Below, one piece after another: positions 1-64,000 of a stretch of DNA of 64,000 nt (position 1 is its first letter; the number at the start of each line of letters is the position of its first letter). This stretch comes from an uncultured Mycoplasmatota bacterium (GTDB lineage Bacteria; Bacillota_I; Bacilli_A; RF39; UBA660). The translations under genes and the position numbers were made by a program. The notes under the pieces are model-generated. The model was given only the letters and a program-made list of their open reading frames with translations. It searched no databases and was not told the origin of the DNA. The DNA lies in the NCBI GenBank assembly GCA_900542735.1, contig UQOS01000003.1, forward strand, positions 6,821 through 70,820. Reading direction: 5' to 3'.

Positions 1-835
1 AATCTGGAATCTGTTTTAAAGTCTTTAACTCTTTCATAACAGCATCTTGATAGTACATAATAGTAGATAGTTCCTGATAGTTTTTCTCACCCACAATATT
101 AATTGGCTCCTCTTTTGCTTGATTATATTCTTCTTCGGTAATCTTTTTCTTTTTATAAAGGTTATATAAGATATTAATCTGTCTTTTTTTAGCTAAATCA
201 TAATTAATTAAAGGTGAATAATTAGAAGGAGATTTAGGAATTCCTACTAAAAGAGCAGCTTCTGCTAGTGTCAAATCTTTAGCCTTTTTATCAAAATAAA
301 ACTTACTAGCATTTTCAATACCATACATACCATGTCCATAATTAATAGTATTTAAATAGCCCTCTAATATTTCATTTTTACTGTAACCAACCTCTAATTT
401 TAAAGTGAGCCATAACTCATTAATCTTTCTTTCCCAAGTCTTATCAAAGTCTAAAAATAGATTCTTAGCATACTGCTGTGAAATTGTACTAGCTCCTTGT
501 TTTGTACTACCAGAAGTGATATTAACATACATAGCTTTCATAATACGCAAAGGATCAATTCCCATATGTTTATAAAAGTGCTGATCTTCTGTATTAATAG
601 TAGCCATAACGACATAATTAGAAATATCATCAAGTGCTACCCATTCTTGAGAACCACTTCCTTGAAAGAATAATTCATTAGCATTATCATACATTAAAAA
701 AGCATTAGCTGATTTAATTTCTAATCTTGGACTCATTTTAATATATAAAATAAGAGCTCCCAAACTAATCCCTATAAAAGCAATTAAAATAAGAAATATT
801 TTTAATACTTTTTTGATTCTTTTAAATTTTTTCAT
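1..835 (-). CDS. Peptidoglycan glycosyltransferase (GT51 transglycosylase domain, PBP1-like), N-terminal part; C-terminus lies off-window
   Basis: Minus-strand translation from ATG at 835 (RBS GGAGG at ~841-845) gives MKKFKRIKKV..., a TM anchor, then GT51 motifs (ATINTEDQHFYKHMGID, GASTISQQYAKNL, GYLNTINYG, TLAEAALLVGIPKSPS). Not in ORF track because it runs off the window edge. Confidence 0.7.
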   Translation of the reverse strand, partial: MKKFKRIKKVLKIFLILIAFIGISLGALILYIKMSPRLEIKSANAFLMYDNANELFFQGSGSQEWVALDDISNYVVMATINTEDQHFYKHMGIDPLRIMKAMYVNITSGSTKQGASTISQQYAKNLFLDFDKTWERKINELWLTLKLEVGYSKNEILEGYLNTINYGHGMYGIENASKFYFDKKAKDLTLAEAALLVGIPKSPSNYSPLINYDLAKKRQINILYNLYKKKKITEEEYNQAKEEPINIVGEKNYQELSTIMYYQDAVMKELKTLKQIPD

Positions 836-957
836 AACAGCCTCCAGTCTCTAACTTTAGTATGAAAAAAAATAAAAGAACTATGTATTTTAAATTAAAA
901 TTTATATTTTTCTTGAAATTATCTTATCTTATGTTATAATCTGTCTTAGAAATTTAA

Positions 958-1335
958 ATGGGAATGAAATTTATGAAAAAGAAGAAATTAACAATTCACT
1001 TAATTACCAGTACTACTCAGGAACAATATAATATACTAGGTGAATATGATAAAGAAAATGGGAAAATTATTTACCAAGAAAGTAAGAATTTACTAACAGA
1101 TGTTGTATTAGACTTAAATAATAAAATTCTAACTAGAAAAAATAAAGATTACTGTTTAAATTATCATTTACTAGAAGGTAAAGTAACAGAAAATGAAATA
1201 ATAATAAATGATTTACAGAAAAGTCTTTACTTAAATATAAAGACAAATAAGTTTGAAATTACGGATAATAAAGTAGAAATTAAATATTCTATATTAGATA
1301 GTAATGAAAAAATCCACTATATAGTAGAATTTTAG
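958..1335 (+). CDS. Small hypothetical protein, possibly DUF1934/YwiB-like beta-barrel protein upstream of argS
   Basis: 125-aa ORF immediately 5' of argS (the same position ywiB occupies in Bacillus). Start uncertain (ATG 958/964/973; GGGAA 9 nt before 973). Confidence 0.4.
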   Translation: MGMKFMKKKKLTIHLITSTTQEQYNILGEYDKENGKIIYQESKNLLTDVVLDLNNKILTRKNKDYCLNYHLLEGKVTENEIIINDLQKSLYLNIKTNKFEITDNKVEIKYSILDSNEKIHYIVEF

Positions 1336-1344
1336 GAGGAAACT

Positions 1345-3087
1345 ATGAGTATTATAAGAGAAGTAGAAAAAATAATTAAAAATCATATAATAAAAGCAGG
1401 ATACGAAATAGAAAATGTAACATTAGAAACAAGCAGTCGTCCGGATTTAGGAGAATATCAAATTAATTCAGCTTTCAATTTAGGAAAACAAAATCACTGT
1501 AATCCAAGAGAAGTAGCTGAAAAAATAGTAGCAGAACTTTCAGGAGATAAAATATTTACGAATTTAAATATTGCGGGAGCAGGTTTTATCAATATTAGTT
1601 TTAGTGATGAGTTTTATCTAAATAGTATGAATAAATTATCAGAAAGTTTAAATAATAATATTGATTCCTATAGTAATAAAAAAGTATTTATGGATTATGG
1701 TGGAGCTAATATTGCGAAAACACTTCATGTAGGTCATTTGCGTAGTGCTGATATTGGGGAAGCTGTAAAGCGTTTAGCTGAGGTTTTAGGATATCAAGTA
1801 ATTAGTGATGTTCACTTTGGTGATATTGGTAGACAATCTGGTATGGTAATTTATGAAATGATGGAAAGATATCCAGATTTAGTATATTTTAAAGAAGACT
1901 ATAATGGTGAAGATGAAGAATTACCAATTACGAAAGAAGATCTTCAAGTAATTTATCCAACTGCTTCTACGAAAGCAAAAGAAAATGAAGAAGTAATGGA
2001 AAAAGTAAGAGAAATTACAGTAGCAATTGAAAATCATCATAAAGGTTATACTGCTCTATGGAATAAAATTAAAGAATTATCTAAGGAAGATATTAAGGAA
2101 ATTTACCATCGTTTAAATACAACTTTTGATTTATACGAAGGAGAAAGTGACTGTTATCCTTATATTCCAGAAGTAATTTCTATTTTAAAATCAAAGGATT
2201 TGCTTTATGAAAGTGAAGGAGCATTAGTAGTAGATACCAAAGAAGAAACAGATACAGAACCAATGCCACCACTTGTTGTCTTAAAAGCAAACGGTGGAAC
2301 AGTTTATCAAACAAGAGAATTAGCTACTATTTTATCTCGTCAAAAAAGATTTGCACCTGATGAATACTGGTATTTTACAGATAATCGTCAAGAATTATAC
2401 TTTAAACAAGTATTTCGTGTAGCAAAAAAAGCAGGTTTAGTACCAGAAAATACTGAACTTAAATTCTTTGGCTTTGGTACTATGAATGGTAGTGATGGAA
2501 AACCATTTAAAACCCGTGCTGGTGGCGTTATGAATTTAACAGATTTAATGGAAATGGTAAAAGAAATAACGGCAAGTAAGTTAAACATGGAATTAGTAAA
2601 AGAAGAAGATAAAGATGAAACAAGTGAAAAAATCTCAATAGCTGCTTTAAAATATGCAGATTTCTTACCATATCGTAGTAAAGATTTTATTTTCGATGTT
2701 ACGAAATTTGCTGACTTAGATGGTAAAACAGGTCCATACTTACTATATTCAACTGTTCGTATGAATTCATTATTAGAAAAATCTGGCATTGAACTAGATG
2801 ATAAAAAAATAGAAAAAATACTAGGCGTTGAAAAAGAAACCGTTAGAATTTTGTTAGAACTTCCTAATATTTTAAAAAATTCTATAGAATCAAAATCATT
2901 AAATGAGATAGCAGATTACTTGTATCGATTAACAAGCAGTTATAATAAATTTTATGCTGAAAATCATATTTTAACCTGTAAAGACGATAGTTTAAAAGAA
3001 ACTTGGCTTGTTTTAACAAAGCTAGTAAAAGACACCAATTTATTACTTTTAAATATACTAGCTATTGAAGTACCAGAAAAAATGTAA
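1345..3087 (+). CDS. argS: Arginine--tRNA ligase
   Basis: 580 aa; class I HIGH motif (AKTLHVGHLRSADIGEA); length and domain order typical of ArgRS; RBS AGGAGGAA upstream. Confidence 0.95.
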   Translation: MSIIREVEKIIKNHIIKAGYEIENVTLETSSRPDLGEYQINSAFNLGKQNHCNPREVAEKIVAELSGDKIFTNLNIAGAGFINISFSDEFYLNSMNKLSESLNNNIDSYSNKKVFMDYGGANIAKTLHVGHLRSADIGEAVKRLAEVLGYQVISDVHFGDIGRQSGMVIYEMMERYPDLVYFKEDYNGEDEELPITKEDLQVIYPTASTKAKENEEVMEKVREITVAIENHHKGYTALWNKIKELSKEDIKEIYHRLNTTFDLYEGESDCYPYIPEVISILKSKDLLYESEGALVVDTKEETDTEPMPPLVVLKANGGTVYQTRELATILSRQKRFAPDEYWYFTDNRQELYFKQVFRVAKKAGLVPENTELKFFGFGTMNGSDGKPFKTRAGGVMNLTDLMEMVKEITASKLNMELVKEEDKDETSEKISIAALKYADFLPYRSKDFIFDVTKFADLDGKTGPYLLYSTVRMNSLLEKSGIELDDKKIEKILGVEKETVRILLELPNILKNSIESKSLNEIADYLYRLTSSYNKFYAENHILTCKDDSLKETWLVLTKLVKDTNLLLLNILAIEVPEKM

Positions 3088-3174
3088 AAAAATGTTGCAT
3101 TTTATATAGAATAATGATATAAGTTTAAATGATAAAAAAAGAAAGAAATATTAAATATATATAGGAGGAATACC

Positions 3175-3609
3175 ATGAGTATTAAAAATATGACTAAGGA
3201 AGATTTAGAATTATTATCAAATAAAGATATTACCAACCTATTATTAGAAGAAAATGGAAAGCAAACAACACCAGATTTATTTAAGAAAATTATTAAATTA
3301 TTAGAATTACCAGAATCTACTTTTGATCAAAAAATAGGAGATTATTATACTTCTCTTACAACAGATAAAAGATTTATCTTATTAGAAGATGGAACATGGG
3401 ATTTAAGAAGTCGCCATACATCAGATAAAATAATTAAAGTAGATGAAGACGAAGATGAAGATATCGAAGAAATCGAAGAAGAAGTAGATGAAGAAGAAGA
3501 AACAGATGATTTTGATTCTATTGATAGTGATGATGATGATATCGATAGTGGTGATGACGATTTAAAAGATTTAGTAGTCTTAGATGAAGATGAAATAGAA
3601 GCAGAATAA
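3175..3609 (+). CDS. rpoE: DNA-directed RNA polymerase delta subunit
   Basis: N-terminal HARE-HTH-like region (ELFKKIIKLLEL...IGDYYTSLTTDKRFILLEDGTWDLRS) followed by a ~60-aa poly-acidic D/E tail. Same architecture as B. subtilis RpoE delta. Confidence 0.8.
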   Translation: MSIKNMTKEDLELLSNKDITNLLLEENGKQTTPDLFKKIIKLLELPESTFDQKIGDYYTSLTTDKRFILLEDGTWDLRSRHTSDKIIKVDEDEDEDIEEIEEEVDEEEETDDFDSIDSDDDDIDSGDDDLKDLVVLDEDEIEAE

Positions 3610-3763
3610 ACAAGGTACATAGTTTTATGTACTTTTCTTTTGCATAAAAAGAAGCAATTTTATTAAATAAAAATACTTTTTCTTGAAAAAATAGATAAGA
3701 TACCTTAAAATATGTAGCATGAAGTAAAGATACTTTAAAAATATATTCTTATAGGTGAGATTT

Positions 3764-4525
3764 ATGGAAATAGATAATATAAAAAATAATTTAATCGTTG
3801 AAATAGAAAAATTAGTAAAAATTATTAAATATGATTTATATAAAATAGTCCATATAGAAGAAACAGGAACCATATCACTATTCGTAAGAAAAGGAGAATT
3901 TTATTTCCCTTTAGATGCCTTCAAGGTATTAGAAATATTTAGAAAAATACCTGGTTTTGGAATAAATAAAAATCATAAAACATATACTGAAAATAATATG
4001 ATATTAAATGATAATACTTTTATGACTTATATACAACATGTATTTCTAAAAGGATTAACTGCTGAAGAATATTTCAAGGAGATACTTTTACATGAAACAC
4101 TACATTTTTGTGGTAGTGGTGGAGGAAGTGCATTAAGAGAAGGAATCAATGAATTGAAAACAAGGCAGTTAGCTCAAAAGTATAACCTTTTAACTTCTGC
4201 TTGTGGCTATCCTAAGGAAACTAAAATTGCATATGAATTAGAAGAATTATTTGGAGAAGATATTATAAATAAAATAGCATTTTCTAAAAATCGTTCAGAA
4301 TTAATAGAAATATTAACTTCTCTATCTAAAGAAGCAATGGAATTTTTCTTAGAATTGGATAAAATAATGGAAAAGGAATTTGAAGATAAATATTATAGAT
4401 ACAAATTTCCTGGTATAATGGGTCCATTTAAAAAGGCAAACAAATATAATTCTATAGATTATTCACAAGCATATGAGCTTATAGAAAAGTACAAAGATTA
4501 TTCTGAAAATCACAAAATAAAATAA
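3764..4525 (+). CDS. Hypothetical protein with HExxH zinc-metallopeptidase-like motif
   Basis: ORF with HETLH at ~aa 113 followed by FCGSGGGS; RBS AGGTGAG 4 nt before ATG 3764 (track used GTG 3755). No family recognised. Confidence 0.4.
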   Translation: MEIDNIKNNLIVEIEKLVKIIKYDLYKIVHIEETGTISLFVRKGEFYFPLDAFKVLEIFRKIPGFGINKNHKTYTENNMILNDNTFMTYIQHVFLKGLTAEEYFKEILLHETLHFCGSGGGSALREGINELKTRQLAQKYNLLTSACGYPKETKIAYELEELFGEDIINKIAFSKNRSELIEILTSLSKEAMEFFLELDKIMEKEFEDKYYRYKFPGIMGPFKKANKYNSIDYSQAYELIEKYKDYSENHKIK

Positions 4526-4693
4526 ATAATTGGGAAGAGTTACCTTCTTATTTAATTAAAAATGATAAAGCTATTAAATTAGAAAATACAGATATAATAT
4601 ATACTATTAATAGTAAAAATGAGTAGGAAAACTATTCATTTTTTCTTATCTCTAAAAATAATATGTTATAATCATAATAGGAATGGTGATGAT

Positions 4694-5683
4694 ATGGAAT
4701 TTATAGCTGAAATCAAACAAAAGGCAAAGAATAATAAAAAAAGAATTGTCCTACCAGAAACAATGGACGATAGAGTTCTAAAAGCAGCAGAAATTGTATT
4801 AAATGAAGAAATTGCTGATATTATTTTAATTGGTAATGAAAAAGAAATAAATGAAAAATCTATGAATTTAAAAAAAGCTACTATTATAGATCCAAATACT
4901 AGTAGTTTAACCCAAAATTACATAGAAAAACTAGTAAACCTTAGAAAAGATAAAGGTATGACACAAGAAGAAGCAACCAAATTACTATTAGAAAATTATA
5001 TGTATTATGCTTGTATGCTAGTTTTAGATAAAAAGGCAGATGGTGTTGTTAGTGGAGCACATCATTCAACTTCTGATACATTACGACCAGCTTTACAGAT
5101 TATCAAAACAAAACCAAATACAAAATTAGTATCTGCTTTCTTTTTAATGGATGTTCCAAATTGTAGTTATGGAGAAAATGGTGTATTTCTATTTTCTGAC
5201 TGTGGTTTGAATCAAAATCCTACTAGTAGTGAATTAGTAGATATTAGTATATCAAGTGCCAATAGTTTTAGAAATTTAGTTGGAAAAACCCCTTATGTAG
5301 CTCTACTTTCTCATTCTACAAAAGGTAGTGCTAAGCACCCAGATGTTGACAAAGTAATAAATGCAACCAAAATACTAAAAGAAAATTACCCTGACTATCA
5401 TATTGATGGAGAGCTTCAATTAGATGCCGCAATTGTGCCAGATGTAGCTTCTATAAAAGCAAAAGATAGTGAAGTAGCAGGTCATGCTAATGTATTAATC
5501 TTTCCGGATTTAGATAGTGGCAATATTGGTTATAAGTTAGTAGAAAGATTAGCTAATGCTAAAGCCTATGGACCACTTACCCAAGGAATAAATGCTCCAA
5601 TTAATGATTTATCTCGTGGTTGTAGCGTTGATGATATTGTAGGTGTTATCGCAATTACTGCTGTTCAAGCACAAAATTACTAG
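4694..5683 (+). CDS. pta: Phosphate acetyltransferase
   Basis: ~330 aa from ATG 4694 (MEFIAEIKQKA...), typical Pta length; conserved LLSHSTKGS and GPLTQG motifs. The track extension from 4619 lacks an RBS and the sequence there is not Pta-like. Confidence 0.9.
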   Translation: MEFIAEIKQKAKNNKKRIVLPETMDDRVLKAAEIVLNEEIADIILIGNEKEINEKSMNLKKATIIDPNTSSLTQNYIEKLVNLRKDKGMTQEEATKLLLENYMYYACMLVLDKKADGVVSGAHHSTSDTLRPALQIIKTKPNTKLVSAFFLMDVPNCSYGENGVFLFSDCGLNQNPTSSELVDISISSANSFRNLVGKTPYVALLSHSTKGSAKHPDVDKVINATKILKENYPDYHIDGELQLDAAIVPDVASIKAKDSEVAGHANVLIFPDLDSGNIGYKLVERLANAKAYGPLTQGINAPINDLSRGCSVDDIVGVIAITAVQAQNY

Positions 5684-5763
5684 TAATTTAAAAGATTTAT
5701 TGATATAATACATACAGAATTATTTTAGCCCTAATAAATTTGCTTAATTAAAGGAGGATTTAT

Positions 5764-6828
5764 ATGTTAGAAAGACTAGAAGTAATTGAAAAAAGATATG
5801 ATGAAATTCAAAAAGAATTATCTAATCCTGATGTTTACAGTAACATGAATAAAATGAAATCTCTATCAAAAGAAGCAAGTGACTTAGAAGAAACTGTAAA
5901 TGCTTATCATGAGTATAAAAAGATTTTATCAGGAATAGAAGATACCAAAGAAATGATAAAAGATCCTGAAATGGGTGAGTTAGCAAAAGAAGAATTAGTA
6001 AACTTGGAATCTGAGAAAACTAAATTAGAAGAAAAAATAGAAGTTTTATTAATTCCTAAAGATCCTAACGATAGTAAAAATGTTATTGTGGAAATTCGTG
6101 GAGCAGCTGGTGGAGATGAAGCCAATATCTTTGCTGGTGATTTATATAGAATGTATTCAAGATATGCTGAAAAACAAGGATTTAAAATTGAATTAATTGA
6201 TGCTGAAGAAGGCGCTTCTGGGGGATTTTCTCAAATAGAATTCATGGTAAAAGGAGAAGGCGCTTATTCAAAACTAAAATATGAAAGTGGTTCTCATCGT
6301 GTTCAAAGAGTCCCAGAAACAGAATCACAAGGAAGAATTCAAACCTCAACTGCAACAGTATTAGTAATGCCAGAAGCAGAAGATGTAAACATTGAAATCA
6401 ATCCAAGTGACTTAAGAATTGATATATATCGTTCTTCAGGTTGTGGTGGACAAGGAGTAAATACTACCGATTCAGCAGTAAGAATTACCCATTTACCAAC
6501 CAATACAGTAGTTACTTGTCAAAATGAAAGAAGTCAAATTCAAAACAAGGAGCAAGCAATGAAAGTATTAAAAGCACGTCTTTATGAACAAGAACTTCAA
6601 AAACAAGAAGAAGCATTAGGTAATGAAAGAAGAAATAAAATTGGTACTGGTGATAGAGCAGAAAAAATTAGAACATATAACTACCCACAAAACAGAGTAA
6701 CAGACCATCGCATTGGTTATACCACAAACAATTTAGATAGAATTATGAATGGTGCACTTGATGAGGTAATTGAAGCTTTAATTACCGAAGATCAAAAAAG
6801 AAAGTTATCAGTAGAAAACAATGACTAA
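5764..6828 (+). CDS. prfA: Peptide chain release factor 1
   Basis: 354 aa; GGQ motif ([23 protein letters not shown]); RF-1 family PxT-region context; RBS AAGGAGGA. Confidence 0.95.
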
Positions 6829-7054
6829 AATTTCTACAATCTGTCTAAAATGTGGTAAGGTTCAAACAGTAGAAAACATGGAAGAAATAATGAACGATTA
6901 TTATATCGTTCTAGATAAGAAAATGTTTTGCCCAAATTGTCAGAGAAAAACTGATTTTATAGCGACAAAAGATATAGAAAATCTAAAAGAAAATATAGAG
7001 AAAAATCCATCTGAGGCATTAGATAGTTATATTATAAAGTTATTAAAGAAATAG
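6821..7054 (+). CDS. Small zinc-ribbon protein (CxxC...CPNC) encoded between prfA and prmC
   Basis: 77 aa; two CxxC pairs (CLKCGK...CPNCQRK). ATGA overlap with the prfA stop suggests translational coupling within the prfA-prmC operon. Confidence 0.4.
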
Positions 7055-7063
7055 GATTATAAC

Positions 7064-7894
7064 ATGAAAGTAGAAGAATTAATTATTTATGGAAAAAAGT
7101 ACCTTCACTCTCAACACGCTAAGATGTTGTTAGCAGATTTATTACAAGTAAATCCCTTAGAACTACTAAATCATTTAGAAGAAGAAGTACAAGTAGATAT
7201 TATCAATGAATATAAAAAAAGAGTAGAAGCCTTAAAAGAAAAAAAACCAATACAATATGTAATTGGTAATGTTAATTTTTATGGAAATAAGTTTTTAGTA
7301 AACGAAAATGTTTTAATTCCAAGATTTGAAACAGAAGAATTAATAGAAAATACATTATTATATATTGATAAAATATTTCTTGATAAAAATTTAAAAGTAA
7401 TTGATTTAGGGACTGGGTCTGGCTGTATTGGTATCACTTTAAAACTTAAAAATCCATCTTTTGATGTTACTCTTTTAGATATTAGTAAAGAGGCATTAGA
7501 AGTAGCAAAACAAAATGCTAGTAGTTTAAATGCCCAAGTAAAACTATGCCAAAATGATATGCTCGAAAATCTAGAAGAAAAATACGATATTATAATTTCT
7601 AATCCACCCTATATTAAAGAAAATGAGCCAATTGAGGAAATCGTAAAAAATAATGAACCCCATTTGGCTTTATATGCTGGAATAGATGGCTTAGACTATT
7701 ATCGTAAAATCCTAAAAGAAGCAAAATATCGTGTAAATAATAGATTTTTGCTTGCTTTTGAAATAGGAGAAACTCAAAAAGATGCCATTATAGAATTAGC
7801 AAAATTAAGTTTTCCACAGGCTAAAATTGATGCTAAAAAGGATATGCAAAACCGTGATAGAATGATATTTGTTTACCAAAATGAGGCTAATTAA
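7064..7894 (+). CDS. prmC: Release factor glutamine N5-methyltransferase
   Basis: 276 aa; SAM motif (VIDLGTGSGCIG) and NPPY catalytic motif (ISNPPYI); follows prfA as in most bacteria. Confidence 0.9.
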   Translation: MKVEELIIYGKKYLHSQHAKMLLADLLQVNPLELLNHLEEEVQVDIINEYKKRVEALKEKKPIQYVIGNVNFYGNKFLVNENVLIPRFETEELIENTLLYIDKIFLDKNLKVIDLGTGSGCIGITLKLKNPSFDVTLLDISKEALEVAKQNASSLNAQVKLCQNDMLENLEEKYDIIISNPPYIKENEPIEEIVKNNEPHLALYAGIDGLDYYRKILKEAKYRVNNRFLLAFEIGETQKDAIIELAKLSFPQAKIDAKKDMQNRDRMIFVYQNEAN

Positions 7895-7900
7895 GCCTCT

Positions 7901-8833
7901 TTATTTTGTTTGAATTCCATATCTAGCCCCTTTTAAAAGATATAAAAAGTAATAAGCTTCCGTTAATAAATTATCAAAGAAGAGTGGTTCTACTATAAAA
8001 TAATACTTATTATTTAAAATACCATTAATGATAACGCGTAAGAATTTGATAAAATCTTCTACATATTGAATTGTGCTTTGATTTAATTTAAGTTGAGAAT
8101 CAGGAGTAATATTCATTTCCTTATATAAAGTCATTTGCTTCATAAATATTTTTCTAAAATTATCGGAATTGGTAAGAATAGTAGTTAAACTAGGATCACA
8201 AAGTCCAATAATAAGTTGAGAAATAGTTTTCATAGAGTCACAGTACCAATATTCATAATTAACGATAAAAGTAGGATCGGCACTGTTTTTAGCAGCAAGT
8301 CTTAATAAATCATTATAATAAAAATTAATTTCTTTAATCACAAAGGTAAAGAAAGTAGGGTAAGTATAAGAAAATAATTTATTCTCTTTTAATAAATCTA
8401 AAATTTCCTTACAAAAATCAATAAAATTTTTACTTAAAGCAATAGCATTTTCATTAATATCAGTAATTTCTGCTAGTTCTTCTTCTGTATAATTAAACTT
8501 GCTACCAGCTTCTATATTCATTTCAGCAATCGTAAGATTTGTGTTTATATCAACATTAAATAATTTCTCAGTAACTAATTCACAATTTAAAGTATAATCA
8601 GTCACAAAAGAATTACTATTTAAAATACTCTCTGGTAAATTTTTATTAGCAAGTTTAATCACTCTTTCTCCAAGTTCTTCACATCTAATTCCAAAGTCAT
8701 TCGCAATATCGATATAATACTTATTATTTTCTAAAAAAGAAAGTTGAATATTTAAACAAAATTCTCTCATAGTCCTTAAATAAAATAGATTGTCAATTAA
8801 AGATTGTATCATAAATAAAGTATCATTAATCAT
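7901..8833 (-). CDS. Hypothetical protein (possibly DUF2935-like two-repeat helical protein)
   Basis: 310-aa minus-strand ORF convergent with prmC; no catalytic motifs recognised. Confidence 0.4.
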   Translation of the reverse strand: MINDTLFMIQSLIDNLFYLRTMREFCLNIQLSFLENNKYYIDIANDFGIRCEELGERVIKLANKNLPESILNSNSFVTDYTLNCELVTEKLFNVDINTNLTIAEMNIEAGSKFNYTEEELAEITDINENAIALSKNFIDFCKEILDLLKENKLFSYTYPTFFTFVIKEINFYYNDLLRLAAKNSADPTFIVNYEYWYCDSMKTISQLIIGLCDPSLTTILTNSDNFRKIFMKQMTLYKEMNITPDSQLKLNQSTIQYVEDFIKFLRVIINGILNNKYYFIVEPLFFDNLLTEAYYFLYLLKGARYGIQTK

Positions 8834-8931
8834 TTTTTCACCTCTATCTAAATATATGTTAAAAAAAATAAAATATAATCTGTATAAGATATCAAATTAG
8901 ACCCCAATATAAAATCAGAAAAGGTGATAAA

Positions 8932-9459
8932 ATGAAGAAAATTGGGGTAATACTAGTAATAGTTTTTATTGTATTTATGATGATATCAAAAGAGGAAGAA
9001 GTAATGATTCCAAAAGAAGCAATTCGTTTTCGTGTTATTGCTAACAGTGATAGCAATGTTGACCAATTAACTAAAACCCTAGTAAGAAATGAAATTCAGG
9101 AACAATTAGCTACCGATATGAAAGAAAATAAAACTATAAAAGAAGCAAGAAAAAAAATAAACGATAATCTAACTAATTATAGTAATTTGATAGAAAAAAC
9201 TTTAAAATCTCATGAAGTTGACTATGGTTACGATATAAACTATGGTATGAATTATTTTCCTAAAAAGACCTATAAAGGAGTTAACTACCAAGAAGGCTAT
9301 TATGAATCTTTAGTGGTAACATTAGGTAGTGGTGAGGGAAAAAATTGGTGGTGTGTATTATTTCCTCCATTATGTTTACTAGAAGCAGAAGAAACTAGTC
9401 AAAAAGAAGAAGTAGAATATAAATTTTTTATAAAAGAAATTATAGATAAATATTTATAA
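8932..9459 (+). CDS. spoIIR: Stage II sporulation protein R
   Basis: Signal/TM N-terminus, then IRFRVIANSDSNVDQ and GSGEGKNWWCVLFPPLCLL. These match the SpoIIR hallmark motifs (IRLRILANSDSD; GDGANWWCVLFPPLC). Confidence 0.8.
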   Translation: MKKIGVILVIVFIVFMMISKEEEVMIPKEAIRFRVIANSDSNVDQLTKTLVRNEIQEQLATDMKENKTIKEARKKINDNLTNYSNLIEKTLKSHEVDYGYDINYGMNYFPKKTYKGVNYQEGYYESLVVTLGSGEGKNWWCVLFPPLCLLEAEETSQKEEVEYKFFIKEIIDKYL

Positions 9460-9499
9460 TATATAAGCTTCCTACATATCATTAGGTAGGAGGCTTTTT

Positions 9500-10030
9500 A
9501 TGTCAATACCAGTAATTTTTATGTTAGCAGTAGGATTAAGTATGGATGCTTTTTCGTTATCTTTAATATATGGAACATTAGAATTATCAAAAAAAAGATG
9601 TAGACAAATGAGTATAATTGTAGGAATATTCCACTTTATTATGCCAATTCTTGGGTATCAAATAGGAGAACTTATTTTAAGATTTATCAAAATAAACCCA
9701 GATATTTTAGTAGGAATTATTTTTATAATATTAGGGTTAGAAATGATACTATCCCTAAAAAAAGAAGATAATATAAAATTATTAACCAGTTTAATATCTG
9801 TTATTATTTTTGCGTTTACGGTAAGTATAGATAGTTTCTCAATTGGTACTTGTTTTGGTTTTTCAAATTCTAAGATTTTATTACCATGTTTTATTTTCTC
9901 TATCACAAGTAGCTTATTTACTTATCTTGGCGTAATCCTTGGAAAAAAACTATCTACCAAATTTGGTAATATTACGGTAGTAATTGGATCTCTTATTTTA
10001 ATAACTTTAGGCTTAACTTACTTATTTTGA
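9500..10030 (+). CDS. MntP/YtaF-family (DUF204) membrane protein, putative manganese efflux pump or sporulation membrane protein
   Basis: 176 aa, ~6 TM; LSMDAFSLS motif near N-terminus and a repeated SIDSFSIG motif in the second half, i.e. the two DUF204 repeats. Confidence 0.6.
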   Translation: MSIPVIFMLAVGLSMDAFSLSLIYGTLELSKKRCRQMSIIVGIFHFIMPILGYQIGELILRFIKINPDILVGIIFIILGLEMILSLKKEDNIKLLTSLISVIIFAFTVSIDSFSIGTCFGFSNSKILLPCFIFSITSSLFTYLGVILGKKLSTKFGNITVVIGSLILITLGLTYLF

Positions 10031-10144
10031 CATCAATTTACGAAAATAAAGTGCTTATCTTCTAGTTTTATGTTATATTATTATTAGTATGAACGAAAGT
10101 TTAAAACTAAAATACAATATAGTAGAAGTTACTTGGAGGTAAGT

Positions 10145-11401
10145 ATGAAAGTATTAGAAATTAATGGTGGAAAACCTCTTACAGGAACCATTCGTATTAG
10201 TGGTGCTAAAAATGCATCTGTTGCTTTAATACCAGCAGCTATTTTAGCAGATAGTGAGGTAACCATCTGTAATGTTCCTGAAATCACAGATACTGATGCC
10301 CTAACTGAAATTTTAGAATATTTAGGAGCAACAGTAAAAAGAGCAAGTGAAAGTGTTTTAATTAATCCAACTACAATTGAAAACAAAGAAATTCCTAAAG
10401 AATTATCAACAAAGCTTCGTGCTTCTTACTATTTTATGGCAGCATTACTTGGTAAATATAAATATGTTGAAATGTATTTTCCAGGTGGGTGCAATATAGG
10501 AGCAAGACCAATCGACCAAACTTTAAAAAGTTTTAGAGCACTAGGAGCAACTGTAGAAGAAGACAACAACAAATATAAAATTTATGCTGATAAATTAAAA
10601 GGTGCCCATATTTACTTAGATATGCCAAGTGTTGGTGCAACCATTAATGCTATGCTAGCATCTGTTAAAGCAGAAGGTGAAACCACAATAGAAAATGCAG
10701 CAAAAGAACCAGAAGTTGTAAATGTGGCAGTATTTTTAAATGGAATGGGTGCTAAAATTACTGGTGCTGGAACTAGTGAAATAAAAATTAAAGGAGTAAA
10801 TTCTCTAAAAGGATGTTATACAGAAGTAATACCAGATAGAATAGAAGCTGGAACATATGTAATAGCTGGAGCTTTAATGGGAGAAAAATTAAAAATTGAT
10901 AACATTATTCCTGAACATATTGAAATGCTAACTTTAAAACTAAAAGAAATGGGAGTTCCTATTAATATTGGTCCTGACTATATCATAGTATCAAAAGGAA
11001 ACAATTTAAAACCAGTTAGTATTAAGACACAAGGCTATCCTGGATTTGCAACCGATTTGCAACAACCAGTAACAACCCTTTTAACGCAATGTGAGGGAAC
11101 TTCTACTTTAGAAGAAACAATTTATGAAAATAGATTCCAAAATGTACCATATTTAAATAAATTAGGTGCAAATATCGAAATTGATGAAAAACAAATTCAT
11201 ATCAAAGGAAAAACAGAATTAGTAGGAACAACAGTAGAAGCAACTGATTTAAGAGCAGGTGCTTGTCTAGTATTAGCAGGATTACTTGCTAGTGGTACTA
11301 CCAAAGTCGCAAATATTGAGCATGTATTAAGAGGTTATGAAAATATTGTTCAAAAATTAACCGATGTAGGAGCAGATATTAAGTTAAAAGAAGAAAATTA
11401 A
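10145..11401 (+). CDS. murA: UDP-N-acetylglucosamine 1-carboxyvinyltransferase
   Basis: 418 aa from ATG 10145 (RBS GGAGG 10135-10139; track used TTG 10133). Active-site Cys loop FPGGCNIGARPID; EPSP-synthase fold motifs. Confidence 0.95.
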   Translation: MKVLEINGGKPLTGTIRISGAKNASVALIPAAILADSEVTICNVPEITDTDALTEILEYLGATVKRASESVLINPTTIENKEIPKELSTKLRASYYFMAALLGKYKYVEMYFPGGCNIGARPIDQTLKSFRALGATVEEDNNKYKIYADKLKGAHIYLDMPSVGATINAMLASVKAEGETTIENAAKEPEVVNVAVFLNGMGAKITGAGTSEIKIKGVNSLKGCYTEVIPDRIEAGTYVIAGALMGEKLKIDNIIPEHIEMLTLKLKEMGVPINIGPDYIIVSKGNNLKPVSIKTQGYPGFATDLQQPVTTLLTQCEGTSTLEETIYENRFQNVPYLNKLGANIEIDEKQIHIKGKTELVGTTVEATDLRAGACLVLAGLLASGTTKVANIEHVLRGYENIVQKLTDVGADIKLKEEN

Positions 11402-11453
11402 TCTTCTTTTTTTCTTTTTTGTGGTATAATATGTGGCACAAAGGAGAAAGACT

Positions 11454-12260
11454 ATGAACTGGAATGATGTTACTAATAAATTAGTAGAAATAGAAAACCT
11501 ACAACAACTTTTAACCATAAAAATATCAGACTCTAAAAGTAAAGAAATAATAGCTAGGTACAATAAGTATCATGACATAACAAAAGACAGTATAAATAAA
11601 TTAAACAATGCAGTTTTAGAAAATCGGATTAGAAAAACTCCTTTTCAATTTATTTTACTATCAGTAGTTATGAATAAAAAAATTCCGCTTACTATGGAAG
11701 AAATATATGATAGTATGAGTGATAATTTAGAAACAACTATCAGTTATTTAAATAATCTTCAAAAAAAGTATGAAGATATGATTAAAATTTTTGATATTGT
11801 TTTCAAAATAGAAGAACTATCACAAATAGAGCTTACAACAGTTACTGATTATGAAAATGGAGTATATATAAAAGTATTAAATAAATATAATGCAGCTTTC
11901 TTAGAATTTTTACAGCAAGATGTAAAAGAATCTGCTTCGCTTATCAAGAATACCACTAAAGAATTAATGGAAAATTTAAGTAAAAATGAAAGAAGTAAGC
12001 TATTACAAGAAATGATTCCGTTATCATATGATCGAAACGCTTTTACATACATAGACGAAATAAAAACAGTTAAGAGTATTTATAAAAATCCAACAGTTCC
12101 ATTAAGAGATGAATTATATATTTACAAATTACTCCTATATTTTAAAGAAACTGTCTATATTTCCTTAGAGGAATACTTTAGTAAGCAAGATATTTCTAAA
12201 CTTATATCTTTCTTTGAAGAAGTATTATCTATTAAAGAAGATAAAATAAAAAAAGTCTAA
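11454..12260 (+). CDS. Hypothetical protein
   Basis: ORF from ATG 11454 with RBS AAGGAGAAAG; extended -10 TGGTATAAT at 11422-11430. No family recognised. Confidence 0.4.
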   Translation: MNWNDVTNKLVEIENLQQLLTIKISDSKSKEIIARYNKYHDITKDSINKLNNAVLENRIRKTPFQFILLSVVMNKKIPLTMEEIYDSMSDNLETTISYLNNLQKKYEDMIKIFDIVFKIEELSQIELTTVTDYENGVYIKVLNKYNAAFLEFLQQDVKESASLIKNTTKELMENLSKNERSKLLQEMIPLSYDRNAFTYIDEIKTVKSIYKNPTVPLRDELYIYKLLLYFKETVYISLEEYFSKQDISKLISFFEEVLSIKEDKIKKV

Positions 12261-12319
12261 AATCATCTAAAATGAAATAAACTAAGAATAGGTAACTATT
12301 CTTTTTATTTGGAGGTTTT

Positions 12320-13042
12320 ATGAAAAAGAAAAAATTAATAAAATATTTAATCCTAATATTATTACTATTATCAGTTTATGGAATTTACCATTTCTTTAAA
12401 ACAGATAAAATTAATTATATTGCGTTAGGAGATTCTGTTGCTGAAGGAATGAATCCTTATGGAGAAGTAGGCTATAGTTATACAGATTACTTAGCTGAAT
12501 TACTTCAAAAAGATCATAAATTATCTTATTACACCAAAAAATATACGAAAAGTGGATATGTAACCGAAGATATTATCAGAAATCTACAAACAAATAATAA
12601 CTTAAAAAAAGATTTAAGAGAGTCAAACTTAGTCACAATTTCAATTGGAGCTAATGATTTTCTACATAAAATAGATTTAAAAAGTTTAGATGTATCTAAT
12701 ATAATTGGACTTAAAAATAAAGTAACAGAAGTATTACCAGACATTGAAAAATGTATAAAAGAAGTTAGAAAATATGCAAAAGATGATATCATAATCGTTG
12801 GCTATTATAATCCAATTCCTTTTTTATTTAATACAAGTGGAAACGATTTAGATGAATTATTTGCCTACATTGATGATGAATACAATAAAATAGCTAACAA
12901 AAACAATTGCCGTTATCTTTCTATGTACCAATTATTCAAAAAAAACACAAACTTTTTACCAAATCCAGCTGATATTCATCCAAACTTAGATGGCTATCAA
13001 GAAATGGCTAACCAAATATACTCCTTCTACCGTGGAAAATAA
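12320..13042 (+). CDS. SGNH/GDSL-family hydrolase with N-terminal membrane anchor
   Basis: TM then IALGDSVAEGM (GDS block I); Gly and DxxH-like blocks downstream (IHPNLDGY). Confidence 0.7.
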   Translation: MKKKKLIKYLILILLLLSVYGIYHFFKTDKINYIALGDSVAEGMNPYGEVGYSYTDYLAELLQKDHKLSYYTKKYTKSGYVTEDIIRNLQTNNNLKKDLRESNLVTISIGANDFLHKIDLKSLDVSNIIGLKNKVTEVLPDIEKCIKEVRKYAKDDIIIVGYYNPIPFLFNTSGNDLDELFAYIDDEYNKIANKNNCRYLSMYQLFKKNTNFLPNPADIHPNLDGYQEMANQIYSFYRGK

Positions 13043-13137
13043 AGAAAAAATATCTTGAAAAGTATAAGAATTACTGCTATAATAAAAACGCATTTAATTA
13101 CTATGGCATACATATAACTGCCATGGCGAAGAAAAGG

Positions 13138-13159
13138 CTCTAGAATATTCTAGATATAA
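13138..13159. promoter_or_regulatory. Perfect 16-bp palindrome TCTAGAATATTCTAGA fused to -10 TATAAT upstream of rpmE; a third TCTAGA follows at 13159-13164
   Basis: Read directly; overlaps the core promoter 25 nt before the rpmE RBS; candidate repressor operator. Confidence 0.45.
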
Positions 13160-13182
13160 TCTAGATACGAAAGGAGATAATT

Positions 13183-13386
13183 ATGAAAAAGGGAATTCAT
13201 CCAGAAATGAAAGAAGCAACTGTAAAATGTGCTTGTGGAGAAACATTTAAAGTAATGTCTACAAAAGAAGAAATTCATGTAGAAGTTTGTTCTAAATGTC
13301 ATCCATTCTATACTGGAAAACAATCAAGAGCATCTAAGACTGGACGTGTAGAAAAATTCAATCAAAAATATGGTTTTGATAAGTAA
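13183..13386 (+). CDS. rpmE: 50S ribosomal protein L31 (zinc-ribbon type A)
   Basis: [22 protein letters not shown]...[12 protein letters not shown]; canonical L31 with CxxC/CxxC. Confidence 0.9.
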
Positions 13387-13453
13387 GATAAAGCTATTTA
13401 GTTTTATCTTTTTATTTTGCTAAAATTGGGTATAATAAAATTGGTGGATAATT

Positions 13454-14761
13454 ATGAAAGAAATTACATTAGAAAAAATTAAAAAATATAATGAGGAGTT
13501 TAATAGTAATAAATGGAATAAGATTATTTCTAATGCTATTACTACAAATGGTATTAATAATACCTGTTTTAATCCGAGTGTTTTAACTACCAATCAAAAT
13601 GTATTTAGTATTGAATTACCAGATAGTAAAAGAATGGATCAAAAAAAGAGTGGTCGTTGTTGGGCATTTGCTGGTATGAACATGTTAAAACATGATATTG
13701 CCAAAAACTTAAACATAAAAGTAGAAGATATTGACCTATCAGTAAACTATTTAACTTTTTTTGATAAGTTAGAAAAATCCAACACAATCTATGAAAACAT
13801 TATTTCACTAGAAGATGTAAACTACGATACTATCAATGAATTAAAAATTGGAAATTTAGAAGAAGGAGGTTATTTTGAATTTTTTAGAGAATTAGTTAAA
13901 AAATATGGAATCGTACCTTCTACTTATATGAGAGAAAATGTAACGAGTGAAGATAGCAGTAGTTTGATGATAGTATATGATGAAAAAATAAAGAAAGATA
14001 TTTCTAAACTAATAACAGCTAAAAAAGAGGGAAAAACAAAAGATTATTTAGAAAAAATGATAGAAAAAATGGTATCTGAAAACTATATCATATTAGCGAA
14101 AATGTTAGGAGAACCACCATTAGAAATTAATTTTGAGTATCGAAATAAAGATAATATTTTAATTACTAAAAAACTAACGCCACAAGAATTCTATCACCGT
14201 TATTCATCATTAAATTTAGATGATTTTGTATCGGTTGGTAGCATGAAAATGTATAATAAAGAATACTATAAAATCTATCAAAAACAGTATTCTAGAAATA
14301 TTTTGGCTACTAGTACCGTTAAATTTTTAAATCTACCATTAACGGAGTTTAAAAATCTAATTGTTTCTGAGTTAAAAGATGGTATTCCTGTTTGGTTTGG
14401 TGCAGAAGTAAAGAAAATGCGTAATCAAGAAAATGGAATCTTAGATATGAATTCTTATAACTATGAAGAAGTTTTTAATTATGAAAGACTAACACAAGAA
14501 GAAAACTTAAACCTTCATGCAATAACACTAGCGCATGCCATGAGTTTTGTAGGAGTGCATATTGTTGATGATAAAATTATTCGTTGGAAAGTAGAAAATA
14601 GTTGGGGTGACAAAGATAATAAAGGTTATTTTATTATGAATGATAACTATTTTGATGAATTTGTAATGAATGCTGTTGTGAAAAAAGAATATTTAACTAG
14701 TAAACAATTAGAAATGTTAAATCAAGAAGCAATCAATATGAACCCTAATGATCCATTTTAA
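13454..14761 (+). CDS. pepC: Aminopeptidase C (C1-family bleomycin hydrolase-like cysteine peptidase)
   Basis: 435 aa; active-site QKKSGRCWAFAGMN; length and C-terminal tail typical of PepC. Confidence 0.85.
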   Translation: MKEITLEKIKKYNEEFNSNKWNKIISNAITTNGINNTCFNPSVLTTNQNVFSIELPDSKRMDQKKSGRCWAFAGMNMLKHDIAKNLNIKVEDIDLSVNYLTFFDKLEKSNTIYENIISLEDVNYDTINELKIGNLEEGGYFEFFRELVKKYGIVPSTYMRENVTSEDSSSLMIVYDEKIKKDISKLITAKKEGKTKDYLEKMIEKMVSENYIILAKMLGEPPLEINFEYRNKDNILITKKLTPQEFYHRYSSLNLDDFVSVGSMKMYNKEYYKIYQKQYSRNILATSTVKFLNLPLTEFKNLIVSELKDGIPVWFGAEVKKMRNQENGILDMNSYNYEEVFNYERLTQEENLNLHAITLAHAMSFVGVHIVDDKIIRWKVENSWGDKDNKGYFIMNDNYFDEFVMNAVVKKEYLTSKQLEMLNQEAINMNPNDPF

Positions 14762-14833
14762 AAAAGATGAATTTGCTTTTTCCACAATTACTGTGAATTA
14801 TATGATATAATTTTCTATGATAGAGGTGAATAT

Positions 14834-15277
14834 ATGAAAATAGGAATCGCAAATGACCATCGTGGTTACAAATTAAAAACAAAATTAATCCCATACTTGT
14901 TGAAAAAAGGTTATGAAGTAGAAGATTATGGAACTTTATCAACAGAATCTGTGGATTACCCTGATTATGGAATTCTATTAGGGGAAAAAGTAAGAGATAA
15001 AGTTGTAGATTATGGAATCGCTATTTGTGGAAGTGGTATCGGTATTAGTATTGCTTGTAACAAAGTAAAAAAAGTAAGATGTGCTAAAGTAAACAATGTA
15101 AGAGAAGCAAGACTATGTCGTTTAGATAATGATGCAAATATCATTGCTTTAAATGAAAAAATGCATCTTTTTGAAGCAAAAGACATTATTGATGTGTTCT
15201 TAAATACAAAGTATCAAAAGGAAGAACGCTTTCAAAGAAGAATTGATAAAATTACGAAATATGAGGAGAAAAAATAA
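14834..15277 (+). CDS. rpiB: Ribose-5-phosphate isomerase B
   Basis: 147 aa; RpiB/LacAB motifs (MKIGIANDHRGYKLK; GIAICGSGIGISIACNK). Confidence 0.85.
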   Translation: MKIGIANDHRGYKLKTKLIPYLLKKGYEVEDYGTLSTESVDYPDYGILLGEKVRDKVVDYGIAICGSGIGISIACNKVKKVRCAKVNNVREARLCRLDNDANIIALNEKMHLFEAKDIIDVFLNTKYQKEERFQRRIDKITKYEEKK

Positions 15278-15474
15278 TGAGTGCCAAATTCTTTTTATAT
15301 CTTTTTTCCACAATCTTAGTAATTTACTCTTTTGATTCTATTAATATTAATCAAATATTTAAAAAAAATAAAGTCGTACAAGCTAGAATCTTTTATTTTA
15401 TTCTAGCTTTATGCATGATAGAACTATTAACTTCTTTCTTTTATAATTTATTTGAAGCTACAAAATTTATTTAA
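15277..15474 (+). CDS. Small hydrophobic protein (2 TM), hypothetical
   Basis: 65-aa ORF; start overlaps the rpiB stop (TAATG). Confidence 0.3.
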   Translation: MSAKFFLYLFSTILVIYSFDSININQIFKKNKVVQARIFYFILALCMIELLTSFFYNLFEATKFI

Positions 15475-15525
15475 TTTTGTATAAAAATTTTCATTTTGGT
15501 AACACTCTTAATGAGGTGAAAAAAA

Positions 15526-16145
15526 TGAAAAAGAAATTAGTTTTGAAACCATTTGTAATTCCAACACTGTATTTAACATTTTCTCTAGCTATTATGATAG
15601 GTTTATTTTTATCTATTGATGTTACCCAAGAAAAAGAAAATTTAACCTATGTTAGTAGTGCTATTCTAGATGAATATGTACCAGTTATAAATACAGTAGA
15701 AAAGGTAAGAAGACCTTATACAGATGGAAATGTCGTAATTGCTAATAATTACTATGACTACCAATCATCAGAAGAAGAACAACAGTCATCTATTCTTTAC
15801 CATGAAAATACTTATATTCAAAACACAGGTATTAACTACAAATCTGATAATAGTTTTGATGTAATAAGTATCATGAAAGGTGAAGTAATAGAAGTAGAAG
15901 AGAAAGAACTCCTTGGAAAAAGTGTAACAATAAGACATGAAAACAATATAATAAGTGTTTATCAAAGTCTAGGTGAAACAAATGTCAAAAAAGGAGATAA
16001 GGTAGAAGCAGGTCAAATTATTGGTAAAAGTGGAAAATGTGATTTAATTACAGATTCCGTAAACAATTTACATTTTGAATTATATGTAAATGGAACAATA
16101 GCAGACCCTGAAAACCATTATGATAAAACTGTAGGAGAGTTTTAA
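15526..16145 (+). CDS. Membrane-anchored M23/LytM-domain protein with degenerate zinc site (SpoIIQ-like), immediately upstream of spoIIID
   Basis: ATG 15526 after RBS GAGGTGA; single TM; C-terminal LytM-like domain (GEVIEVEE...SVTIRHENN...GQIIGKSG...NLHFELYVNG). HxH is degenerate (NLHFE). Position upstream of spoIIID matches the spoIIQ locus in other endospore formers. Confidence 0.55.
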
Positions 16146-16184
16146 TCTAGCATAAAGGAAAAAGTCACCAATATAATTTATTAG

Positions 16185-16451
16185 GTGATGAAAGTGAATA
16201 AACAAATAATAAAAAGGGTAGAAGAAGAAGCAGACTATATGATTGAAACAAAAGAAACAATTAGAAAAGTTGCTTCTAAATTTAGAGTTAGTAAAAGCAC
16301 TGTTCATAAAGATATCAAAGAAAGATTAAAGGAGTTAGATTTTACGAAATTTAAAATAATTCAAGATATTTTTTCTGAACACATAAGGACAAGACATATA
16401 TTAGGAGGAGAGTCCACTAGAATAAAATATTTAAGAGAAAGAAAGAGCTAG
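16185..16451 (+). CDS. spoIIID: Stage III sporulation protein D (sigmaE/K-dependent transcriptional regulator)
   Basis: IKRVEEEADYMIETKETIRKVASKFRVSKSTVHKDIKERL closely matches the B. subtilis SpoIIID HTH region. Exact start uncertain (ATG 16185/16188 or GTG 16194 after AGGTGA). Confidence 0.85.
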   Translation: MMKVNKQIIKRVEEEADYMIETKETIRKVASKFRVSKSTVHKDIKERLKELDFTKFKIIQDIFSEHIRTRHILGGESTRIKYLRERKS

Positions 16452-16462
16452 AAGGTGATAAT

Positions 16463-17446
16463 ATGCGTGATATTGGGATTGACCTTGGTACTACCAATAT
16501 TCTAATTTATATAAAGGGTAGGGGTATCGTTTTAAATGAACCAAGTGTAGTTAGTATTGATACTAGTACAAAAAAGGTTTTAGCAGTAGGAAAAGAAGCA
16601 AAAGAAATGTTAGGCAGAACTCCTGGAAAAGTAAAAGCCATTAAGCCAATGAAAGATGGTGTGATAGCTGATTTTGAAACTACAGAAGAAATGCTAAAAC
16701 GCTTTGTGAAAAAGGCAGTAGGAAAAAATATTTTAAGAAAACCTCGTATTTTAATTTGCTGTCCTTCCAATATCACCGGAGTAGAAAAAAACGCAATCCG
16801 TGAAATAGCGGAACGCATGGGAGCAAAAAAGGTATTTTTAGAAGAAGAACCCAAAGTAGCTGCTGTAGGAGCCGGTATTGATATTTCTAAACCATCTGGT
16901 AGTATGGTAATTGATATTGGTGGTGGAACAACAGATATCGCTGTTTTATCTTTAGGAGGTATTGTAACAAGTGATTCATTAAGAATAGCTGGAAACACCT
17001 TTGATGAAGATATTATGAATTTTATTAAGAATAAGTACAAGCTAATTATTGGTGAAAAAACTAGTGAAGATATTAAAAAAAGTATTGGAACAGTATTAAA
17101 GAGTAGTAAAAAAACAAGTATTGAAATAACAGGAAGGGGTGCTACAACTGGTTTACCTGAAACGATCACAGTGGTAAGTGATGATATAATAGAAGCTTTA
17201 AAAGATGATGTGAAAAAAATAGTAGAAGCCGTAAAATTAGTATTAGAAAAAACACCCCCAGAATTAGCAGCTGATATTTCAGACAAAGGAATTATCTTAA
17301 CTGGTGGTGGTGCTTTAATAGATGGTTTAGTAGAAAAACTTAGAAAAGAATTAAAAGTACCAGTATTTATTTCTGATAATCCTCTTACCAATGTAGCAGA
17401 GGGTACGGGTATTTTATTAGATAACCTATATTTAATTGATAATTAG
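16463..17446 (+). CDS. mbl: Rod-shape determining actin homolog MreB/Mbl
   Basis: 327 aa; MreB family motifs (GIDLGTTN, DIGGGTTD); directly downstream of spoIIID as is mbl in Bacillus. Confidence 0.9.
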   Translation: MRDIGIDLGTTNILIYIKGRGIVLNEPSVVSIDTSTKKVLAVGKEAKEMLGRTPGKVKAIKPMKDGVIADFETTEEMLKRFVKKAVGKNILRKPRILICCPSNITGVEKNAIREIAERMGAKKVFLEEEPKVAAVGAGIDISKPSGSMVIDIGGGTTDIAVLSLGGIVTSDSLRIAGNTFDEDIMNFIKNKYKLIIGEKTSEDIKKSIGTVLKSSKKTSIEITGRGATTGLPETITVVSDDIIEALKDDVKKIVEAVKLVLEKTPPELAADISDKGIILTGGGALIDGLVEKLRKELKVPVFISDNPLTNVAEGTGILLDNLYLIDN

Positions 17447-17471
17447 ACCAAAAATAATGGTCTTTTTATTT
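17446..17471 (+). terminator. Rho-independent terminator after mbl
   Basis: GACCA-aaaataa-TGGTC followed by TTTTTATTTT. Confidence 0.65.
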
Positions 17472-17517
17472 TGTGATAGAAAAAAATATGGTATAATGTG
17501 AATAATGAGGTGGAAGT

Positions 17518-18609
17518 ATGTTTGAAAGTGAAATGATAACTTCTTTCAAAATGGTTTTTATTACTTTTATTGTTAGTGCCTTAATTATGCCTATTATGAA
17601 AAAAATAGCACATCATATAGGGGCCATTGATATTCCAAGACAAGATGAAGGTAATAGACATATTCATAAAAAACCAATTCCTAAATTAGGTGGTGTTGGT
17701 ATCTTTTTAGCCTTTTTATTTGGTTATATGTTATTTGGCCAACACAGTATTAAAATGAATGCTATTTTAATAGGAAGTTTTATTATTATTTTAACAGGAA
17801 TGATAGATGATATTAATGATTTAAGGGCATCACGCCAATTAATAGCTCAATTTTTAGCTGCATCAGTTATTGTATTTTATGGTGGTATTGTTTTAACAGA
17901 TATAACGGCGTTTGGACTTCATATTGAATTTGGTATTTTTTCAAAATTAATGACGATATTATTTATAATTGGTTGTATTAATATTATCAATTTTACAGAT
18001 GGTTTAGATGGCTTAAGTGGTGGAGTAACTTCTATTTTTTATATTACTACTGCGATTATTTGTTTTTATCAAGGAAGACTTGGAACTTTGGAAATGACTT
18101 TAACTTTATTAATGTTAGGTGCAACACTTGGTTTCTTAGTTCATAATTTTTATCCAGCTAAAATCTTTGCCGGACAGTGCAGTATGTTTATGGGATTTAT
18201 GATTTCCATTATTTGTTTATTAGGTTTTAAAGGGACAGCTCTTACATCACTATTTGTACCACTAGCAATTCTAGGATTACCAATTCTAGATACTCTATTT
18301 GCAATTATAAGAAGAACATTAAAGGGTCAACCAATATTTAGTGCTGATAAATCACATATCCATCATCAAATATTAGGTATGAATTTTTCACACAGAGCAA
18401 CTGTTTTAATTGTTTATTTAATTAATATACTATTTGCACTCACTTCAATTTTCTATGTGTTAAAGGACCCATTGGCTGCCAAAGTAATTTATGTTATTCT
18501 CACAGTAATTGTAGTATGGTTTGTTTGTTATACTAATATTATTACTGAAAAAAAACCACCAAAGCTAAAAGATATAAAAAATAAAATACATAAAAGGAAA
18601 AAGAAGTAG
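17518..18609 (+). CDS. tagO: Undecaprenyl-phosphate GlcNAc-1-phosphate transferase (WecA/TagO, MraY-like polyprenyl-phosphate sugar-phosphate transferase)
   Basis: 363 aa, ~10 TM; MraY/WecA motifs (DDINDL, NFTDGLDGL; HHQ motif IHHQILG); RBS GAGGTGGAAG. Confidence 0.8.
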   Translation: MFESEMITSFKMVFITFIVSALIMPIMKKIAHHIGAIDIPRQDEGNRHIHKKPIPKLGGVGIFLAFLFGYMLFGQHSIKMNAILIGSFIIILTGMIDDINDLRASRQLIAQFLAASVIVFYGGIVLTDITAFGLHIEFGIFSKLMTILFIIGCINIINFTDGLDGLSGGVTSIFYITTAIICFYQGRLGTLEMTLTLLMLGATLGFLVHNFYPAKIFAGQCSMFMGFMISIICLLGFKGTALTSLFVPLAILGLPILDTLFAIIRRTLKGQPIFSADKSHIHHQILGMNFSHRATVLIVYLINILFALTSIFYVLKDPLAAKVIYVILTVIVVWFVCYTNIITEKKPPKLKDIKNKIHKRKKK

Positions 18610-18647
18610 TACCCAATATACTACTTTTTTCTAATTAGGAGGAGTCT

Positions 18648-19403
18648 ATGTTAAATTTTATTATTTATGAAGATGAAAAAAAGTTTAGAGAAAAATATAT
18701 CTCAGTTATTTTAAGATTATTAGGTAGTAAAAAAATTGCTTATAAGATCATAGAGTATGATAAGTATGAATCTGGTATTATTACGAATCTAAAAAAACTT
18801 ATTGGAAAGAAAATATTTATTTTTGATATTGAAGTACCAGATAAGTCAGGACTAGATTTAGCACGTGAAATAAGAAATAGTGGTGATTGGAGTAGTCCTA
18901 TGATTGTAGTAACAACGCATGAACACTTAAAAAATGCCACTTTTACTAGTAGAATGTTAATGCTAGACTTTATTTCTAAGTTTTATAATTGTGAAGAAAA
19001 TTTAAAATCAGCTTTACTAGTAGCTTTAGAAATTGTCGATAATCAACATTCTTTGAATTTTCAATACAATGGTGAATTAGTACAAATACCATTTGATGAT
19101 ATTTTATTTATCGAAAAGAATGTAGATGATTTATATTCAACTGTAGTTACAAGGCATGATAGATATATTATCAAACAAACAATTAGTAAAATTGAAAAGG
19201 ACTTAAGTCAAGATGAAAGATTCTTTAAAACACACAGAAGTTGTATTGTAAATGTAGATAAGATTACAAGTGTGGAATTAAGAGAATGCATCATTCATTT
19301 TGGACATACTGAGATAATATCATTACTATCTAGAGAAAAGAAAAATGAATTAAAAGCATTATTAAGTAAAAAAGGTGTAGTAATAAAGGATGGTGTAAGA
19401 TGA
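18648..19403 (+). CDS. LytTR-family response regulator (AgrA-like)
   Basis: N-terminal receiver (FIFDIEVPDKSGLDLAREIR) and C-terminal LytTR domain (FFKTHRSCIVNVDKI); stop overlaps the kinase start (ATGA). Confidence 0.85.
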   Translation: MLNFIIYEDEKKFREKYISVILRLLGSKKIAYKIIEYDKYESGIITNLKKLIGKKIFIFDIEVPDKSGLDLAREIRNSGDWSSPMIVVTTHEHLKNATFTSRMLMLDFISKFYNCEENLKSALLVALEIVDNQHSLNFQYNGELVQIPFDDILFIEKNVDDLYSTVVTRHDRYIIKQTISKIEKDLSQDERFFKTHRSCIVNVDKITSVELRECIIHFGHTEIISLLSREKKNELKALLSKKGVVIKDGVR

Positions 19404-20719
19404 AGTTTTTAGAGTTATTCATAGATTCTGCTATTATGTGGACTACATTTTATTTAATTGGAAGAATATTATTTGAAGAAACAAAAAAAACCAATTACAT
19501 TAAATTAGTTCCTATGATTATGCTTTTTTCATACATATTAGCACACATAAATTATGTGAATTCAGAAATATTAAATGGTATTATAAAAATTATATGTGTG
19601 TATAGTTTGTATTGTGCATTTTATAAAATTATATTTAAAAAAGAACTATCTAAAGTTCTAGTAGCATCATTAATATTATATTTATGTCTATGTGCATCAG
19701 AAGTAGTAATGGTAATAATTGCAGGAATTGTTTTGGAAATAATGGGTAAACCTATGTCAATTATGAAAAATAGTATTGTTATGAATTTTCTTATAGCTTT
19801 GTTTGAATATATAATAATTTTTAAATTAAAAGATAAATTGACATCTATCGTTAAAGATAATAATTTAGGTAAAAAAAGTGGTATCATAGTTATTTTTATT
19901 GTATTAATTACATTGGCATTACTAAAATTTAAAATGCCATTATCAAAGTGGAGTATTGATACAGAATTTATAATTACTATGATAATATTATTATCGTTTT
20001 GTATAGTTGGTATATTTATGATAAAGCAAAACTCAGATATTCAAAAAACAACATCAAAATACCAAAAATTAGTAGACTATTCTGATATAACTAATGACCT
20101 ATTGGAAGATTATAGAGTTATTTCTCATGAACAGAAAAACCAATTGTTAGTAATTAGAAGTTTGTTGGATGATAATTCTCCTCAAGAATTAGTAGACTAC
20201 GTAGATGGATTATTAGATAAAAAAGTAGGTTTTAAATATGAATGGATTGGAGATTTGACTCATCTGCCACTATCAGGATTAAAAGGATTAATTAATTACA
20301 AGTTAATTGAGGCAAATTCATTAAAAATTGATACAAACATTTCTATAAGTAAAGACATTGATAAATTAAAATTAAACAAATTATCATCAAAACAAAAAGA
20401 CGAATTATATAGTATAATAGGTGTATACTTAGATAATGCCATTCAAGCAGCAAAAGAAAGTAATAAGAAAGAAGTTAGTTTGGAAATCTATAAAGAAAAT
20501 GAAAAAGTAGTTATCGTAATAGCTAATACCTATGATGGAAAGATAGATTTTGAAAAATTAGATAACTATGGTTATACAACAAAAGGCAAAAATCATGGAG
20601 TAGGCTTGCACTTAGTTAAAAAAATAATTGAGAATGAAGTAATATATTCTCAATCACGTAGTTTATTTGAAGACTATTATGTACAGAAGCTAATTATTGA
20701 TTTATCAGGAATAAAATAA
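19400..20719 (+). CDS. AgrC-like (HPK10) membrane sensor histidine kinase
   Basis: ~6-7 N-terminal TM helices; H-box region ISHEQKNQLLVIRSLL; GHKL ATPase N/G boxes (LDNAIQAAKE; GYTTKGKNHGVGLHLVKKI). Partner of the upstream LytTR regulator. Confidence 0.8.
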   Translation: MKFLELFIDSAIMWTTFYLIGRILFEETKKTNYIKLVPMIMLFSYILAHINYVNSEILNGIIKIICVYSLYCAFYKIIFKKELSKVLVASLILYLCLCASEVVMVIIAGIVLEIMGKPMSIMKNSIVMNFLIALFEYIIIFKLKDKLTSIVKDNNLGKKSGIIVIFIVLITLALLKFKMPLSKWSIDTEFIITMIILLSFCIVGIFMIKQNSDIQKTTSKYQKLVDYSDITNDLLEDYRVISHEQKNQLLVIRSLLDDNSPQELVDYVDGLLDKKVGFKYEWIGDLTHLPLSGLKGLINYKLIEANSLKIDTNISISKDIDKLKLNKLSSKQKDELYSIIGVYLDNAIQAAKESNKKEVSLEIYKENEKVVIVIANTYDGKIDFEKLDNYGYTTKGKNHGVGLHLVKKIIENEVIYSQSRSLFEDYYVQKLIIDLSGIK

Positions 20720-20720
20720 A

Positions 20721-20745
20721 AAAGCTACCTAACGGTAGTCTTTTT
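20721..20745. terminator. Bidirectional hairpin shared by the convergent kinase gene and agrD
   Basis: AGCTACC-taac-GGTAG(t)CT flanked by A-run on one side and T-run on the other; lies between the kinase stop (20719) and the agrD stop (20744). Confidence 0.5.
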
Positions 20746-20869
20746 ATCTTTCAATCATCTCTTTAGACATTTCAGGTTCATCTATAACTAAACATACACA
20801 AGCTGAAGTTGCAGCACCAGCAGCTAAGATACCAAGTCCAGAAAGAACCATAGCGAATAATTTTTTCAT
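20744..20869 (-). CDS. agrD: AgrD-like autoinducing-peptide precursor (41 aa)
   Basis: Not in ORF track (too short). Minus-strand ATG 20869 with RBS GGGGAA 7 nt upstream. Product MKKLFAMVLSGLGILAAGAATSACVCLVIDEPEMSKEMIER has an N-terminal amphipathic leader, central Cys-containing core (ACVCLVI) and an acidic D-E-P-E tail like AgrD recognition tails (S. aureus DEVEVPKEL). It sits 19 nt downstream of agrB. Confidence 0.75.
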   Translation of the reverse strand: MKKLFAMVLSGLGILAAGAATSACVCLVIDEPEMSKEMIER

Positions 20870-20888
20870 ACATTTTCCCCTTTCACTT

Positions 20889-21494
20889 CTATTTACTAAA
20901 AACATACCCCTCATAATTCTTATATGGTAATTTAAACACCCTATAAGTAAGAGGATGTATTAGTACAGCTTCAAGTAACATACTACACATAATAACATTT
21001 CTTAAAAACATACTATTTGTGTAGAAGTAAAGTAATATATATATAACTGCAACGGTAATTGTTAATAATTTAAATTTAATTCTTCTGTTTTTTCTAACAA
21101 GAGGTCTTTTTTTGGTATCAGCAGGAGCATATAATAAAAAACATATAAATGTAACTGCTAAAACAAAATATTGAATAACTAATGGCATGTTGAGATGCAA
21201 ACAAACATAAGGAAGCCCTATAAATAATAATGAAGAAGCAATCCAGCACATCCAACTTTTAGTAGCATGAATTCCAAATGCAAATGACCTAAGCCCATTA
21301 AAAAATAATAATAATATTACTGCTTCTTTAAATAGTCCTAACAATAAAGAAACAAGTAAAATAACAACAACTTTAGTAAGAGATAAGTATATAGCTTCTA
21401 AACCATACCTGATTTCATCAAGCTTAGAACTATCGTAATCAGGATAAATATCTGTTACTAATTGTAAAGAATGATTGATAATAAATTGTTTCAT
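20889..21494 (-). CDS. agrB: AgrB-family AIP-processing membrane cysteine peptidase
   Basis: Strong similarity to S. aureus AgrB: FGIHATKSWMCWIASSLLF (catalytic His/Cys spacing) and YAPADTKKRPLVRKNRR (compare YAPAATKKKPIPVR). Start taken at ATG 21494 (MKQFII...) with RBS GGTGA 7 nt upstream; track start 21536 is less likely. Confidence 0.9.
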   Translation of the reverse strand: MKQFIINHSLQLVTDIYPDYDSSKLDEIRYGLEAIYLSLTKVVVILLVSLLLGLFKEAVILLLFFNGLRSFAFGIHATKSWMCWIASSLLFIGLPYVCLHLNMPLVIQYFVLAVTFICFLLYAPADTKKRPLVRKNRRIKFKLLTITVAVIYILLYFYTNSMFLRNVIMCSMLLEAVLIHPLTYRVFKLPYKNYEGYVFSK

Positions 21495-21616
21495 TTTTGT
21501 ATCACCATATCTTTCAATGACACTATAACACAACAAAATATCAGAAATTTCGATATTATATTCAAACGTTTATTTTTGTAGCTAGATACTAAAAAAGTTA
21601 ACTAATTACAAACTAC

Positions 21617-21644
21617 TTTTACCAAAAACATACAAAAATGAACA
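21617..21644 (+). promoter_or_regulatory. Conserved csp 5'-leader element, copy 1 (ttttaccaaaaacatacaaaaatgaaca), downstream of extended -10 TGCTACAAT (21680-21688 lies 3' of it)
   Basis: Near-identical element recurs upstream of the second csp gene (22020-22047); cold-box-like conserved leader. Confidence 0.45.
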
Positions 21645-21757
21645 ATTCACACAAAAAAATTTAAAATTACCACATCTTTTGCTACAATGAATTTGCGCAA
21701 TTAGTGATATCACACTAGCAGTAAGCAGTAAAGAAATACAGAAGGTGAGGTGGCAGT

Positions 21758-21976
21758 GTGAAAGGAAGAGTAAAATGGTTCAACAATGAAAAAGGATATG
21801 GCTTTATCGAATATACAGATAAAGAAGATATCTTTGTTCATTATTCTGCAATCAGACAAGAAGGCTATAAGACATTAGAAGAAGGCCAGATTGTAGAATT
21901 CAAATTACTTGAGACTGAAAAAGGCTTTCAAGCTCTTGACGTCGTAGTTTCAAAAGAACTATCAGCTACCAAATAA
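21758..21976 (+). CDS. cspA: Cold-shock protein (CspA family)
   Basis: GTG start after RBS AGGTGAGGTGG; [19 protein letters not shown]1 motif and [10 protein letters not shown]2. Confidence 0.9.
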
Positions 21977-22019
21977 TGGTAGCTTTTCTAATGGTAATTT
22001 TGTTAACTATTAGTTAAAA

Positions 22020-22047
22020 TTTTACCGAAAACACACGAAAATCAACA
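22020..22047 (+). promoter_or_regulatory. Conserved csp 5'-leader element, copy 2 (ttttaccgaaaacacacgaaaatcaaca); extended -10 TGTTACTAT at 22082-22090
   Basis: Direct repeat of the element at 21617-21644. Confidence 0.45.
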
Positions 22048-22130
22048 GAATAACTAAATTTTATTAAAAATTCTTTTAAAAGTGTTACTATGAAAAAGTG
22101 CAATTTTTAAAAAGAAGGAAGTAGAAGTAT

Positions 22131-22349
22131 ATGTTAGGAAAAGTAAAATGGTTCAATAACGAAAAAGGATATGGTTTTATAATTGGAGAAAATAATCAAG
22201 ATGTTATGGTACATTATTCTTGTATCGAACAAAGTGGTTATAAAACCTTACATGAGAACCAATTAGTTGAATATGAACCAGTTAAAACGAAAAAAGGTTT
22301 ACAAGCACAAAAAGTAAAACCGGTAAAAGATTTAGAAACTATGAGATAA
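22131..22349 (+). CDS. Cold-shock protein (CspA family), tandem paralog
   Basis: [17 protein letters not shown]...VHYSCI; 72 aa. Confidence 0.9.
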   Translation: MLGKVKWFNNEKGYGFIIGENNQDVMVHYSCIEQSGYKTLHENQLVEYEPVKTKKGLQAQKVKPVKDLETMR

Positions 22350-22454
22350 AATAGTTTTTTTCTTTTGTTAAAAAATGTGAAAATATGTAAAAGCAAGTTA
22401 GAAACTTTATTTTAGCTATCAAATATGCTATTATATAGTTGGGAGGGATGATAT

Positions 22455-22985
22455 ATGGATATCATTATCAGAGGAAGTAAACTTGAAATAACAGAAGCTA
22501 TGGAATCTTATGCAAAGGAGAAAATTAGTAGATTAGAAAAATATCTAGAAAATAGTGATGATACTCACGCTACCATATTAGTAAAGATTCATGGTCATTT
22601 ACATATCGTTGAAGTAACCATACCTCTAAAAAACTTCATTTTAAGAGCAGAGGAATCTAAAGATGACTTCTATGCAGCAATAGATACAGTAACAGATAAA
22701 TTAGAAAGACAAATTCGTAAAAATAAAACTAGAATTGCGGCAAAAAAGAATAAAGAAGTAAAAGACTTTGCTTATGACTATATTCAAAGTATTGAAGAAG
22801 AAAGTGAAGAAAAAATAGTAAAAAGAAAGAAAATAGAAGTAAAACCAATGGACGAAGAAGAAGCAATTCTTCAAATGGAACTATTAGGTCATGAATTTTA
22901 TTTATATAAAGATATAGAAACAGGAGAACCTGCTGTTATCTATAAAAGAAAAGATGGAGATTATGGAATTATAGAAGCTGAATAG
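22455..22985 (+). CDS. hpf: Ribosome hibernation promoting factor (long HPF/YvyD)
   Basis: 176 aa; N-terminal RaiA/HPF domain (MDIIIRGSKLEITEAMESYAKEKISRLEKY) plus C-terminal dimerisation domain (KRKKIEVKPMDEEEAILQMELLGHEFYLY). Upstream of secA as in B. subtilis. Confidence 0.9.
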   Translation: MDIIIRGSKLEITEAMESYAKEKISRLEKYLENSDDTHATILVKIHGHLHIVEVTIPLKNFILRAEESKDDFYAAIDTVTDKLERQIRKNKTRIAAKKNKEVKDFAYDYIQSIEEESEEKIVKRKKIEVKPMDEEEAILQMELLGHEFYLYKDIETGEPAVIYKRKDGDYGIIEAE

Positions 22986-23040
22986 GCTTCTTTTTCTTTA
23001 TTAAATAACGATTTTTTGATATTATAATACTGGTGATTAT

Positions 23041-23517
23041 ATGGAAATATTTTTGAAAGATTTAAAACTAGAAAGAGTTAATTTTTTTGATGAAGAAAAG
23101 ATAAATTATATAGAAGGATTATTAGATGATGAATTAATTAAAAAGTATTTAGGCTATTTAAAAGATGGAATATCAATTAGTAAAAATATAGGGTATTTAA
23201 ATTCACATTATGTTGTAAAACGTGGTTCAAACAATGTAGGTTATCTATATCTTAGTCCACCATTTATCAAAGATAAAAGGACTTCATCAGAAATAAGATA
23301 TGCTATAGACTCATTATATAGACAAAGTGGTTTAGGTAATCTATTAGTAAAGGAAATTAGTGATTATATTCTAGAAAACGAAAATATCGATTCTCTAGTT
23401 GCCATTATTCAAAAACAGAATTTAATCTCCAAACATATAGTAGAAAATAATGGTTACATACAAGATGGAGAAGATATAGATGGTTTGATTTTTGAAAAGA
23501 GTAGTTTTAGGCGATAA
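23041..23517 (+). CDS. GNAT-family N-acetyltransferase (putative)
   Basis: 158 aa; R/QxxGxG-like acetyl-CoA loop (YRQSGLGNLLVKEI). Confidence 0.5.
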   Translation: MEIFLKDLKLERVNFFDEEKINYIEGLLDDELIKKYLGYLKDGISISKNIGYLNSHYVVKRGSNNVGYLYLSPPFIKDKRTSSEIRYAIDSLYRQSGLGNLLVKEISDYILENENIDSLVAIIQKQNLISKHIVENNGYIQDGEDIDGLIFEKSSFRR

Positions 23518-23606
23518 TATATACCATAAATTGTAGGTTTCTAGCGGAAAAAACTAGTCATTGAAGTAAATAGTTGGTATAATATTAATTACAGGAGAGT
23601 GAAACA

Positions 23607-26096
23607 ATGGAATTATTAAAAAAGTTATTCGACCATGAATATAAAGAATTAAAAAGATTTGAAAAAATAGCAGATCAAATAGATGAATTAGATGAAAGTA
23701 TGCAAGCTTTATCTGATAAAGAATTAAAAGATAAAACGAAAGAATTTAAAGAAAGACTACAAAATGGTGAAACAGTAGATGATTTAGTAGTAGAAGCCTT
23801 TGCAGTTGCTCGTGAAGCTTGTTTCCGTGTAATTGGTGAAAAACCTTACTATGTACAGTTATTAGGTGCTTTAGCTATTCATTTTGGTAATATTGCTGAA
23901 ATGAAAACAGGTGAAGGTAAAACTTTAACTTCTGTATTACCAGCTTATTTAAATGCTTTAACTGGTGAAGGAGTACATATCATTACTGTTAATGAATACT
24001 TAGCAGACCGTGATGCACATTGGATGGGTAAAATCCATGAATTCTTAGGACTTACAGTAGGAATTAACTTAAGAGATATGACACCAAAAGAAAAACAAGA
24101 ACAATATGCTTGTGATATCTTATATTCAACTAATAATGAAATTGGGTTTGACTATTTGCGTGATAACATGGTAATTCGTAAAGAAAATCGTGTTCAAAGA
24201 CCATTTAACTATGCAATTATTGATGAGGTTGACTCAGTTTTAATTGATGAAGCACGTACACCATTAATTATTTCTGGTGGTGAAATGAAGAGTGCTAACC
24301 TTTATATGGACGCTGATAGATTTGCTAAATCATTAAAAGAAGACGAATATATTTATGATGAAAAAACTAAAAATGTATCTTTATCAGAAGAAGGAGTTAA
24401 GAAAGCTGAAAAGAAATTTGGCTTCAAGAACTTATTTGATGTTGAAAATACAGAATTAGTTCATTATATAAATCAAGCATTACGTGCTAATTATTCTATG
24501 AAAAATGACATTGATTATGTTGTTCAAGATGGAAAAGTAGTAATCGTAGATCAATTTACAGGTCGTTTAATGCCAGGTCGTGCTTATAGTGATGGTCTTC
24601 ATCAAGCAATAGAAGCAAAAGAAGGAGTACAAATTCAACAAGAAACAAAAACTTTAGCTACTATTACTTTCCAAAATTTATTCAGAATGTATAAAAAGTT
24701 ATCTGGTATGACAGGTACTGCTAAAACAGAAGAAGAAGAATTTAGAAATATTTATAATATGTATGTTATTGAAATACCTACTAATAAACCAGTTATTCGT
24801 GTTGATATGCCTGATTTAATGTATTCAACAAAAGCAGGTAAATATCGCGCTATTGTTAATGAAATAGAAGCAAGATATAAAAAAGGTCAACCAGTTTTAG
24901 TTGGTACTATCGCTATTGAAACTAGTGAGTTAATTAGTAATTTATTAAAACAGAAGCATATTCCACATGAAGTATTAAATGCAAAAAATCATGCTCGTGA
25001 AGCAGAAATTATATCTAAAATTGGTTTAGGTAAATCAGTAACTATTGCTACCAATATGGCAGGTCGTGGTACCGATATTAAATTAAGTGATGAGGTAAGA
25101 GAACTTGGTGGATTATGCGTAATTGGTACAGAAAGACATGAATCTCGTCGTATCGATAATCAGTTAAGAGGTCGTTCTGGTCGTCAAGGGGACCCTGGTT
25201 TTACACAATTCTATGTATCTATGGAAGATGACTTAATGGTACGATTTGGTACAGATAGAATTAAAATTATGATGCAGAATTTAGGATTTGATGAAAATCA
25301 AGCTATTCGTAGTAAAACATTTACGAAAGCATTATCATCAGCTCAAGCTCGTGTTGAAGGTAATAACTTTGATATTCGTAAACAATTACTTCAATATGAT
25401 GATGTTATGAACAATCAAAGAGAAATTATGTACTCAAGACGTAATGAAATATTAGATAGTGAATCTATTCATGAAACAGTATTAGATACCATCCATAATC
25501 ATATTTCAGATTTAGTAAACTCTCATCTATTCCCAGAGGGAAGATTAACAAATGATGATGTAAAAGATATAGTAGAATTTGTAAATGAAAACTTACTAAA
25601 GAAAGATATTGATAAGGAAGATGTTGATAATAGAACTCCAGATGAAATGATTAATATCATTACTGAAAAAGTAGTAGCAGAATATGAAGAAAAATTAAAA
25701 GATATTCCAGAAGAAATCAAAGATGAGTTTGAAAAAGCTATTTCACTTAATGTAATAGATCATCATTGGACAGAACACATTAATACTTTATCTCATTTAA
25801 GAGAAGGAATTTACTTAAGAGGATATGGTCAAGAAGATCCACTACGAGCTTATACAATGGAAGGCTTTGATTTATTCGACAAAATGATGCAAAGAATAGA
25901 TAACGACATCACTTTAATGTTAGTACGTTCTGAAATTAGACAAAATATTGAGAGAAAAGAAGTATCAAAAAAACAAATAACGAATGATAGTGATGAAACT
26001 ATAAAAAAACAACCTAAGAAATCAGAAAAAATTGGAAGAAATGATCCTTGTCCATGTGGATCAGGTAAGAAGTACAAACAATGTTGTGGAAAGTAG
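23607..26096 (+). CDS. secA: Preprotein translocase ATPase SecA
   Basis: 829 aa; DEAD-like motor motifs (MKTGEGKTL, DEVDSVLIDEARTPLIISG, TNMAGRGTDI) and C-terminal SEC-C zinc finger CPCGSGKKYKQCCGK. Confidence 0.97.
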   Translation: MELLKKLFDHEYKELKRFEKIADQIDELDESMQALSDKELKDKTKEFKERLQNGETVDDLVVEAFAVAREACFRVIGEKPYYVQLLGALAIHFGNIAEMKTGEGKTLTSVLPAYLNALTGEGVHIITVNEYLADRDAHWMGKIHEFLGLTVGINLRDMTPKEKQEQYACDILYSTNNEIGFDYLRDNMVIRKENRVQRPFNYAIIDEVDSVLIDEARTPLIISGGEMKSANLYMDADRFAKSLKEDEYIYDEKTKNVSLSEEGVKKAEKKFGFKNLFDVENTELVHYINQALRANYSMKNDIDYVVQDGKVVIVDQFTGRLMPGRAYSDGLHQAIEAKEGVQIQQETKTLATITFQNLFRMYKKLSGMTGTAKTEEEEFRNIYNMYVIEIPTNKPVIRVDMPDLMYSTKAGKYRAIVNEIEARYKKGQPVLVGTIAIETSELISNLLKQKHIPHEVLNAKNHAREAEIISKIGLGKSVTIATNMAGRGTDIKLSDEVRELGGLCVIGTERHESRRIDNQLRGRSGRQGDPGFTQFYVSMEDDLMVRFGTDRIKIMMQNLGFDENQAIRSKTFTKALSSAQARVEGNNFDIRKQLLQYDDVMNNQREIMYSRRNEILDSESIHETVLDTIHNHISDLVNSHLFPEGRLTNDDVKDIVEFVNENLLKKDIDKEDVDNRTPDEMINIITEKVVAEYEEKLKDIPEEIKDEFEKAISLNVIDHHWTEHINTLSHLREGIYLRGYGQEDPLRAYTMEGFDLFDKMMQRIDNDITLMLVRSEIRQNIERKEVSKKQITNDSDETIKKQPKKSEKIGRNDPCPCGSGKKYKQCCGK

Positions 26097-26097
26097 T

Positions 26098-26126
26098 AAA
26101 AGCCCAGTAATTACGGGCTTTTTTCA
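26098..26126 (+). terminator. Rho-independent terminator of secA
   Basis: AAGCCC-agtaatta-CGGGCTTTTTT immediately after the secA stop. Confidence 0.7.
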
Positions 26127-26363
26127 TGCTCCAAATACTTCGGAACATACTTTAGATACCTTTTTGGATACCTTCTGATGAGTATCTAAAAGGTATCTAG
26201 ATACCCTTTTTAGTGATAAATTCGCAATTTTTTAGTAAGATATTAAAACACAATTTTCCCTTTATTTATAAGGGTTTGCAAGCAATTTTGCTTTAAAATA
26301 ATATAAAATTGTGTCCGTTGCCAAAGTGGCTTAGAGCACAAATAAAAAAAGATAATACCTTTT

Positions 26364-26615
26364 TTAATTATCTTCCTCATCTATTGGTTTAAACAATTCT
26401 CTTATATCAATATTTAATACTTCTGCAAATTTCCATAAAGTTCCTAAACTAAATGTTTGATAATATTTTTCACTTTCAATATTCATTATGAATCCATCGC
26501 TATAATTACATAGTTCTGCAAATTTGTGTTGGGTTAGTCCTTTGGTTTTTCTTTGCTTTTTAAGGTTCGTTGCTACAAGATAGTAAACATAATTTTCATC
26601 ATTTTTATTTATCAA
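26364..26615 (-). CDS. XRE-family HTH transcriptional regulator
   Basis: 83 aa; HTH_3-like (LKKQRKTKGLTQHKFAELCNYSDGFIMNIE); divergent from the downstream membrane-protein gene. Confidence 0.6.
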   Translation of the reverse strand: MINKNDENYVYYLVATNLKKQRKTKGLTQHKFAELCNYSDGFIMNIESEKYYQTFSLGTLWKFAEVLNIDIRELFKPIDEEDN

Positions 26616-26646
26616 TATAGCATCACACCTTTCTAATAATATTTTC

Positions 26647-26684
26647 TCACTTATTCGGTGAAAATATACTCACTCATTCGGTGA
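26647..26684. promoter_or_regulatory. Two direct copies of a 15-bp dyad-containing box TCACT(T/C)ATTCGGTGA spaced 23 bp apart, just upstream of -10 TATAAT (26694-26699); candidate XRE operator
   Basis: Copy 1 at 26647-26661 and copy 2 at 26670-26684; outer TCAC/GTGA arms are palindromic. Located in the divergent promoter between the XRE gene and the 26721 membrane-protein gene. Confidence 0.45.
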
Positions 26685-26720
26685 GATGTGTGATATAATT
26701 ATAATGAAAGGAGGTAGAGC

Positions 26721-27332
26721 ATGAGCGAAAGCGTAGAGAAAAAGAATAGCAGTGGATTGGCTACTGCTGGAATGGTCTTAGGAATCATTGGTGTAGTTTT
26801 ATCTTTCATTCCAATAATAAATAATATTGCATTTTGTATAGGAATATTAGCATTAATATTTGGAATTATTGGAATTGTAAAGAAAGTAGGGAAAGGGAAG
26901 GCAATTGCTGGAATAGTTTTAGGAATTTTATCGATAGTAATAACTTTGGCAATGCAAAGCGCTGTATCTGATGCAATTGATGAAACATCAAAGGAATTAG
27001 ATAAGATTACCGGTAATAGTACAGAAGAGGTTTTAAAAACTGAGGCAAATGTTACATTAGGAGATCTACAAATATCTAAAGATGAATATGGTTTAACTGA
27101 TAGTAAGATGGTCGTTACAGTCAAAAACATTACTGACAAAAAGAAATCATATTCATTTCATATAGAAGCTGTAGATGCAAATGGAAATAGAATAGATGAA
27201 GATTATGTATATGCTAATGATTTAAGTGCCGGTCAAACTCAAAATTTTGAAATTTTTACTTATATAGAAGATTCAAAAATTGATGGGATGAAAGCTGCAA
27301 CATTTAAAATAATAGAAGCTTCAGCATATTAA
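26721..27332 (+). CDS. Membrane protein (two N-terminal TM helices, DUF4190-like, plus extracellular beta-rich C-terminal domain)
   Basis: 203 aa; Gly/Ile-rich TM hairpin, then soluble domain; RBS AAGGAGG. Confidence 0.5.
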   Translation: MSESVEKKNSSGLATAGMVLGIIGVVLSFIPIINNIAFCIGILALIFGIIGIVKKVGKGKAIAGIVLGILSIVITLAMQSAVSDAIDETSKELDKITGNSTEEVLKTEANVTLGDLQISKDEYGLTDSKMVVTVKNITDKKKSYSFHIEAVDANGNRIDEDYVYANDLSAGQTQNFEIFTYIEDSKIDGMKAATFKIIEASAY

Positions 27333-27548
27333 GGTTAAAAGATGGTTGGATAAATCATCTTTTTTAAATCTCATAAAAAGCTTGCTAAAAAATTGCGAAA
27401 AATCGTTAAAAAAGAATTTTAGATACCTTTTTAGATACCCTGAGAATAAATTCCAGGGTGCTGTCGGAAGCTCCCAAGTGCATTCAATAGCCGAAAAGAG
27501 CCACAAAATGCTATGAGAAGCTACCAAAATACCTACTATAAAAAGCCA

Positions 27549-27590
27549 TGTGGCAGTGGTAAAAAATATAAACAATGCTGTGGAAAGTAG
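27549..27590 (+). repeat. Second copy of the secA 3'-terminal SEC-C coding segment (encodes CGSGKKYKQCCGK-stop); start of tandem repeat unit A
   Basis: tgtggcagtggtaaaaaatataaacaatgctgtggaaagtag versus secA tgtggatcaggtaagaagtacaaacaatgttgtggaaagtag; differences are all synonymous. An in-frame ATG at 27513 would give a 25-aa micro-ORF MRSYQNTYYKKPCGSGKKYKQCCGK. Confidence 0.7.
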
Positions 27591-27683
27591 CATAAAATAA
27601 TGGAAAACTAATAATTATAAAAATTATAAATTGGTTCGAGTTTTATAACTCGTCCACAAAATATTAAAAATATGTAGTAAAAT

Positions 27684-27720
27684 AAAGGTGTGAACAATGA
27701 TTATATTTGTTGACACCTTT
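27684..27720. repeat. 14-bp arm imperfect palindrome AAAGGTGTGAACAA-n9-TTGTTGACACCTTT upstream of the KilA-N gene (copy A)
   Basis: Inverted repeat with one mismatch. A homologous palindrome at 29592-29624 carries a compensatory paired change (T/A to C/G), indicating a structural or dimer-site constraint. Confidence 0.55.
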
Positions 27721-27750
27721 TAAAATCTAAATAGAAAGGAGAAAAAAATA

Positions 27751-28533
27751 TTGAAAAAAGATTTAGTAACAGCAGAAATAATAGTTAAAGAAAATAAGGT
27801 GGGAATACTAAGAGTTGGAAATGTTAATTACATTTCTTTAACTGATTTAGCAAAGTATCAAAATTCAAGTGATCCATCTTTTACAGTTAAAAACTGGTTA
27901 AGAAGAATAAATACTATTGATTATATTGGACTATGGGAAGAAATTCATAATCAAGATTTTAATTTGGTCGAATTCGACCAAATTAAAACTGAATACGGTA
28001 GAAACTCATTTGCAATGTCACCAACACAATGGGTAAAAAGAACTAAAGCAATAGGAATAATTTCAAAAGGTGGGAGATATAGTATTGGAACATATGCCCA
28101 TCCAGATATTGCATTTGAATTTGCAAGTTGGCTATCTCCGGAGTTTAAATTATATTTAATAACTGAATTTGAGAGATTAAAAACTAATGAAGCTTATCAA
28201 GAAAAAATAGATTGGCAAGCAAATAGAATTTTATCTAAATTAAACTATGTGGTTCACACTGATGCAGTAAAAACCTATATTGTTCCAACACTTACAGAAG
28301 CGCAAAAGAAATTTGTTTATGCTGAAGAAGCGGATGTTTTAAATGTTGCTTTATTTGGGATGACAGCAAAAGAATGGAGAGAAAGAAATCCAAAACTTGC
28401 TGAAAATGGAAATATAAGAGATTATACTGATTTACTTCATTTAGTGATATTAAACAATCTGCAAAACACAAATGCAGAACTAATTGAAGAAAAAATACCA
28501 CAAGGTGAAAGATTAGTAAGACTTAATCATTAA
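27751..28533 (+). CDS. KilA-N domain-containing DNA-binding protein
   Basis: 260 aa; TTG start 8 nt after RBS AGGAGA; KilA-N signature region GTYAHPDIAFEFASWLSPEFKLYLITEF (compare GTWxHPxLAxEFARWLSPEF). Confidence 0.65.
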   Translation: MKKDLVTAEIIVKENKVGILRVGNVNYISLTDLAKYQNSSDPSFTVKNWLRRINTIDYIGLWEEIHNQDFNLVEFDQIKTEYGRNSFAMSPTQWVKRTKAIGIISKGGRYSIGTYAHPDIAFEFASWLSPEFKLYLITEFERLKTNEAYQEKIDWQANRILSKLNYVVHTDAVKTYIVPTLTEAQKKFVYAEEADVLNVALFGMTAKEWRERNPKLAENGNIRDYTDLLHLVILNNLQNTNAELIEEKIPQGERLVRLNH

Positions 28534-28631
28534 GCAAGAAGACAAATGAAAGTATTAAAAGATTTAGAGTTATTACAAAAACAAGTTAATGAAGAAAATA
28601 ATTTAATAACTAATTAAAAAAGTATCAGCAT

Positions 28632-28683
28632 ATTGATATGAACCCCGTTTCTACTTTGCCCAAGAAACGGGGTTCATATCAAT
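28632..28683. repeat. Perfect 21-bp inverted repeat (ATTGATATGAACCCCGTTTCT-n10-AGAAACGGGGTTCATATCAAT)
   Basis: Read directly; about 100 nt downstream of the KilA-N stop; not followed by a T-run. Confidence 0.6.
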
Positions 28684-29441
28684 TCAATATTAGAACAATT
28701 TTTTGAACCATCGTTAAAACAAATATCAATATTAATCGATAGTGGAATAATATCATGGAATAGTGTTATCGAAACAATAAGTTTAAATGATATAAATAAG
28801 GATATTAAGGATTTTAAACACCTTATATATGAAAGTTGGGAAAAATTATATGTATATAAACATATTAAATATGATTTGATTATGAGTTTTATAATTCAAA
28901 TATATTTATTTACCAAAAAGGAAATAGCAATGTTTTTAAATCAAAAATACAAAAGTGAAAATTTAAATACAATGTTTTCATGTATAAATGTGATTGAAAA
29001 AGAAGGAAAATACATAGACAAAGATATTAAAACTAAAATAGATATGTACAGAAACATTATCAATGTTTATAAACATGGAAAAAGTAAAAGCTTTGATTAG
29101 TTAAAAGAGAAAAATTGTTATGTTTTAAATTCCTGTTATGACTCGAACGATTTATCATTTGTATTTAATTTAAAATTTGTTTCATTTGAAGAACTGTATA
29201 ATACTCTAATTAATTTTATTAATGAGTTGTAATTAATATTTAATCTAATTATATGTTTGATGATATATCAAATTATGATATAATATCATTGTGAACGGAT
29301 GTGAACAATGTCCACAATATGTACACGTTAGAGAAATACTTATAGTACAGGTAATATCATAAATACAAATAATATAGATGTACCTAGTCTGATAAACAAG
29401 GAAATACGAATAATACTATAAGTATAGATAGTATTGATAAT

Positions 29442-29501
29442 ATGGGAGCATCCACTACTTGTGGCTCCGGAAAAAAATATAAACAATGTTGTGGAAAGTA
29501 A
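29442..29501 (+). repeat. Third copy of the secA SEC-C tail coding segment (MGASTTCGSGKKYKQCCGK-stop); start of tandem repeat unit B
   Basis: tgtggctccggaaaaaaatataaacaatgttgtggaaagtaa; closest to copy 2; followed by the same ~110-bp block (TTATCCACAAAATAT...AAAGGTG...palindrome) as copy 2. Confidence 0.7.
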
Positions 29502-29591
29502 GATAAAATAAGAAAAAAATCGAATTATAACTATTGATAATGAATTTAATTTTATGACTTATCCACAAAATATAAAAATATGTAGTAAAAT

Positions 29592-29624
29592 AAAGGTGCA
29601 AACAAAAAAATTGTTGGCACCTTT
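29592..29624. repeat. Palindrome copy B: AAAGGTGCAAACAA-n5-TTGTTGGCACCTTT, upstream of the RhuM remnant
   Basis: Homolog of 27684-27720 with a covarying change in both arms. Confidence 0.55.
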
Positions 29625-29647
29625 TAAATTTAAACAGGAGGTTTTTA

Positions 29648-29916
29648 ATGGAAAAACAAAAATAGATGTAAAATTCGAAAATGAAACAGTATGATTATAG
29701 CAACAGCAAATGGTAGACTTATGCGATACAACTAAACAAAATATAAGTTTTCATATTAAAAACATTTTTGATGAAGAAGAATTAGTTGAAAAATCAACTG
29801 TAAAGGAATTCTTGACAGTTCAAAAAGAAGGAAATCGAAAAGTTGAAAGAAAAGTTAAATATTACAATCTGGATATGATTATTTCTTTAGGATATAGAAT
29901 AAAATCAAGTTATTAG
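29648..29916 (+). pseudogene. Decayed N-terminal fragment of a RhuM-family (virulence/Fic-related DNA-binding) gene
   Basis: Reads MEKQK*, then in +2 frame IDVKFENETV(TGA)L(TAG)QQQMVDLCDTTKQNISFHIKNIFDEEEL...YYNLDMIISLGYRIKS. This matches the conserved RhuM N-terminus (IDVKLENETVWLTQAQM...NISLHLKNIF...YYNLDAIIAVGYRV) but carries a frameshift and two nonsense codons, and is truncated at ~70 aa. Confidence 0.6.
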
Positions 29917-29965
29917 AAAATGAAAAATGATATAAATAATTATAAAATGCCCAAGGAGGAATATT

Positions 29966-30508
29966 ATGAAAAGATGTAAGTGGTGTAATTTAAATAATCC
30001 CATTTATATAGAATATCACGATAAAGAATGGGGAGTAATGAACATAAATGATGACTATCTATTAGAAATGCTAATTCTAGAGTCTTTTCAAGCTGGGCTT
30101 TCTTGGGAATGCGTATTAAATAAAAGAGAAAGTTTTAGACAAGCTTATGATAATTTTAATATCGATAAAATATGCAATTATACTGAAAATAAAATAAAAG
30201 AATTATCTGAAAATAAGGACATTATTAGAAATAAGTTGAAGATTAAGGCAAGTATCAACAATGCCAAAATATTCAAAAGTATTCAAAAAGAGTTTGGTAG
30301 TTTTTCTAATTACTTAAAAACATTTACTAAAGATAACATAATTTATGAAACCGATAAGACAACAAACTTTTTATCTGATGATATTTCTAAAGATTTAATA
30401 AAAAGAGGTATGAAATTTGTAGGAAGTACGATTATTTATTCATATCTTCAAGCAATTGGAATCATTTATTCTCATGAAAAAGAATGTTTTCTATATAAAA
30501 ACAATTAA
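29966..30508 (+). CDS. tag: DNA-3-methyladenine glycosylase I
   Basis: 180 aa; RCKWCNLNNPIYIEYHDKEWGV and ESFQAGLSWECVLNKRESFRQAY match Tag zinc-snap and HhH motifs. Confidence 0.85.
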   Translation: MKRCKWCNLNNPIYIEYHDKEWGVMNINDDYLLEMLILESFQAGLSWECVLNKRESFRQAYDNFNIDKICNYTENKIKELSENKDIIRNKLKIKASINNAKIFKSIQKEFGSFSNYLKTFTKDNIIYETDKTTNFLSDDISKDLIKRGMKFVGSTIIYSYLQAIGIIYSHEKECFLYKNN

Positions 30509-30571
30509 AAAAGCTTGTATCTTTCAAAATATATGGTATAGTATACACCATTATGAAAAGGAGAGATACTT

Positions 30572-31006
30572 ATGATATCATGTAAAAATCTAAAAATTAC
30601 TGATGAGAATATAGAAAAATTAGAATTAGCTAGATTTGATGCTTATGGTATGAAGACAGATGATTTTGATCTTAAAAATACTTTTTCTGCTAACCAGTTA
30701 AGAAATAAAAAATATTTAGCTTTCGGAGCATATTTAGAAGATAAATTAGTAGGTGGTTGTTATGTTTCTAGTTCTCGTAATTCTCTTTATATAGAAGAAC
30801 TTTTTATAAAAAAAGATGCCAGTCAAATAGAAGTTGGTACTAATTTACTAAAATATGTATTAAAAAGAAAATCATTCATTGAAAAATACTATTGCCAAGA
30901 ATTTAATACAAGTTGTTTAGAAAATAGGGAAGAATTAAACTATATCTATCAGTCATTAGGTTATAGAAAGATAAGTCAAATAGTAATGAGTAAAAGATTT
31001 AAATAG
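30572..31006 (+). CDS. Hypothetical protein, possible GNAT-fold acetyltransferase
   Basis: 144 aa; weak GNAT-like core (LAFGAYLEDKLVGGCYV...LYIEELFIKKDASQIEVGTNLLKYV). Confidence 0.35.
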   Translation: MISCKNLKITDENIEKLELARFDAYGMKTDDFDLKNTFSANQLRNKKYLAFGAYLEDKLVGGCYVSSSRNSLYIEELFIKKDASQIEVGTNLLKYVLKRKSFIEKYYCQEFNTSCLENREELNYIYQSLGYRKISQIVMSKRFK

Positions 31007-31093
31007 ATAATAAAAGGGTAAAAGAGCTAGTTTCAAAATAATTAGTTCTTTTCATTTTACAGAAACTTATATATAATGATAGTGGTGAACTAT

Positions 31094-31510
31094 ATGAAAA
31101 CATTAACCATCAATCAACCATTTGCTACCTTAATTGTAGAAGGATTAAAAGAATATGAATTCCGTACTTGGAAAACAAATTATCGTGGTGAAATTTTAAT
31201 TCATGCTGGTAAAGGTGTAGATAAAAAAGCTATGAAAAATTATGAGTATTTAGGTTTAGAATATCCAAAAGGTTGCATAATAGGAAAAGCTACCATTACC
31301 GATTGCATAAAGATAGATGATAATGCTAGAAAAATATTAAAAGAAAAAAATAGGATTATATATTCTAATATTATAGATAATAAAGATTGGAATGGCTATG
31401 GCTTTAAATTAGAAAATGTGGAAAAACTAGAAAACATTGAAGTATGTGGAAAACTAAGTTTTTGGGAATTTGATTATCCACAAATCTGTGGAAAACGAAA
31501 AGAGGGATAA
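31094..31510 (+). CDS. ASCH-domain (PUA-like) protein
   Basis: MKTLTINQPFATLIVEGLKEYEFRTW...GEILIHAG matches the ASCH N-terminal signature (MKALSIRQPWAxLIxxGxKxxExRxW); start ATG 31094 after RBS GGTGAA. Confidence 0.6.
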   Translation: MKTLTINQPFATLIVEGLKEYEFRTWKTNYRGEILIHAGKGVDKKAMKNYEYLGLEYPKGCIIGKATITDCIKIDDNARKILKEKNRIIYSNIIDNKDWNGYGFKLENVEKLENIEVCGKLSFWEFDYPQICGKRKEG

Positions 31511-31512
31511 AT

Positions 31513-32608
31513 ATGGATATAAATGAAATGAAACGAAAATTAGAAGAAAATAAATTAGAAATTATAGATTTATGGAGGTCACTTTGACATCTCTTCTAAG
31601 CTTCGAGAATTAAAAGAAAAAGAAGAAGAAATGCTAAAGCCAAACTTTTGGGACGACAAAGAAAAAGCAGACTTGACATTAAAAGACATTCAAGAATTAA
31701 AAAACTTAACACAAGATATTAAAAAATTAAAAGAAGATACTGAAAATAATCTAGAATTAATTGAACTCTTATTGGTTGAAAAAGATGATGAGTTACTACA
31801 AAATTTAGAATTAGACATAAAAAATGAGACCAAACAACTAGAAAAACTATCGGTATTACTCCTTTTAAATGGACCTTATGATAAAAATAACTGTACTTTA
31901 GAAATCCATTCTGGAGCAGGTGGAACAGAAGCTTGTGATTGGGCAAATATGTTATATAGAATGTATTTAAGATATTGTGAGAAAAAAGGTTATAAAGTAG
32001 AAGTGTTAGATTATCAAGAAGGAGAAGAAGTAGGAATTAAAAGTGTTACGATTGAAATTAAAGGATTAAATGCTTATGGATACCTAAAAGGAGAAAAAGG
32101 TGTCCATCGTTTAGTAAGACTTTCACCATTTGATGCAGCTAATAAAAGACATACTTCTTTTGCATCTATTGATATTATTCCAGAATTTGATAATACTATT
32201 AATATAGACATCAACGAAAAAGATTTAAAAATAGATGTTTATCGTTCAAGTGGTAAAGGTGGACAAGGAGTAAATACTACCGATTCAGCAGTAAGAATTA
32301 CCCATTTACCAACCAAAACAGTAGTAACCTGTCAAAATGAAAGAAGCCAAATTCAAAATAAAGAGACAGCTATGAAAATGTTAAAAGCAAAACTCTATGT
32401 AATAGAACAGGAAAAGAAAAATCAAGAGTTAAATGCCATTAAAGGAAACTATCAAAATATTGAATTTGGTTCTCAAATAAGAAGTTATGTAATGCACCCA
32501 TATTCTATGGTAAAAGATCATCGTACTAATACAGAAACTAGTAATGTTTCTAAAGTATTAGATGGTGATATAGATTTATTTATAGAATCATATTTGAAAG
32601 GAGTCTAA
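31513..32608 (+). CDS. prfB: Peptide chain release factor 2, expressed via programmed +1 ribosomal frameshift (join 31513..31584, 31586..32608)
   Basis: Frame 0 is MDINEMKRKLEENKLEIIDLWRSL then TGA at 31585-31587; the shifty site CTT TGA C is preceded by internal SD GGAGGT (31574-31579). The +1 frame continues DISSKLRELKEKEEEMLKPNFWDD... into the track ORF 31631-32608. SPF tripeptide and GGQ motifs ([24 protein letters not shown]) present. Confidence 0.9.
31574..31588 (+). promoter_or_regulatory. prfB autoregulatory +1 frameshift site (GGAGGT-cac-CTT TGA C)
   Basis: Matches the canonical RF2 recoding cassette: SD-like element 3 nt before CUU UGA C. Confidence 0.85.
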
Positions 32609-32610
32609 AA

Positions 32611-33495
32611 ATGAAGTGGTTTAAAAAATTTGAAAAACAAGGTCATATTTTAGAAAAAGTAGAAGCAAAAGACAAATTAAAAAGATACTTTGAATTGGTA
32701 ATTGGTATTTTATTAATCGCAATCGCTTTTAACTTATTTCTATTACCAAATGAATTAGTATTTGGTGGAGTAAGTGGCCTATCTATTATGGTATCTAAAT
32801 TTATTACGATAGATGCATCTACTTTTATCATGATAGCTTCCTTACTTTTATTAGTAGTAAGCTTTCTTGTTTTAGGAAAAAATGATACAAAAGCATCTAT
32901 TGTTGGTTCAATCTTATTTCCTATTTTTGTAAATATCACAGCAAATATTGGGGAATATATAAAACTAGATACAGGCAATGTCTTATTATCAGCTGTTTTT
33001 GGTGGTATCATTTATGGCTTTGGTGCTGGACTCGTATTTAAAGCAGGATTCACAACCGGTGGTACTGATATTATCAACCAGATATTATCTAAATATTTAC
33101 ATATGAGTATGGGCAATGCTATGTTAATTAGTGATGGATTAATTGTGGTACTAGGTGGCTTTTTCTTTGGAGCAACCAAGTTAATGTATGCTCTAATCGT
33201 AATTTATATTATCGGTCTAATGACAGATAAAGTTTTATTAGGAATTTCTAATTCTAAAGCTTTTTATATTATTACAAACGAAGATGAAAAAATTAGAGAT
33301 TACTTACTAAATGAACTCCATCATGGGGTTACTATATTTAGTGTAAAAGGTGGCTATACCCACAAAAAAGATGAAGTAATTTTATGTGTAGTACCAACTC
33401 GTGAGTATTACCGTGTTAAAGAGGGAATTCATGAAATAGATAGCGAAGCTTTCTTTGTAGTTTGTGATGCTTATGAAGTAAGTGGAGGAGAATAA
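32611..33495 (+). CDS. YitT-family (DUF161 + DUF2179) membrane protein
   Basis: 294 aa; TM core with GGVSGLSIM and TTGGTDI motifs, then C-terminal DUF2179-like soluble domain (HGVTIFSVKGGYT...EAFFVV). Confidence 0.7.
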   Translation: MKWFKKFEKQGHILEKVEAKDKLKRYFELVIGILLIAIAFNLFLLPNELVFGGVSGLSIMVSKFITIDASTFIMIASLLLLVVSFLVLGKNDTKASIVGSILFPIFVNITANIGEYIKLDTGNVLLSAVFGGIIYGFGAGLVFKAGFTTGGTDIINQILSKYLHMSMGNAMLISDGLIVVLGGFFFGATKLMYALIVIYIIGLMTDKVLLGISNSKAFYIITNEDEKIRDYLLNELHHGVTIFSVKGGYTHKKDEVILCVVPTREYYRVKEGIHEIDSEAFFVVCDAYEVSGGE

Positions 33496-33496
33496 T

Positions 33497-34384
33497 ATGG
33501 ACATTTTATCAAAAGGAAAAGATAGTGCTTTATCAATTTTAGATACTATTCATAAGAAAAAGTTAGTTCGTAGATATTTTATATTAATCGTATCACTTTT
33601 TATTTCAGCGTGTTATTTTAATTTATTACAGCTACCAACTCAAATTGTAACTGGTGGTACGAGTGGAGTTGCAATCATTTTAAATTCTTATTTTAATGTT
33701 TCACCATCAACTGTTGTTTTCTTATTTTCCATTGTGTTATTAATTTCTGGCTTTATATTTTTAGGAATTGAAAAATCATCAGGCGCTGTAGTAACTGCTA
33801 TTATCTACCCAATATTTCTAGATTTAACTGCTAATATCGGTAATTACATTCAAGTAGATTTATCTGACAAAATACTAGTATCTATTTTTGTAGGAATTTT
33901 ATCAGGAGTAACATCAGGAATGGTTTATAAAGTTGGATTTAGTAATGGTGGATTCTCTATTATTAGTGAAATCATTTCTAAATACAAAAAAGTATCTATA
34001 TCTAGTATTAGTTTCATTATCAATTTAATCATTGTCGTAATTGGTGGACTTAGTTTTGGTTGGACTATGGTTTTATATGCTGCTATTGTTCTTTATATAT
34101 ATAGTGTTGTTTTAGATAGAGTATTAATTGGTGTATCTAAAAATAAAGCATTATATATAATTACTTCTAAAGAGGAAGAATTATGTAACTATATCATGAA
34201 AGACTTAAAACATGGTGTTACTATTTTTGATGTAAAAGGTGCTTTTTTAGAGAAGAAAAGAAAAGTATTAATGACAGTAATTCCAAATCGTGAATACTTT
34301 AAATTAAAAGAAGGAATCAAAGAAATTGATGAAAAAGCATTCTTTATTGTAACAGACTCTTACCAAGTTTATGGAGGAGAGTAG
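33497..34384 (+). CDS. YitT-family membrane protein, tandem paralog
   Basis: ~40% identical to the preceding gene (TGGTSGVAIIL; HGVTIFDVKGAF...KAFFIV); ATG 33497 after RBS GGAGGAG. Confidence 0.7.
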   Translation: MDILSKGKDSALSILDTIHKKKLVRRYFILIVSLFISACYFNLLQLPTQIVTGGTSGVAIILNSYFNVSPSTVVFLFSIVLLISGFIFLGIEKSSGAVVTAIIYPIFLDLTANIGNYIQVDLSDKILVSIFVGILSGVTSGMVYKVGFSNGGFSIISEIISKYKKVSISSISFIINLIIVVIGGLSFGWTMVLYAAIVLYIYSVVLDRVLIGVSKNKALYIITSKEEELCNYIMKDLKHGVTIFDVKGAFLEKKRKVLMTVIPNREYFKLKEGIKEIDEKAFFIVTDSYQVYGGE

Positions 34385-34443
34385 AATTTTACTTTTAGAA
34401 TAGATTGTGCTATAATAAGCCCCGCTAAAAAAGAGGGATTATT

Positions 34444-35136
34444 ATGGAAAAAATATTAGAATTACTTATGAAAAAATATAGTTTACTAAGAGATTCATCA
34501 ACTAATGACCAAACTATTTTAACTGTTAATTTAGAAATTATGACAAAGTTAATAGAATTTTATCAAGAAAAGCTATTAGAATTTAGATATCTATATAAAA
34601 AGTTAAAACAAAATAATGAAGATATAACTCTAGTAGATTTAATAGAGAAACCTATTGAAAAACAAGTTGAATATATTTTATACAAAAATATGCAATCACT
34701 ATTAAAAAAAGAAAATAATCAAAAACAAACTTTCCTTAATAGTAATAAAAAATACATTTATTATAATGTCTTAATCCAAATAAAAAATTCTATTACTTCC
34801 GAAAAGTATCTAGAATTAAAAACATTATTATCATTTTTAGATATTGAAACATCAAACGATATTCTTCAGCAGAAACATAAGAAAACAGAAGAACTAGATG
34901 AAAAGCTAGCTATAGATCGTATTTGTGTTTTAGAGTGTAGAAGTATTCAGAAAAAACTAGAAGATACCAACCTTTCTAGAGAAGATAAACATTTCTATCA
35001 AACCCTAGGGCAATCATTTCTATCAGCTATTCATATAGATCATTTAAAAGAAGCTCTTCTTAGTGAATTACATAAAAATTCCAATATAATTTCTTTTCCA
35101 GATATTAAAAAAAGAACTATGATTAGTACACGATAA
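34444..35136 (+). CDS. Hypothetical protein
   Basis: 230-aa ORF, no recognisable motifs. Confidence 0.3.
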   Translation: MEKILELLMKKYSLLRDSSTNDQTILTVNLEIMTKLIEFYQEKLLEFRYLYKKLKQNNEDITLVDLIEKPIEKQVEYILYKNMQSLLKKENNQKQTFLNSNKKYIYYNVLIQIKNSITSEKYLELKTLLSFLDIETSNDILQQKHKKTEELDEKLAIDRICVLECRSIQKKLEDTNLSREDKHFYQTLGQSFLSAIHIDHLKEALLSELHKNSNIISFPDIKKRTMISTR

Positions 35137-35413
35137 TTATTTTGTACCAACTGTAGTTCTTTTTGTTTTCTTATTTTCCATGCCATCTTCTAAAAAGAAA
35201 TCATCTAATTTTTTGTTAAACAAAATAGATAATTTATATAAAAGTGTCAAAGAACAATTTTTCCTAGGGTCGTTTAAAGATTCTATTCTTTTAAAATATT
35301 CTGGAGTAACACCAATTATCTCTGATACCTGCATAACAGACATTCCACTTTCTTTACGATATCTCCTAATATTATAGCATACAACCTTTTTAAAATCTGA
35401 ATTAAATTCTTTC
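35137..35413 (-). CDS. XRE-family HTH transcriptional regulator
   Basis: Start ATG 35413 (MKEFNSDFKK...) with RBS AGGTGG; HTH (IRRYRKESGMSVMQVSEIIGVTPEYFKRIES). Confidence 0.6.
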
Positions 35414-35665
35414 ATAGTTAACCACCTAACACCATTCTTACACAATCGAAAAAATAAAAAAGCAACCTTTTTTTCCAAAAGTCATAAAAAGTATCTAAAA
35501 AGTAAAAAGTTATACAGTAAGTAAATTGATTTTTTGAAAAAATAGAATATTTCTATCTAAAAAATAGAATTACCAATAATTAACTTTTAAAAAACATGAT
35601 AATATTTTCAAAAATTGTCGAATTTATGCTATAATTTAAGAAAGTAAGGATAAGAAGGTGATATT

Positions 35666-36364
35666 TTGGAATTAATTAGAATTAAGAATGTGACAAAACA
35701 ATATCGAAACGGTGTTACAGCAATCTATGATTTAAATCTCAAAATAAAAAAAGGTGACTTCGTTTTTATAATAGGTGGAACTGGTTGTGGAAAATCAACT
35801 TTAATTAAAATGCTATATCGTGAAGAAAAACCTACCAAAGGGGAAATCATTGTTGGTGGTTTAAATGTAGCTAAATTAAGAAATAGTAAGGTATATAAAT
35901 TAAGAAGAAAATTAGGAATTGTTTTCCAGGACTATCGTTTATTACCAAAAGCTACTGTTTATGAAAATGTTGCTTTTGCTTTAGAAGTAATAGGTACTAA
36001 AAAAGATGAAATTAATGAAAAAGTATTAAAAGCTTTAGAGTTAGTCGGACTAAAAGGAAAAATTAGAAATTACCCTGACCAATTATCAGGAGGAGAACAA
36101 CAAAGAGTAGCAATCGCAAGAGCTATTGTAAACCAGCCAAAACTATTACTTTGTGATGAACCAACTGGTAACCTAGACCCTGAAAAAAGTATGGAAATCA
36201 TGAAAGTATTAGAAGAAATCAACAACACAACAGGAACTACTATCATTATGGCTACACATGATAAAGATATCGTTAATAAAATGAAAAAAAGAGTAATTAC
36301 CTTAAAAGAAGGTAGATTAATCAGTGATGAAGAGAAAGGAAAATATCATAATGAAGCTATTTAG
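35666..36364 (+). CDS. ftsE: Cell division ABC transporter ATP-binding protein FtsE
   Basis: TTG start after AAGGTGA; Walker A GGTGCGKST; signature LSGGEQQR; Walker B LLLCDEPTGNLD; followed by ftsX. Confidence 0.9.
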   Translation: MELIRIKNVTKQYRNGVTAIYDLNLKIKKGDFVFIIGGTGCGKSTLIKMLYREEKPTKGEIIVGGLNVAKLRNSKVYKLRRKLGIVFQDYRLLPKATVYENVAFALEVIGTKKDEINEKVLKALELVGLKGKIRNYPDQLSGGEQQRVAIARAIVNQPKLLLCDEPTGNLDPEKSMEIMKVLEEINNTTGTTIIMATHDKDIVNKMKKRVITLKEGRLISDEEKGKYHNEAI

Positions 36365-37250
36365 AATGTTTGGAAGAAGTATTAGAGATGCCTTCAAAAG
36401 TGTATTTAGAAACTTTTCTTTATCTCTTGCTTCAATATCTTGTATTAGTATTACTTTAATTATTGTAGCAATTGCTCTATTAGCATCTTTGAATGTAGAT
36501 AATTTTGCTAAAATGATTAAAGAAGATGTAACAGTTGTAGTTTTTGTAAATCGTGAAGTAAAATCAGATAAAATCAATGTAATTCGTGCAAAATTAGATC
36601 AAATTGATAATATTTCATCAATAGAATATAAATCAAAAACAGATGTAAAAAATGAAATGCAGTTATCATCTGAAACTTTAGAGTCTGTTATGAAAGACTG
36701 GGATGATTCATCAAACCCCTTAAAAGACACTTTTCAAGTAAAAGTAAATGACATTGAACAAATTGAAGATACAGCTACTAAGATTAAACAAATAGAAGGA
36801 ATCGACTCTGTTAATTATGGAGAAACCATGATAAATAAATTCTTATCTGCCTTTAAAATACTTGAAAAAGGAACTATTCTAGCCGTTATTCTTTTAATTA
36901 TAGTAACGGTATTCCTAATTATTAACACCATTAAATTAACCATTTTCTCAAGAAAAAGAGAAATTTCTATTATGAGATTAGTAGGAGCTAGTAACTTTTC
37001 TATTAAAATGCCTTTTGTAATAGAAGGAATGGTATTAGGTGTTATAGGTTCTATTATTCCAATATTAGTAGTTATTTATGGTTACTATGCCATTTATAAA
37101 CATTTTGGAGGTCAAATTTTTTCACCATTAATTAAATTAATAACACCAGAACCATTTATCTATTTTATATCTTTAATAGTTTTAGTAATTGGTGTTGTGG
37201 TTGGTATGATTGGTAGTTATCAAGCAGTTAGGAAGTATTTAAAAGTATGA
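36351..37250 (+). CDS. ftsX: Cell division ABC transporter permease FtsX
   Basis: 4 TM with large extracellular loop between TM1 and TM2; overlaps ftsE stop; TGA stop overlapping next ATG (ATGA). Confidence 0.85.
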   Translation: MKLFRMFGRSIRDAFKSVFRNFSLSLASISCISITLIIVAIALLASLNVDNFAKMIKEDVTVVVFVNREVKSDKINVIRAKLDQIDNISSIEYKSKTDVKNEMQLSSETLESVMKDWDDSSNPLKDTFQVKVNDIEQIEDTATKIKQIEGIDSVNYGETMINKFLSAFKILEKGTILAVILLIIVTVFLIINTIKLTIFSRKREISIMRLVGASNFSIKMPFVIEGMVLGVIGSIIPILVVIYGYYAIYKHFGGQIFSPLIKLITPEPFIYFISLIVLVIGVVVGMIGSYQAVRKYLKV

Positions 37251-38479
37251 TAAAGAAAAGTTTAAAAATTTTACTAATCATAATAACGATATTAATGATG
37301 CTACCAATTAATAATAATGTATATGCTGGTACTTATGGTGAAGTATTAGATGCATTAGCCAAAGCAGAAAAGGAATTAGAACAGAATAAAGCTAGTTTAG
37401 GAAATATTTCTGGACAAATTAATCAAAATAATGCTACGATTCAAAATCTAAAGAATGAAATAGAAGCAATGAAAACAGAAAACACAAAGCTTCAACAAGA
37501 AATAGCAGATGCCAATACAGATATTGAAAAGAAAAAAGAAGAAACAAAAAATCTAGTTACTTATTATCAAATGAGCCAAGGAGAAAATGTCTACTTAGAC
37601 TATGTATTTGGTAGTGATTCTGTTACAGATATGGTATACCGTTTATCCATAGTAGAACAGATTACTGAATATAATAATAAAATGGTAAAAGAGTTAGAAG
37701 ACTTGATTACTACGAATGAAAAAAAGAAAGTAGAACTTGCTGAAAATGAAAAAAAATCAGAAGAAAAAATAGGTAATTTAAATACAGAAATAGCGAATCT
37801 AAATAAAACGAAGGCAAATTTAAATTCTCTGTCTCCAAGCTTAGAAAGTGAAGTACAGTCTCAAAAAAAATTAGTAGAATTTTATAAATCACAGGGTTGT
37901 AGTAATAGAAGTGATGTAATTGGTGTTGACTGTGCAAGAACTTCTTCAAATGCTATCTTTTATAGACCAATAAAAAATGGGTATGTTACTAGTTTTACTG
38001 GTTACCGCTGGTTATGTTTAAATGGAAAATGCCAACATAGTTTTCACAAGGGAATAGATTTAGGAAGTAAAACAGGAAGTAATACACCAATTTATTCGAT
38101 TGGTTATGGTTATGTTTCTACCATCTGGAATGATACAGCAGGAGCACTATGTGTAAATACGCAACACTTAGCTAATAATGGTAAATATTATACAGCAGTA
38201 TACTGCCATTTAAGTAGAAGAGCTAACTTATATGTTGGTATGAAAGTAACACCAGATACTTTAATTGGTTATATGGGTGCAACAGGAAATGTTACGGGTG
38301 TTCATCTTCATCTAGAAGTATATCCATGTAAACTTTGGGATTCATCAGATAAAAATTGTAGTAATTGGAGTAAATATGTAAATTATACTAAAGGATTATT
38401 TGATGCTGGAAACTATAAAGGTTCAGAAAGTGTAATTAACTTTCCAAATAGAACTTATTTAACATGGAATAGTAGATAA
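37247..38479 (+). CDS. Coiled-coil M23 peptidoglycan endopeptidase (EnvC/PcsB-like FtsEX-associated hydrolase)
   Basis: Signal peptide, ~180-aa coiled coil, C-terminal M23 domain with intact HxxxD (HKGIDL) and HxH (VHLHLEV). Confidence 0.8.
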   Translation: MIKKSLKILLIIITILMMLPINNNVYAGTYGEVLDALAKAEKELEQNKASLGNISGQINQNNATIQNLKNEIEAMKTENTKLQQEIADANTDIEKKKEETKNLVTYYQMSQGENVYLDYVFGSDSVTDMVYRLSIVEQITEYNNKMVKELEDLITTNEKKKVELAENEKKSEEKIGNLNTEIANLNKTKANLNSLSPSLESEVQSQKKLVEFYKSQGCSNRSDVIGVDCARTSSNAIFYRPIKNGYVTSFTGYRWLCLNGKCQHSFHKGIDLGSKTGSNTPIYSIGYGYVSTIWNDTAGALCVNTQHLANNGKYYTAVYCHLSRRANLYVGMKVTPDTLIGYMGATGNVTGVHLHLEVYPCKLWDSSDKNCSNWSKYVNYTKGLFDAGNYKGSESVINFPNRTYLTWNSR

Positions 38480-38532
38480 TAGTTGCATTTGCTAATAATA
38501 TGAAATATGATATCAACAGGGGGGATTTATTT

Positions 38533-39744
38533 ATGGAAGAAACATTAGCACCAATTACATTTCTAAACAAAACTTTCATCTTCTTAGAAAAGAAAGATAA
38601 TAAAATAAAATTTAAATATGAAAATCAAGAAACTTCAGAACTAAGTATTTTAGAACTTATTTATTCTGAAAAAGAAAAAATGCTTACAAAAGTAGACTTA
38701 TATATTTCTATTAACAATGAAATTGAAGAATCATTACATATTCGTAAGGAAACAAAAGATAGTTATGAACTTAGTTATTTCCCATCAAATAATCAACGTG
38801 TAAAAGTTAATAATATGAATAAATTTTATCAACTTAGTATCTATCAAAATTATAGTGAAGTTGATAATGAAATGTATCAAGAAAGTAGCATGATAGAACT
38901 TGCAAAAGCTAATCATAAGAAACATAAAATATTAACTCAAGTGCCACTAGAGGAAAATTGCTTCTGTACTGCTGATAATAAAATAGTCTATGTTTCATCA
39001 AGCTGTATGGAAAAATTAGAAATTATAAAACATGATTTATTTTCTTCCTTGAAAGAATTAGAAAAACTAATACCAACATGGAAACTAAAAGAAGCAAAAA
39101 AGAAAGTTAATAAAGAAATGATTAACAAGGTAATTGATTGCTTTCCTACTAAAAAATATATATACGACCGTGAATATGAATTGGTTGGTATTAATGAAAA
39201 TGCCATTGTTTATCGCAACATGGAAGATGATTTAATGGAAATAGAAATCTATTTAGATGATAATTTAAGTAAAGTAAAAGAACTAAGATTTATATCTTAT
39301 AATAAAAATAAATTTCTAACAGAAGGAGTTAGAAAAAAGTTTTCTATTATTAGAGCAATTCCTCAAGATGATAAAACTGTATATTCAAGCTTATGTAGTA
39401 GAAAAGAAGGTAGTATGTTAATAAATGGGGCAACTCACTCTAAATGTAATATTTCAGCAGAAGCTATTATCTCAGAGGAAAATTATGCTATTACTGATAT
39501 GAATTTAAAATTATTTGGTAAGTTTGGCGTAATTGAATTAAAGCAATCTCCAATTAATCATAGAGAATTTATAGATAAAAATGATATCTACTATCATATA
39601 TCATCTGTAACATACGGTACATACAGAATGTTGATTTTGATTGCTCCAGGTATTATCAATAAATTTAATTCATTTTTAGTAGAAGGTAAAGAAGAATCTA
39701 AAGCTATTCAATTAGTAAAAAAAGAAGATACTTCAAATATTTGA
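38533..39744 (+). CDS. Hypothetical protein
   Basis: ~400-aa ORF; ATG 38533 preceded by RBS AGGGGGGA (track start 38500 also possible); no recognisable motifs. Confidence 0.3.
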
Positions 39745-39835
39745 AAAGTATAATAGTGATATAAACAAGAGAGTAATTACTTTCTTGTTTTCTTATAGAA
39801 TAAATGGTAAAATACATACATCTAAGGAGGCCATT

Positions 39836-41794
39836 ATGTTTAAATTAGAATCAAAATATACACCTAATGGTGATCAACCACAAGCAATTAAGGAATTAGT
39901 AGAAGGAATTAAAGAAGGAAAAAGAGACCAAGTTTTACTAGGAGCAACGGGAACTGGAAAAACTTTTACGATTGCAAATGTAATCGCGAGTGTTAATAAA
40001 CCAACTCTAGTTTTAGCTCATAATAAGACACTTGCAGGGCAACTCTATTCGGAATTAAAAGAGTTGTTTCCAGAAAATCATGTATGTTATTTTGTATCTT
40101 ACTATGATTATTACCAACCAGAAGCCTATGTACCATCAACAGATACTTATATAGAAAAAGATTCCTCTATTAATGATGAAATTGATGAACTTCGTCACTA
40201 CGCAACAAGCTCTCTTTTATCTTATGATGATGTCATTGTAGTAGCCAGTGTAAGCTGTATTTATGGTATTGGTGAAGTAGAAGAATATCGTAATAAAATG
40301 TTAAGTCTAGGAGTAGGAGATAATGTAGAAAGAAACACTATTATGACAAAACTAGTAGAAATGATGTATGAAAGAAATGATTTTGATTTTAAGCGTGGTA
40401 CATTTAGAGTAAAGGGTGATGTTCTAGAAATCATACCAGCCTATGAAAACACAAAAGGGTATAGAATTGAATTTTTTGGTGATGAAATAGATAGAATTAG
40501 TGAAATAGACTCTCTAACTGGAGTAGTTCTTCAAAATAAAAAAACATTAACTATTTTTCCAGCCAGTCACTTTGTAACTAGTGATGAAAAACTAATAGAG
40601 GCAGTGAAAAGAATTAAGTTAGAATTAGCTGATAGGATTCAATATTTTAAAGATAATAATAAACTACTAGCAGCAGAAAGAATAGAACAACGTACAAACT
40701 ATGATATAGAAATGTTAACTGAAACAGGATTCTGTCGTGGTATTGAAAACTATTCTCGTCATATGGCTTTACGTGGTGAAGGAGAAACTCCAACTACTTT
40801 AATGGATTTCTTTACAAAAGATTTTTTATTAGTAATAGATGAATCCCATGTAACACTTCCTCAGGTAAGGGGAATGTATAATGGTGATAGAGCTAGAAAA
40901 ATGAATTTAGTAGAGTATGGCTTTAGACTACCAAGTGCACTAGATAACAGACCATTAAAATTTGAGGAATTTGAGAAAAAAATCAATCAAGTTATTTATG
41001 TATCAGCAACCCCAGGAGATTACGAATTAGAAAAGACTAGTAATCAGTTTATTGAACAAATTATTCGTCCAACTGGACTTCTTGATCCAACAATTGAAGT
41101 AAGACCAAGTAAAGGTCAAATTGATGATTTAATTGGTGAAATTAAAGATAGAATTGCGAAAAACGAACGTACTTTAATAACTACTCTAACAATTAGAATG
41201 GCAGAAGAATTAACGAATTATCTAAAAGATATTGATATTAAAGTGGCATACTTACATAGTGAAGTAAAAACACTAGAAAGAATGCGTATCATTAGAGATT
41301 TAAGATTAGGTAAATATGACTGTATTGTGGGAATTAATTTACTTCGTGAAGGAATAGATATACCAGAAGTTAGTTTAATAGCAATTATGGACGCTGATAA
41401 AGAAGGATTCTTGCGTAGTGAAAGAAGTTTAATTCAAACAATCGGTAGATGTGCTAGAAATGCTAGTGGTCATTGTATCATGTATGCTGATAAAATAACG
41501 GATAGTATGGATAAAGCCATCAAAGAAACAATGCGTCGTCGTACAATCCAAGAAGAATATAATAAAGAACATGGTATTATTCCACAAACAATTAAAAAAG
41601 AAATTAGAGATTTAATTAGTAATGTTGATGATAACAAAGAAAAACAATCATCTCCTAAGAAGAAAGATAAAAAAGAATTATTAAAGATGATAGATGAAAT
41701 AGAAGAATCTATGAGAGAAGCAGCAAAGGAATTAGATTTCGAACGTGCTATGCAGTTAAGAGATGCATTATTTGAATTAAAGAGTGAATTATAA
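39836..41794 (+). CDS. uvrB: Excinuclease ABC subunit B
   Basis: ATG 39836 after AAGGAGG; helicase motifs ([22 protein letters not shown]) and C-terminal UVR domain ([12 protein letters not shown]). Confidence 0.95.
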
Positions 41795-42633
41795 TGAAAA
41801 AGTTTAAGAAAATATATATAGAAATCACGAATATCTGTAATCTGAATTGCTCTTTTTGCAGTAAAGATAATCGTATAAAAGAAAGTATTTCGCTAACGAA
41901 TATGGAAGAACTATTAAAGAAAATTAATGATTATACCGATTATGTTTATCTACATGTAAAAGGTGAACCATTACTACATCCAAAGTTAAAAGGAATCTTA
42001 GATTTATGTGAAAAATATCATAAGAAAGTAAATATTACGACAAATGCTACTCTGATAAAGGAAAAAGAAGAAATATTAACTCACACTGCTATTCGTCAAA
42101 TTAATTTATCTGTACATAGTGAAAATAAAAAAGCTAATTATCTAGAAGAAATATTTGAAGTAGTGGATAAATTAAAAGATAAAAACATTGTTTACCGTTT
42201 TTGGACTATGGAAGATAATAATTTATCAAAAGAATCAACAGAATTAGTGGAAAAAATAGTAAGTCATTATCAGTTATCCCCAGAAATTGTGGAAAACCTA
42301 AAAAAAGAAAATAATATCAAAATAAATAGTCACACTTATGTGAATAAAGCAAATGAATTCATCTGGCCTGATATCAATAACGATTATAATAAAGAATTTG
42401 GTTACTGTTATGCCTTAAAGGATCAATTAGCTATTTTAGTAGACGGAACTATCGTACCATGTTGCTTGGATAGTGATGGAGTAATCAATTTAGGAAACAT
42501 TTATCAGAATGATTTATTACAAGTTATAAATAGTAGCCGCTATCAAAAAATGAGAATGGGGTTCTGTAATCGTAAGGTAACAGAAGAATTATGTAAACAC
42601 TGTAGTTATAAAGAAAGATTTGACATAAAATAA
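41794..42633 (+). CDS. Radical SAM enzyme with C-terminal SPASM/twitch-like Cys-rich domain, function unknown
   Basis: 279 aa; CNLNCSFC (Cx3Cx2C) at aa 15-22; C-terminal GYCYA...DGTIVPCC...C-x8-C-x2-C cluster; start overlaps uvrB stop (TAATG). Confidence 0.75.
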   Translation: MKKFKKIYIEITNICNLNCSFCSKDNRIKESISLTNMEELLKKINDYTDYVYLHVKGEPLLHPKLKGILDLCEKYHKKVNITTNATLIKEKEEILTHTAIRQINLSVHSENKKANYLEEIFEVVDKLKDKNIVYRFWTMEDNNLSKESTELVEKIVSHYQLSPEIVENLKKENNIKINSHTYVNKANEFIWPDINNDYNKEFGYCYALKDQLAILVDGTIVPCCLDSDGVINLGNIYQNDLLQVINSSRYQKMRMGFCNRKVTEELCKHCSYKERFDIK

Positions 42634-42668
42634 TGGTCAAGATACTATAAATTTATAGAGGTGGAAAA

Positions 42669-43148
42669 ATGAAAGTAATTAGAAATAGTGTATGTTATGT
42701 AGAAAAAAATGATATTTTATTCCTAGGAATGTTACCAGAAGAAATAGTAGAAGCACCTTTTATTGTAGAATCAAAGTGGGTAAAGTTTGAAAATCAAAAA
42801 GCAGTTAACTTTTTTAGAGAAACAGAAGTTATTATAGATTATGATGAACTTAGTAACAAAAAAGAAGAAGAGTTACTAGAAACCGAGAATAAAGTTGAAA
42901 AAGAATTAAATGATATTTGCACCAAATGGTTATATGCTTCTAGTTATTACCGTAGAAATTTAGATAAAGACCCAGAATATAATGAAAAAATAAAAGAATT
43001 AAAATATTTATTAGCAACTATCAAGAATTATCTTAGTGAAAAAACTAACTATGATAATGAAATTAGACAATTATCATTTGATACTACAGTTACTTCTACC
43101 AAAAAGAGTCAACCAAAAGAAAAAAATTTAATAAATAATAAGGCATAA
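42669..43148 (+). CDS. Hypothetical protein
   Basis: 159-aa ORF after the radical-SAM gene; RBS AGAGGTGGAAAA. Confidence 0.3.
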   Translation: MKVIRNSVCYVEKNDILFLGMLPEEIVEAPFIVESKWVKFENQKAVNFFRETEVIIDYDELSNKKEEELLETENKVEKELNDICTKWLYASSYYRRNLDKDPEYNEKIKELKYLLATIKNYLSEKTNYDNEIRQLSFDTTVTSTKKSQPKEKNLINNKA

Positions 43149-43186
43149 TTACCATTATTTTGGAAAAAATACCAATAAAAATTTAA

Positions 43187-43215
43187 TTGACACTTAGGTA
43201 TTTATATAGTAAAAT
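43187..43215 (+). promoter_or_regulatory. SigA-type promoter (TTGACA-17-TAAAAT) for the 43254 ORF, followed by an RBS-occluding hairpin TTCTCCTA-n8-TAGGAGAA (43220-43243)
   Basis: Consensus -35 at 43187-43192, 17-bp spacer, -10 at 43210-43215. The 8-bp perfect inverted repeat's right arm contains the AGGAGAA RBS. Confidence 0.45.
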
Positions 43216-43253
43216 AATTCTCCTAGTTTAAATTAGGAGAAAAGGTGATTTTT

Positions 43254-43553
43254 ATGGGAATTTACAACAAAGTATATATTGGTCATGTAGAAACCATTAA
43301 TCCAGATGTAATAGAAAATGTATCCCCTGTGGAATCTAAAGTAGTTGCCTTAAAATTAGCTAGCATAGATAAAGTAACTAGTATTCCAACTTATAAACCA
43401 TTAAGACCATATAGTGAATATTATAAGTTAGTAAGTGTAGATAGTAAGCCATTAGAAGGACCTCTTGGAAATATTGTTGATGATAAAATTATTAATATAG
43501 CACTTAAAAAGACAGGCAAAAAAGAAGTAAAACAATTAAAAAAGGTAAGTTAA
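43254..43553 (+). CDS. Hypothetical protein
   Basis: 99 aa from ATG 43254 (RBS AGGAGAAAAGGTGA); Cys-free; followed by hairpin terminator AGATTCAT-n6-ATGAATCTTTTT (43565-43590). Confidence 0.3.
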   Translation: MGIYNKVYIGHVETINPDVIENVSPVESKVVALKLASIDKVTSIPTYKPLRPYSEYYKLVSVDSKPLEGPLGNIVDDKIINIALKKTGKKEVKQLKKVS

Positions 43554-43690
43554 ACAAGATTCATATCAAAATGAATCTTTTTAAATATGAAAAAAAGTAT
43601 TGTCAAACAAATGTTTTATCATTATAATAGAAATGTGTTTTCATAAAAAAGAAAATTTGTGGTATAATAACATGCAGAAAAGGTGATAGT

Positions 43691-46498
43691 ATGGATAAAA
43701 TTATTATAAAAGGTGCTAGAGAAAATAATTTAAAAAATGTGGATTTAGAGTTACCAAAAAATAAATTAATAGTAATGACTGGAGTATCAGGAAGTGGAAA
43801 ATCATCTCTTGCTTTTGATACTATTTATGCCGAAGGTCAAAGAAGATATGTAGAAAGTTTATCGGCTTATGCAAGGCAGTTTTTAGGAGGAACAGAAAAA
43901 CCAGACGTAGATTCTATTGAAGGATTATCTCCTTCTATTAGTATTGACCAAAAAACAACTTCTAAAAACCCTCGTTCAACAGTAGGAACAGTAACGGAAA
44001 TTTATGATTACTTAAGACTTTTATTTGCAAGAATTGGAATCCCTTATTGCCCAGAACATCATATTCCAATATCAAGTCAAACTGTTGATGAAATTGTAGA
44101 TAAAGTATTAGAAAATGAAATAGGTACCAAGTTAATTATTATGGCGCCAGTTGCTCATGGTGAAAAAGGTACTCATAAAGATTTATTAGAAGACCTAAGA
44201 AAAGAAGGTTATGTAAGAGTAAGAGTAAATGGAGAAATGCTTGATTTAAGTGAAGAAATTAATCTAGAAAAAAATAAAAAAGATAACATTGATGTAATTA
44301 TCGATAGAATTGTTTTAAAAGATGGCATTCGTAGTCGTTTATCAGAATCTATTGAACAAGCTATCAAACTATCAAAGGGAAAAGTAGTAATTGATTATGT
44401 TGGTAATAAGGAAGTAATCTATTCTGAAAACTTTGCTTGTCCATACTGTGATTTCTCACTTCCAGAATTAGAACCAAGAATGTTCTCATTTAATGCACCA
44501 TTTTGTAGTTGCCCTGACTGTAAAGGCCTTGGTGTGAAACTAAAAATGGATCCTGATTTAGTAGTACCAGACGCTACTAAAAGTCTAAATAATGGAGCTA
44601 TTAAAACTTTAACAGATGATCCTGAAGCACTTGATTTTAAACGATTAGAATGTTTATGTAAGCATTATAAAATAGATATGAATAAATCATGGAATAAACT
44701 ATCTAAAAAAGAACAGAATTACATTTTATATGGTAGTGATGAAATAATCCATTTTCAGTATCATTCTAAAAGTGGTAACCTTTATAATCAAAAAGATTTC
44801 TATGAAGGAATTATCAATAATCTAGAAAGAAGATACATGGAAACAAGTAGTACCTGGATTCGTGATTGGTTAGAAAATTATATGTTAGAAACCATATGTG
44901 AAACATGTCATGGAGCAAGACTTCAAGATAATGTCTTATCAGTTTTAGTAGGTGGAAAAAACATTTACGAAGTTACTTGTATGAGTATTAAACAATTAAT
45001 CCCTTTCTTTGAAAATCTAAAATTAACGAAATCTCAAAAAGAAATATCAGGATTATTAGTAAAAGAAATTTTATCTCGATTAACATTCTTAAAAAATGTA
45101 GGACTTGAATATTTAACGCTAAGTCGTTCTGCTGGCACATTATCAGGTGGAGAAGCCCAAAGAATAAGACTTGCTACACAAATAGGTTCTAAACTAACAG
45201 GAGTTCTTTATGTACTAGACGAGCCAAGTATAGGATTACACCAAAAAGATAACGAAAAATTAATTAAATCATTATTAGAAATGAGAGATTTAGGAAATAC
45301 CCTAATCGTAGTAGAACATGATACTGATACAATGTTAGCCAGTGACTTTTTAGTAGATGTAGGACCTGGTGCTGGAGATCATGGTGGAGAAATCATTGCT
45401 GCTGGTACTCCAGAAGAAGTAATGAAAAACAAAAATAGTATTACTGGTCGTTATTTAAGTGGTAAAGAAAAAATAGAAGTACCTACTACTAGAAGAAAAG
45501 GTACTAAAAAGTTTATTGAAATTAAAGGTGCAAGTGAAAATAATCTAAAAAATATTAATGTTAAATTTCCACTAGGAACCTTTACTTGTGTTACAGGTGT
45601 ATCTGGAAGTGGAAAAAGTACCTTAGTAAATCAGATTTTATGTAATGCTGCTTATCAAAAAATATATAATTCCAAGGTGAAACCAGGTAAACATAAAAAA
45701 ATAACCGGTTTAGAAGAAATTGATAAGGTAGTTGAAATTAGTCAAAACCCAATCGGTAGAACGCCAAGAAGTAATCCAGCTACCTATACAGGAGTATTTG
45801 ATGAAATCAGAGATTTATTCACAACTACGAAAGAAGCTAAAATGTATGGCTTTGGAAAAGACCGTTTTTCTTTCAATGTAAAAGGTGGTCGTTGTGAAGC
45901 TTGCCGTGGTGACGGTGTTAAAAAAATAGAAATGCATTTCTTACCAGATGTATATATTCCATGTGAAGTATGTCATGGTACAAGGTATAATAGTGAAACC
46001 TTAAGAATAAAATATAAAGACAAAAATATTGCTGAAGTATTAGATATGCGTGTAAGTGAAGCACTTGAATTCTTTGAAAATGTTCCTAAAATCAAATCTA
46101 AACTTCAAGTGTTAGAAGATGTAGGAATTGGTTACATTAAATTAGGACAAAGTGCTACAACTTTATCAGGTGGGGAAGCAGGACGTGTAAAACTAGCTAA
46201 AGAATTACAGAAAAAGCCAACTGGTAAAACACTTTACATTATGGACGAACCTACAACAGGTCTTCATAGTGCTGATATTAAGAGATTACTTGCAATTATT
46301 CAAAAAATAGTAGATAATAAAGATACTGTAATAGTAATTGAACACAACCTAGACGTCGTAAAATGTGCTGATTATATAATTGATTTAGGACCAACTGGTG
46401 GAGATGGTGGTGGAGAAGTAATCGCTACTGGAACACCAGAAGAAATTGCGAAGGTAAAAGAGTCAGCTACAGGAGAGTTCTTAAAGAAAATGTTATAA
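43691..46498 (+). CDS. uvrA: Excinuclease ABC subunit A
   Basis: 935 aa; two ABC modules (GVSGSGKSSLA; LSGGEAQRIRLA; GVSGSGKSTLV; LSGGEAGRVKLA) and zinc fingers (CPYCD..CPDC; CEACRGDG..CEVCHG). Own promoter TTGTCA-17-TATAAT at 43608-43636. Confidence 0.97.
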   Translation: MDKIIIKGARENNLKNVDLELPKNKLIVMTGVSGSGKSSLAFDTIYAEGQRRYVESLSAYARQFLGGTEKPDVDSIEGLSPSISIDQKTTSKNPRSTVGTVTEIYDYLRLLFARIGIPYCPEHHIPISSQTVDEIVDKVLENEIGTKLIIMAPVAHGEKGTHKDLLEDLRKEGYVRVRVNGEMLDLSEEINLEKNKKDNIDVIIDRIVLKDGIRSRLSESIEQAIKLSKGKVVIDYVGNKEVIYSENFACPYCDFSLPELEPRMFSFNAPFCSCPDCKGLGVKLKMDPDLVVPDATKSLNNGAIKTLTDDPEALDFKRLECLCKHYKIDMNKSWNKLSKKEQNYILYGSDEIIHFQYHSKSGNLYNQKDFYEGIINNLERRYMETSSTWIRDWLENYMLETICETCHGARLQDNVLSVLVGGKNIYEVTCMSIKQLIPFFENLKLTKSQKEISGLLVKEILSRLTFLKNVGLEYLTLSRSAGTLSGGEAQRIRLATQIGSKLTGVLYVLDEPSIGLHQKDNEKLIKSLLEMRDLGNTLIVVEHDTDTMLASDFLVDVGPGAGDHGGEIIAAGTPEEVMKNKNSITGRYLSGKEKIEVPTTRRKGTKKFIEIKGASENNLKNINVKFPLGTFTCVTGVSGSGKSTLVNQILCNAAYQKIYNSKVKPGKHKKITGLEEIDKVVEISQNPIGRTPRSNPATYTGVFDEIRDLFTTTKEAKMYGFGKDRFSFNVKGGRCEACRGDGVKKIEMHFLPDVYIPCEVCHGTRYNSETLRIKYKDKNIAEVLDMRVSEALEFFENVPKIKSKLQVLEDVGIGYIKLGQSATTLSGGEAGRVKLAKELQKKPTGKTLYIMDEPTTGLHSADIKRLLAIIQKIVDNKDTVIVIEHNLDVVKCADYIIDLGPTGGDGGGEVIATGTPEEIAKVKESATGEFLKKML

Positions 46499-46519
46499 AA
46501 TAAAAAATAAGGTGATTAG

Positions 46520-46936
46520 ATGCAAAAAGAATTAAGGGTTCATATTGAAAATATTATTGATTGGTTATTACATTTTATAAGCTATGCCATTATTTTGGTA
46601 TTTGTAGCAACATACTTTGATAGCTTTAAAATAGATGATACTCATTTATATCTATATGGCCTTTTAGCTACCCTAATTATTTTTATACTAAATAAGACCA
46701 TTAAGCCAATTATTTTTAGATTAACATTACCAATAACTGGTTTAACACTTGGCTTATTTTATCCATTTATTAATGTAGTTATTTTAAAATTAACAGAGTG
46801 GATACTGGGATCTCACTTTGAAATTCATGGAATATGGACAGTCTTTTTTATCGCAATCTTAATTTCTATTATGAATATTTTAATTGAAAACATTATCATT
46901 ACACCAATTATGAGGAGGATAAAGAAAAATGGATAG
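46520..46936 (+). CDS. YvlD/DUF360 (phage holin family 4-like) membrane protein
   Basis: 138 aa, 3-4 TM; same position (between uvrA and lgt) as the yvl genes in Bacillus. Confidence 0.5.
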   Translation: MQKELRVHIENIIDWLLHFISYAIILVFVATYFDSFKIDDTHLYLYGLLATLIIFILNKTIKPIIFRLTLPITGLTLGLFYPFINVVILKLTEWILGSHFEIHGIWTVFFIAILISIMNILIENIIITPIMRRIKKNG

Positions 46937-47741
46937 AGTAGCATTGGATTTAGGATTTATACAAATATACTGGTATTCAGTTTTTATCTTTTTAGGAGTC
47001 TTTTTTGCTAGTATGGTAATATTAAGAGAAACAAAAAGGCAACACATTAATCAAGACTTTATGATTAATTTAATCTTTTATGGCGTTATCTTTGGTCTTA
47101 TTGGGGCAAGATTATATTATGTTTTATTTAATTTAGATTATTATTTAAAATACCCATTAGAAATTTTGGAAGTTTGGAATGGTGGTCTAGCAATTCATGG
47201 TGGAATTATTGTAGGATTATTAACTGTAATCTTATATACAAAAAAGTATCACGCAAAAACCTTAAAAGTATTAGATATCTTAGTAGTAGGTTTAATCTTA
47301 GGACAGGCTATTGGTAGATGGGGTAATTTCTTTAATGGCGAAGCATATGGAATGGTAACTACTTTAGAACATTTGCAGAAATTAGGATTACCAGACTATT
47401 TGATAAATGGAATGTATATTAATGGAGCTTACCATCAACCTACTTTTTTATATGAATCCATTTGGGACTTTTCAGGATTTATTGCTTTATTAATTGTAAG
47501 AAGATACAAATACCTAAAGAATGGTCAGCTAACCGGAGTATATTTAATTTGGTACTCAGTAGGAAGAATCATAATTGAAGGAATGCGTACAGATAGTCTA
47601 ATGTTAGGAAATTTCCGTATTGCCCAAATTGTATCTATTATATTAATTATCGTTGGAGTATTAATGTTATTTCTATGTAAAAAAGGAACAAGATTCGATA
47701 ACTTATATAAAGATAAAGAAGAAAAAGATATATTATTTTAA
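46929..47741 (+). CDS. lgt: Prolipoprotein diacylglyceryl transferase
   Basis: Lgt signature GRWGNFFNGEAYG plus HGGIIVG and 7 TM. Confidence 0.9.
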   Translation: MDRVALDLGFIQIYWYSVFIFLGVFFASMVILRETKRQHINQDFMINLIFYGVIFGLIGARLYYVLFNLDYYLKYPLEILEVWNGGLAIHGGIIVGLLTVILYTKKYHAKTLKVLDILVVGLILGQAIGRWGNFFNGEAYGMVTTLEHLQKLGLPDYLINGMYINGAYHQPTFLYESIWDFSGFIALLIVRRYKYLKNGQLTGVYLIWYSVGRIIIEGMRTDSLMLGNFRIAQIVSIILIIVGVLMLFLCKKGTRFDNLYKDKEEKDILF

Positions 47742-47750
47742 GGAGGCATT

Positions 47751-48650
47751 ATGTATCATACAGTAATTATAGGTTCTGGTGTAGCTGGAATGACAGCAGC
47801 CATATACTTAAAAAGAGCGCGTAAAGATATTTGTATTTTAGAAAATGGAGTACCTGGTGGTCAAATAACATTAGCATCATCTGTTGAAAACTATCCAGGT
47901 TTTTCTTCTATTACTGGTAGCGATTTAGCACTAAATATTTATAATCAAGTATTAAATTTAGGGGTTACCTATAAATATACAAAAGCAAATCAAGTTAAAG
48001 TAGAAGATGATTTTATTACTGTAATAACAGATAAAGAAGAAATTAAATGTAAAAATTTAATCATTGCAACCGGCAGAGCACCAAGAAAATTAGAAGTAAC
48101 ACTAGAAGATAGACTAGTAGGTAGTGGAATCAGTTTCTGTGCTACCTGTGATAGTAGTCTTTATAAAGACAAAAAAGTAGCCGTTGTTGGTGGTGGAACA
48201 GCAGCTTTAGAAGAAGCAATTTATCTATCTAAAATATGTAATAGTGTTACACTAATTCATAGAAGAGATACATTTAGTGCTACAGATGCCTTAGTAAATG
48301 ATGTCAAAAATACGAAAAATATAACGATTTTAACGAATAGAACGGTAAAAGAATTCAAAGTAAATGATAATAAATTATCTGGTATTGTGTTAGAAGATAA
48401 ACAGAATAATCAAGAAGAAATAACGGTAGACGGTTGTTTTGAATATATAGGTCAAGTACCAAATACAAAAATATTTGAAAACTTAGATATTCTAGATGAT
48501 AAAGGTTATGTAAATGTAGATAAAAATTATCAGACTAAAATATCTGGAATATATGCAGTTGGTGACTGTGTCAAAAAAGATTTATATCAAGTAGTAACTG
48601 CTTGTAGTGAAGGTGCAATTGCTGCAAACAATATCATAAAACAGAGATAG
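47751..48650 (+). CDS. trxB: Thioredoxin-disulfide reductase (low-MW TrxR family)
   Basis: FAD motif IIGSGVAGMTAA; redox-active CATCD; NADPH motif VVGGGTAALEEA; 299 aa. Confidence 0.75.
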   Translation: MYHTVIIGSGVAGMTAAIYLKRARKDICILENGVPGGQITLASSVENYPGFSSITGSDLALNIYNQVLNLGVTYKYTKANQVKVEDDFITVITDKEEIKCKNLIIATGRAPRKLEVTLEDRLVGSGISFCATCDSSLYKDKKVAVVGGGTAALEEAIYLSKICNSVTLIHRRDTFSATDALVNDVKNTKNITILTNRTVKEFKVNDNKLSGIVLEDKQNNQEEITVDGCFEYIGQVPNTKIFENLDILDDKGYVNVDKNYQTKISGIYAVGDCVKKDLYQVVTACSEGAIAANNIIKQR

Positions 48651-48659
48651 GAAGAGAAT

Positions 48660-49607
48660 ATGAAAAAGAAAATAGTAGTCTTCGGTGGTGGAACAGGATT
48701 ATCTAGTTTACTAAAAGGTTTAAAAGATTTCCCCGTAGAGATAACATCAGTAATCACCGTATCAGATAGTGGGCGTTCAACCGGAAAACTAAGAGAAGAA
48801 TTTTCAACTCCAGCCGTAGGAGATATTAGAAAGGTACTTACCAATTTATCAGAATTACCAGAAGAAATTAAAAGTATTATGGAATATCGCTTTGAAACAT
48901 ATAGTGATTTGGACGGCCACCCTTTAGGGAATCTAGTATTAACAGCTATGTTAAATAAAACCAAAAATCTAAAAACAAGCATTGAATATTTAAGTAAGTT
49001 ATTAGATGTAAAACATAAAGTATTACCATTATCAGAAGATTATCTAACTTTAATGGGAGAAACCATTGACGGTAAAATAATTGAGGGTGAAGATAAACTC
49101 ACAAAATCTCATACTCAGTATAAAAAAATATTTTATAAAGAAACTCCTCATGTAGAAAAAGAAGTATTAGAAAGTATAAGAGAAGCTGATTTAATTATTC
49201 TATCAATGGGAAGTTTATATACAAGTATTCTTCCTCACTTACTATGTAGTGAAGTGGTAAAAGAAATTAATAAAGCTAGTGCCAAGGTAATGTATTTATG
49301 TAATGCTATGACACAACCAGGTGAAACAGATAATTTTGGAGTAAGCGACCATATTAAGATATTAGAAAAATATTTAGGAAAAGATACAATTGATGTCGTA
49401 GTTGCTAGTAATACCAAAATTGATAATAAAATCCTAAAAAAATATGAAACAGAGGAACAAAAAGACCCTGTAATTATCGATTATGATAACTTAAACTTAG
49501 AAAACTTAGAATTAATTGAAGCAGATCTACTTACAACCATTGATAATACCATTCGCCATAATAGTTTAAAACTTAGCTCTATTATTTTCTCTTATTTAAT
49601 GAGGTGA
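48660..49607 (+). CDS. yvcK: Gluconeogenesis factor YvcK (UPF0052, CofD-like)
   Basis: IVVFGGGTGLSSLLKGLK and VSDSGRSTGKLREE motifs; precedes whiA as in Bacillus. Confidence 0.8.
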   Translation: MKKKIVVFGGGTGLSSLLKGLKDFPVEITSVITVSDSGRSTGKLREEFSTPAVGDIRKVLTNLSELPEEIKSIMEYRFETYSDLDGHPLGNLVLTAMLNKTKNLKTSIEYLSKLLDVKHKVLPLSEDYLTLMGETIDGKIIEGEDKLTKSHTQYKKIFYKETPHVEKEVLESIREADLIILSMGSLYTSILPHLLCSEVVKEINKASAKVMYLCNAMTQPGETDNFGVSDHIKILEKYLGKDTIDVVVASNTKIDNKILKKYETEEQKDPVIIDYDNLNLENLELIEADLLTTIDNTIRHNSLKLSSIIFSYLMR

Positions 49608-49611
49608 TACT

Positions 49612-50541
49612 ATGTCTTTTACAACCACAATCAAAGAAGAAATTTCTAGAATTGATAATACACGTTCAGAAAGTATCTCTGAATTATCTGGCTTTCTAAG
49701 AAATAATGGTAGTTGCACAGATACAACGATAGATCTTTTAACAGAAAATGCTACCGTTGCCAAAAGAATATACAAATTAATAAAAGATATCTATGATGTT
49801 ACCTGTGAAATTGAAAATCGAAAAAGTGTTAATTTTAGTAAAAACAACTTATATCTAATTATGATTAATGATAAAGTAGATTTTATTTTAAAAGATTTAT
49901 CAGTAATAGATGATTATGGTAATATTCTAGAAGAACCAAGTAATTATATATTAGGTTCAGAAGAAGAAATAAGAGCTTATTTAAGAGGTGCTTTTTTATC
50001 TAAGGGAAGTATCAATGACCCTAAAACTGCTAGATATCATTTAGAGTTTTTAATAGAAGAAAAGAAAGAAGCTAATATAATATCAAAGCTATTAAATGAA
50101 TTTGATTTAAATAGTAAAGTTTTATCTAGAGAAAAAGGATATATGGTTTATATTAAGGAAGCAGAAAAAATAGGAGACTTCTTAAGAATTATTCAAGCAA
50201 GTCAAGCTGTTTTATACTATGAGGATATTAGAATTTATCGTGATCATAAAAATATGACGAATCGCTTAAATAATATGGAACAAGCCAATATGGACAAAGT
50301 AGTAGAAACTGCTACTAAACAGATAGAAGATATTGAATACCTAAAAGAAAGTATAGGACTTGATCTATTAGATGATAAAACCAAAGAAGCAATTGAATAT
50401 CGTTTAAAATATCCAGAGTCTTCTTTATTAGAATTAAGTGAAATTATAAGTTATGAAACAGGAAAACCAATTACGAAATCAGGATTAAATCATCGTTTTC
50501 GTAAAATAAGAGAATTAGTAAACAAAATGAAAGAGGGATAA
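49612..50541 (+). CDS. whiA: Sporulation/cell-division DNA-binding regulator WhiA
   Basis: 309 aa; degenerate LAGLIDADG-type N-terminal domains and C-terminal HTH (KSGLNHRFRKIRELV). Confidence 0.85.
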   Translation: MSFTTTIKEEISRIDNTRSESISELSGFLRNNGSCTDTTIDLLTENATVAKRIYKLIKDIYDVTCEIENRKSVNFSKNNLYLIMINDKVDFILKDLSVIDDYGNILEEPSNYILGSEEEIRAYLRGAFLSKGSINDPKTARYHLEFLIEEKKEANIISKLLNEFDLNSKVLSREKGYMVYIKEAEKIGDFLRIIQASQAVLYYEDIRIYRDHKNMTNRLNNMEQANMDKVVETATKQIEDIEYLKESIGLDLLDDKTKEAIEYRLKYPESSLLELSEIISYETGKPITKSGLNHRFRKIRELVNKMKEG

Positions 50542-50542
50542 T

Positions 50543-51064
50543 ATGACAGTAAGACCACTAAGCATAAATCAAAATCAGTGTTGTGAGTTTCCCACTAATG
50601 CTATGGAAGAATTATCAGTAATGGCAGGTGGTTATATCATAACGCCACTAGGAGAAATTATTTTAGTATATGATAAAGAAAATCACTGTAATGTATTTTC
50701 AAAATATATAAATGAATATTTAGAAAGTAAAGAAAATATTCAATATGATACTTTATCAGCTACTAAAATATTATGTGAATTAGGGTGCTGTGTATATGCT
50801 GGAATTAGATTAGAATATATTAAAAATAAATTAGGAAATCTTGATAAAACACTAGTCACATTAACGATTCCTAATAATTCTGAAAATCTAACAGATATTC
50901 AAAAAACAATTTGTACAAAATTAATAGAATCTAATAAATCACGAATAAGTGGTAGAAAAATTTTTGATATTCAATATGGAAGTTTTCCAGATACTGTCTA
51001 TACAGAAGAGGAAGTAACAGAAATTTTAAAAAATACCAATGAAAAAAGGAACACCATCAATTAG
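50543..51064 (+). CDS. Hypothetical protein
   Basis: 173-aa ORF starting 2 nt after whiA stop; Cys-containing but no known motif. Confidence 0.3.
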
Positions 51065-51642
51065 TGTTTCTTTTCTATAATTTTATCAACAATTCCATAT
51101 TCTAAAGCTTCCTTACTATCCATAAAATTATCTCTTTCTGTATCTTTTTCGATAGTATCTAATTTTTGATTTGTGTTCTTAGCAAGAATTTCATTTAATT
51201 TATGTCTTAATTTTAAAATGTGTTCTGCCGCTATTTTAATTTCTGTTGCTTGACCCTGTGCTCCTCCTAATGGTTGATGAATCATAACCTCGGCATTAGG
51301 AAGAATATAGCGTTTCTTTTCCTCGCCAGAAGATAGTAAAAATGCAGCCATACTAGCAGCCATACCTAAACAAATAGTAGATACGCTACTCTTAACAAAA
51401 TTCATAGTATCATAAATAGCCATTCCTGCAGTAACAGAACCACCTGGTGAATTAATATATAAACTAATATCATCATGATTTAAGGAATCCAAATACAAAA
51501 GTTGTGCAACCACACTATTAGCAAGCATATCATCAATCTCACCACTTAAAAGAATAATTCTATTTTTAAGTAGTCTAGAAAAAATATCATAACTTCTTTC
51601 TCCATTATTTTCTTTATCTACAACCATTGGCACTAAACTCAT
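51061..51642 (-). CDS. clpP: ATP-dependent Clp protease proteolytic subunit
   Basis: Start ATG 51642 ([25 protein letters not shown]) with RBS GGGTGA; catalytic Ser in GMAASMAAF; His/Asp context conserved. Confidence 0.9.
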
Positions 51643-51745
51643 AATTATCACCCATAATTATAATAGTGTAAATAAGCTCATTTTATACATTTATTAGTTA
51701 GACAAAATGTGATACAATGAAACTGTAAAAATAGAAGGTGATTTG

Positions 51746-52609
51746 ATGCTAGAAGAAATTAAAGAAGTATTAATCAAAGAAAAGAAAGATGAACTAGAAA
51801 GAAAAAAGAAAATTGATAATGAAATAAAAAAAACATTATTAGAAATAGATGAAAACGATAACAGAACTATGAATGAAATCCTTTCTATTCAATATGAAAA
51901 AGAAGCACTAAATAAAAAAACTTTAAATAGAATTTTTAATCATAAAAAAGTGTTAGAATTAGAATCTAAAATAGAGAAGCTTACAAAAGAAAATAATGTT
52001 AAAACAAAATCACTAATAGCTAAAATAGAATCTCTCTACCAAGAAATATATGATTTATCACATGATGAGGTATTAGTAGAAGAAGAAATTCATAAAATAA
52101 AACAAGCAACAAATGTACAAGAATTAGGTTTTACTGAAAAACAAGCACTAGCATTAATAAAGGGAAATGATGACCGTATTATACGTGCAATATTTAAAAA
52201 TATTAAAGAAAACTGTAATCTTTTAACAAGTCAAGATATTAAAAAAGTAATAGCTGAGCTATACAAAACGAATGTTTCGGCCTTTGTAGTAGCTATGAAG
52301 AAAAAATCACTAGAAGAAATCCTTTTATTACTTCAAGAAGCAGATATTAATATTGGAAAAGGAAAAGTAACCTTCTTAAAAAATATTTTAATCGAACATC
52401 AAACCTTTTCTATCGATGAAACTAATGAAATAAACAATTTAGATTATGAATATTATAAACAAGTACAAACTGAGTTAGGTTATATGCAAAAATCAAAAGA
52501 CTATCAGCAAACAGCAGTTTCTAAAATCATAACTTTAACAGCTTTAGTATCCATTGTAAAAGCAAATAGAAAAAAAGAAAAAGAAACACAAAAAGGGGAA
52601 TTATTATGA
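51746..52609 (+). CDS. Hypothetical coiled-coil protein
   Basis: ATG 51746 after AGGTGA; K/E-rich; stop overlaps start of next gene (ATGA). Confidence 0.3.
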   Translation: MLEEIKEVLIKEKKDELERKKKIDNEIKKTLLEIDENDNRTMNEILSIQYEKEALNKKTLNRIFNHKKVLELESKIEKLTKENNVKTKSLIAKIESLYQEIYDLSHDEVLVEEEIHKIKQATNVQELGFTEKQALALIKGNDDRIIRAIFKNIKENCNLLTSQDIKKVIAELYKTNVSAFVVAMKKKSLEEILLLLQEADINIGKGKVTFLKNILIEHQTFSIDETNEINNLDYEYYKQVQTELGYMQKSKDYQQTAVSKIITLTALVSIVKANRKKEKETQKGELL

Positions 52610-54255
52610 ATAAATTATCTGTGAATGTTGGTAACGAACTAATTGAAATTGACTACGGTACTACACTAGAATCATTATCTAAAAATTACCAATCATTATT
52701 TAAATATGAAATTATTGTAGCAAAAGTTGATGGTATCTATAAAGAATTAACTGAAACCATTACGAAAAACTGCGAAATCGAGTTTTTTGACTTAATGAAT
52801 CGTGGCGCTAATCAAATTTATTTAAATGGTTTAATTTATATGACGATTTATACTTTTAAGCATCTTTTTGGTAAATCAGCAAATTTAAAAGTAAATCACT
52901 CCCTAGATAAGGGAATCTATATAGAATCAACTATTAAAATAACAGAAGAAGATATCAAGAAACTAGAAGAAGAAATGAAGAAAGTAGTATCAGCTAATCT
53001 TCCCATTGAAAGACTAACAGTTTCTAGATTAGAAGCTATGGAGTATTTTAAAAATATTGGCGATACCGTGAAATCAGAAATTATGAAATATATTACTTCT
53101 ACTCATCTAACACTTTATAAATTAAATGATATGTATAATTATTTCTATAGTTTAATGCCAACTTCTACCAAAGTATTATCACATTTTGAATTAACTTATT
53201 TAAATGAAGATGGCTTTGTTTTAAGATTTCCTACTGTCTATATGAAAGATGGTATTAAGCCATTTGAACGTAGAGAAAACATTTTTAATCTATTTAAAGA
53301 ATCTAAGAGTTGGGCTCAAAATCTATCTTTAGAAAATGTAGTAGATTTAAATAAAAGAGTATCGAATAGTACCATTGATGAATTAATTCAAATTGATGAA
53401 CTTATGAAAAATCATGGTCTTATGGAATTAGCTAAAAAGATAATTAGTCAAGAAAAAGCTAAAATAGTATTATTAGCAGGACCATCTTCAACCGGTAAAA
53501 CAACTACTACCAACAAATTAACCCTATGTCTAAAAAGTTTAGGAAAAACACCAGTTATGTTATCTATGGACGATTTCTTTGTAGATAGAAAAGATACACC
53601 ACTAGATGAACAAGGTAATCCAGATTTTGAAAGACTAGAAGCAGTAGATTTAAAACTATTTGAAGAAACAATAGAAAACCTATTACAGCAAAAAGAAACG
53701 ATAGTACCAACCTACAACTTTATTTTAGGAGAAAAAGAATTTAATAGAAAACTAAAACTATCTCAAGATGATATCTTATTAATAGAAGGAATCCATGCCC
53801 TAAATCCTAAAGTGTTAGAACATATTCCAAAAGAAAAGAAAATAACGATTTATTTATCAGCTCTAACAGAATTAAATATTGATAATCATGTTCGTGTTTC
53901 CACAACAGATAATCGCTTATTGCGTAGAATTGTGCGTGATAATAGAACACGTGGCAATAAAGTAGAAGATACTTTGAAGAATTGGACTAAAGTAAGAGAT
54001 GGAGAAGAAAACTATATTTTTCCATATCAAGATGAAGCAGATTATACTTTTAACACTGCTATGATTTATGAATTAGGGGTTTTAAAAACCTTTGTAGAAC
54101 CATTACTATACTCAGTAGAACCAACCTCTCCTTACTATAATGAAGCAATTCGTTTAATTAATTTCTTACGATTATTTTTACCAATTTCTTCTGAAACAGT
54201 ACCAAAAGATTCTATTTTAAGAGAATTCATTGGTGGCGGTTGTTTCAAAGTATAA
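52606..54255 (+). CDS. TGS-domain / uridine-kinase (PRK-family P-loop NTP kinase) fusion protein
   Basis: N-terminal ThrRS/TGS-like region (NVGNELIEIDYGTTLESL...AKVDGIYKEL) and C-terminal kinase with Walker A LLAGPSSTGKTTTT and Walker B-like SMDDFF. Confidence 0.55.
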   Translation: MNKLSVNVGNELIEIDYGTTLESLSKNYQSLFKYEIIVAKVDGIYKELTETITKNCEIEFFDLMNRGANQIYLNGLIYMTIYTFKHLFGKSANLKVNHSLDKGIYIESTIKITEEDIKKLEEEMKKVVSANLPIERLTVSRLEAMEYFKNIGDTVKSEIMKYITSTHLTLYKLNDMYNYFYSLMPTSTKVLSHFELTYLNEDGFVLRFPTVYMKDGIKPFERRENIFNLFKESKSWAQNLSLENVVDLNKRVSNSTIDELIQIDELMKNHGLMELAKKIISQEKAKIVLLAGPSSTGKTTTTNKLTLCLKSLGKTPVMLSMDDFFVDRKDTPLDEQGNPDFERLEAVDLKLFEETIENLLQQKETIVPTYNFILGEKEFNRKLKLSQDDILLIEGIHALNPKVLEHIPKEKKITIYLSALTELNIDNHVRVSTTDNRLLRRIVRDNRTRGNKVEDTLKNWTKVRDGEENYIFPYQDEADYTFNTAMIYELGVLKTFVEPLLYSVEPTSPYYNEAIRLINFLRLFLPISSETVPKDSILREFIGGGCFKV

Positions 54256-54295
54256 ACTATGTTAAAATAACCTCCTGTAGTGGGAGGTTTTTCTA

Positions 54296-54624
54296 TGAAT
54301 GTAAAGAAATATCTTGTAGAAAATAGTGAATACTTTATGAATGAGTTAGAAAGACAGTTATGTATACAAGGAATATCATATGTTAGAATAGAAAATGAAT
54401 TTCATTTTAATAATCAAATTATTCGTTTTTTTGATTTTGATGATTTAAAAATACTATTGCCAGTTTTAATGAAAGAAGAACTAAAAGAAGAATCATTAGA
54501 ATTTTACCAAATAGTAGGAAAACAAGAATATAAAAGAGTAGTGCCATATTATGAATCAAGAAATAAAAAAATGAATAGGCAAGAATCTCACCTAGTAAAA
54601 CAAAAATTAAAAACAAAAAGATAA
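54296..54624 (+). CDS. Hypothetical protein
   Basis: ATG 54296 after RBS GGGAGG; basic C-terminus. Confidence 0.3.
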
Positions 54625-54636
54625 GAGTATCTAATA

Positions 54637-55320
54637 TCAGATACTTTTATTATGGAAAAATTTACTAGAACAGATATAAATATAATCCTCTAATTCTGGA
54701 AACATTTCCTTAAACTCTATTAATTTATCACTATCTACTTCATCAAATAGGAAAAATTTATCATCTTTATCAATTTTTAAATGATTATTCATTTCTTCTA
54801 GATAAGGTTTACGAAAAGAGGGATTAGAAATTGTATAAAACTGCATTCCATCAACTTCATTTTCAAAATTAGTACCAAGTTTAGCATTTATTTGATAATT
54901 CTTTAAATTGGAAAGCATATCTTGAGAACTACTTTGAATATAAATATTTGGGTAATCTCTTACCAAATAAGTAAGATACTGTGAAAATAATAAATTATCA
55001 CTACCATAATCAGAAAGATTAAAAATTAATACTTTGTTACTATCTTTAAACAATTCAAGAGCTTCTTTTAAAGAAATCACCTGATGCCTTTTGACTCTAT
55101 TTCCTAAATTATATTTTTTAATATCTTCTAAAGTAAGTTTCTTAATTTCTTTATTAAAAATATTATCATTATGATAAATAACGATTTCCTTATCTTTCGT
55201 AAAATTAAGATTTAACATAACGCCATCAACCGTTTTATTATGAAGACTTAAAAGCAAAGAATCTCTACTATTAATGGGTGCATATTTAGAAGAAAGTCCA
55301 TTTTTAATAATAAATTTCAT
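54637..55320 (-). CDS. Glycerophosphodiester phosphodiesterase-like protein (catalytic residues apparently degenerate)
   Basis: 227 aa; GDPD-like N-terminal pattern (INSRDSLLLSLHNKTVDGVMLNLNFTKDKEIVIYHND) but lacking the usual HR...E..D catalytic set. Confidence 0.4.
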   Translation of the reverse strand: MKFIIKNGLSSKYAPINSRDSLLLSLHNKTVDGVMLNLNFTKDKEIVIYHNDNIFNKEIKKLTLEDIKKYNLGNRVKRHQVISLKEALELFKDSNKVLIFNLSDYGSDNLLFSQYLTYLVRDYPNIYIQSSSQDMLSNLKNYQINAKLGTNFENEVDGMQFYTISNPSFRKPYLEEMNNHLKIDKDDKFFLFDEVDSDKLIEFKEMFPELEDYIYICSSKFFHNKSI

Positions 55321-55459
55321 GTGCCACCTCTACTATAAAACTTATGCTAAAAATACTTATCTATTCTAATAATAAAGTGACAACTTCTGTATAGTTTAAT
55401 AGTATGTATTGAATGATTTTAGGGAAAACTATATAATAAAATTAGAAAGGATAGATATT

Positions 55460-56464
55460 ATGAAAGTAGCAATTAACGGTTTTGGTAGAATTGGAAGACT
55501 TGCATTTAGACAAATGTTTCATAAAGATGGAATTGAAATAGTAGCAATTAATGATTTAACATCTCCAGAAATGTTAGCATATTTATTAAAATACGATTCT
55601 GCCCAGAAAAAATATGAATTAAGTGATACCATTGAAAGTACAGAAGATTCTATTATTGTAGATAAGGAAGAAATAAAAATATTAAAAGAAGCAGATCCTA
55701 GTAAATTACCATGGAAGGAATTAGATGTTGATGTAGTTTTAGAATGTACTGGTTTCTTTACTTCTTATGAAAAAGCTTATCTTCACATTGAGGCTGGTGC
55801 TAAAAAGGTAATTATTTCTGCTCCAGCTGGTAATATTCCAACTATTGTGTATGGAGTAAATGAAAATACATTAACTAATAATGATAACATTATATCAGCA
55901 GCATCATGTACCACAAATTGTCTTGCTCCAATGGCTAAATTTTTAAATGAACTTGCTCCTATCACATCAGGAATTATGACAACTATTCATGCCTATACTG
56001 GAGATCAAATGTTATTAGACGGTCCTCATCGTAAAGGAAACTTGCGTAGAGCTAGAGCAGCAGCTATCAATATCGTACCAAATTCAACAGGAGCAGCTAA
56101 AGCAATTGGTTTAGTAATTCCAGAATTAGATGGAAAATTAGTAGGTAGTGCCAAAAGAGTACCAGTACCAGATGGCTCTTTAACAATTTTAGATGCCGTT
56201 GTTGAAAAAAAGGTAACACTAGAAGAAATTAATAATTACATGAAAGAAAAACAATCAGATTCTTATGCCTATACTGAAGAAGAAATTGTATCTAGTGATA
56301 TTATTGGTGATACTCATGGCTCTATCTTTGATGCAACGCAAACCAAAGTAGTACCATTAGGAGAAGATAAAACTTTAGTCCAAATAGTAGCTTGGTATGA
56401 TAATGAAAACTCATATACCTCTCAAATGGTAAGAGTAGCTAAGTATTTAATGACTAAAATGTAA
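55460..56464 (+). CDS. gap: Glyceraldehyde-3-phosphate dehydrogenase
   Basis: ATG 55460 ([13 protein letters not shown]) after AAGGA; active site [10 protein letters not shown]. Confidence 0.95.
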
Positions 56465-56529
56465 GATTAAGAGAAGCAAATTCTCTTTTTTTTTAACCAG
56501 TTTTAGAGTATAATGAAAATGGTGATGAT

Positions 56530-57711
56530 ATGAAGAAAACAGTTAGAGATTATAACCTAAATAATAAAAAAGTAATCATAAGATGTGATTTTAATGTACC
56601 AATGAAAGATAATAAAATTATAGATGATAACAGAATTAGAGAAAGCCTAGAAACTATTCTATATTGTATAAATCATAACGCAAAAGTAATTCTATTATCT
56701 CACTTAGGAAGAATCAAAACAAAAGAAGACTTAGAAAAGAACAGTTTAAAACCTGTTGCTACTAGATTAAGTAAATTATTAGGACAAAATGTAGTATTCG
56801 TTCCTAAAACAAGAGGAAAAGAAGTAGAAGAAATAGTAGCTAATATGAATCCTAAAGATGTGATTCTATTAGAAAATACGCGCTTTGAAGACTTAGATGG
56901 AAAAAAAGAAAGTACAAATGATATAGAATTAGGAAAATATTGGGCATCACTTGGTGACATTTTTATAAATGATGCCTTTGGTACCATTCATAGAAGTCAT
57001 GCATCTAATGTAGGAATTGCTAGTAATATTCCAAATGGAATTGGTTTTCTTGTGGAAAAGGAATTAAAACATTTATCTAAATTAGAAAACCCCAATAGAC
57101 CATACGCCGTAATATTAGGTGGTGCAAAAGTATCAGATAAATTAGGCGTAATTGAAAACTTAATCACTAAAGCAGACTATATGATAATAGGTGGCGCAAT
57201 GGCTTTTACTTTTTTAAAAGCAGAAGGTTATGAAACTGGTAAGTCCTTAGTAGAAGATGATTTTATTTCTAACTGTAAAGAATTATTAAAAAAGTACCCT
57301 AATAAAATTATATTACCAAAAGATGTTGTGGTAGCAAAAGAAATAGGAGAAAATCAAGAAAGTATAATTAAAAAAATAACAGATTTATCAAATGATGATA
57401 TAGGCTTAGATTTAGGAACTAACACCATTAATTACCTAAAAGAAATTTTAAAAAATGTTAAAACAGTAGTATGGAATGGTCCATTAGGTTATTATGAAAT
57501 AGAAAAATATCAACAAGCAACCAAAGAAATCTTAAAGTTTTTAACAGAAAATAATATTGAAACTATTTTAGGTGGAGGAGATATTGTAGCAGCTAGTCAA
57601 GAATTAGGTTATAAAGAAAAAGTAAGTCATGCATCAACTGGTGGCGGAGCAACCCTTGAATATCTAGAAGGTAAGAAATTGCCAGGTTTAGAAATAATAG
57701 AAGAAAATTAG
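56530..57711 (+). CDS. pgk: Phosphoglycerate kinase
   Basis: 393 aa; PGK motifs (RCDFNVP; GGGASLE-like GGGATLEYLEGK). Confidence 0.95.
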   Translation: MKKTVRDYNLNNKKVIIRCDFNVPMKDNKIIDDNRIRESLETILYCINHNAKVILLSHLGRIKTKEDLEKNSLKPVATRLSKLLGQNVVFVPKTRGKEVEEIVANMNPKDVILLENTRFEDLDGKKESTNDIELGKYWASLGDIFINDAFGTIHRSHASNVGIASNIPNGIGFLVEKELKHLSKLENPNRPYAVILGGAKVSDKLGVIENLITKADYMIIGGAMAFTFLKAEGYETGKSLVEDDFISNCKELLKKYPNKIILPKDVVVAKEIGENQESIIKKITDLSNDDIGLDLGTNTINYLKEILKNVKTVVWNGPLGYYEIEKYQQATKEILKFLTENNIETILGGGDIVAASQELGYKEKVSHASTGGGATLEYLEGKKLPGLEIIEEN

Positions 57712-57719
57712 GAGTTATC

Positions 57720-58742
57720 ATGAAAAATTTAAAGAAAAACAGTATTATTTTATTAATTATAACTTTTGTAGTTTTAGTATGTGTCCTAAAAGATGATTTT
57801 CCTAGTATTATTGAAACTCTAAAAAATGCTAATTTCTTCTGGATAGTAATCGCATTATTATGTTTTTTTATAGCAATTGCCTTTGAAGCAAGAGCTTATC
57901 AAGAAATTATACAAGGCTATGCATATAAGTATCAGTTTAAACAAGCCTATAAAATGCTATTAATTACGAAATTTTTTAACGGAATTACTCCCTTTTCTTC
58001 TGGTGGTCAACCTATGCAAATTTACATGTTAAAAAAAGATGGCGTGAGATTAACAAAAGCTACTAATATCATTATTCAAAACTTTATTATCTACCAAGCA
58101 GCCTTAGTAGCCTTTGGTCTAATCGCAATTATTATTAACTATTATTTAGAACTATTTACTGATATCACTTTATTAAAACAACTAGTAACCATAGGATTTA
58201 TAGTTAATACTCTAGTTATGGTAGGATTAATTATCATAAGTTTTAGTAGTAAATTTAATCACTTTATGATTCAAAAAGGGATTTCTATTTTAAGTAAACT
58301 AAAACTAGTAAAAAATAAAGAAGAAAAGCAAAAAGAATGGCGTGAAAAAGTAGATGACTTTCATGAAGGAGCAATTTACTTAAGACAGAATAAAGGTTTA
58401 TGTATTAGAACCTTTATCTATAATATTATTTATTTATTTTTAACTTATTTAATGCCATATTTCGTAATACTAGCCCTAGCAAAAAAAGAAGTAAACATCA
58501 CGCCACTAACATCTATTTGTGCATCAGCTTATGTCCTAATTATAGGTTCATTTGTTCCAATTCCAGGAGCAAGTGGTGGTATTGAATTTGGTTACTTAAA
58601 ATTCTTTGGTAATTTTGTAACAGGTTCACTACTAAAAGCATCACTATTAATATGGCGTAGTATTTCTTATTATCTACCAATGATAATAGGTGGAGTTTTA
58701 TTTAGTACAAATACTAGAAAGGAAGATATCAAATGCGAATAG
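57720..58742 (+). CDS. Flippase-like membrane protein (UPF0104 / lysyl-PG synthase TM-domain family)
   Basis: 340 aa, ~8 TM; family-typical motifs (FFNGITPFSSGGQPMQIYMLKK; IPGASGGIEFGY); stop overlaps next gene. Confidence 0.55.
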   Translation: MKNLKKNSIILLIITFVVLVCVLKDDFPSIIETLKNANFFWIVIALLCFFIAIAFEARAYQEIIQGYAYKYQFKQAYKMLLITKFFNGITPFSSGGQPMQIYMLKKDGVRLTKATNIIIQNFIIYQAALVAFGLIAIIINYYLELFTDITLLKQLVTIGFIVNTLVMVGLIIISFSSKFNHFMIQKGISILSKLKLVKNKEEKQKEWREKVDDFHEGAIYLRQNKGLCIRTFIYNIIYLFLTYLMPYFVILALAKKEVNITPLTSICASAYVLIIGSFVPIPGASGGIEFGYLKFFGNFVTGSLLKASLLIWRSISYYLPMIIGGVLFSTNTRKEDIKCE

Positions 58743-59977
58743 GAATATTTACAGAAACTTATACTCCATATATTAGTGGTTTAGTAACAAGTGAAGTTAT
58801 GTTAAAAAAAGGATTAGAAAAATTAGGACATGAAGTCTATGTAGTAACTGCTAATCTAGAAAGTTTTCATTATGAATATGATGAAGAAGAAAGAGTTTTA
58901 AAAGTACCAGGTATTCCTACAGGTATCTATGATTCTAGACTAACAGCAGTATACCCATTAAAAGCTGTAAATAAAATTAAAAGTTGGAATTTAGATATCA
59001 TACATTCTCAAACAGAATTTGCAATAGGAACATTTGCTAGAATCCTAGCTTATCAGTTAGATATTCCACTAGTGCACACTTATCACACTATGTATGAAGA
59101 TTATATTCACTATATTACGAAAGGTTATTTTGATAAATCTAGCAAAAAAATAGTAGAATATTTAACTCTATTTTACTGTGATAAAACAGCTACTGAGTTA
59201 ATTGTACCTACTAAAAAAACTTATGACTTATTTAAAGAAAAGTATCAAGTAGATAGAAATATTCATATCATTCCAACCGGAATTGAACTAGAGCGTTTTT
59301 ATACAGAAAATATTGATAAAAAGAAATTAGCTAGTATCAAAAGAAAAGAAAAAATAACTAAAGATGACTTTATCGCTATCTTTATTGGTAGATTAGCACA
59401 AGAAAAAAATGTAGTATTCTTATTAGATGTTATGAAAGATTTGGTACCTAGTCTTCCTAAATTAAAATTATTAATTGTTGGTGATGGTCCCGACTATGAC
59501 TTATATAAAGAAATCATAGAAAAAGACCATTTAGAAAATAATGTAATTATGACTGGAAAAGTAGCCTGGGAAGAAGTACCATATTATTATCATTTATCAG
59601 ATATCTTCTTAACAGCATCTCATACAGAAACACAAGGGTTAACAGTAATTGAAGCAATGGCATCTAGTGTAGTACCAATTTGTATTGATGATGAAAGTTT
59701 TAAAAATACCGTAATTGATGGCTTGAATGGTAGAATATTTAATAATGAAAAAGAGTGTAAAGAAATTATTACAGAGTTATATAATGATAGCGAGTTAACC
59801 AAAAAATTATCTAATCAAGCTAGAATAAACTCTGATAGATTTAGTGCTAAATACTTTGCTGAATCTGTACTTGATGTATATAAATATGCAATTGAACATA
59901 AAAAAAATCGTCACTCTTTAATTAATAAATTTGTAGATAAAGTAAAAGGTAATAAAGATGAAGTGGATAATAAATAA
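58733..59977 (+). CDS. GT4-family glycosyltransferase (likely glycolipid/diacylglycerol glycosyltransferase)
   Basis: GT-B GT4 motifs: N-terminal IGIFTETYTPYISG, C-terminal EX7E region (SHTETQGLTVIEAMASSVVPIC). Confidence 0.75.
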   Translation: MRIGIFTETYTPYISGLVTSEVMLKKGLEKLGHEVYVVTANLESFHYEYDEEERVLKVPGIPTGIYDSRLTAVYPLKAVNKIKSWNLDIIHSQTEFAIGTFARILAYQLDIPLVHTYHTMYEDYIHYITKGYFDKSSKKIVEYLTLFYCDKTATELIVPTKKTYDLFKEKYQVDRNIHIIPTGIELERFYTENIDKKKLASIKRKEKITKDDFIAIFIGRLAQEKNVVFLLDVMKDLVPSLPKLKLLIVGDGPDYDLYKEIIEKDHLENNVIMTGKVAWEEVPYYYHLSDIFLTASHTETQGLTVIEAMASSVVPICIDDESFKNTVIDGLNGRIFNNEKECKEIITELYNDSELTKKLSNQARINSDRFSAKYFAESVLDVYKYAIEHKKNRHSLINKFVDKVKGNKDEVDNK

Positions 59978-60620
59978 TTATAAAGATAATTTCGTAGAAG
60001 AATCTTATCTAAATAAATTAAGTAAAAAAAACTATAAAAATATAAAACTAATTCTTTGCCCTAATGATAAACAGTTATCTTTATTTAAAACTAATTGTTT
60101 CATATTAGGAAGTCAGGATATGGAATATTATTATCAAATAGAAGATTTAGTAAAACATGGAGTAAAATATACTATTCTAGGACATTCTGATACTAGAAAA
60201 AAATATAAAGAAACCAATGAAATCATTCATGAAAAAATAAAAAAACTAGTAAAAAATAATATCTGTCCTATTTTATGTATTGGAGAAGAAGAAAATAATA
60301 ATGTAAAAGAAGTAATAGATAAAGAATTAGAAGTATTAAAAGATATTAAACTAGATAATATTATGATAGCTTATGAACCAGTTTGGGCAATTGGAACTGG
60401 GAAGATTCCTGATACTAAAAAATTAGAAGAAATCTTATTATATATAAAAGATAAAGTAGTATTACTATCAGGTATAAATCCTATTTTAATATATGGTGGT
60501 AGTGTAAATGAAAACACAATTGAAAAACTAAAGCATGTTAACTTAATAGATGGTTATTTAATAGGTAGTGCTAGTTTAAATATAAATAGTTTAGAAACAA
60601 TAATTGAGGTGGTAAAATGA
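59958..60620 (+). CDS. tpiA: Triosephosphate isomerase-like protein, short and divergent
   Basis: 220 aa (about 30 shorter than typical); retains LGHSDTRK (His loop), AYEPVWAIGTGK (catalytic Glu) and IYGGSV, but N-terminal Lys loop is divergent (WIINNYKDNF). Confidence 0.6.
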   Translation: MKWIINNYKDNFVEESYLNKLSKKNYKNIKLILCPNDKQLSLFKTNCFILGSQDMEYYYQIEDLVKHGVKYTILGHSDTRKKYKETNEIIHEKIKKLVKNNICPILCIGEEENNNVKEVIDKELEVLKDIKLDNIMIAYEPVWAIGTGKIPDTKKLEEILLYIKDKVVLLSGINPILIYGGSVNENTIEKLKHVNLIDGYLIGSASLNINSLETIIEVVK

Positions 60621-60784
60621 TAGCAAGTATTTTTAGTAATATATGGGATAATTTAACTAAATTTTCATCAGACTGTTATGATTTTATAATGGAACATTAT
60701 AGTGATCCTGTTTTTTGGATCGTGATAGTAGCGATATTAATACTAATCTGTTTTACTGCTATTTCAAATATAGCCAATAAATAA
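60617..60784 (+). CDS. Small membrane protein (55 aa, one TM), hypothetical
   Basis: Not in track; ATG overlaps tpi stop (ATGA); RBS GAGGTGG; sequence MIASIFSNIWDNLTKF...WIVIVAILILICFTAISNIANK. Confidence 0.3.
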   Translation: MIASIFSNIWDNLTKFSSDCYDFIMEHYSDPVFWIVIVAILILICFTAISNIANK

Positions 60785-60886
60785 CTAAATTCGACAAATC
60801 TTTACATATCTTGTCAATATTCGCTGTATCAATTTGTAGGATATTATTGTATAATTGTAAATGCGTGGAGTACGAAAGGAGAAAAA

Positions 60887-61660
60887 ATGAAAAAAATCAG
60901 AGTACTTATGATCGATGATAATATCGAGTTAGTAAGCATGATTAAGGAGTACTTTAATAATCACGCTAGTATTGAGATAGTATTAGAAGCAAATGATGGT
61001 GAAGAAGGACTTAGGTTAATTAGAAATAATCAGTCAGAGTATGATGTTATTATATTAGATTTAATTATGCCTAAAAGAGATGGATTATCTATATTAGAAG
61101 AAATAAAAAGAGAAGATATAGATAAAAAAATAATTATTCTAACTTCTTATAATGCTCAAGATATGATAAGAAAAGTATCAGAAATGGGAGTAAATTATTT
61201 TATATTAAAACCATTTGAACTTACAGATTTAGAAAGAAGAATTGAAGACTGTGGGGAAATAAAAGATTATTCCAATACTTCTATTGATATTTATCATAAT
61301 AATCTACAAATTTCTATTACTAAAATTCTTCATGAATTAGGAATACCTTCTCATATTAAAGGTTATCAATATATTAGAGAGGGAATCTCTATTTTATATG
61401 AAAAACCAGAAGTAATTGGTGGAATTACCAAAGAATTATACCCAGATATAGCAAGTAAATTTGATACAACAGTTTCTCGTGTAGAAAGAGCAATTCGTCA
61501 TGCAATTGAAGTAAGTTGGAATCGTGGCGACTGGGATTTAATGGAAGAAATATTTGGCCACAGTGTAGATATTGATAAAGCAAAACCTACAAATTCAGAA
61601 TTTATTGTGACTGTTGCTGATAAATTGAGACTAGAGTTTCAAAAAAACTATACAAAGTAA
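60887..61660 (+). CDS. spo0A: Sporulation master regulator Spo0A
   Basis: Receiver domain plus Spo0A-specific C-terminal domain ([15 protein letters not shown]...[35 protein letters not shown]). Confidence 0.95.
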
Positions 61661-61666
61661 ATAAAT

Positions 61667-61692
61667 GACTGAACTAGATTTCAGTCTTTTTA
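61667..61692 (+). terminator. Rho-independent terminator of spo0A
   Basis: GACTGAA-ctagat-TTCAGTC followed by TTTTTAT. Confidence 0.65.
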
Positions 61693-61833
61693 TATGAACT
61701 TTTTTAATATGAAAAAATATACTATTTATGAATTATAGCAAAAATAAACATAAAAATATTATAAATAAAAGCTTAGTGATATTGTTATTTAAAAGTTAGA
61801 ATGCTATAATTAACATGAAAGTGAGGTATAGAT

Positions 61834-63426
61834 ATGCAGGTTACCTATATAATGTTTCTAGTTTTCCTAGTTTATTTAATCGTAAAAGGAAAAAAAGCAT
61901 TGCATATGCTTCAACAAAATCTATATAATGAAAATAATAGATACTTAAAATGGATTTCAAATAATATCGCAACAGCATTTTTAAATTTAGATATCGTATC
62001 TTGTCTTTTCATAATAATAGGTTGTCTATTAAAAAATGATATTTTAATTATCTTATCAATAGCTATTTATGTAGTAGATATGATAAGAATCAAAAAAATA
62101 AGAGCAGAAGAACAAGTAAAAAAACCTCTAGTAATTACGGCTAGGGTAAAAAGATTATTAGTAACAATTTCAATTCTTTATTTAATTCCACTTGTAGTAA
62201 CACTATTAAATAATAATCTAAATTATAGTATGCTAATGGTATCATCTATTATGGTTTATTTAGAATATTTAGTTGTTTTATTAGCTAAAGTTATCAATAA
62301 GCCAGTAGAAAGATGTGTTTATTTAAAATACTATCATCAGGCACAAAAGAAATTAAAGTCAATGAGTAATCTATCTGTAATAGGAATTACAGGAAGTTAT
62401 GGTAAAACTAGTAGTAAAAATATTTTAAGTGATATTTTAAATGTAAAATATATAGCTAGACCAACTCCTAGAAATCTAAATACAGAGTATGGACTTATGA
62501 TTACAATCAATAATCATTTAGATAAATTTGATGATATATTAATTGCTGAAATGGGAGCATATAGACCAGGTGAAATTAAGAATTTATGCGATATGGTTCA
62601 CCCTAAATATGGTATTTTAACACGTGTTGGTACTGCCCATTTAGAAACTTTTAAAACAAGAGAAAATATTCAAAAAACAAAGTTTGAATTAATTGAATCC
62701 CTTCCTAGTGATGGGGTAGCCATTTTAAATAAAGATGACGAATGGCAAACAAGCTATCATCTAAAGAATAATGTAGAAGTAGTATGGATAGGAATTACGA
62801 ATCAAGATGCTGATGTTGTTGCATATAATATAAAGTGTAGTAATAAGGGAAGTACATTTGATATTAAATTTAAAGATGATGATAACTATTATCCATTTGA
62901 AACTAAATTATTAGGTAAAAACAATGTTTATAATATCTTAGCAAGTGTAGCTTTAGGTAAGAAATTAGGTATGAGTATTAATGAATTACAACAAGGTGTT
63001 AGAAAAGTAAGATCAATAGAACACCGTTTAGAGCTAAAAGACTTGGGTAATATTTATATGATAGATGATGCTTATAATTCTAATCCAGTTGGAGCAGAAA
63101 TGGCAGTTGAAGTATTAAAAATGATGCCAGGAACAAAAGTAGTTGTTACTCCAGGAATGATAGAACTTGGTGATAAACAAGAGGAATATAATGAAAAATT
63201 TGGTACAGAAATAGCTAGTGCTGCAGATTATGTAATATTAATAGGAAAAAATATTACGAAACCAATTTATAATGGATTAATAAAAGCTGGTTATAAAGAA
63301 GATAAAATATTTATTTTAAATAAGGTAGTAGATAGTTATCCATTAATTAATAAATTAAAAGAAAAAGATAAAGATATTTATGCACTATTTGAAAACGATT
63401 TGCCAGATAGTTATAACGAAGATTAA
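61834..63426 (+). CDS. murF: MurF-type UDP-MurNAc-tripeptide--D-Ala-D-Ala ligase with an atypical ~150-aa N-terminal polytopic membrane region
   Basis: Strong RBS GTGAGGT before ATG 61834. The first ~150 aa are hydrophobic (about 4 predicted TM helices). They are followed by the Mur ligase P-loop VIGITGSYGKTSSKN, the central domain and the MurF C-terminal motif IDDAYNSNP. The gene is followed by ddl. Confidence 0.75.
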   Translation: MQVTYIMFLVFLVYLIVKGKKALHMLQQNLYNENNRYLKWISNNIATAFLNLDIVSCLFIIIGCLLKNDILIILSIAIYVVDMIRIKKIRAEEQVKKPLVITARVKRLLVTISILYLIPLVVTLLNNNLNYSMLMVSSIMVYLEYLVVLLAKVINKPVERCVYLKYYHQAQKKLKSMSNLSVIGITGSYGKTSSKNILSDILNVKYIARPTPRNLNTEYGLMITINNHLDKFDDILIAEMGAYRPGEIKNLCDMVHPKYGILTRVGTAHLETFKTRENIQKTKFELIESLPSDGVAILNKDDEWQTSYHLKNNVEVVWIGITNQDADVVAYNIKCSNKGSTFDIKFKDDDNYYPFETKLLGKNNVYNILASVALGKKLGMSINELQQGVRKVRSIEHRLELKDLGNIYMIDDAYNSNPVGAEMAVEVLKMMPGTKVVVTPGMIELGDKQEEYNEKFGTEIASAADYVILIGKNITKPIYNGLIKAGYKEDKIFILNKVVDSYPLINKLKEKDKDIYALFENDLPDSYNED

Positions 63427-63440
63427 GGGAGATGTTTGAA

Positions 63441-64000
63441 ATGAAAATTAGATTAGGCGTTATTTTTGGTGGTGAAAGTGTAGAACATGAAGTAAGTATT
63501 ATTTCAGCTATACAAGCCATGAATAAAATGGATTCAGAAAAGTATGAAATTATTCCAATATATATCACGAAAGATAGACAGTGGTATACAGGCGAAATGT
63601 TAAAAGAAATAGAAACTTATAGCGATTTATCATTAATTAAAAGATATGCTAAAAATGTAGTATTATATGAAGATAATGGCAAGTTTGTATTACAGAATAA
63701 AAAAGGATTTAGAAGAATTGTAAAAGAAATCGATATGGTATTTCCAATTGTACATGGAACTAATGTAGAAGATGGTGTTTTGCAAGGCTACTTAGAATCA
63801 ATCGGTATTCCATTTGTAGGTGGAGATGTTTATGCATCAGCTGTAGGACAAGACAAAATCTTTATGAAAGAAATTTTTAGAGAAAATGATTTACCAGTTT
63901 GTGATTATGCATGGTTTTATGATACAGAATATGAAGATGATAATGAAAAAGTATTAGCCCGTGTTGAAAAGTTAACTTACCCAGTAATTATAAAACCAGC
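63441..64000 (+). CDS. ddl: D-alanine--D-alanine ligase (5' part; continues beyond window)
   Basis: MKIRLGVIFGGESVEHEVSIISA...; ATP-grasp Ddl N-terminus; RBS AAGGGAGA. Confidence 0.9.
   Translation, partial: MKIRLGVIFGGESVEHEVSIISAIQAMNKMDSEKYEIIPIYITKDRQWYTGEMLKEIETYSDLSLIKRYAKNVVLYEDNGKFVLQNKKGFRRIVKEIDMVFPIVHGTNVEDGVLQGYLESIGIPFVGGDVYASAVGQDKIFMKEIFRENDLPVCDYAWFYDTEYEDDNEKVLARVEKLTYPVIIKP

Follow-up and report, generated by a model that had tools for sequence, protein, structure and literature searches.

A predicted agr-type quorum-sensing locus with converging gene pairs and a multi-allelic signal and receptor in an uncultured gut member of the Bacilli

The agr system of Staphylococcus aureus is encoded by a single co-directional operon, agrBDCA, with a divergent RNAIII, and its specificity groups are known to be hypervariable in both the AgrD core and the sensor domain of the kinase. 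The locus described here lies in a 64,000-nucleotide stretch of DNA, analyzed in full and called the window. It contains the same four protein families, including an AgrB with the His/Cys pair, an AgrC-type kinase, and a LytTR regulator, and, as in S. aureus groups I to IV, the core of AgrD and the sensor of the kinase are both hypervariable within one species. However, its genes are arranged as two units that converge, and no match to RNAIII was found. S. aureus-type AgrA boxes (9-bp repeats with a 12-bp spacer, 9+12+9) were absent from window positions 21537-21757. The S. aureus ring has five residues and a tail, whereas the window ring is predicted to have six and is probably tail-less. Finally, the S. 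aureus AgrB is hypervariable and the variable segments are contiguous, whereas the window AgrB is conserved and the variable segments are separated.

In Clostridium acetobutylicum, which belongs to the Clostridia rather than to the uncultured Bacilli of the window, signal production and sensing genes also lie in separate transcription units. These genes are on one strand and are given as agrBD agrCA, with convergent order unmentioned. We know of no RNAIII in that system, which is a further likeness. A LanM-like gene is associated with six-ring systems in Clostridium; no such gene adjoins the window agr locus. The C. acetobutylicum AgrD leader is hydrophilic and amphipathic (MNLKEQLNKVNDKF...), whereas the window leader is hydrophobic and signal-peptide-like. 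The precursor itself (...GKCVLVTLYEPKMPEELL) has the same C-x5-[YD]-E-P-x-M-P frame as the window AgrD, and its six-membered, tail-less peptide (cyclo-CVLVTL) was detected by mass spectrometry (PMC8251862); a ring of the same kind is predicted here. Six-residue rings are, in general, already described in the literature.

Two other clostridial systems are also relevant. Clostridioides difficile is, like the host of the window locus, a gut Firmicute with a complete agr locus of four genes (agr2, agrB2D2C2A2). Unlike the window locus, agr2 is co-directional (a polar agrA2 insertion is expected to affect all four genes); its nucleophile is Ser, and its ring has five residues. In the AgrBD/VirS/VirR system of Clostridium perfringens, the signal is likewise a tail-less ring (the 5R peptide) and the sensor system lies outside the agrBD operon, but the ring has five residues (CLWFT) rather than the predicted six, and its receptor genes lie far from agrBD instead of being adjacent and convergent. 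Its AgrD leader, which is hydrophobic and ends in ...ATSAC directly before the ring Cys, resembles that of the window.

Gene content and arrangement of the locus

The host is an uncultured human-gut member of the Bacilli with low-GC DNA (27%), and its closest named relatives are metagenome-assembled 'Candidatus Alloscybalousia' genomes. Judged from its sequence, the locus is very probably a complete and functional agr-type autoinducing-peptide quorum-sensing system with a multi-allelic signal and receptor, the function being predicted. Its features are as follows.

18603-18630, plus strand: weak AT-rich hairpin with a U-run in the gap between the glycosyltransferase gene and the regulator gene (folding)
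18648-19403, plus strand: AgrA-like LytTR response regulator, 251 aa (LytTR and receiver domains)
19400-20719, plus strand: AgrC-like (HPK10) histidine kinase, 439 aa (HATPase_c_5 and AgrC structure match)
20724-20739, both strands: bidirectional intrinsic terminator, made up of an A-run, a GCTACC/GGTAG hairpin, and a T-run (terminator scan)
20744-20869, minus strand: agrD, 41-aa autoinducing-peptide precursor (TIGR04223 match and C-x5-DEP frame)
20889-21494, minus strand: agrB, membrane endopeptidase/cyclase, 201 aa from the ATG at 21494 (Pfam AgrB)
21267-21269 and 21246-21248, minus strand: AgrB catalytic residues His76 and Cys83, respectively, by homology (alignment)
21522-21530, minus strand: probable agrBD promoter, extended -10 element TGTTATAGT (conservation)
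21597-21647, minus strand: candidate regulator-binding array of three blocks, ~20-21 bp apart, AATTGTTCAT at 21638-21647, TTTGGTAAA at 21618-21626, and TTAGTTAAC at 21597-21605 (conservation in near relatives)
21758-21976, divergent from agrB: csp, a cold-shock gene (neighbor)

An earlier sequence-only reading had placed agrB, agrD, a LytTR regulator, and an AgrC-like kinase in this region, and in the whole stretch all four were present where it had put them. Its agr-type interpretation, that of a true AgrD with a cognate LytTR regulator and AgrC-like kinase in convergent order, was borne out and was strengthened by clade-wide synteny, the near-invariant C-x5-DEP frame, and within-species co-variation of core and sensor. 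Instead of the canonical agrBDCA layout, agrBD is on the minus strand and the regulator-kinase pair is on the plus strand, converging on the terminator; that the regulator precedes the kinase and that the pair meets agrD at a common hairpin were confirmed in the sequence. The convergent order was found in every related locus that was long enough, among 80 related uncultured gut Bacilli genomes, and was kept down to 37% AgrB identity. Because it recurs in all related loci with enough DNA, the four-gene arrangement is not due to chance. The order had been termed non-canonical. The convergence itself holds, both in the sequence and in the relatives, but separate agrBD and agrCA operons are already described elsewhere, and the agr paradigm as known is left unchanged by this locus.

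The kinase and agrD stop codons are 24 nt apart, and this gap is occupied by the terminator common to both transcripts. Compared to shuffled sequences, it folded at -11.5 kcal/mol (z -6.7) on the plus strand and at -14.3 kcal/mol (z -5.3) on the minus strand, and an equivalent hairpin was found in the short gap (median, 30 nt) of related loci.

Profile checks proposed for the regulator and kinase gave Pfam matches to LytTR (64.6 bits) and HATPase_c_5 (49.6 bits). The regulator scored slightly below the cut-off for Response_reg (29.2 versus 30.2 bits), with the phospho-acceptor Asp60 (codon at 18825-18827) present and aligned with the ComE phospho-acceptor region; it matched the ComE structure over its full length and AgrA structures over the LytTR domain. 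The only Protein Data Bank relative of the kinase found was S. aureus AgrC, with which the His-box His243 (20126-20128) and the Asn of H-x-x-x-N were aligned. The N-box LDNAI is at aa 344 and the G-box at 20585-20608, and a polytopic membrane sensor spans aa 1-210 (19400-20029), with at least five strongly hydrophobic segments in aa 57-208. Scores against the NCBIfam equivalogs were far below the cut-offs, 47.9 versus 400 for AgrA (NF046049) and 52.8 versus 500 for AgrC (NF046015), and the two proteins are relatives, not orthologues, of the staphylococcal ones. The regulator adjoins the kinase in all related loci, and in the window the two genes overlap by 4 nt (ATGA). Upstream, the gap to the glycosyltransferase gene is 38 nt, and a promoter scan found no promoter in it; therefore, read-through probably accounts for transcription of the regulator and kinase. 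The hairpin in this gap folded at -10.2 kcal/mol (z -1.9), and a similarly tight junction of the regulator to a Glycos_transf_4 gene was seen in 26 of 55 related loci.

AgrB was identified well over the cut-off of PF04647 (117.6 versus 23 bits; E = 5.5e-34). The H/C catalytic pair and the YAPADTKKRPL motif reported for it are both present and were invariant in 12 AgrB homologues, H76 and C83 aligning with H77 and C84 of S. aureus AgrB. The predicted -10 element begins 36 nt upstream of the agrB ATG; TGnTATAnT was invariant in 13 aligned agrB upstream regions and lay at -31 to -41 in near relatives. Since the TTG at 21536 is upstream of this conserved element, a longer AgrB of 214/215 aa probably has the wrong start.

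The AgrD precursor and its predicted ring

The AgrD peptide, MKKLFAMVLSGLGILAAGAATSACVCLVIDEPEMSKEMIER, consists of a leader (aa 1-23), the predicted ring CVCLVI (aa 24-29; 20783-20800), and a predicted AgrB-recognition tail (aa 30-41, DEPEMSKEMIER). As first described, agrD lies 19 nt past the agrB stop codon (20889-20891) on the same strand; it is preceded by an AAAGGGG Shine-Dalgarno sequence, and a purely mechanical ORF call extends it to 56 aa from an upstream ATG overlapping agrB. The profile check was split: AgrD passed TIGR04223 (20.4 bits versus a cut-off of 19), as did 40 of 45 clade homologues, but fell below the threshold of the staphylococcal Pfam family PF05931 (12.3 versus 22.7 bits). 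It is thus an AgrD in the broad sense, outside the staphylococcal subfamily. The gene had been called unannotated, which is true of the first-stage ORF track only, whereas public assemblies already call it; the exact 41-aa peptide has a gene call on 73 public contigs, and a close allele carries the JGI name 'cyclic lactone autoinducer peptide.' Nor is the leader obviously amphipathic, as had been thought. When the homologue alignment was read by eye, the pattern was MKK, a hydrophobic stretch, and A-[ST]-x-[GA] immediately preceding the Cys, which resembles a signal peptide.

The Cys residue was found exactly six residues ahead of DEP in 74 of 77 aligned AgrD homologues, which between them have 73 distinct ring cores. 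Two of the exceptions have Ser and Thr at that position, and the third has a Cys one residue further away. The spacing is therefore C-x5 across the clade and not the C-x4 of canonical five-residue-ring peptides. Because this frame equals that of the C. acetobutylicum AgrD, the predicted signal is cyclo-CVCLVI, with a neutral monoisotopic mass of 630.323 Da by our own arithmetic. The six-residue ring, which the sequence-only reading had put forward as a possibility, is thus supported by the clade-wide frame and by analogy to one characterized system.

Other readings of the precursor fit less well. A five-residue ring (CVCLV), which AgrB would make by cutting one residue earlier, would agree with the macrocycle that is by far the commonest in characterized systems (table in PMC12312760), and a smaller ring from Cys26 (CLVI/CLVID) might form given that a second Cys does exist in the window peptide. 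Both are unlikely, since the conserved nucleophile is at -6 from DEP and the sole characterized AgrD with a C-x5-[YD]EP frame gives a six-residue ring. In addition, position -1 is hydrophobic in every case and differs between alleles (I or L), as would be expected if it were part of the signal. A second Cys was found in only 3 of the 77 homologues (two at -4 and one at -5), and other alleles of the same species have F, L, or I in place of Cys26; a four-residue CLVI ring, raised earlier as an option, is improbable because this Cys varies even inside the species. One might suspect an ORF that arose by chance, or one that has decayed in a locus no longer signaling, because agrD is short, is under the Pfam AgrD threshold, and was missed by default ORF lists. 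This is barely conceivable given the TIGR04223 match, a homologous ORF in the corresponding place in 77 loci (with E-P invariant, C and D near-invariant, and a Shine-Dalgarno sequence), and four intact genes in every strain examined.

Alleles within one species

Near-identical AgrD precursors from one species contained at least 11 ring sequences, and nearly all of the variation was in the five residues after the Cys. Co-variation with the receptor was analyzed in the 12 loci with a complete kinase, which represent four cores, and each core had its own sensor allele. The kinase sensor domains of the eight CVCLVI-core loci were 98-100% identical, whereas identity to the window sensor was 40% for CLFLML, 42% for CVLIVL (two independent loci), and 70% for CLCFVL. 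In these alternative-core loci, the kinase domains were 87-92% and the regulator 99-100% identical to the window. AgrB, which is not hypervariable, was 96-99% conserved, and flanking DNA was 98-100% identical. Nucleotide identity over 19401-20000 was 51-64% in the two most divergent allele types and 61-100% in the third. Sensor divergence was greater within the species than between species. The variable sensor (19400-20030) and the variable core (20783-20797) are ~750 bp apart, with the conserved kinase domain between them. By these sequence comparisons, the locus is multi-allelic and its alleles are of the agr specificity group (pherotype) kind, and the kinase is supported as the cognate receptor of the AgrD signal.

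Upstream repeats and the proposed circuit

The agrB and csp promoters lie on either side of the candidate array. Within the array, GTTAA is invariant, the remaining blocks are conserved in near relatives, and a fixed distance of ~72 nt separates it from the agrBD -10 element. A suggested scan of 21537-21757 for LytTR 9-bp repeats with a 12-bp spacer yielded just this degenerate three-block element with a period of ~21 bp. The window blocks match at 6/9 positions at 20-21 bp, so their assignment is tentative. Clade-wide, however, direct repeats with a 21-bp period upstream of agrB numbered 56 pairs versus 2.7 ± 2.5 in shuffles. Exact 21-bp repeats were found in 22 of 76 loci. The other spacings tried, from 15 to 29 bp, gave 0-5 loci each, and of 60 control regions taken from within the kinase gene, 3 had such repeats. 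The array is farther from the -10 element (~70 nt) than classical AgrA boxes are and is nearer the csp promoter.

The array could mainly control csp as an effector, in the manner of RNAIII/P3 in S. aureus, with agrBD driven by its strong extended -10 promoter and showing little autoinduction. The blocks would be nearer the predicted csp transcription start (~50-95 nt upstream of it) than the agrB start (~85-130 nt upstream of it), and a divergent csp adjoins agrB in 75 of 77 loci. However, hpf (67/69) and secA (44/47) beyond csp are equally conserved, so general synteny accounts for the adjacency, and in lineages with clear 21-bp repeats, such as L046 and L084, these abut a promoter aimed at agrB; we consider this reading doubtful. 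The lack of canonical AgrA boxes in 21537-21757 would also fit an orphan agrBD signal pair, like that of C. perfringens or C. difficile agr1, next to an unrelated two-component system. Orphan agrBD loci are known, and the two gene pairs here are separate transcription units on opposite strands. This is nevertheless highly improbable: every informative related locus keeps the adjacency, even at deep divergence, AgrC is the only structural relative found for the kinase, and the sensor allele switches exactly with the AgrD core in 12 loci with otherwise near-identical DNA.

In the favored reading of a complete agr-type system, agrB and agrD would be transcribed from their own minus-strand promoter. 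AgrB (His76, Cys83) would recognize the invariant DEPxM[PS]K tail, cut AgrD between Ile29 and Asp30, and close a thioester between Cys24 and the new C terminus to give the six-residue CVCLVI ring. The signal-peptide-like leader, with small residues at -3/-1, suggests cleavage directly before Cys24 and hence a peptide with no N-terminal tail. The extracellular peptide would be sensed by the polytopic domain of the AgrC-like kinase, which would phosphorylate Asp60 of the LytTR regulator. The most likely target of the regulator is the ~21-bp-period array in the agrB-csp intergenic region, from which it would increase agrBD transcription (autoinduction). Expression of the regulator and kinase is probably constitutive, through read-through from the upstream mreB/glycosyltransferase genes, and the shared bidirectional terminator would insulate them from agrBD.

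Most work on agr concerns pathogens, and the signals characterized from gut commensals are very few. For this uncultured gut lineage, the predicted signals, cyclo-CVCLVI and at least 10 allelic variants, can be synthesized, and the natural allelic series offers matched peptide/receptor pairs for receptor specificity in six-residue-ring systems. The compact, convergent, terminator-insulated design would keep constitutive sensing apart from inducible signal production. A more speculative scenario, which we regard as possible rather than probable, is that of one gut species with many dialects (at least 11 rings, with very divergent sensors for the three alternative rings with a full kinase examined). 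Signal peptidase-type cleavage before the Cys would leave a tail-less six-residue peptide, a spontaneous S-to-N acyl shift would turn it into an all-amide cyclic hexapeptide, and the regulator might also drive csp as a protein effector replacing RNAIII. The alleles would cross-inhibit, leading to strain-level exclusion; if they do interfere like staphylococcal groups, this could explain strain exclusion in gut communities.

Gene content and family assignment

Inspection of the sequence found agrB, a 41-aa agrD, a LytTR regulator and a kinase all where the sequence-only reading had placed them. The locus and the elements discussed below are as follows.

Features of the agr locus
18648-19403, plus strand: LytTR regulator (AgrA-like), 251 aa, with LytTR and receiver domains
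19400-20719, plus strand: kinase (AgrC-like), 439 aa, overlapping the regulator gene by ATGA
20724-20739, both strands: bidirectional terminator (A-run, hairpin, T-run) from the terminator scan, filling the kinase-agrD gap
20869-20744, minus strand: agrD, 41 codons, encoding MKKLFAMVLSGLGILAAGAATSACVCLVIDEPEMSKEMIER, after a 19-nt gap from agrB
21494 to 20889, minus strand: agrB, with H76, C83 and the YAPADTKKRPL motif; Pfam AgrB
21522-21530, upstream of agrB: extended -10 element TGnTATAnT, from 13 aligned upstream regions
21597-21605, upstream of agrB: invariant GTTAA block, TTAGTTAAC, from the same 13 regions

A gap of 24 nt lies between the end of the kinase gene and the agrD stop codon, and the hairpin in it folded far better than shuffled sequences (z-scores of -6.7 and -5.3). 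The 64-kb window has a GC content of 27.4% and contains no tRNA genes. Coding is biased to one strand to an extreme degree: in positions 1-64000, nearly all ORFs of at least 120 aa are on the plus strand, and the only clearly non-overlapping ORFs on the minus strand are agrB (with agrD), 7901-8833, 51061-51651 and 54637-55320.

The description of agrD as unannotated did not hold, as the exact 41-aa sequence is already a called gene on 73 public contigs (NCBI, JGI, ENA, and Logan), and a close allele carries the JGI name "cyclic lactone autoinducer peptide." Many public calls give a 56-aa AgrD that starts inside agrB (20870-20914 region) and overlaps it, and many give a 214/215-aa AgrB from a TTG at 21536 (21495-21536 region). 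Both forms are probably start-codon errors, as suggested by the positions of the Shine-Dalgarno sequences and of the conserved -10 element at 21522-21530. The 19-nt agrB-agrD gap contains the Shine-Dalgarno sequence AAAGGGG, and a GGTGAT Shine-Dalgarno sequence lies six nt upstream of the agrB ATG at 21494. Since the -10 element is downstream of the TTG, this ATG should be the true AgrB start. Transcription of agrBD is predicted to begin near 21515 on the minus strand.

The family assignments supported the agr interpretation. AgrB matched Pfam AgrB (PF04647) at 117.6 bits, and its H76, C83 and YAPADTKKRPL motif were unchanged across 12 homologues (61 to 78% identity); they align with H77, C84 and YAPAATKKKP of Staphylococcus aureus AgrB. 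No solved structure was found for AgrB by single-sequence or profile search. AgrD passed the NCBIfam model TIGR04223 (20.4 versus a cutoff of 19), whereas it fell below the threshold of the staphylococcal Pfam model PF05931 (12.3 versus 22.7). The regulator has a LytTR domain (PF04397, 64.6 bits) and a receiver domain with Asp60; it matched ComE over its full length and also matched AgrA LytTR structures. The kinase has a HATPase_c_5 domain, and its N-terminal 210 residues (the sensor) form polytopic membrane segments. Among solved structures, only those of S. aureus AgrC turned up as relatives, and in the alignment His243 and the Asn after it fall on the AgrC His box. The scores of the regulator and the kinase were nowhere near the NCBIfam equivalog cutoffs for staphylococcal AgrA and AgrC; the two are family members and not orthologues. 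Residue 65 of the regulator (codon 18840-18842), in the PDKSG turn that follows phospho-acceptor residue Asp60, is Asp in the window and Gly in all 13 other same-species strains with a complete regulator gene (12 of the 13 read from the difference list together with regulator identities of 99 to 100%).

AgrD ring frame and core-sensor alleles

The AgrD sequences of 77 loci, aligned on the DEP motif that follows the core, showed a nearly fixed frame. The E and P were invariant, the D was present in 76 of 77, and in 74 a Cys stood exactly six residues ahead of the D. The three exceptions had a Ser or a Thr (both possible nucleophiles) at the Cys position or, in one case, a Cys one residue further away. 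Hydrophobic residues fill the five positions that follow the Cys; they are hypervariable, giving 73 different cores. The AgrD of Clostridium acetobutylicum, which reads ...GKCVLVTLYEPKMPEELL (supplement of PMC10301443), has the frame C-x5-[Y/D]EPxMP in common with the window AgrD, and its product, as detected by mass spectrometry, is a six-membered macrocycle that lacks an N-terminal extension (PMC8251862). By this analogy, AgrB should cleave between Ile29 and Asp30 to give cyclo-CVCLVI, with the six-membered ring and Ile-Asp boundary that the sequence-only reading had put forward as possible; six-residue rings are already recognized in reviews (PMC12312760). The calculated [M+H]+ of cyclo-CVCLVI is 631.331 (neutral mass, 630.323; linear form, 649.341). 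The other ring it had considered, a four-residue CLVI closed through Cys26, is unlikely, as only 3 of the 77 homologues have a second Cys.

The leader of AgrD consists of MKK, a hydrophobic stretch and A-[ST]-x-[GA] directly ahead of the Cys, and with its small residues at -3 and -1 it appears to resemble a secretory signal peptide. A lipoprotein reading of the same leader was rejected by inspection: a lipobox typically has Leu at -3, whereas the residue at -3 before the Cys was Ser or Thr in 69 of 77 sequences. Cleavage directly ahead of the Cys, if it occurs, would leave a tail-less peptide, which might then turn into an all-amide ring by the rearrangement known from clostridial peptides (PMC8251862).

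Among AgrDs that cluster with that of the window at 90% identity or more, differences were almost confined to the five post-Cys residues. The cores in this cluster were CVCLVI, CLCLVL, CLCLVI, CLCFVL, CLCFVI, CLLIVL, CVFLVL, and CLILVL; CLFLML and CVLIVL came from fetched loci, and CLFIVL was the one new core, on the only contig that a degenerate agrD DNA pattern matched in metagenomes. There are thus at least 11 cores within the species.

The sensor changed with the core. In strain loci encoding AgrB 96 to 99% identical to that of the window, the DNA flanking the kinase gene was 98 to 100% identical in every fetched locus. In strains with other cores, identity over 19401-20000, in the sensor, was 51 to 64% in two allele types and 61 to 100% in a third, and it returned to 87 to 97% over most of the kinase domain. 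A second, smaller dip (69 to 85%) occurred at 20301-20400 (kinase residues ∼301 to 334), between the His-box region and the ATP-binding domain. The eight CVCLVI loci had sensors 98 to 100% identical to that of the window, whereas those of the CLFLML, CVLIVL, and CLCFVL loci were 40, 42, and 70% identical, respectively, with regulators at 99 to 100% and AgrB at 96 to 99%. The kinases of two independent CVLIVL loci agree at 447 of 451 positions. Sensor divergence within the species (37 to 39%) exceeded that between the window and other species (40 to 56%).

Judged from these comparisons, the co-variation of core and sensor is the signature of agr specificity groups. It bears out the suggestion that the kinase is cognate to the AgrD signal, and the alternative that the kinase senses an unrelated signal is ruled out by it. 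The population-level behavior of the species resembles that of the S. aureus specificity groups. However, unlike in S. aureus, AgrB is not hypervariable here, and the variable sensor and variable core lie ∼750 bp apart with the conserved kinase domain between them, a separation that results from the convergent layout.

Candidate regulator sites and expression

A search for LytTR-type 9-bp repeats with a 12-bp spacer in 21537-21757, which had been proposed as a check, was negative in the strict S. aureus-consensus form. Scanning with the AgrA consensus (WMMGTTNRK, 11 to 14 nt, WMMGTTNRK) gave no strict pair in the 64-kb window, and upstream of agrB the best pair under relaxed criteria was at chance level, equaled by 82% of shuffles. 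In 21495-21760, a repeat search picked up only weak inverted repeats and no family of direct repeats. Alignment of thirteen near-relative upstream regions, in contrast to these scans, showed common invariant or near-invariant blocks: the -10 element, the GTTAA block at a fixed distance of ∼72 nt from it in near relatives, and two more, TTTGGTAAA and AATTGTTCAT, 21 and 41 nt upstream of GTTAA. The motif TWRGTTAAY was not enriched in the window (9 found versus 18 expected) and is therefore unusable for finding further targets.

Across the clade, direct 9-mers with at least 8 of 9 positions matching in 76 upstream regions peaked sharply at exactly 21 bp (56 pairs versus 2.7 ± 2.5 in shuffles). 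They occurred in 22 loci; at the other distances tested (15 to 29 bp) the number was 0 to 5 loci, and among 60 control regions taken from within the kinase gene it was 3. In some lineages they directly abut a promoter pointing to agrB. The repeat sequences vary by lineage (TTTTAGAC, AAAGGTA, TGTCATTAA, GCACGAAATGCA, and others), which fits a fast-diverging LytTR domain. As the 21-bp period is the classical 9+12 LytTR spacing, autoinduction of agrBD appears likely for the clade. The blocks of the window itself are degenerate and stand at an unusually large distance from the -10 element, which makes their assignment as candidate regulator sites tentative. Separately, a tandem 10-bp repeat, (A)AATTTCGAC AAATTTCGC, was seen toward the csp (cold-shock gene) side in 16 of 76 csp-agrB intergenic regions and accounts for a further peak of the autocorrelation, at 10 bp (41 pairs versus 2.2 expected); it lies, for example, at about -230 to -216 from agrB in related loci L032, L045, L053, L056, and L057 and at about -143 to -127 in L060 and L080.

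The gap between the upstream Glycos_transf_4 gene and the regulator gene is just 38 nt long; it holds a weak AT-rich hairpin with a U-run (-10.2 kcal/mol, z of -1.9), and a promoter scan detected no promoter in it. In several relatives, the same junction is too tight for any terminator or promoter. Read-through from the mreB/glycosyltransferase genes would thus probably supply the regulator and kinase transcripts, regardless of the signal. Just upstream of mreB (∼15477-16450), Pfam marks M23 peptidase and SpoIIID-family genes, a hint of sporulation genes in this lineage, whose label in several public records is Tenericutes or Mollicutes.

The convergent layout among related loci

An AgrB profile scan of species-representative genomes yielded 80 loci, nearly all from uncultured Bacilli labeled Bacilli, Tenericutes, Mollicutes, or "Clostridium sp. 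CAG." Among named relatives, "Candidatus Scybalousia" came closest; this name is a homonym, and the genus is now "Candidatus Alloscybalousia" (Bacilli incertae sedis). Loci identical to that of the window came from human-gut metagenomes. Wherever the downstream DNA was long enough, agrB and agrD were followed by the kinase and regulator genes in opposite orientation, at AgrB identities as low as 37%, with a short agrD-kinase gap (median, 30 nt) that usually holds a symmetric hairpin. The chromosomal position was also fixed: the agrB flank carried csp-hpf-secA in at least 94% of loci, and a Glycos_transf_4 gene abutted the regulator gene in 26 of 55. This means that the convergent layout is an old, stable trait of the clade and not a local rearrangement. 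Some relatives carry extra sensing genes: two tandem kinases in L024 (L024:5815-8418), a second kinase ∼2 kb beyond the regulator in L019, L020, and L022, and an additional LytTR regulator upstream of agrB in L039 (L039:3824-4576).

The position of csp, divergent from agrB, could be read as that of a dedicated effector of the agr system. The probability of this is low, as its adjacency lends no support when hpf and secA are just as conserved. The window has two tandem cold-shock genes (21758-21976 and 22131-22349), with a terminator-like hairpin after the first (21964-21984) and a sub-threshold Rfam cspA-thermoregulator match inside its coding sequence (37 versus 78 bits); in related genomes, the number of copies here ranges from one to three. 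Between hpf and secA, a 158-aa GNAT-type acetyltransferase ORF (23041-23517) is a presence/absence polymorphism within otherwise 98 to 100% identical DNA: it is present in the window and in strain loci L089 to L091, L093, and L094 and absent in L001 to L004, and L087, L088, L095, and L096 carry nothing but a 49-aa ORF at that place.

The closest characterized system is the agr of C. acetobutylicum which, like that predicted here, has a six-residue tail-less ring, the C-x5-[Y/D]EPxMP frame and separate agrBD and agrCA operons; its genes are listed as agrBD agrCA, and the sources are silent on convergent order. Clostridioides difficile agr2 is co-directional, unlike the window locus. Limited literature searches returned no description of a convergent agr arrangement, so we do not claim that it has never been described, and no literature linking this clade to quorum sensing was found. 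Large-scale genome mining with PF04647 and TIGR04223 is established practice and would pick up this locus, and gut autoinducing peptides already feature in a separate survey of human-microbiome genomes, likewise on a large scale. This is an agr locus without conceptual surprise. It is distinguished by the clade-wide convergent layout with a common bidirectional terminator, the six-residue ring frame, the signal-peptide-like leader and the rich allelic diversity within the species, and it offers an entry point into peptide signaling, and possibly strain interference, in uncultured gut bacteria.

Follow-up and report, generated by a model that had tools for sequence, protein, structure and literature searches.

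The 64-kb stretch of DNA analysed here (the window) carries secA and prfB on the same strand, with 5,416 nt between the stop codon of the former and the start of the latter, in agreement with the separation of about 5.4 kb estimated in a preceding sequence-only reading (Table 1). ORF0 of prfB (31513-31587) terminates in CTT TGA C, preceded by GGAGG. The coding tail of secA, CGSGKKYKQCCGK followed by a stop codon, occurs three times in the window, and a degenerate pattern for it, TGYGGNNNNGGNAARAARTAYAARCARTGYTGYGGNAAR, has exactly three matches, all on the + strand and each beginning at the first nucleotide of a tail; no match arises in 100 shuffles, so none is expected by chance. Codon differences between the three copies are all synonymous, as that reading had it. 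The internal tails 2 and 3 separate three modules, of which module 1 holds an XRE regulator and a membrane protein, module 2 a KilA-N protein and module 3 the remnant of a RhuM gene. The Tag, GNAT and ASCH genes to the right of this variable array are common to all same-species strains (L001-L023).

Table 1. Features of the secA-prfB region (positions in the window)
Feature	Position	Strand	Evidence
secA, target gene, 829 aa	23607-26096	+	ORF; all SecA Pfam domains, including SEC-C
Tail 1, working secA end (CGSGKKYKQCCGK-stop); probable attL-type junction	26055-26096	+	
Hairpin and U-run directly 3′ of secA stop; putative terminator supplied by module 1	26098-26127	+	-10.3 kcal/mol, z -2.8
TAGATACC repeat cluster, direct and inverted, left end of module 1	26151-26206	.	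Repeat search
XRE-type HTH regulator, 83 aa, module 1 cargo	26364-26615	-	Pfam HTH_3 6.5e-09; PADLOC HTH/control-protein models
Membrane protein, 203 aa, module 1 cargo	26721-27332	+	Weak DUF4190 and FxLYD matches
Module 1 right arm, two TAGATACC repeats and ~110 nt running into tail 2	27418-27548	+	
Tail 2, internal; probable module 1/module 2 junction	27549-27590	+	
Conserved block copy 1, left arm of block/KilA-N element family	27591-27750	+	
TCGTCCACA in block copy 1	27650-27658		
Hairpin in block copy 1	27684-27720		-15.3 kcal/mol, z -5.0
KilA-N domain protein, 260 aa, module 2 cargo	27751-28533	+	Pfam KilA-N 6.6e-19
Perfect 21-bp inverted repeat after KilA-N gene	28632-28683	.	-32.4 kcal/mol, z -8.8
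Decayed stretch; integrase and cargo here in intact relatives	28700-29280	.	
Integrase-1-type right arm, upstream of tail 3	29281-29459	+	
Tail 3, internal; probable module 2/module 3 junction	29460-29501	+	
Conserved block copy 2	29502-29648	+	
TTATCCACA in block copy 2	29559-29567		
Hairpin in block copy 2	29592-29624		-14.4 kcal/mol, z -4.9
RhuM pseudogene, N-terminal part only, interrupted by stop codons	29649-29916	+	Pfam Virulence_RhuM 2.8e-12
Tag (3-methyladenine glycosylase), GNAT and ASCH genes	29966-31510	+	Pfam matches
prfB, right-hand anchor gene, programmed +1 frameshift	31513-32608	+	PCRF and RF-1 domains

The hairpin that follows the secA stop codon would be a terminator brought by module 1, and other cassette classes harbour a different hairpin at the same place (-13 kcal/mol in L001). 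Five of the 11 matches to TAGATACC in the window fall within the left-end cluster and at 27420-27439, and the repeat is also present in the cassette arms of other strains and species. For the membrane protein, the DUF4190 match (26.4 bits) lies under the Pfam cutoff of 35, and that to FxLYD_dom reaches 29.8 bits against a cutoff of 23. The right arm is 82 % identical to the arm that precedes the distal tail in the integrase-bearing element of L101, and arms of this type precede tails in L004, L020, L065, L074, L112, L120 and L123.

Tails 2 and 3 are each followed by a conserved block with a palindrome, as the sequence-only reading had described, the two copies being approximately 77-79 % identical across some 180 nt. 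The palindrome has 14-nt arms in which 13 of 14 positions pair, and in one pair the two copies differ by a compensatory change, T-A to C-G. The block is found in 60 metagenome contigs (61 instances), and in about 57 of the 61 a tail-like sequence, in some cases decayed or truncated, lies no more than approximately 110 nt upstream. A single element family has this block of around 170 nt as its conserved left arm, and intact members of the family continue with KilA-N or RhuM and then a second integrase lineage. The cargo was likewise correctly recognised as KilA-N and a RhuM remnant. The KilA-N protein also matches, over its full length, PADLOC PDC-S22, a candidate anti-phage defence family (5.1e-111); the cargo of the elements is defence-rich. 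The RhuM remnant retains an ORF at 29710-29916 that covers profile positions 1-39 of 252, and metagenome contigs carry full-length RhuM genes (335-350 aa) downstream of the same block.

The inverted repeat after the KilA-N gene is likely a terminator. In intact relatives an integrase gene lies approximately 180 nt after the KilA-N gene, and homology between the window and L101 stops at about 28634, integrase 2 being next in L101. A tblastn search of the decayed stretch that follows in the window reveals no integrase remnant; its sole ORF (28876-29100) has no Pfam match, and the whole stretch is deleted in L021. Beyond it, the right arm of module 2 contains paired TGTGAACA/TGTCCACA repeats (29291-29328) and then ATAATAC-type repeats running into tail 3, and aligns with arms upstream of distal tails in L048, L056, L058 and other loci. 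Module 2 thus combines the left arm of one element family with the right arm of another, for which extra deletions must be assumed.

Comparison with loci encoding an identical SecA protein bears out the suggestion that the secA-prfB interval varies between related genomes. These loci possess one to four tails and at least nine cassette types between secA and the Tag gene, with all tail copies in direct orientation and always between secA and prfB; three copies fixed amongst relatives, the case that would have spoken for an old duplication, is not what is found, nor are the copies the ends of longer SEC-C genes. Homology between strains starts or stops inside or at the tails: that with L005 begins within tail 2 (window 27557, L005 14728), that with L001 and L004 at the edge of tail 3 (window 29458, L001 13599), and a methyltransferase cassette shared by L004 (13919-15440) and L002 (13176-14695) is bounded by tails, with the caveat that nearly all of the loci compared are metagenome assemblies or MAGs, in which short shared repeats can give misjoins. 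The KilA-N unit has different left-hand neighbours, namely module 1 in the window, a methyltransferase cassette in L005 and secA itself in L021, where tail 2 with its block forms the real secA end. Neither a circular form nor an empty site was seen in these comparisons.

A recombinase, for which that reading had proposed to look elsewhere in the genome, is found beside secA in relatives. Integrase 1, a tyrosine integrase of 435 aa with Phage_int_SAM_3 and Phage_integrase domains (some homologues also having Arm-DNA-bind_4), lies approximately 190 nt after the secA stop codon in the same-species strains L010 and L014. Of 40 further genomes at species level, with SecA proteins sharing 42-77 % identity with that of the window, about 32 have it approximately 200-250 nt downstream of secA. 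L048, L056 and L058 each have a second, distal tail 4.8-10.6 kb downstream of the integrase, and the element of L014 has none. L058 is an IME with integrase, excisionase-like HTH_17 protein and Mob_Pre relaxase. The L024 integrase is 100 % identical to that of L010 beside a SecA only 64 % identical to that of the window, indicating cross-species transfer. At least 13 metagenome contigs have integrase 2, which is 43 % identical to integrase 1, after a tail, the block and a KilA-N or RhuM unit; in L101 the order is tail, block, KilA-N, interrupted integrase 2, cargo, right arm and second tail. Within the 64-kb window, tblastn with three integrase queries (E ≤ 1) identifies no homologue, in line with the earlier view that its elements are decayed or non-autonomous, and there is no excisionase or relaxase either, so that nothing points to present mobility of its modules.

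The arms of the integrase elements are marked by repeats of their own. The motif TG[TA]CCAC[AG] has a density of 18.5 per kb in the arms that separate secA from integrase 1, compared with 0.013 per kb elsewhere in the same loci, an enrichment of approximately 1,400-fold, and its sole exact match in the whole window (29309) is in the arm upstream of tail 3, which displays the integrase-element architecture. The paired repeats vary from element to element, and L056 and L058 each use the same variant in both arms, as would be expected of sites bound by the integrase of the element itself. The block motif that had been described as DnaA-box-like is better read as this repeated integrase-arm motif.

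The extra secA tails very probably represent attachment-site junctions that arose when mobile elements inserted site-specifically into the final ~45 nt of the gene. A tyrosine integrase would recombine the chromosomal tail with a copy brought in by the element; the inserted element would provide a new secA end, comprising stop codon and terminator hairpin, and the displaced tail would remain at its far end. Repeated integrations, deletions and exchanges may then have generated an array of modules with tails as separators. This is essentially what the sequence-only reading had envisaged, and breakpoints, integrases and synonymous tail diversity all support it. The three modules of the window, having no integrase, are decayed att-flanked remnants (CIME-like), and would at best be mobilisable by an integrase provided in trans. 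The repeats, the variation between strains with its breakpoints at the tails, the presence of integrases at secA in many species, the arm motifs and the synonymous hypervariability of the working tail are all observed directly; we infer catalysis by the integrases described, the exact point of crossover and any present mobility of the modules in the window.

Synonymous diversity peaks in the tail of the working secA, where the last 49 nt show 91 % pairwise identity, compared with 99.4 % for the rest of the gene. The last 90 nt contain 16 variable sites, all of them synonymous and within those 49 nt, compared with about 2.3 per 90 nt elsewhere, non-synonymous variants having been excluded by design through the choice of loci by exact SecA identity. 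Tail 1 has the codons GGA TCA GGT AAG AAG TAC, and most same-species strains use others. A GGC TCA GGG... tail accompanies integrase-1 elements of two large arm subfamilies across at least 13 host species that have highly divergent SecA sequences, which indicates that the tail moves with the element. Internal tails display 154 synonymous and 26 non-synonymous codon differences and use all six Ser codons; about a third (17 of 46 distinct variants) are damaged by non-synonymous changes, stops or truncations, and one is frameshifted, tail 3 having a 1-nt deletion and a G>A change in L001, L015, L017 and L019. The internal tails thus behave as relics rather than genes.

Such copies would also arise if the 3′ region of secA underwent ordinary duplication or homologous recombination, by ancient segmental events or transformation imports, with no dedicated recombinase. 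Exchange points inside the tail are not unique, and strains whose flanks are approximately 97 % identical can differ in the interior of one and the same internal tail, resembling gene conversion. Positions 3-30, the tail interior, show no linkage to either flank, and positions 31 onward alone follow the downstream arm, which is not what one fixed crossover predicts. An internal copy in L002 (13127-13216) also extends to about 92 nt of secA-like sequence at 76 % identity. We nevertheless regard this explanation as very unlikely, given two tyrosine integrase lineages at exactly this site in dozens of species, repeated and element-specific arm motifs, breakpoints concentrated in ~45 nt whilst upstream secA is almost invariant, and the uniform orientation and placement of the copies.

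Still less credible is the proposal that the tails are small genes for free SEC-C zinc-binding peptides serving SecA, ribosomes or zinc balance. In-frame ATGs in both internal window copies do open ORFs of 25 and 19 aa, as had been noted, the longer exceeding the Pfam SEC-C cutoff (27.8 against 20.4 bits); the peptide is retained in internal tails to a degree well beyond what neutral drift would permit, and several integrase-type right arms have ...ATAATATG... a few codons upstream of the tail. The idea of SEC-C-only peptides is not supported, however, as neither ATG is preceded by a Shine-Dalgarno sequence, and upstream sequence differs wholly between arm classes, many having no in-frame start or a stop (e.g. 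L048). Homology begins at the second cysteine, leaving three of four zinc ligands (xCGSG, compared with CPCGSG in SecA). The damaged variants, with the RhuM-linked tail frameshifted in four strains, argue in the same direction, and in L021, L103 and L119 tail and block simply form the secA end. Equally implausible is a cis-regulatory leader, in which a SEC-C leader peptide and the hairpin with U-run attenuate KilA-N or RhuM, perhaps through zinc or translation state: the order of micro-ORF, ~95 nt, stable hairpin with U-run, ribosome-binding site and gene, the compensatory pair and the strong conservation of the block across contigs would suit it, but the supposed leader ORF has no conserved start, there is no Rfam family match, a G-G or A-G stem mismatch is conserved and other variants break pairs uncompensated, such that a protein-binding palindrome or plain terminator fits at least as well, and the hairpin is more simply read as a terminator or insulator that each element class puts after the secA stop.

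Integration at the secA end, as preferred here, resembles several known systems. SCCmec/SCC composite islands of staphylococci lie at the 3′ end of rlmH (orfX), as arrays of strongly strain-variable content whose units are bounded by direct repeats containing the last codons of the conserved gene; some units (pseudo-SCC) have no recombinase genes. The secA arrays share the gene-end repeats, recombinase-less units and strain variability; SCC elements, however, use large serine recombinases (Ccr), and those found here are tyrosine integrases. ICESt1/ICESt3-related elements sit at the 3′ end of fda. They exemplify tandem accretion of ICEs and IMEs with CIMEs in Streptococcus thermophilus (PMC5704250, a review citing Pavlovic 2004 and Bellanger 2011), for which a three-step scheme has been described (PMC5704250). 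As at secA, integration by a tyrosine integrase is directed to the 3′ end of a protein-coding housekeeping gene, direct repeats contain the end of that gene, and elements that lack integration and transfer genes but keep flanking att sites stay in tandem with newer arrivals; the present relatives also include true IMEs. At secA, in contrast, two integrase lineages use one site, many modules measure just 0.7-2 kb and carry one or two genes, a module for conjugation is not seen, and the target is a zinc-finger tail not mentioned in PMC5704250.

Tandem islands at tRNA and tmRNA genes, such as the Dehalococcoides ssrA islands (PMC3146451), similarly regenerate the target 3′ end, leave the old end as a direct repeat and accumulate by repeated insertion. 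Host clade and integrase lineage are different, and the target here is protein-coding, such that the regenerated end is constrained at the peptide level and varies only synonymously. Integrons (IntI, attI, attC) share small cassettes of one or two genes near a tyrosine recombinase gene, as in some strains here, in strain-variable order; the NCBIfam integron-integrase model nevertheless gives only 60 bits where its cutoff is 265, the repeated unit is not an attC hairpin but a coding tail that has long arms specific to each family, and the cassettes bring their own promoters, regulators and terminators. The mechanism, 3′-end integration with tandem accretion, is therefore a known one, and literature searches found no report of the secA zinc-finger tail as its target. 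Taken together, the evidence supports the end of secA, an essential gene, as a docking site of 13 codons for integrase-carrying elements.

The triplication of the secA tail, the last ~13 codons of the gene, is a real feature of the window. The degenerate coding pattern for CGSGKKYKQCCGK matches exactly three times, at 26055, 27549 and 29460 and always on the + strand, with zero matches in shuffled-sequence controls, and these three direct tails were also recovered as family D1 in a repeat search of the window. Copy 1 is the genuine end of a full-length secA, and SecA is full length in every locus compared. As the sequence-only reading had it, prfB is well separated from secA, starting 5,416 nt beyond it with the usual frameshift site, a classic programmed +1 frameshift in which a 24-codon ORF0 ends CTT TGA C with GGAGG a few nucleotides upstream. 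Its account of the tandem units also stands: copies 2 and 3 open a conserved block of ~170 nt (~77-79 % identity between the two over ~180 nt), with a KilA-N gene and a RhuM remnant downstream, and a tblastn search over the whole 64 kb returned zero integrase homologues. Immediately before prfB, where the ASCH gene ends, 16 of 20 positions of TATCCACAAATCTGTGGAAA match the tail core on the same strand (repeat family D2), with a chance expectation roughly estimated at ~0.06. It might be a relic tail of great age, delimiting the whole island on its right side; in other strains a 735-nt HAD gene is inserted exactly at this site.

Coordinates of features in the window and in comparison loci (L-numbers; mostly metagenome contigs or MAGs, L001-L023 being of the same species)
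Locus	Position	Feature	Details
Window	23041-23517	GNAT gene	between hpf and secA
Window	23607-26096	secA	full length
Window	26055-26096	Tail 1	working end of secA
Window	26097-27548	Module 1	terminator, TAGATACC repeats at both ends, XRE gene, membrane-protein gene, right arm
Window	26638-26683	Two tandem 23-nt repeats (family D17)	AATATTTTCTCACTTATTCGGTG / AAAATATACTCACTCATTCGGTG, between divergent XRE and membrane-protein genes
Window	27549-27590	Tail 2	internal copy
Window	27591-29459	Module 2	block, KilA-N gene (PDC-S22, 5e-111), no integrase, right arm of integrase-1 type
Window	27751-28533	KilA-N protein	match to candidate defence family PDC-S22
Window	29281-29459	Right arm	aligns with integrase-1 right arms
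Window	29460-29501	Tail 3	internal copy
Window	from 29502	Module 3	second block, RhuM pseudogene
Window	31475-31494	TATCCACAAATCTGTGGAAA	end of ASCH gene
Window	31513-31590	prfB frameshift region	
L002	13127-13216	Long internal tail copy	also in L005, L006, L007, L009, L016
L004	15985-17262	Extra aminoacyl-tRNA synthetase cassette	
L010	12680-13987	Integrase	protein identical to that of L024
L014	5602-9336	1,244-aa protein	PD-Lambda-4_A-like
L020	1389-2666	Extra aminoacyl-tRNA synthetase cassette	
L022	360-1978	Type II methyltransferase and DpnII-like endonuclease	
L024	4949-6253	Integrase	protein identical to that of L010
L072	~890-930	Tail	reverse-complemented
L101	6550-8181	Extra aminoacyl-tRNA synthetase cassette	reverse-complemented

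When the secA-prfB interval was compared across relatives, its gene content proved variable, with homology breaking at the tails. Ten long human-gut metagenome contigs encoding an identical SecA were gathered by exact protein look-up, and ten more via the Tag protein (3-methyladenine glycosylase), whose gene lies to the right of the variable array. Across these loci at least nine different gene sets occur between secA and Tag: XRE plus a membrane protein (the window, L011 and L012), HTH_3 plus a 202-aa SAV1803-domain protein, a 139-aa ORF, a 184-aa ORF plus a methyltransferase, an AP-endonuclease-like protein plus a 194-aa ORF, HisRS, a DpnII-type restriction-modification pair, KilA-N, and RhuM remnants. 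Between one and four tails are present per strain, as counted by fuzzy matching and reading of the sequences, decayed and Asn-variant tails included. The window from 27557 onward corresponds to L005 from 14728, and from 29458 onward to L001 from 13599, both boundaries falling at a tail; similarly, a methyltransferase cassette that is 97.8 % identical between L002 and L004 begins exactly at a tail. Segments are thus present or absent between strains with breakpoints at the repeats, a given cassette is flanked by different neighbours in different strains, and in L021 the tail-block-KilA-N unit runs straight on from secA. The internal copy exemplified by L002 is longer, with ~92 nt resembling the 3′ end of secA at 76 % identity and with both CxC cysteines retained (…ICGNELCSCGSGKKYKQCCGK); it looks like the secA end of another species, carried with the 139-aa cassette. 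On the other side of secA, the GNAT gene is a second presence/absence polymorphism, being found in the window and most strains and missing in L001, L003 and L010.

A search for a recombinase outside the window had been suggested, and tyrosine integrases do indeed lie at secA, both in strains of the same species and in other species. Two same-species loci, L010 and L014, encode a 435-aa tyrosine integrase (integrase 1) ~190 nt past the secA stop, and are 97 % identical over tail and integrase before splitting into different cargo. The sole cargo of L014 is its 1,244-aa protein (PD-Lambda-4_A match, 7e-191); no distal tail was found for this element, the right end of which joins the equivalent of window position 29660. 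Integrase 1 has >1,500 homologues, and in a scan of one genome per species, yielding 40 loci, the integrase lies 200-250 nt past secA in every locus with upstream DNA (~32 of the 40), with SecA proteins 42-77 % identical to that of the window. A second, distal tail follows the integrase at 4.8 kb in L048, 10.6 kb in L056 and 9.9 kb in L058. The latter two encode, in addition, an excisionase-like HTH_17 protein, a further integrase and a relaxase of the Mob_Pre type, and are therefore integrative mobilizable elements (IMEs); L107 is similar. Phage integrases reach 34 % identity at best. The integrase proteins of L024 and L010 are identical, with a SecA in L024 only 64 % identical to that of the window; barring an artefact of metagenome assembly, this suggests recent interspecies transfer.

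The tails themselves bear the marks of such traffic. Comparison of 18 secA genes of the same species revealed ~2.3 variable sites per 90 nt generally vs 16 in the final 90 nt, every one of them synonymous and within the last 49 nt; as the same-protein loci were chosen for identical SecA, the concentration of these changes is informative and their synonymy is not. On average, pairs of these genes are 99.4 % identical over the bulk of secA and 91.3 % identical over the tail. A common GGC TCA GGG... tail accompanies integrase-1 elements of the two large arm subfamilies in at least 13 host species, although the host codons immediately upstream differ, and it is therefore the element that brings the tail. 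The 42 distinct working tails all have an intact motif, and the 46 distinct internal tails comprise 29 intact and 17 damaged examples; in four strains the RhuM-linked tail lacks 1 nt. Codon differences among internal tails number 154 synonymous and 26 non-synonymous, against the 84 % non-synonymous share expected of random single changes; a binomial P value on these differences is only indicative because the sequences are related. All six codons are used at the Ser position, a part of the tail that was not used to retrieve sequences. The tails thus look like former secA ends, each of which once served the gene and then slowly decayed once internal. Taken with the variable interval, the breaks at tails and the integrases at secA, the element-borne tail supports the proposal that the secA 3′ end is an integration target for elements bringing a replacement.

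That the internal tails might instead encode free SEC-C micro-proteins, as the sequence-only reading had offered, is unlikely. In-frame ATGs do yield ORFs of 25 and 19 aa, with a match to the SEC-C motif itself (Pfam PF02810); however, the ORFs have no ribosome-binding site and no conserved start, they retain only three of the four zinc ligands (three cysteines), and some copies are damaged.

With regard to the element ends, the motif previously described as resembling a DnaA box is better explained by a repeated arm motif of the integrase elements, TG[TA]CCAC[AG], which occurs at 18.5 per kb in secA-integrase 1 arms vs 0.013 per kb in the rest of the loci. Right arms, the ends beside distal tails, contain the motif twice, and repeats of ATAATAC type come next. 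The two members of a pair vary by element (TGTCCACA, TGTGCACA, TGTTTGCA, TGTTCACA and TGTCGCCA), and in L056 and L058 one variant is used in both arms, as would be expected of predicted binding sites for each element's own integrase; many of these integrases have an Arm-DNA-binding domain. The right arm of module 2 contains the only exact motif match in the window, and the two blocks each hold one looser copy, TCGTCCACA and TTATCCACA.

The block leads to a second integrase lineage. The 21-mer best conserved within it was recovered from 60 metagenome contigs and has no match in viral contigs, and nothing suggests a phage origin. A tail-like sequence, in some cases decayed or truncated, lies within ~110 nt upstream in ~57 of 61 block instances; the remainder are mostly ended by a contig edge, and L097 alone has no tail. 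Downstream of the block in metagenome contigs lies KilA-N (294 aa) or full-length RhuM (335-350 aa), followed in at least 13 contigs by integrase 2, which is 43 % identical to integrase 1. The metagenome locus L101 presents the order secA, tail, block, KilA-N, integrase 2 (its reading frame apparently interrupted), cargo, right arm with paired TTTAGCTAAG repeats, second tail and next block. On the basis of this layout, and of integrase 2 in those contigs, the block is the left arm of an integrase-2 element family. The two window copies form hairpins with a U-run (-15.3 and -14.4 kcal/mol), in the position where every element class puts a terminator after the secA stop; a promoter/terminator scan showed no enrichment, obvious hairpins being missed owing to its loop and T-run rules. 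A merely native secA flank or terminator was rejected as the sole explanation, given two diverged tandem copies and an integrase after the unit in many loci. An Rfam search of 25900-31700 at E≤1 gave chance-level matches only, and the block is therefore not a known RNA family. Nor is a leader-peptide attenuator formed by tail and block supported, as the leader lacks a conserved start, a mismatch is maintained in the stem and Rfam offers no match.

The modules of the window, the segments that follow its tails, can accordingly be read as element remains. The ends of module 1 hold five of the 11 matches to TAGATACC in the window, and its right arm is 82 % identical to that of L101; the tandem repeats of family D17 within it are probably the operator of the XRE regulator. 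Module 2 is a deletion product of at least one former element, and probably of two; no integrase remnant was found between 28700 and 29280. Module 3 has no definable right end, as the sequence running on to prfB is common to all strains. Modules 1 and 2 lie between tails, with recognisable arms and neither integrase nor relaxase, which is the make-up of a CIME (att-flanked, without integration or transfer genes). The adjoining integrase expected of a tyrosine-integrase element is absent from the window and present in L010, L014, ~32 of the 40 loci from other species and, as integrase 2, at least 13 contigs. An integrase with relaxase/oriT and no full conjugation apparatus, which defines an IME, is likewise found in relatives and not in the window.

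The process at secA matches the tandem accretion of ICEs and IMEs with CIMEs (reviewed in PMC5704250), and the arrays resemble those of SCC at rlmH and the islands at tRNA/tmRNA genes. They are not integrons: integron-integrase models score far below cutoffs for the integrase (60 vs 265; 35 vs 435), and the repeats are coding tails, whereas attC sites are imperfect palindromes. Simple duplication or homologous recombination would leave the presence of two dedicated integrase lineages, and of arm repeats specific to each element, unaccounted for at one site, although it may contribute to the shuffling of tail interiors.

Within the tails, only the sequence from position 31 on goes with the downstream arm, and positions 3-30 show linkage to neither flank; no single crossover point fits these data, and that model was rejected. 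The tail of L072, a further comparison locus, has the same neighbours on both sides as window tail 2 (~97 % identical), yet its interior differs at 5 of 42 positions and equals the secA tail usual in the species, which is indicative of gene conversion or re-integration between tails. Possible sources of the interior pattern are cutting at opposite TGTGG edges by the two integrases, repeated rounds of excision and re-integration, or gene conversion. It may be that each lineage cuts at the tail edge opposite to the other, which would account for an interior linked to neither flank; the predicted crossover may lie at the 5′ edge near CCATGTGG for integrase 1 and near the second TGTGG for integrase 2. 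Extending integration at secA to a shared cassette platform is more speculative and, on balance, rather unlikely: both integrases, acting in trans, would routinely capture and reshuffle integrase-less cassettes of 0.7-2 kb with conserved left and right arms and pass them between strains and species, in an integron-like system set in the coding end of an essential gene, supplying small-genome gut Bacilli with defence genes and spare aminoacyl-tRNA synthetases.

The cargo of these elements is rich in defence genes, among them the PD-Lambda-4_A-like protein of L014, the restriction-modification pair of L022 and the KilA-N protein of the window. Extra aminoacyl-tRNA synthetase cassettes are found in L004, L020 and L101; the HisRS cargo scores above the hisS equivalog cutoff, and the 543-aa protein of L101 is called MetRS-like from its N-terminal motif alone. 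Mobile spare synthetases of this kind could be resistance or anti-toxin determinants. Neither the hotspot nor its two dedicated integrase lineages were found described in the literature searched, and no report of secA as an attachment site was encountered, which is absence of evidence only, as coverage was incomplete; one apparent match concerned SecA2 cargo and not a target site.

The hosts form a large, mostly uncultured group of gut Bacilli, the MAGs of which are labelled Bacilli, Tenericutes, Mollicutes or Erysipelotrichaceae. The kind of process is already known, and the interest of the secA docking site is moderate: the case is clear, the feature is common across an understudied clade and the cargo is rich in defence genes. 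Each element has to supply its host with a functional protein end, and the result is hypervariability at synonymous sites only, confined to the final 49 nt of secA, together with relic tails that preserve the peptide. The tails are useful as markers to delimit islands in MAGs, the integrases are candidate tools for site-specific genome engineering in these organisms, and the secA hotspot is a place in which to seek their accessory genes.

Follow-up and report, generated by a model that had tools for sequence, protein, structure and literature searches.

Among described radical SAM enzymes, the closest to the protein studied here is BtrN, the 2-deoxy-scyllo-inosamine dehydrogenase of the butirosin pathway (PDB 4m7s/4m7t), whose auxiliary cluster is ligated by four cysteines (PMC10337720). 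A fold-level likeness also extends to the Twitch/SPASM small-molecule enzymes SpeY, BlsE, DesII, MoaA, and viperin, which act on small-molecule, sugar, or nucleotide substrates and are without a peptide-recognition domain. The SPASM RiPP maturases and anSME (AlbA, SuiB, PqqE, and anSMEcpe) carry 7 to 8 cysteines and two auxiliary clusters, usually together with an N-terminal RRE and a neighboring precursor. Two further systems served as comparisons for function: the DNA repair enzyme SplB (spore photoproduct lyase), and QueL (C. difficile CD1684), a radical SAM enzyme for salvage that occurs standalone in gut Firmicutes, which was compared by its description and genomic context.

In the window, i.e., the whole stretch of 64,000 nucleotides that was analyzed, a gene for a 279-aa radical SAM protein, hereafter rSAM, lies between uvrB and uvrA. 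The order uvrB, rSAM, a 159-aa ORF (orf159), a 99-aa ORF (orf99), and uvrA, all on the forward strand, was as described in a sequence-only reading of this DNA, and Pfam confirmed both UvrB and UvrA. uvrB (39836..41794; 652 aa; UvrB_inter, UvrB, Helicase_C, and UVR) starts at the ATG at 39836, preceded by AAGGAGG, and not at the TTG at 39785; the same length of 652 aa is annotated publicly for identical contigs. Its probable promoter, read from the sequence, is an extended −10 element (TGgTAAAAT, 39805..39813), which was not listed by the consensus scan because the −35 is weak. This putative promoter is located 3′ of the hairpin that terminates the preceding gene. The rSAM gene (41794..42633) begins on the last base of the uvrB stop codon, so that the TAA (41792 to 41794) and the ATG (41794 to 41796) have one A in common (TAATG), and it is almost certainly cotranscribed with uvrB, both as the sequence-only reading had claimed. 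uvrA (43691..46498; 935 aa; UvrA_inter, UvrA_DNA-bind, and ABC_tran) is preceded by two promoter-like sites at 43600..43668 (TTGTCA-17-TATAAT and a TG-extended TATAAT, with 11/12 and 10/12 consensus matches) and, judging from these, appears to have its own promoter in this strain, distinct from uvrB-rSAM.

Closely spaced genes are frequent in this genome, with 17 of 50 same-strand neighbor pairs in the window (34%) no more than 10 nt apart, so that the TAATG overlap by itself argues only weakly for a functional link. The same figure favors an explanation by genomic hitch-hiking, in which rSAM would have a housekeeping role outside DNA repair (modification of a cofactor, lipid, RNA, or small metabolite) and would sit here because, in compact genomes undergoing rearrangement, unrelated genes become packed into constitutively expressed operons. 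We return to this explanation below, where the distribution of the family is considered.

HMM searches bore out the proposal that rSAM is truly a radical SAM enzyme and carries a cluster domain at its C terminus: the protein matched Radical_SAM (PF04055; residues 9 to 132, E = 1.4e-13, 51.8 bits, cutoff 29.5) and SPASM (PF13186; residues 205 to 270, E = 6.8e-14, 52.3 bits, cutoff 21.5). No curated NCBIfam family reached its cutoff, the best being TIGR04317 (56 bits, cutoff 380); MoaA scored 49.5 bits (cutoff 284), viperin 39 (cutoff 180), and PqqE 34.5 (cutoff 381), and for MoaA/viperin-type enzymes the match was confined to the N-terminal core. SplB was absent among the best 25 NCBIfam matches listed and from the Pfam, PDB-sequence, and fold matches. 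The CX3CX2C motif corresponds to C15, C19, and C22; among 143 unbiased family representatives, at least 95% retain C19 and C22, and 80 to 95% retain C15, whereas the set of 79 sequences from the loci has all three without exception. The SAM-binding GGE-type motif after β2 (G57-E58-P59-L60) is at least 95% conserved and aligns with the "YGEPLL" of BtrN. The C-terminal part contains six cysteines, five of which (C205, C223, C224, C267, and C270) are conserved family-wide, while C258 is a cysteine in just 11% of relatives. The seven-cysteine SPASM motif (CX9-15GX4C ... CX2CX5CX3C ... C) does not occur in the family, from which the CX2CX5CX3C block is absent. The "6-7-Cys SPASM/twitch-like" cluster proposed from the sequence was thus correct as to Twitch but not as to a seven-cysteine SPASM domain, since the five conserved cysteines point to a Twitch domain with one auxiliary cluster.

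The AlphaFold2 (AF2) model of the protein (pLDDT 80.7) had BtrN (4m7t) as its first-ranked Foldseek match in the PDB (E = 5.7e-10; TM score 0.60 on the query and 0.67 on the target, over 274 columns), a similarity that is moderate and not close. The family profile matched BtrN with an E-value of 5.5e-14 across core and Twitch domain alike. In the profile alignment, rSAM residues 210 to 271 correspond to BtrN residues 174 to 236, the PC(C) cysteine aligning with the LPC of BtrN, LCKHC with LCKNC, and C267/C270 with C232/C235. Because four conserved C-terminal cysteines align with the auxiliary-cluster cysteines of BtrN, and BtrN is the best match in both sequence and fold, we conclude that rSAM is a BtrN-like Twitch radical SAM enzyme, neither a full SPASM protein nor a RiPP maturase. 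From the cysteine pattern, the SAM-binding [4Fe-4S] cluster is predicted on C15/C19/C22, while C205, C223 (or C224), C267, and C270 would hold a single auxiliary [4Fe-4S] cluster. The two enzymes share a size of 250 to 280 aa, a CX3CX2C motif at residues 15 to 23, a Twitch domain behind a shortened barrel, and four auxiliary-cluster cysteines at near-identical spacing (205/223/267/270 in rSAM). They differ in that identity is only ~15 to 17% and in the invariants specific to the rSAM family, namely the CC pair with its extra invariant cysteine, H54, H62, R135, W137, and F189xWP. For BtrN proper (2-DOIA dehydrogenase), aminoglycoside genes would be expected nearby, but these were found at 0 of 171 loci; the substrate of rSAM certainly differs from that of BtrN.

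The family comprises about 441 clusters at 50% identity, and its best 150 representatives are 229 to 333 aa long and all single-domain; it is a vertically inherited, single-domain family with a median pI of 7.6, and thus not notably basic. Its neighborhoods were compared across genomes. In the clade to which our locus belongs (clade A), uvrB was found upstream of rSAM in 30 of 30 species-level genomes, at rSAM identities down to 47%, and in 20 of these the gap between the two genes is −8 to +11 nt. rSAM adjoins uvrA directly at four loci (L022, L023, L024, and L027) and remains beside uvrB at three where uvrA has relocated (L005, L008, and L012). In the sister clade (clade B), rSAM instead runs into the start of uvrC, identified by Pfam; this overlap, of 4 or 17 nt, is seen at 16 of the 17 loci analyzed, and uvrC lies downstream of rSAM at 18 loci in total. 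Clades A and B form distinct monophyletic groups in the rSAM tree, and a clade C locus (L056) still shows uvrB, rSAM, lgt, and trxB as vestiges of the gene order seen in clade A. The linkage to uvr genes is therefore conserved, in the 30 uvrB-rSAM genomes and through the uvrC overlap of the sister clade. Since clades A and B are sister groups, however, the notion of two independent events rests on one rearrangement.

The small ORFs 3′ of rSAM behave differently. orf159 (42669..43148) has a strong Shine-Dalgarno (SD) sequence (GAGGTGG), evolves fast, and matched no Pfam, NCBIfam, PHROG, or PADLOC family; it is on all identical-strain contigs but otherwise present in just three related species (3 of 30 clade A loci), at 91%, 42%, and 47% amino acid identity. 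orf99 (43254..43553) occurs in 10 to 11 of 30 clade A genomes, and both ORFs are absent from clade B and from all other carriers. The ATG at 43254 is kept in 9 of 9 relatives, confirming the length of 99 aa; a 102-aa GTG ORF is the mechanical call for this position. A search of 5.8 billion proteins returned 89 homologues of orf99, all with at least 48% identity and none with a Pfam domain. Its cysteine-free product is modeled by AF2 as a β-rich protein (pLDDT 89.7) that matched no known fold (best PDB Foldseek E-value 0.14).

Both regulatory features that had been noticed upstream of orf99 are supported by conservation. The sigma-70-type promoter (TTGACA-17-TAAAAT, 43187..43215; 11/12 consensus matches) is real, its hexamers being invariant in nine species-level relatives while the flanks diverge. 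The predicted 10-bp hairpin at 43218..43241, pairing an anti-SD (TCTCC) with the orf99 SD (AGGAGA) and thereby sequestering the ribosome-binding site, lies in a 71-nt region that folds at −12.9 kcal/mol (z = −2.2), and the anti-SD/SD pair is found in 9 of 9 relatives. Because its 5′ arm starts 3 nt past the −10, the full stem should form solely in read-through transcripts from upstream. A terminator-like hairpin with a T-run follows orf99 (43556..43584; −9.5 kcal/mol, z = −3.4) and was missed by a simple terminator scan because its stem is AT-rich. We conclude that orf99 is a separate transcription unit and that neither it nor orf159 is a partner of the rSAM enzyme, both being clade-restricted genes of the kind that has gathered in this permissive gap.

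These observations bear on the suggestion, made in the sequence-only reading, that rSAM could be a RiPP-type maturase with the product of orf159 or orf99 as its substrate. The SPASM Pfam match, the presence of the peptide modifiers SuiB, EpeE, and CteB-type enzymes among the fold matches, and the position of the small ORFs directly downstream would all fit such a role, but the distribution of the ORFs largely refutes it. Furthermore, orf99 has its own invariant promoter and encodes no cysteines, no conserved protease or exporter gene is found nearby, and rSAM differs from the SPASM maturases, with which it shares the Pfam match and fold kinship, in having five cysteines, one auxiliary cluster only, no RRE, and no conserved precursor. 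With the cluster motif starting at residue 15, no room is left for an N-terminal peptide-recognition domain. We consider this role highly improbable, in line with the earlier remark that the protein is too small for a RiPP maturase; that its cluster is too N-terminal for spore-photoproduct lyase was likewise confirmed.

Outside clades A and B, rSAM is a standalone gene with essentially random neighbors: at ~115 loci (Clostridia, Bacillales, Fusobacteriota, and others) there was no uvr or other recurrent repair neighbor and no conserved partner. A UvdE/UvrA-like context was seen only at one locus (L098) and is absent from the 88%-identical Brevibacillus orthologue. The neighborhood comparison therefore showed recurrent placement beside uvr genes in clades A and B, but not elsewhere, and mostly without orf159 and orf99. 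Across aerobic Bacillales genera, which keep uvrB-uvrA contiguous elsewhere, the protein is 78 to 89% identical. The uvrB-uvrA gap of relatives is also occupied by unrelated genes (folD, PgeF-like, bPH, ABC transporter, DUF2752, and cohesin-like). A LexA box upstream of uvrB, the presence of which had been raised as a check, was not found, and a window scan showed no Cheo/LexA box near rSAM, orf99, or uvrA either. Within 250 nt upstream of rSAM, the box GAAC-N4-GTTC occurred at 0 of 160 loci, against 0.9 expected by chance. The random neighbors elsewhere, the conservation in Bacillales, the other occupants of the gap, and the lack of LexA boxes speak for hitch-hiking. Against it, rSAM is the sole constant occupant of the gap, all other occupants varying, which this explanation must account for, and it needs a coincidence to explain both the uvrB/uvrA operon in one clade and the uvrC overlap in its sister. 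Weighing these points, we give a functional tie of the rSAM enzyme to excision repair a probability of about 0.45, roughly level with hitch-hiking, which we regard as a serious competitor.

Another explanation, in which rSAM would be a maturase that posttranslationally modifies UvrA, UvrB, or UvrC, draws on the operonic arrangement with uvrB/uvrA and with uvrC and on the fact that anSME-type relatives modify proteins. However, rSAM lies far from uvr genes in most carriers, no one Uvr partner is common to clades A and B, and Uvr proteins work without such a modification in model bacteria, making this role very hard to credit.

The neighbors in single genera raise the question of nucleoside or queuine salvage, i.e., of a QueL-like queuine lyase (q to preQ1) or a similar C-N/C-O oxidizing enzyme for salvaged nucleosides. 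QueL is a radical SAM enzyme of gut Firmicutes without a specific InterPro family; in Brevibacillus, the rSAM gene follows an IU_nuc_hydro nucleoside hydrolase (QueK family), a NupC transporter, and a GNAT gene, a 5′-nucleotidase is a neighbor in Cytobacillus, and amine-to-imine oxidation would suit a BtrN-like dehydrogenase. Yet among 168 loci the hydrolase and transporter neighbors are confined to Brevibacillus, the usual queK/queT neighborhood is absent at rSAM loci, no riboswitch was found upstream of rSAM in the 11 long-leader loci scanned, and QueL is indexed by its authors under another domain type, the Elp3-type IPR006638, not SPASM. In addition, Paenibacillus QueL counts are 0 in those authors' tables, whereas the rSAM family is widespread in that genus, although the species differ and this is a weak point. 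Salvage thus seems improbable.

Returning to the repair tie, we infer that the enzyme would serve nucleotide excision repair (NER) or help to process damaged DNA or nucleotides, a role proposed because selection has twice put rSAM in NER operons (uvrB/uvrA, and uvrC in the sister clade). The gene has been incorporated into the uvrB-uvrA operon in this clade of AT-rich gut Bacilli, and its translation from the uvrB transcript probably proceeds by termination-reinitiation at TAATG. If rSAM works like BtrN and other Twitch enzymes, reductive cleavage of SAM would yield a 5′-deoxyadenosyl radical that abstracts a hydrogen atom from a substrate resembling a sugar or nucleoside, whereupon the electron would pass to the auxiliary cluster; the invariant extra cysteine, Cys224, could serve as a hydrogen-atom donor. 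A bolder and rather doubtful version of this is that the family represents a second kind of radical SAM DNA repair, based on a Twitch enzyme unrelated to spore-photoproduct lyase that would work with UvrABC in the radical reversal or processing of lesions, with Cys224 as the hydrogen-atom donor and the auxiliary cluster as an electron relay. Candidate substrates in that case would be lesions with a C-C or C-N cross-link, for example 5′,8-cyclopurines and inter-strand adducts, or the damaged oligonucleotides or nucleosides that excision sets free. If the repair link is real, rSAM and SplB would be alike in performing radical SAM DNA repair and possibly in using a cysteine as hydrogen-atom donor, but the Twitch domain sets the family apart from SplB, which is without an auxiliary cluster and has another architecture.

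If the repair tie is true, a widespread Twitch-type enzyme twice recruited by evolution to excision-repair operons would suggest an unrecognized repair or damage-clean-up chemistry, also in abundant, uncultured Bacilli of the human gut. Even under hitch-hiking, this is a well-defined family without an assigned function, with ~80% identity across Bacillales genera. Brevibacillus, Paenibacillus, and Clostridium provide cultured, genetically tractable carriers, and its definition, its conservation, and these carriers make the rSAM family a ready target for function discovery.

The gene for the 279-aa radical SAM enzyme (rSAM gene; 41794-42633, forward strand) lies in an AT-rich window (25 to 33% GC) with a Bacillota-typical gene order: ftsEX-like, M23 peptidase, uvrB, uvrA, holin-like, lgt, trxB, CofD-family (yvcK-like), and whiA. 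uvrB runs from an ATG at 39836, behind AAGGAGG, to 41794, and the publicly annotated start is the same on contigs that carry the identical 279-aa protein. The rSAM ATG shares its A with the last base of the uvrB TAA. Two open reading frames follow, orf159 (42669-43148, 159 aa) and orf99 (43254-43553, 99 aa), and then uvrA (43691-46498), which has its own pair of good promoter-like sites. The layout described in the sequence-only reading, i.e., the order of the islet between uvrB and uvrA and the TAATG overlap, was confirmed, with UvrB and UvrA both identified by Pfam. The exact enzyme was present on 16 public contigs, and the same islet was found in all three places examined. Directly upstream of uvrB, a 414-aa open reading frame (38500-39744) had no Pfam, PHROG, or PADLOC match, and a hairpin with a T-run separates it from the uvrB promoter. 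Two loci encoding the identical rSAM protein (L169/L170, 5097-7899) have a different region there, with a 102-aa fragment resembling the UvrB N terminus (ResIII/DEAD), an NT5C gene, a GH2 glycosidase, and full-length uvrB in that order, suggesting an insertion that duplicated the uvrB 5' end.

Pfam divided the enzyme into a Radical_SAM domain (residues 9-132) and a SPASM domain (residues 205-270). None of the NCBIfam equivalogs came near its cutoff (best, 56 bits versus 380), and PHROG and PADLOC returned only generic radical SAM or viperin-core matches. Conservation was assessed in 79 family members from the fetched loci and in 143 representatives found without pattern bias. The N-terminal cysteines C15, C19, and C22 were invariant in the first set, and C19 and C22 were conserved in at least 95% and C15 in 80 to 95% of the second; the other positions scored as invariant comprised the GEPL SAM motif, H54, H62, T83-N84, S106, R135, W137, F189xWP, and five C-terminal cysteines (C205, C223, C224, C267, and C270); C258 was variable. 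Five conserved C-terminal cysteines are too few for the 7-Cys, two-cluster SPASM motif. The family profile matched BtrN, the Twitch radical SAM dehydrogenase of the butirosin pathway, in two stretches (E 5.5e-14), the second of which places PC(C) over the BtrN LPC and LCKHC over the BtrN LCKNC (C232/C235). The auxiliary cluster of BtrN is Cys4-ligated (PMC10337720). BtrN was also the best PDB fold match of the AlphaFold model (pLDDT 80.7; E 5.7e-10, TM 0.60/0.67), ahead of SuiB, MoaA, EpeE, BlsE, SpeY, viperin, and DesII. Because of the cysteine pattern, the profile alignment, and the fold match, the protein is assigned as a BtrN-like Twitch enzyme with one predicted auxiliary cluster and no space for a peptide-recognition domain.

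If the enzyme works as BtrN and other Twitch enzymes do, the reduced N-terminal cluster would cleave SAM, and the 5'-deoxyadenosyl radical would abstract hydrogen from a carbon of a sugar- or nucleoside-like substrate. The auxiliary cluster could then take the electron, giving a net dehydrogenation; alternatively, the invariant Cys224 might give the hydrogen back, as in spore photoproduct lyase and EpeE, for a redox-neutral rearrangement or repair.

The two downstream reading frames have a much narrower distribution. orf159 had no Pfam, NCBIfam, PHROG, or PADLOC match and turned up in only three related species, with amino acid identities of 91%, 42%, and 47%. Since UvrA is 95 to 100% identical in these species, values of 42 to 47% indicate that orf159 evolves very fast, under either relaxed constraint or diversifying selection. 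The orf99 family numbered only 89 members in a set of 5.8 billion proteins, and every one came from the immediate subclade; its model was beta-rich and confident (pLDDT 89.7), had no PDB fold match, and nothing meaningful was retrieved from PHROG or PADLOC. The promoter of orf99 (within 43187-43553) was invariant in nine species, and the same nine keep an anti-SD/SD hairpin that overlaps the expected transcription start; a terminator-like hairpin lies 3' of the gene. Because the 5' arm of the anti-SD/SD hairpin begins 3 nt past the -10 element, only transcripts reading through from the uvrB operon should be able to form the complete stem, and the hairpin may restrict translation to promoter-derived transcripts. 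Outside this subclade, neither reading frame accompanies the enzyme, and the earlier suggestion of a peptide maturase acting on one of these products was therefore rejected.

We compared 80 species-level genome loci, 80 metagenome loci seeded from distant Clostridia-type members, and 11 exact look-up loci. In a neighbour-joining tree of the enzyme, clade A, which includes the window, was monophyletic, clade B and the small clade C were its sisters, and all three lay apart from a Clostridia/Bacillales group. Clade A comprised the window and 30 genomes, all of uncultured gut or rumen 'Bacilli', and uvrB was upstream of the rSAM gene in every one, with a gap of -8 to +11 nt in 20 of the 30. This arrangement persisted down to 47% rSAM identity; four genomes had the minimal uvrB-rSAM-uvrA operon, with uvrA directly after the rSAM gene, and at three loci the rSAM gene stayed with uvrB where uvrA had left (L005, L008, and L012). 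Unrelated genes were located between uvrB and the rSAM gene at eight loci (L013-L018, L025, and L029). Clade B (20 loci, labeled Tenericutes, Mycoplasma, or Bacilli) showed a second configuration. uvrC was seen in 18 loci, and the rSAM gene was the first of its operon. Spacing was analysed in 17 loci, and in 16 of them the stop of the rSAM gene and the start of the next gene, of 588 aa, overlapped by 4 or 17 nt. Pfam identified this 588-aa gene as uvrC (GIY-YIG, two UvrC RNase-H domains, and HhH). At one clade C locus (L056), uvrB, the rSAM gene, lgt, and trxB have stayed within 7 kb of each other in scrambled order, which suggests that the uvrB linkage is ancestral and that the uvrC linkage arose by later rearrangement. 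At four other clade C loci (L051, L062, L079, and L080), the gene immediately before rSAM encodes a desulfoferrodoxin (superoxide reductase), and a Lachnospiraceae locus (L068, 1535-2392) has a TrxB-like flavoprotein gene 14 nt downstream; these could be redox partners or reflect oxidative-stress contexts.

DNA identity across 39836-48650 was mosaic when compared with four other species-level genomes (L001 to L004). Against L002, uvrB (95%) and uvrA (97 to 98.5%) exceeded rSAM (87%), orf159 (68%), orf99 (75%), holin (83%), lgt (81%), and trxB (77%); against L001, the values were 95% for uvrB, 85% for rSAM, 95% for orf159 with its following spacer, and 87% for orf99. With a background identity of ~80%, uvrB and uvrA (plus orf159 with L001) look as if they were recently exchanged by recombination.

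Outside clades A and B, no repair context was conserved. The ~115 loci of this kind (Clostridium, Anaerocolumna, Ilyobacter, Desulfobulbaceae, Brevibacillus, Paenibacillus, Cohnella, Neobacillus, and Cytobacillus) had mutually unrelated neighbours (among them cation efflux, MCP, HrpB, aldo-keto reductase, MFS, isochorismatase, SfsA, pseudouridine synthase, MscL, and TrxB-like genes) and no partner recurred. The lone exception, a Brevibacillus-like metagenome contig (L098, 1-5071), has the order UvrA-like (a paralogue with 44% identity, C-terminal part), DoxX, rSAM, and UvdE, a UV-damage endonuclease. It was rejected as a third repair context, as the neighbours differ for a Brevibacillus orthologue with 88% identity and UvdE occurred at no other locus. 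Thiamine genes near distant orthologues, i.e., a TPP-riboswitch-controlled membrane protein (L054, 4924-5750) and thiF/G/H(/E) operons (L070, 3038-5777; L165, 6165-9703), amounted to three loci, two probably related, which is about chance level. DinB_2 neighbours (L095 and L168) were given no weight, this family being rich in paralogues. In Brevibacillus, the rSAM gene is preceded by genes for a nucleoside hydrolase of the QueK type and for a NupC transporter, and QueL, a radical SAM enzyme of C. difficile, lacks a specific InterPro family, so a QueL-type queuine lyase was considered. We regard this as very unlikely: that context was confined to Brevibacillus among 168 loci, the domain under which QueL is indexed is of the Elp3 type, and no riboswitch preceded the rSAM gene in 11 loci with long leaders, where Rfam found only TPP and NiCo riboswitches of neighbouring genes. 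Rfam also gave no match at E up to 1 for the whole window or the islet.

We hypothesize, with a probability of roughly 0.45, that the enzyme is functionally tied to excision repair or to the handling of DNA damage. It is operonic with nucleotide excision repair genes in two configurations, is the sole constant occupant of the uvrB-uvrA gap, and was kept with uvrB after the departure of uvrA; for a relocated gene to fall by chance beside one of three such genes in a ~1000-gene genome would, by our estimate, be roughly a 1% event. A competing reading, almost as probable, is that a housekeeping enzyme unrelated to repair has hitch-hiked in uvr operons. As clades A and B are sisters, the two configurations are effectively one extra event, and the gap is permissive, since in relatives it also holds folD, PgeF-like Cu-oxidase_4, bacterial PH-domain (bPH), ABC exporter, DUF2752, and cohesin-like genes (L001, 5094-5999; L009/L010, 2651-4438; L002, 7763-8152; L003, 7773-8531). 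Tight spacing is ordinary in the window, where 34% of same-strand neighbours are ≤10 nt apart. LexA/Cheo boxes, which the sequence-only reading had suggested checking for upstream of uvrB, were absent from that position in clade A, from the surroundings of the operon in the window, and from the region in front of the rSAM gene at 160 loci. The literature search gave no paper that ties a radical SAM/SPASM gene to uvrA, uvrB, or uvrC, and Aravind's work on SOS contexts covers SplB-like enzymes only. Identity of ~80% across aerobic Bacillales genera is no less compatible with a conserved small-molecule substrate than with any other explanation. The interpretation offered in the sequence-only reading is partly supported.

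The family contains ~441 clusters at 50% identity (E ≤1e-30), labeled in the sources just as 'radical SAM/SPASM domain-containing protein'. The best 150 of these representatives are all single-domain proteins of 229 to 333 aa with no domain fusions. The family reaches beyond anaerobes into aerobic Bacillales, with orthologues (P0360-P0479) that are 78 to 89% identical in Brevibacillus, Paenibacillus, Cohnella, Neobacillus, Cytobacillus, Psychrobacillus, and Ammoniphilus. The enzyme of the window is an uncharacterised Twitch radical SAM member with an unusual, conserved placement inside excision-repair operons, and the existence of cultured, tractable carriers of its family among the Bacillales makes an experiment worthwhile.

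Follow-up and report, generated by a model that had tools for sequence, protein, structure and literature searches.

A MurF-like ligase with a five-helix membrane anchor in place of the nucleotide-sugar-binding domain

Organization of the ligase locus

Near the downstream end of the window (the whole 64-kb stretch of DNA that was analyzed) lies a gene for a membrane-anchored MurF-like ligase, whose immediate neighbors are spo0A and ddl (Table 1). The open reading frame begins with an ATG, and a GAGG sequence is positioned 7 nt 5' of it, in agreement with the ribosome-binding site proposed in the initial annotation of this DNA. A terminator-like hairpin followed by a run of T residues parts spo0A from the ligase operon; two sites of this type were observed, against 0.3 expected from shuffled sequences. 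The promoter-like site listed in Table 1 was recognized solely by its resemblance to the consensus, and sites of this kind are no more numerous overall than in shuffled sequences.

The ddl gene that had been reported downstream is present and starts 14 nt past the ligase stop codon, and the two genes are probably cotranscribed. In a locus identical to that of the window (L001), the ddl gene encodes a full product of 405 amino acids that passes the NCBIfam cutoffs for Ddl, with scores of 317 against a cutoff of 262 (PRK01966.1-4) and 273 against a cutoff of 245.65 (TIGR01205). In contrast, the suggestion that MraY is encoded nearby was rejected. The sole PF00953 gene of the window (positions 17518 to 18609), which lies 43 kb off, is WecA/TagO-like; its mraY score of 61.9 falls short of the cutoff of 192.

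Table 1. Coordinates of the ligase gene, its domains and motifs, and the flanking features within the window
Feature	Position	Strand	Remarks
Terminator-like hairpin and T-run, 3' of spo0A	61667..61686	+	7-bp stem
Promoter-like site: TTGTTA, 17-nt spacer, TATAAT, TG upstream	61782..61810	+	10/12 matches
Ribosome-binding site GAGG	61823..61826	+	Seen in the sequence itself
Ligase gene, membrane-anchored MurF-like	61834..63426	+	530 aa and stop codon
N-terminal membrane domain, residues 1-172	61834..62349	+	Five TM helices and start of linker helix
Cytoplasmic loop 1 motif HMLQQNLYNENNRYLKW, residues 24-40	61903..61953	+	Q27, Y31, Y37, W40
Cytoplasmic loop 2 motif KKPLVITARVKRL, residues 96-108	62119..62157	+	K96, T102, R104, R107
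Linker helix from TM5 to ligase, residues 153-180	62290..62373	+	Conserved P157, E159, A170
P-loop GITGSYGKTS, residues 184-193	62383..62412	+	
Mur ligase central (ATP-binding) domain, residues 185-374	62386..62955	+	PF08245 Mur_ligase_M, E 2.7e-38
Mur ligase C-terminal domain, residues 397-473	63022..63252	+	PF02875 Mur_ligase_C; includes DDAYNSNP and GMIELG
MurF-type motif DDAYNSNP in C-terminal domain	63064-63087	+	
Family-specific C-terminal tail LFENDLPD, residues 518-525	63385..63408	+	Invariant across phyla
ddl (D-alanine--D-alanine ligase), 5' part	63441..64000	+	Cut by window end

Replacement of MurF domain 1 by a membrane domain

The MurF-like Mur ligase portion of the protein spans residues ~180 to 476 and contains the P-loop, the DDAYNSNP motif, and the MxELG motif. 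As the initial annotation had read from the sequence, the P-loop is accompanied by MurF-type central and C-terminal domains, which were recognized as those of the Mur ligase superfamily with scores of 132.4 bits on PF08245 (cutoff, 24) and 35.2 bits on PF02875 (cutoff, 28.4). The best NCBIfam model was that for murF (TIGR01143; E 3.5e-67), with the murC, murD, and murE models at 1e-22 to 1e-27. Comparison with MurF chains from the PDB, those of Thermotoga maritima (3zl8) and Escherichia coli (1gg4), gave alignments that begin at residue ~170 to 181 and revealed conservation of the P-loop and of the EMGA, AHLE, KxKxE, DDxYNxNP, and MxELG motifs. The top matches in a Foldseek search were all MurF structures (4qf5 and 3zl8), aligned across just ~370 columns. 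In sequence as well as in fold, MurF is the closest Mur ligase.

The central and C-terminal domains, together with their motifs, are shared with canonical MurF enzymes (1gg4, 3zl8, 4qf5, and 4cvk), as is the linkage to ddl, which resembles the ddl-murF arrangement of Enterococcus faecalis. However, the TIGR01143 match was confined to residues 173 to 476, corresponding to profile positions 67 to 368 of 418, and the whole-protein score of 227.2 bits fell below the curated cutoff of 288.6. Unlike canonical MurF, the window protein ends in the invariant LFENDLPD tail, which falls outside the stretch matching TIGR01143. Because the murF cutoff is missed and the C-terminal tail is divergent, we assign the protein to a distinct subfamily, and no activity assay for this membrane-anchored subfamily was found in the searchable literature.

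The domain 1 of canonical MurF (residues 1 to ~103), which normally binds the UDP-MurNAc end of the acceptor, is absent from the window protein, and a membrane domain with five transmembrane (TM) helices is found instead. No Pfam match was obtained within residues 1 to 184. BLASTP alignments with the canonical MurF proteins of E. faecalis and Monoglobus begin at query residues 179 to 182, equivalent to canonical residues 104 to 106, and nothing significant was found ahead of that point. In the AlphaFold2 model of the full-length protein, built from an alignment of 69 sequences (pLDDT, 88.6; pTM, 0.79), residues 1 to 176 are all-helical and the helix formed by residues 144 to 176 runs unbroken into the ligase; the membrane domain modeled by itself reached a pLDDT of 94.9. 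The TIGR01143 boundaries, the BLASTP start points, and the all-helical model rule out a canonical domain 1 hidden within residues 90 to 180, as an alignment of the N terminus with MurF domain 1 had been expected to reveal if it were there. The alternative that domain 1 is encoded by a separate small gene was also rejected, since tblastn searches with domain 1 of the E. faecalis and Monoglobus proteins against the window and 80 related loci returned chance matches only (best E, 1.6). The Pfam, TIGR01143, PDB, BLASTP, AlphaFold2, and Foldseek results thus bear out the architecture as it was first read: the usual nucleotide-sugar-binding head of MurF is swapped for a membrane anchor.

The initial annotation had predicted about four TM segments, but hydropathy analysis combined with the positive-inside rule gives five, at residues 4 to 18, 48 to 66, 70 to 85, 105 to 125, and 131 to 152. 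In 80 family members, the mean number of lysine and arginine residues was 5.0 in loop 1, 5.6 in loop 2, and 5.2 in the linker, compared with 0.4 at the N-terminal end, 0.2 in the turn between TM2 and TM3, and 0.5 in loop 3. On the basis of the positive-inside rule, these counts give an external N terminus and a cytoplasmic location for the ligase and the two long loops. The TM helices are variable, and the residues that are invariant across phyla lie in the cytoplasmic parts, namely, in loop 1, in loop 2, and in the linker helix (Table 1).

A Foldseek search with the membrane domain gave no fold match in the PDB (best E, 1.2). When residues 1 to 172 were searched exhaustively against 1.8 billion representative sequences, 438 proteins were recovered, and the matching region was always at the N terminus. 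The full-length matches were mostly 520 to 536 amino acids long, and the remainder were mostly fragments at contig ends. These data demonstrate that the membrane domain is restricted to the N terminus of this MurF-like ligase family.

Distribution and gene neighborhood of the family

The unusual architecture is the only observation that speaks for an assembly or annotation artifact, in which a frameshift or misassembly would have joined a small membrane-protein gene to a 5'-truncated murF. The window protein belongs to a 90% cluster with 138 members, has more than 100 full-length homologs at 59 to 99% identity, and has relatives in at least 561 species genomes, as judged by a survey in which a single genome represented each species and from which the best 80 loci were kept. 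An uninterrupted architecture of 520 to 555 amino acids is common to the cluster, the homologs, and the species genomes, and it recurs in independent assemblies. The best 80 loci match the query nearly end to end, except for two that end at a contig edge. Furthermore, P157, E159, and A170 at the junction are conserved, and the junction is modeled with high confidence as a single continuous helix. We therefore rejected a frameshift or fusion, which had been raised at the outset and is also excluded by the membrane-domain search, and regard the probability of such an artifact as negligible.

The extension is thus common to the orthologs in related genomes. The description of the architecture as unusual holds against the textbook enzyme but not in the sense of rarity, since the subfamily is conserved, widespread, and already named MurF by NCBI. 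The last point applies to proteins from cultured Tissierellia, specifically Tepidimicrobium, Caloranaerobacter, Anaerosalibacter, Thermohalobacter, and Clostridium sp. Cult1. The best 80 loci came in part from metagenome-assembled genomes (MAGs) of Bacilli, from Tissierellia ([Clostridium] ultunense and Sporosalibacterium), and from Clostridia (Christensenella and Peptococcaceae). The others included Bacteroidales (Muribaculaceae, Duncaniella, and Alistipes) and one Chitinophagales MAG. No Helicobacter or Campylobacter taxa appeared in the cluster look-ups, and a protein search for a MurF from these taxa gave only family members from Tissierellia and Bacteroidales.

The surroundings of the gene are also conserved. 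The ligase gene is adjoined by ddl in 67 of 81 loci and by a gene for an alpha/beta hydrolase in 68 of 81, the usual order of this cassette being hydrolase, ligase, ddl. EstV was always the best NCBIfam match for the hydrolase, with scores of 120 to 158 bits, below the cutoff of 300. The glutamate racemase gene murI flanks the cassette in seven loci; in one locus (L010), a MurL-like gene and MurD lie beside it, and in another (L007), MurC lies upstream. The window retains only the ligase-ddl pair of the cassette, and no EstV-like hydrolase, murI, or second Mur ligase was found within its 64 kb. Its gap-pgk-...-tpi neighborhood recurs in Tissierellia, where the order is gap-pgk-tpi-gpmI-eno-hppA-hydrolase-ligase-ddl-rnr-smpB. 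The gap-pgk-tpi(-gpmI-eno) synteny, together with a neighbor-joining tree of the family that tracks taxonomy, fits a vertically inherited housekeeping gene.

A similar design is reported for Helicobacter pylori, whose MurF is described in PMC9448923, with reference to Blair et al. 2018, as residing in the inner membrane and bearing four TM domains at its N terminus. According to PMC9507126, this precursor enzyme is essential and has the membrane protein Csd5 as an interaction partner; it is encoded by HP0740, a gene of 1,485 bp (PMC6501431). A gene of this length specifies ~494 amino acids, which leaves no room for four TM helices in addition to domain 1, and replacement of domain 1 is therefore likely in H. 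pylori too. Both proteins have a multipass membrane segment directly N-terminal of the ligase domains. In addition, HP0738 is ddlA and HP0739, between ddlA and murF, is estV; with the EstV family as the best match for the cassette hydrolase, the HP0738-HP0740 order would comprise the three cassette families. The two systems differ in phylum and in the number of TM segments, four in that account of H. pylori and five here, and the H. pylori partners Csd5, Csd7, and CcmA are specific to helical cell shape. The family and this membrane-embedded H. pylori enzyme are probably related.

Alternatively, the window protein could be an accessory paralogue in a genome that also has a canonical MurF, with the ligase-Ddl module (joined elsewhere by the EstV-like hydrolase) serving a side function. 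Candidate functions would be mending or recycling truncated stem peptides at the membrane, or a supply of pentapeptide precursor reserved for sporulation or stress. Such a role is consistent with the score below the murF cutoff and with the position of the window gene directly after spo0A. One MAG (CAKOXL01) has two family members (L005 and L008), and another member (P0389) is degenerate, with eroded motifs. The three-gene cassette also looks modular and is patchy over several phyla, including Bacteroidales, other members of which (Bacteroides finegoldii) have a canonical murF. Given the two members in CAKOXL01 and the canonical murF in Bacteroidales, the anchored enzyme may represent a paralogue in some lineages. 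However, the agreement of the family tree with taxonomy and the housekeeping synteny argue against a side function, as do the strong purifying conservation of every catalytic motif and the H. pylori precedent of an essential membrane MurF. Genes for a regulator, VanX/VanY-type proteins, or other resistance-like functions were not linked to the ligase. A search of 72,556 plasmid records gave no full-length match and, for the membrane domain, no match at all, and a mobile or plasmid-borne accessory gene was rejected on this basis. We consider the accessory role unlikely.

Proposed function and relation to other Mur ligase-like enzymes

The reading that we favor, and hold to be reasonably probable, is that the window protein is the D-Ala-D-Ala-adding enzyme of its lineage, tethered to the membrane, in which the conserved loops and the linker replace domain 1 in acceptor binding. 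The enzyme would be a membrane-anchored form of MurF (EC 6.3.2.10) in a low-GC, spore-forming lineage of Bacilli. Its five N-terminal helices would put the N terminus outside, and one long rigid helix would keep the ATP-binding and C-terminal ligase domains at the cytoplasmic face, where D-Ala-D-Ala would be supplied by the product of the adjacent ddl. The two cytoplasmic loops rich in lysine and arginine may, together with the linker, do the work of domain 1 by means of the polar and aromatic side chains that are invariant in them. We infer that the tether could also deliver the product, UDP-MurNAc-pentapeptide, beside MraY. The data establish the architecture, the topology signal, the MurF-type catalytic motifs, the conservation, and the linkage to neighboring genes, whereas the nature of the acceptor, a part for the loops in its binding, and the transfer of product to MraY are proposals.

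A Mur ligase-family enzyme without a nucleotide-sugar-binding N-terminal domain and acting at a membrane step has a known parallel in MurT, which lacks this domain and acts on lipid II. By analogy, the window protein might use a lipid-linked acceptor in place of the UDP-linked one, namely, undecaprenyl-PP-MurNAc-tripeptide, to which GlcNAc may or may not be attached, and the membrane domain, through its basic loops on the cytoplasmic side, would read the polyprenyl-pyrophosphate end. Several observations are in keeping with such an acceptor: the UDP-binding domain 1 is wholly lost and is not encoded separately, the membrane domain is dedicated and highly conserved, K96, R104, and R107 are invariant at the membrane-cytoplasm interface, and the fold of the TM domain is without a solved counterpart. 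However, MurT is a soluble protein that depends on GatD and has DUF1727 as its C-terminal domain. The window protein, the C-terminal domain of which is MurF-type, is not a member of that family and scores 24.6 bits on the MurT model (NF045635) against a cutoff of 800. No GatD-like gene was evident in a general survey of the recurrent neighbor clusters. The neighbors of the family, ddl, murI, murD, and murC, are genes of cytoplasmic steps, and neither a dedicated flippase nor an MraY variant is among the linked genes. Moreover, if the protein is the only MurF present, as is the case in H. pylori, a lipid-linked acceptor would need routine transfer of the tripeptide by MraY, which this enzyme is not known to carry out. 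We judge this alternative improbable.

An equally speculative extension, to which we give little credence, is that the membrane domain, instead of being a passive anchor, is a new acceptor-recognition module and that D-Ala-D-Ala is added at the membrane, either to lipid-linked MurNAc-tripeptide or within an obligate hand-over complex with MraY, with the EstV-like hydrolase as a partner. This would apply to the many lineages with the membrane form, which are Bacilli, Tissierellia, Clostridia, and Bacteroidales, with Campylobacterota as a possible addition.

Another Mur ligase-like enzyme that works at the membrane is the amide ligase PgsB/CapB, which acts with the small multipass membrane component PgsC. 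The chemistry and the partners are different, however: the family described here carries its membrane part within the ligase polypeptide and is linked to ddl, and the window gene has spo0A and ddl as neighbors in place of pgsC or pgsA. A PgsB/CapB model was absent among the 25 NCBIfam matches listed for the window protein, the two matches beyond these having E values above 6e-4.

MurF is essential and is a much-pursued antibiotic target, and to our knowledge it has always been depicted as a soluble enzyme of three domains. The variant described here is without the domain that holds UDP-MurNAc, yet it has been kept, invariant loop motifs included, by hundreds of species from the gut and the environment. 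The design is genuine and widely conserved, databases already list it as MurF, and a precedent is reported for H. pylori, so that it counts as little studied and not as novel. Neither the recognition of an acceptor without domain 1 nor the conserved hydrolase partner seems to have been explored. The family raises the question of how the acceptor is recognized and whether tethering couples the ligase to MraY. The cassette of EstV-like hydrolase, ligase, and Ddl suggests a cell wall role for a hydrolase family known so far only as "lipase," and inhibitors aimed at the cleft between domains 1 and 2 of canonical MurF may fail to apply to bacteria that carry the membrane form. If the membrane domain should prove to be an acceptor-recognition module, the final "cytoplasmic" reaction in the synthesis of peptidoglycan precursors would shift to the membrane in a sizeable share of bacteria.

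Conserved gene order around the membrane MurF

Across loci L005 to L084, drawn from the regions flanking relatives of the membrane MurF, an EstV-like alpha/beta hydrolase of approximately 253 aa, for which EstV is the best NCBIfam match but below the cut-off, is followed by the membrane MurF and then by Ddl (approximately 403 aa). Among the best 80 of at least 561 species loci, this three-gene cassette was common to Bacilli, Tissierellia, Clostridia, and Bacteroidales (two examples are listed in the table). The hydrolase was present in 68 of the 81 membrane MurF neighborhoods and Ddl in 67 of 81. To our knowledge, the sole role known for the hydrolase family is that of a short-chain "lipase" in H. 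pylori. Therefore, conservation of the cassette with the membrane MurF and Ddl suggests a cell wall role for the hydrolase.

In the window species, as well as in L001 and L005, spo0A with its own terminator occupies the place of the hydrolase directly 5' of the ligase gene. No homologue of either the EstV-like hydrolase or murI was detected in the whole 64 kb of the window. The hydrolase has been lost or moved elsewhere in this species.

Coordinates of the loci and window features described
Sequence	Coordinates	Feature	Details
L038	9096-12838	Cassette example	
L062	9020-12786	Cassette example	
L010	2116-8964	MurL-like gene and murD directly 5' of hydrolase, membrane MurF, and ddl	
L009, L012, L013	near 10001-11600	Membrane MurF without adjoining ddl or hydrolase	One Bacilli subclade
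Window	60887-63426	spo0A and ligase	
Window	10133-11401	Bona fide murA	590 bits (cut-off, 552)
Window	17518-18609	PF00953 glycosyltransferase adjoining mreB	WecA/TagO-like, 133.9 bits
Window	18648-21536	agr-like quorum-sensing set	
Window	57720-59977	Flippase-like membrane protein and GT4 glycosyltransferase	Between pgk and tpi, glycolytic operon

Other envelope and signaling genes in the window

The PF00953 glycosyltransferase was rejected as MraY, scoring 61.9 bits on the mraY model against a cut-off of 192. Of the two genes inserted into the glycolytic operon, the flippase-like protein (TIGR00374) has weak similarity to the GlcN-PG flippase and MprF, and the GT4 enzyme has monoglucosyl-diacylglycerol synthase as its nearest match, at 287 bits against a cut-off of 400. 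Correspondence with L003 identifies the agr-like set as consisting of a 251-aa LytTR response regulator, a 439-aa HATPase_c_5 kinase, and AgrB on the minus strand.

Divergent relatives and variant neighborhoods

P0389 (461 aa), a degenerate family member from the search with the membrane domain, retains this domain and the YENDLPD tail. Its P-loop is changed to GIIGHNGKTS and the DDAYNSNP region is absent; P0389 may be a noncatalytic paralogue. Canonical MurF sequences for comparison were drawn from PLSDB. Many of the murF-bearing records there, such as NZ_CP143580.1 from E. faecalis (747 kb) and NC_022111.1 from Prevotella (1.77 Mb), are evidently parts of a chromosome, or an entire one, mislabeled as plasmids.

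The MAG CAKOXL01 carries two family members, at L005 and L008. One is 95% identical to the window protein and lacks the hydrolase; the other shares 62% identity with it and is preceded by murI and the hydrolase. Either the gene is truly duplicated in this MAG, or the bin is mixed. In L009, L012, and L013, small proteins with prepilin-like N termini (cluster 6) flank the membrane MurF. The MurL-like protein of L010 scored 221 bits on the UDP-MurNAc-L-Ala-L-Glu epimerase model, below the cut-off of 700. The position of its gene and murD beside the cassette hints at a MurD2/MurL route to D-Glu in this gut Bacilli MAG.
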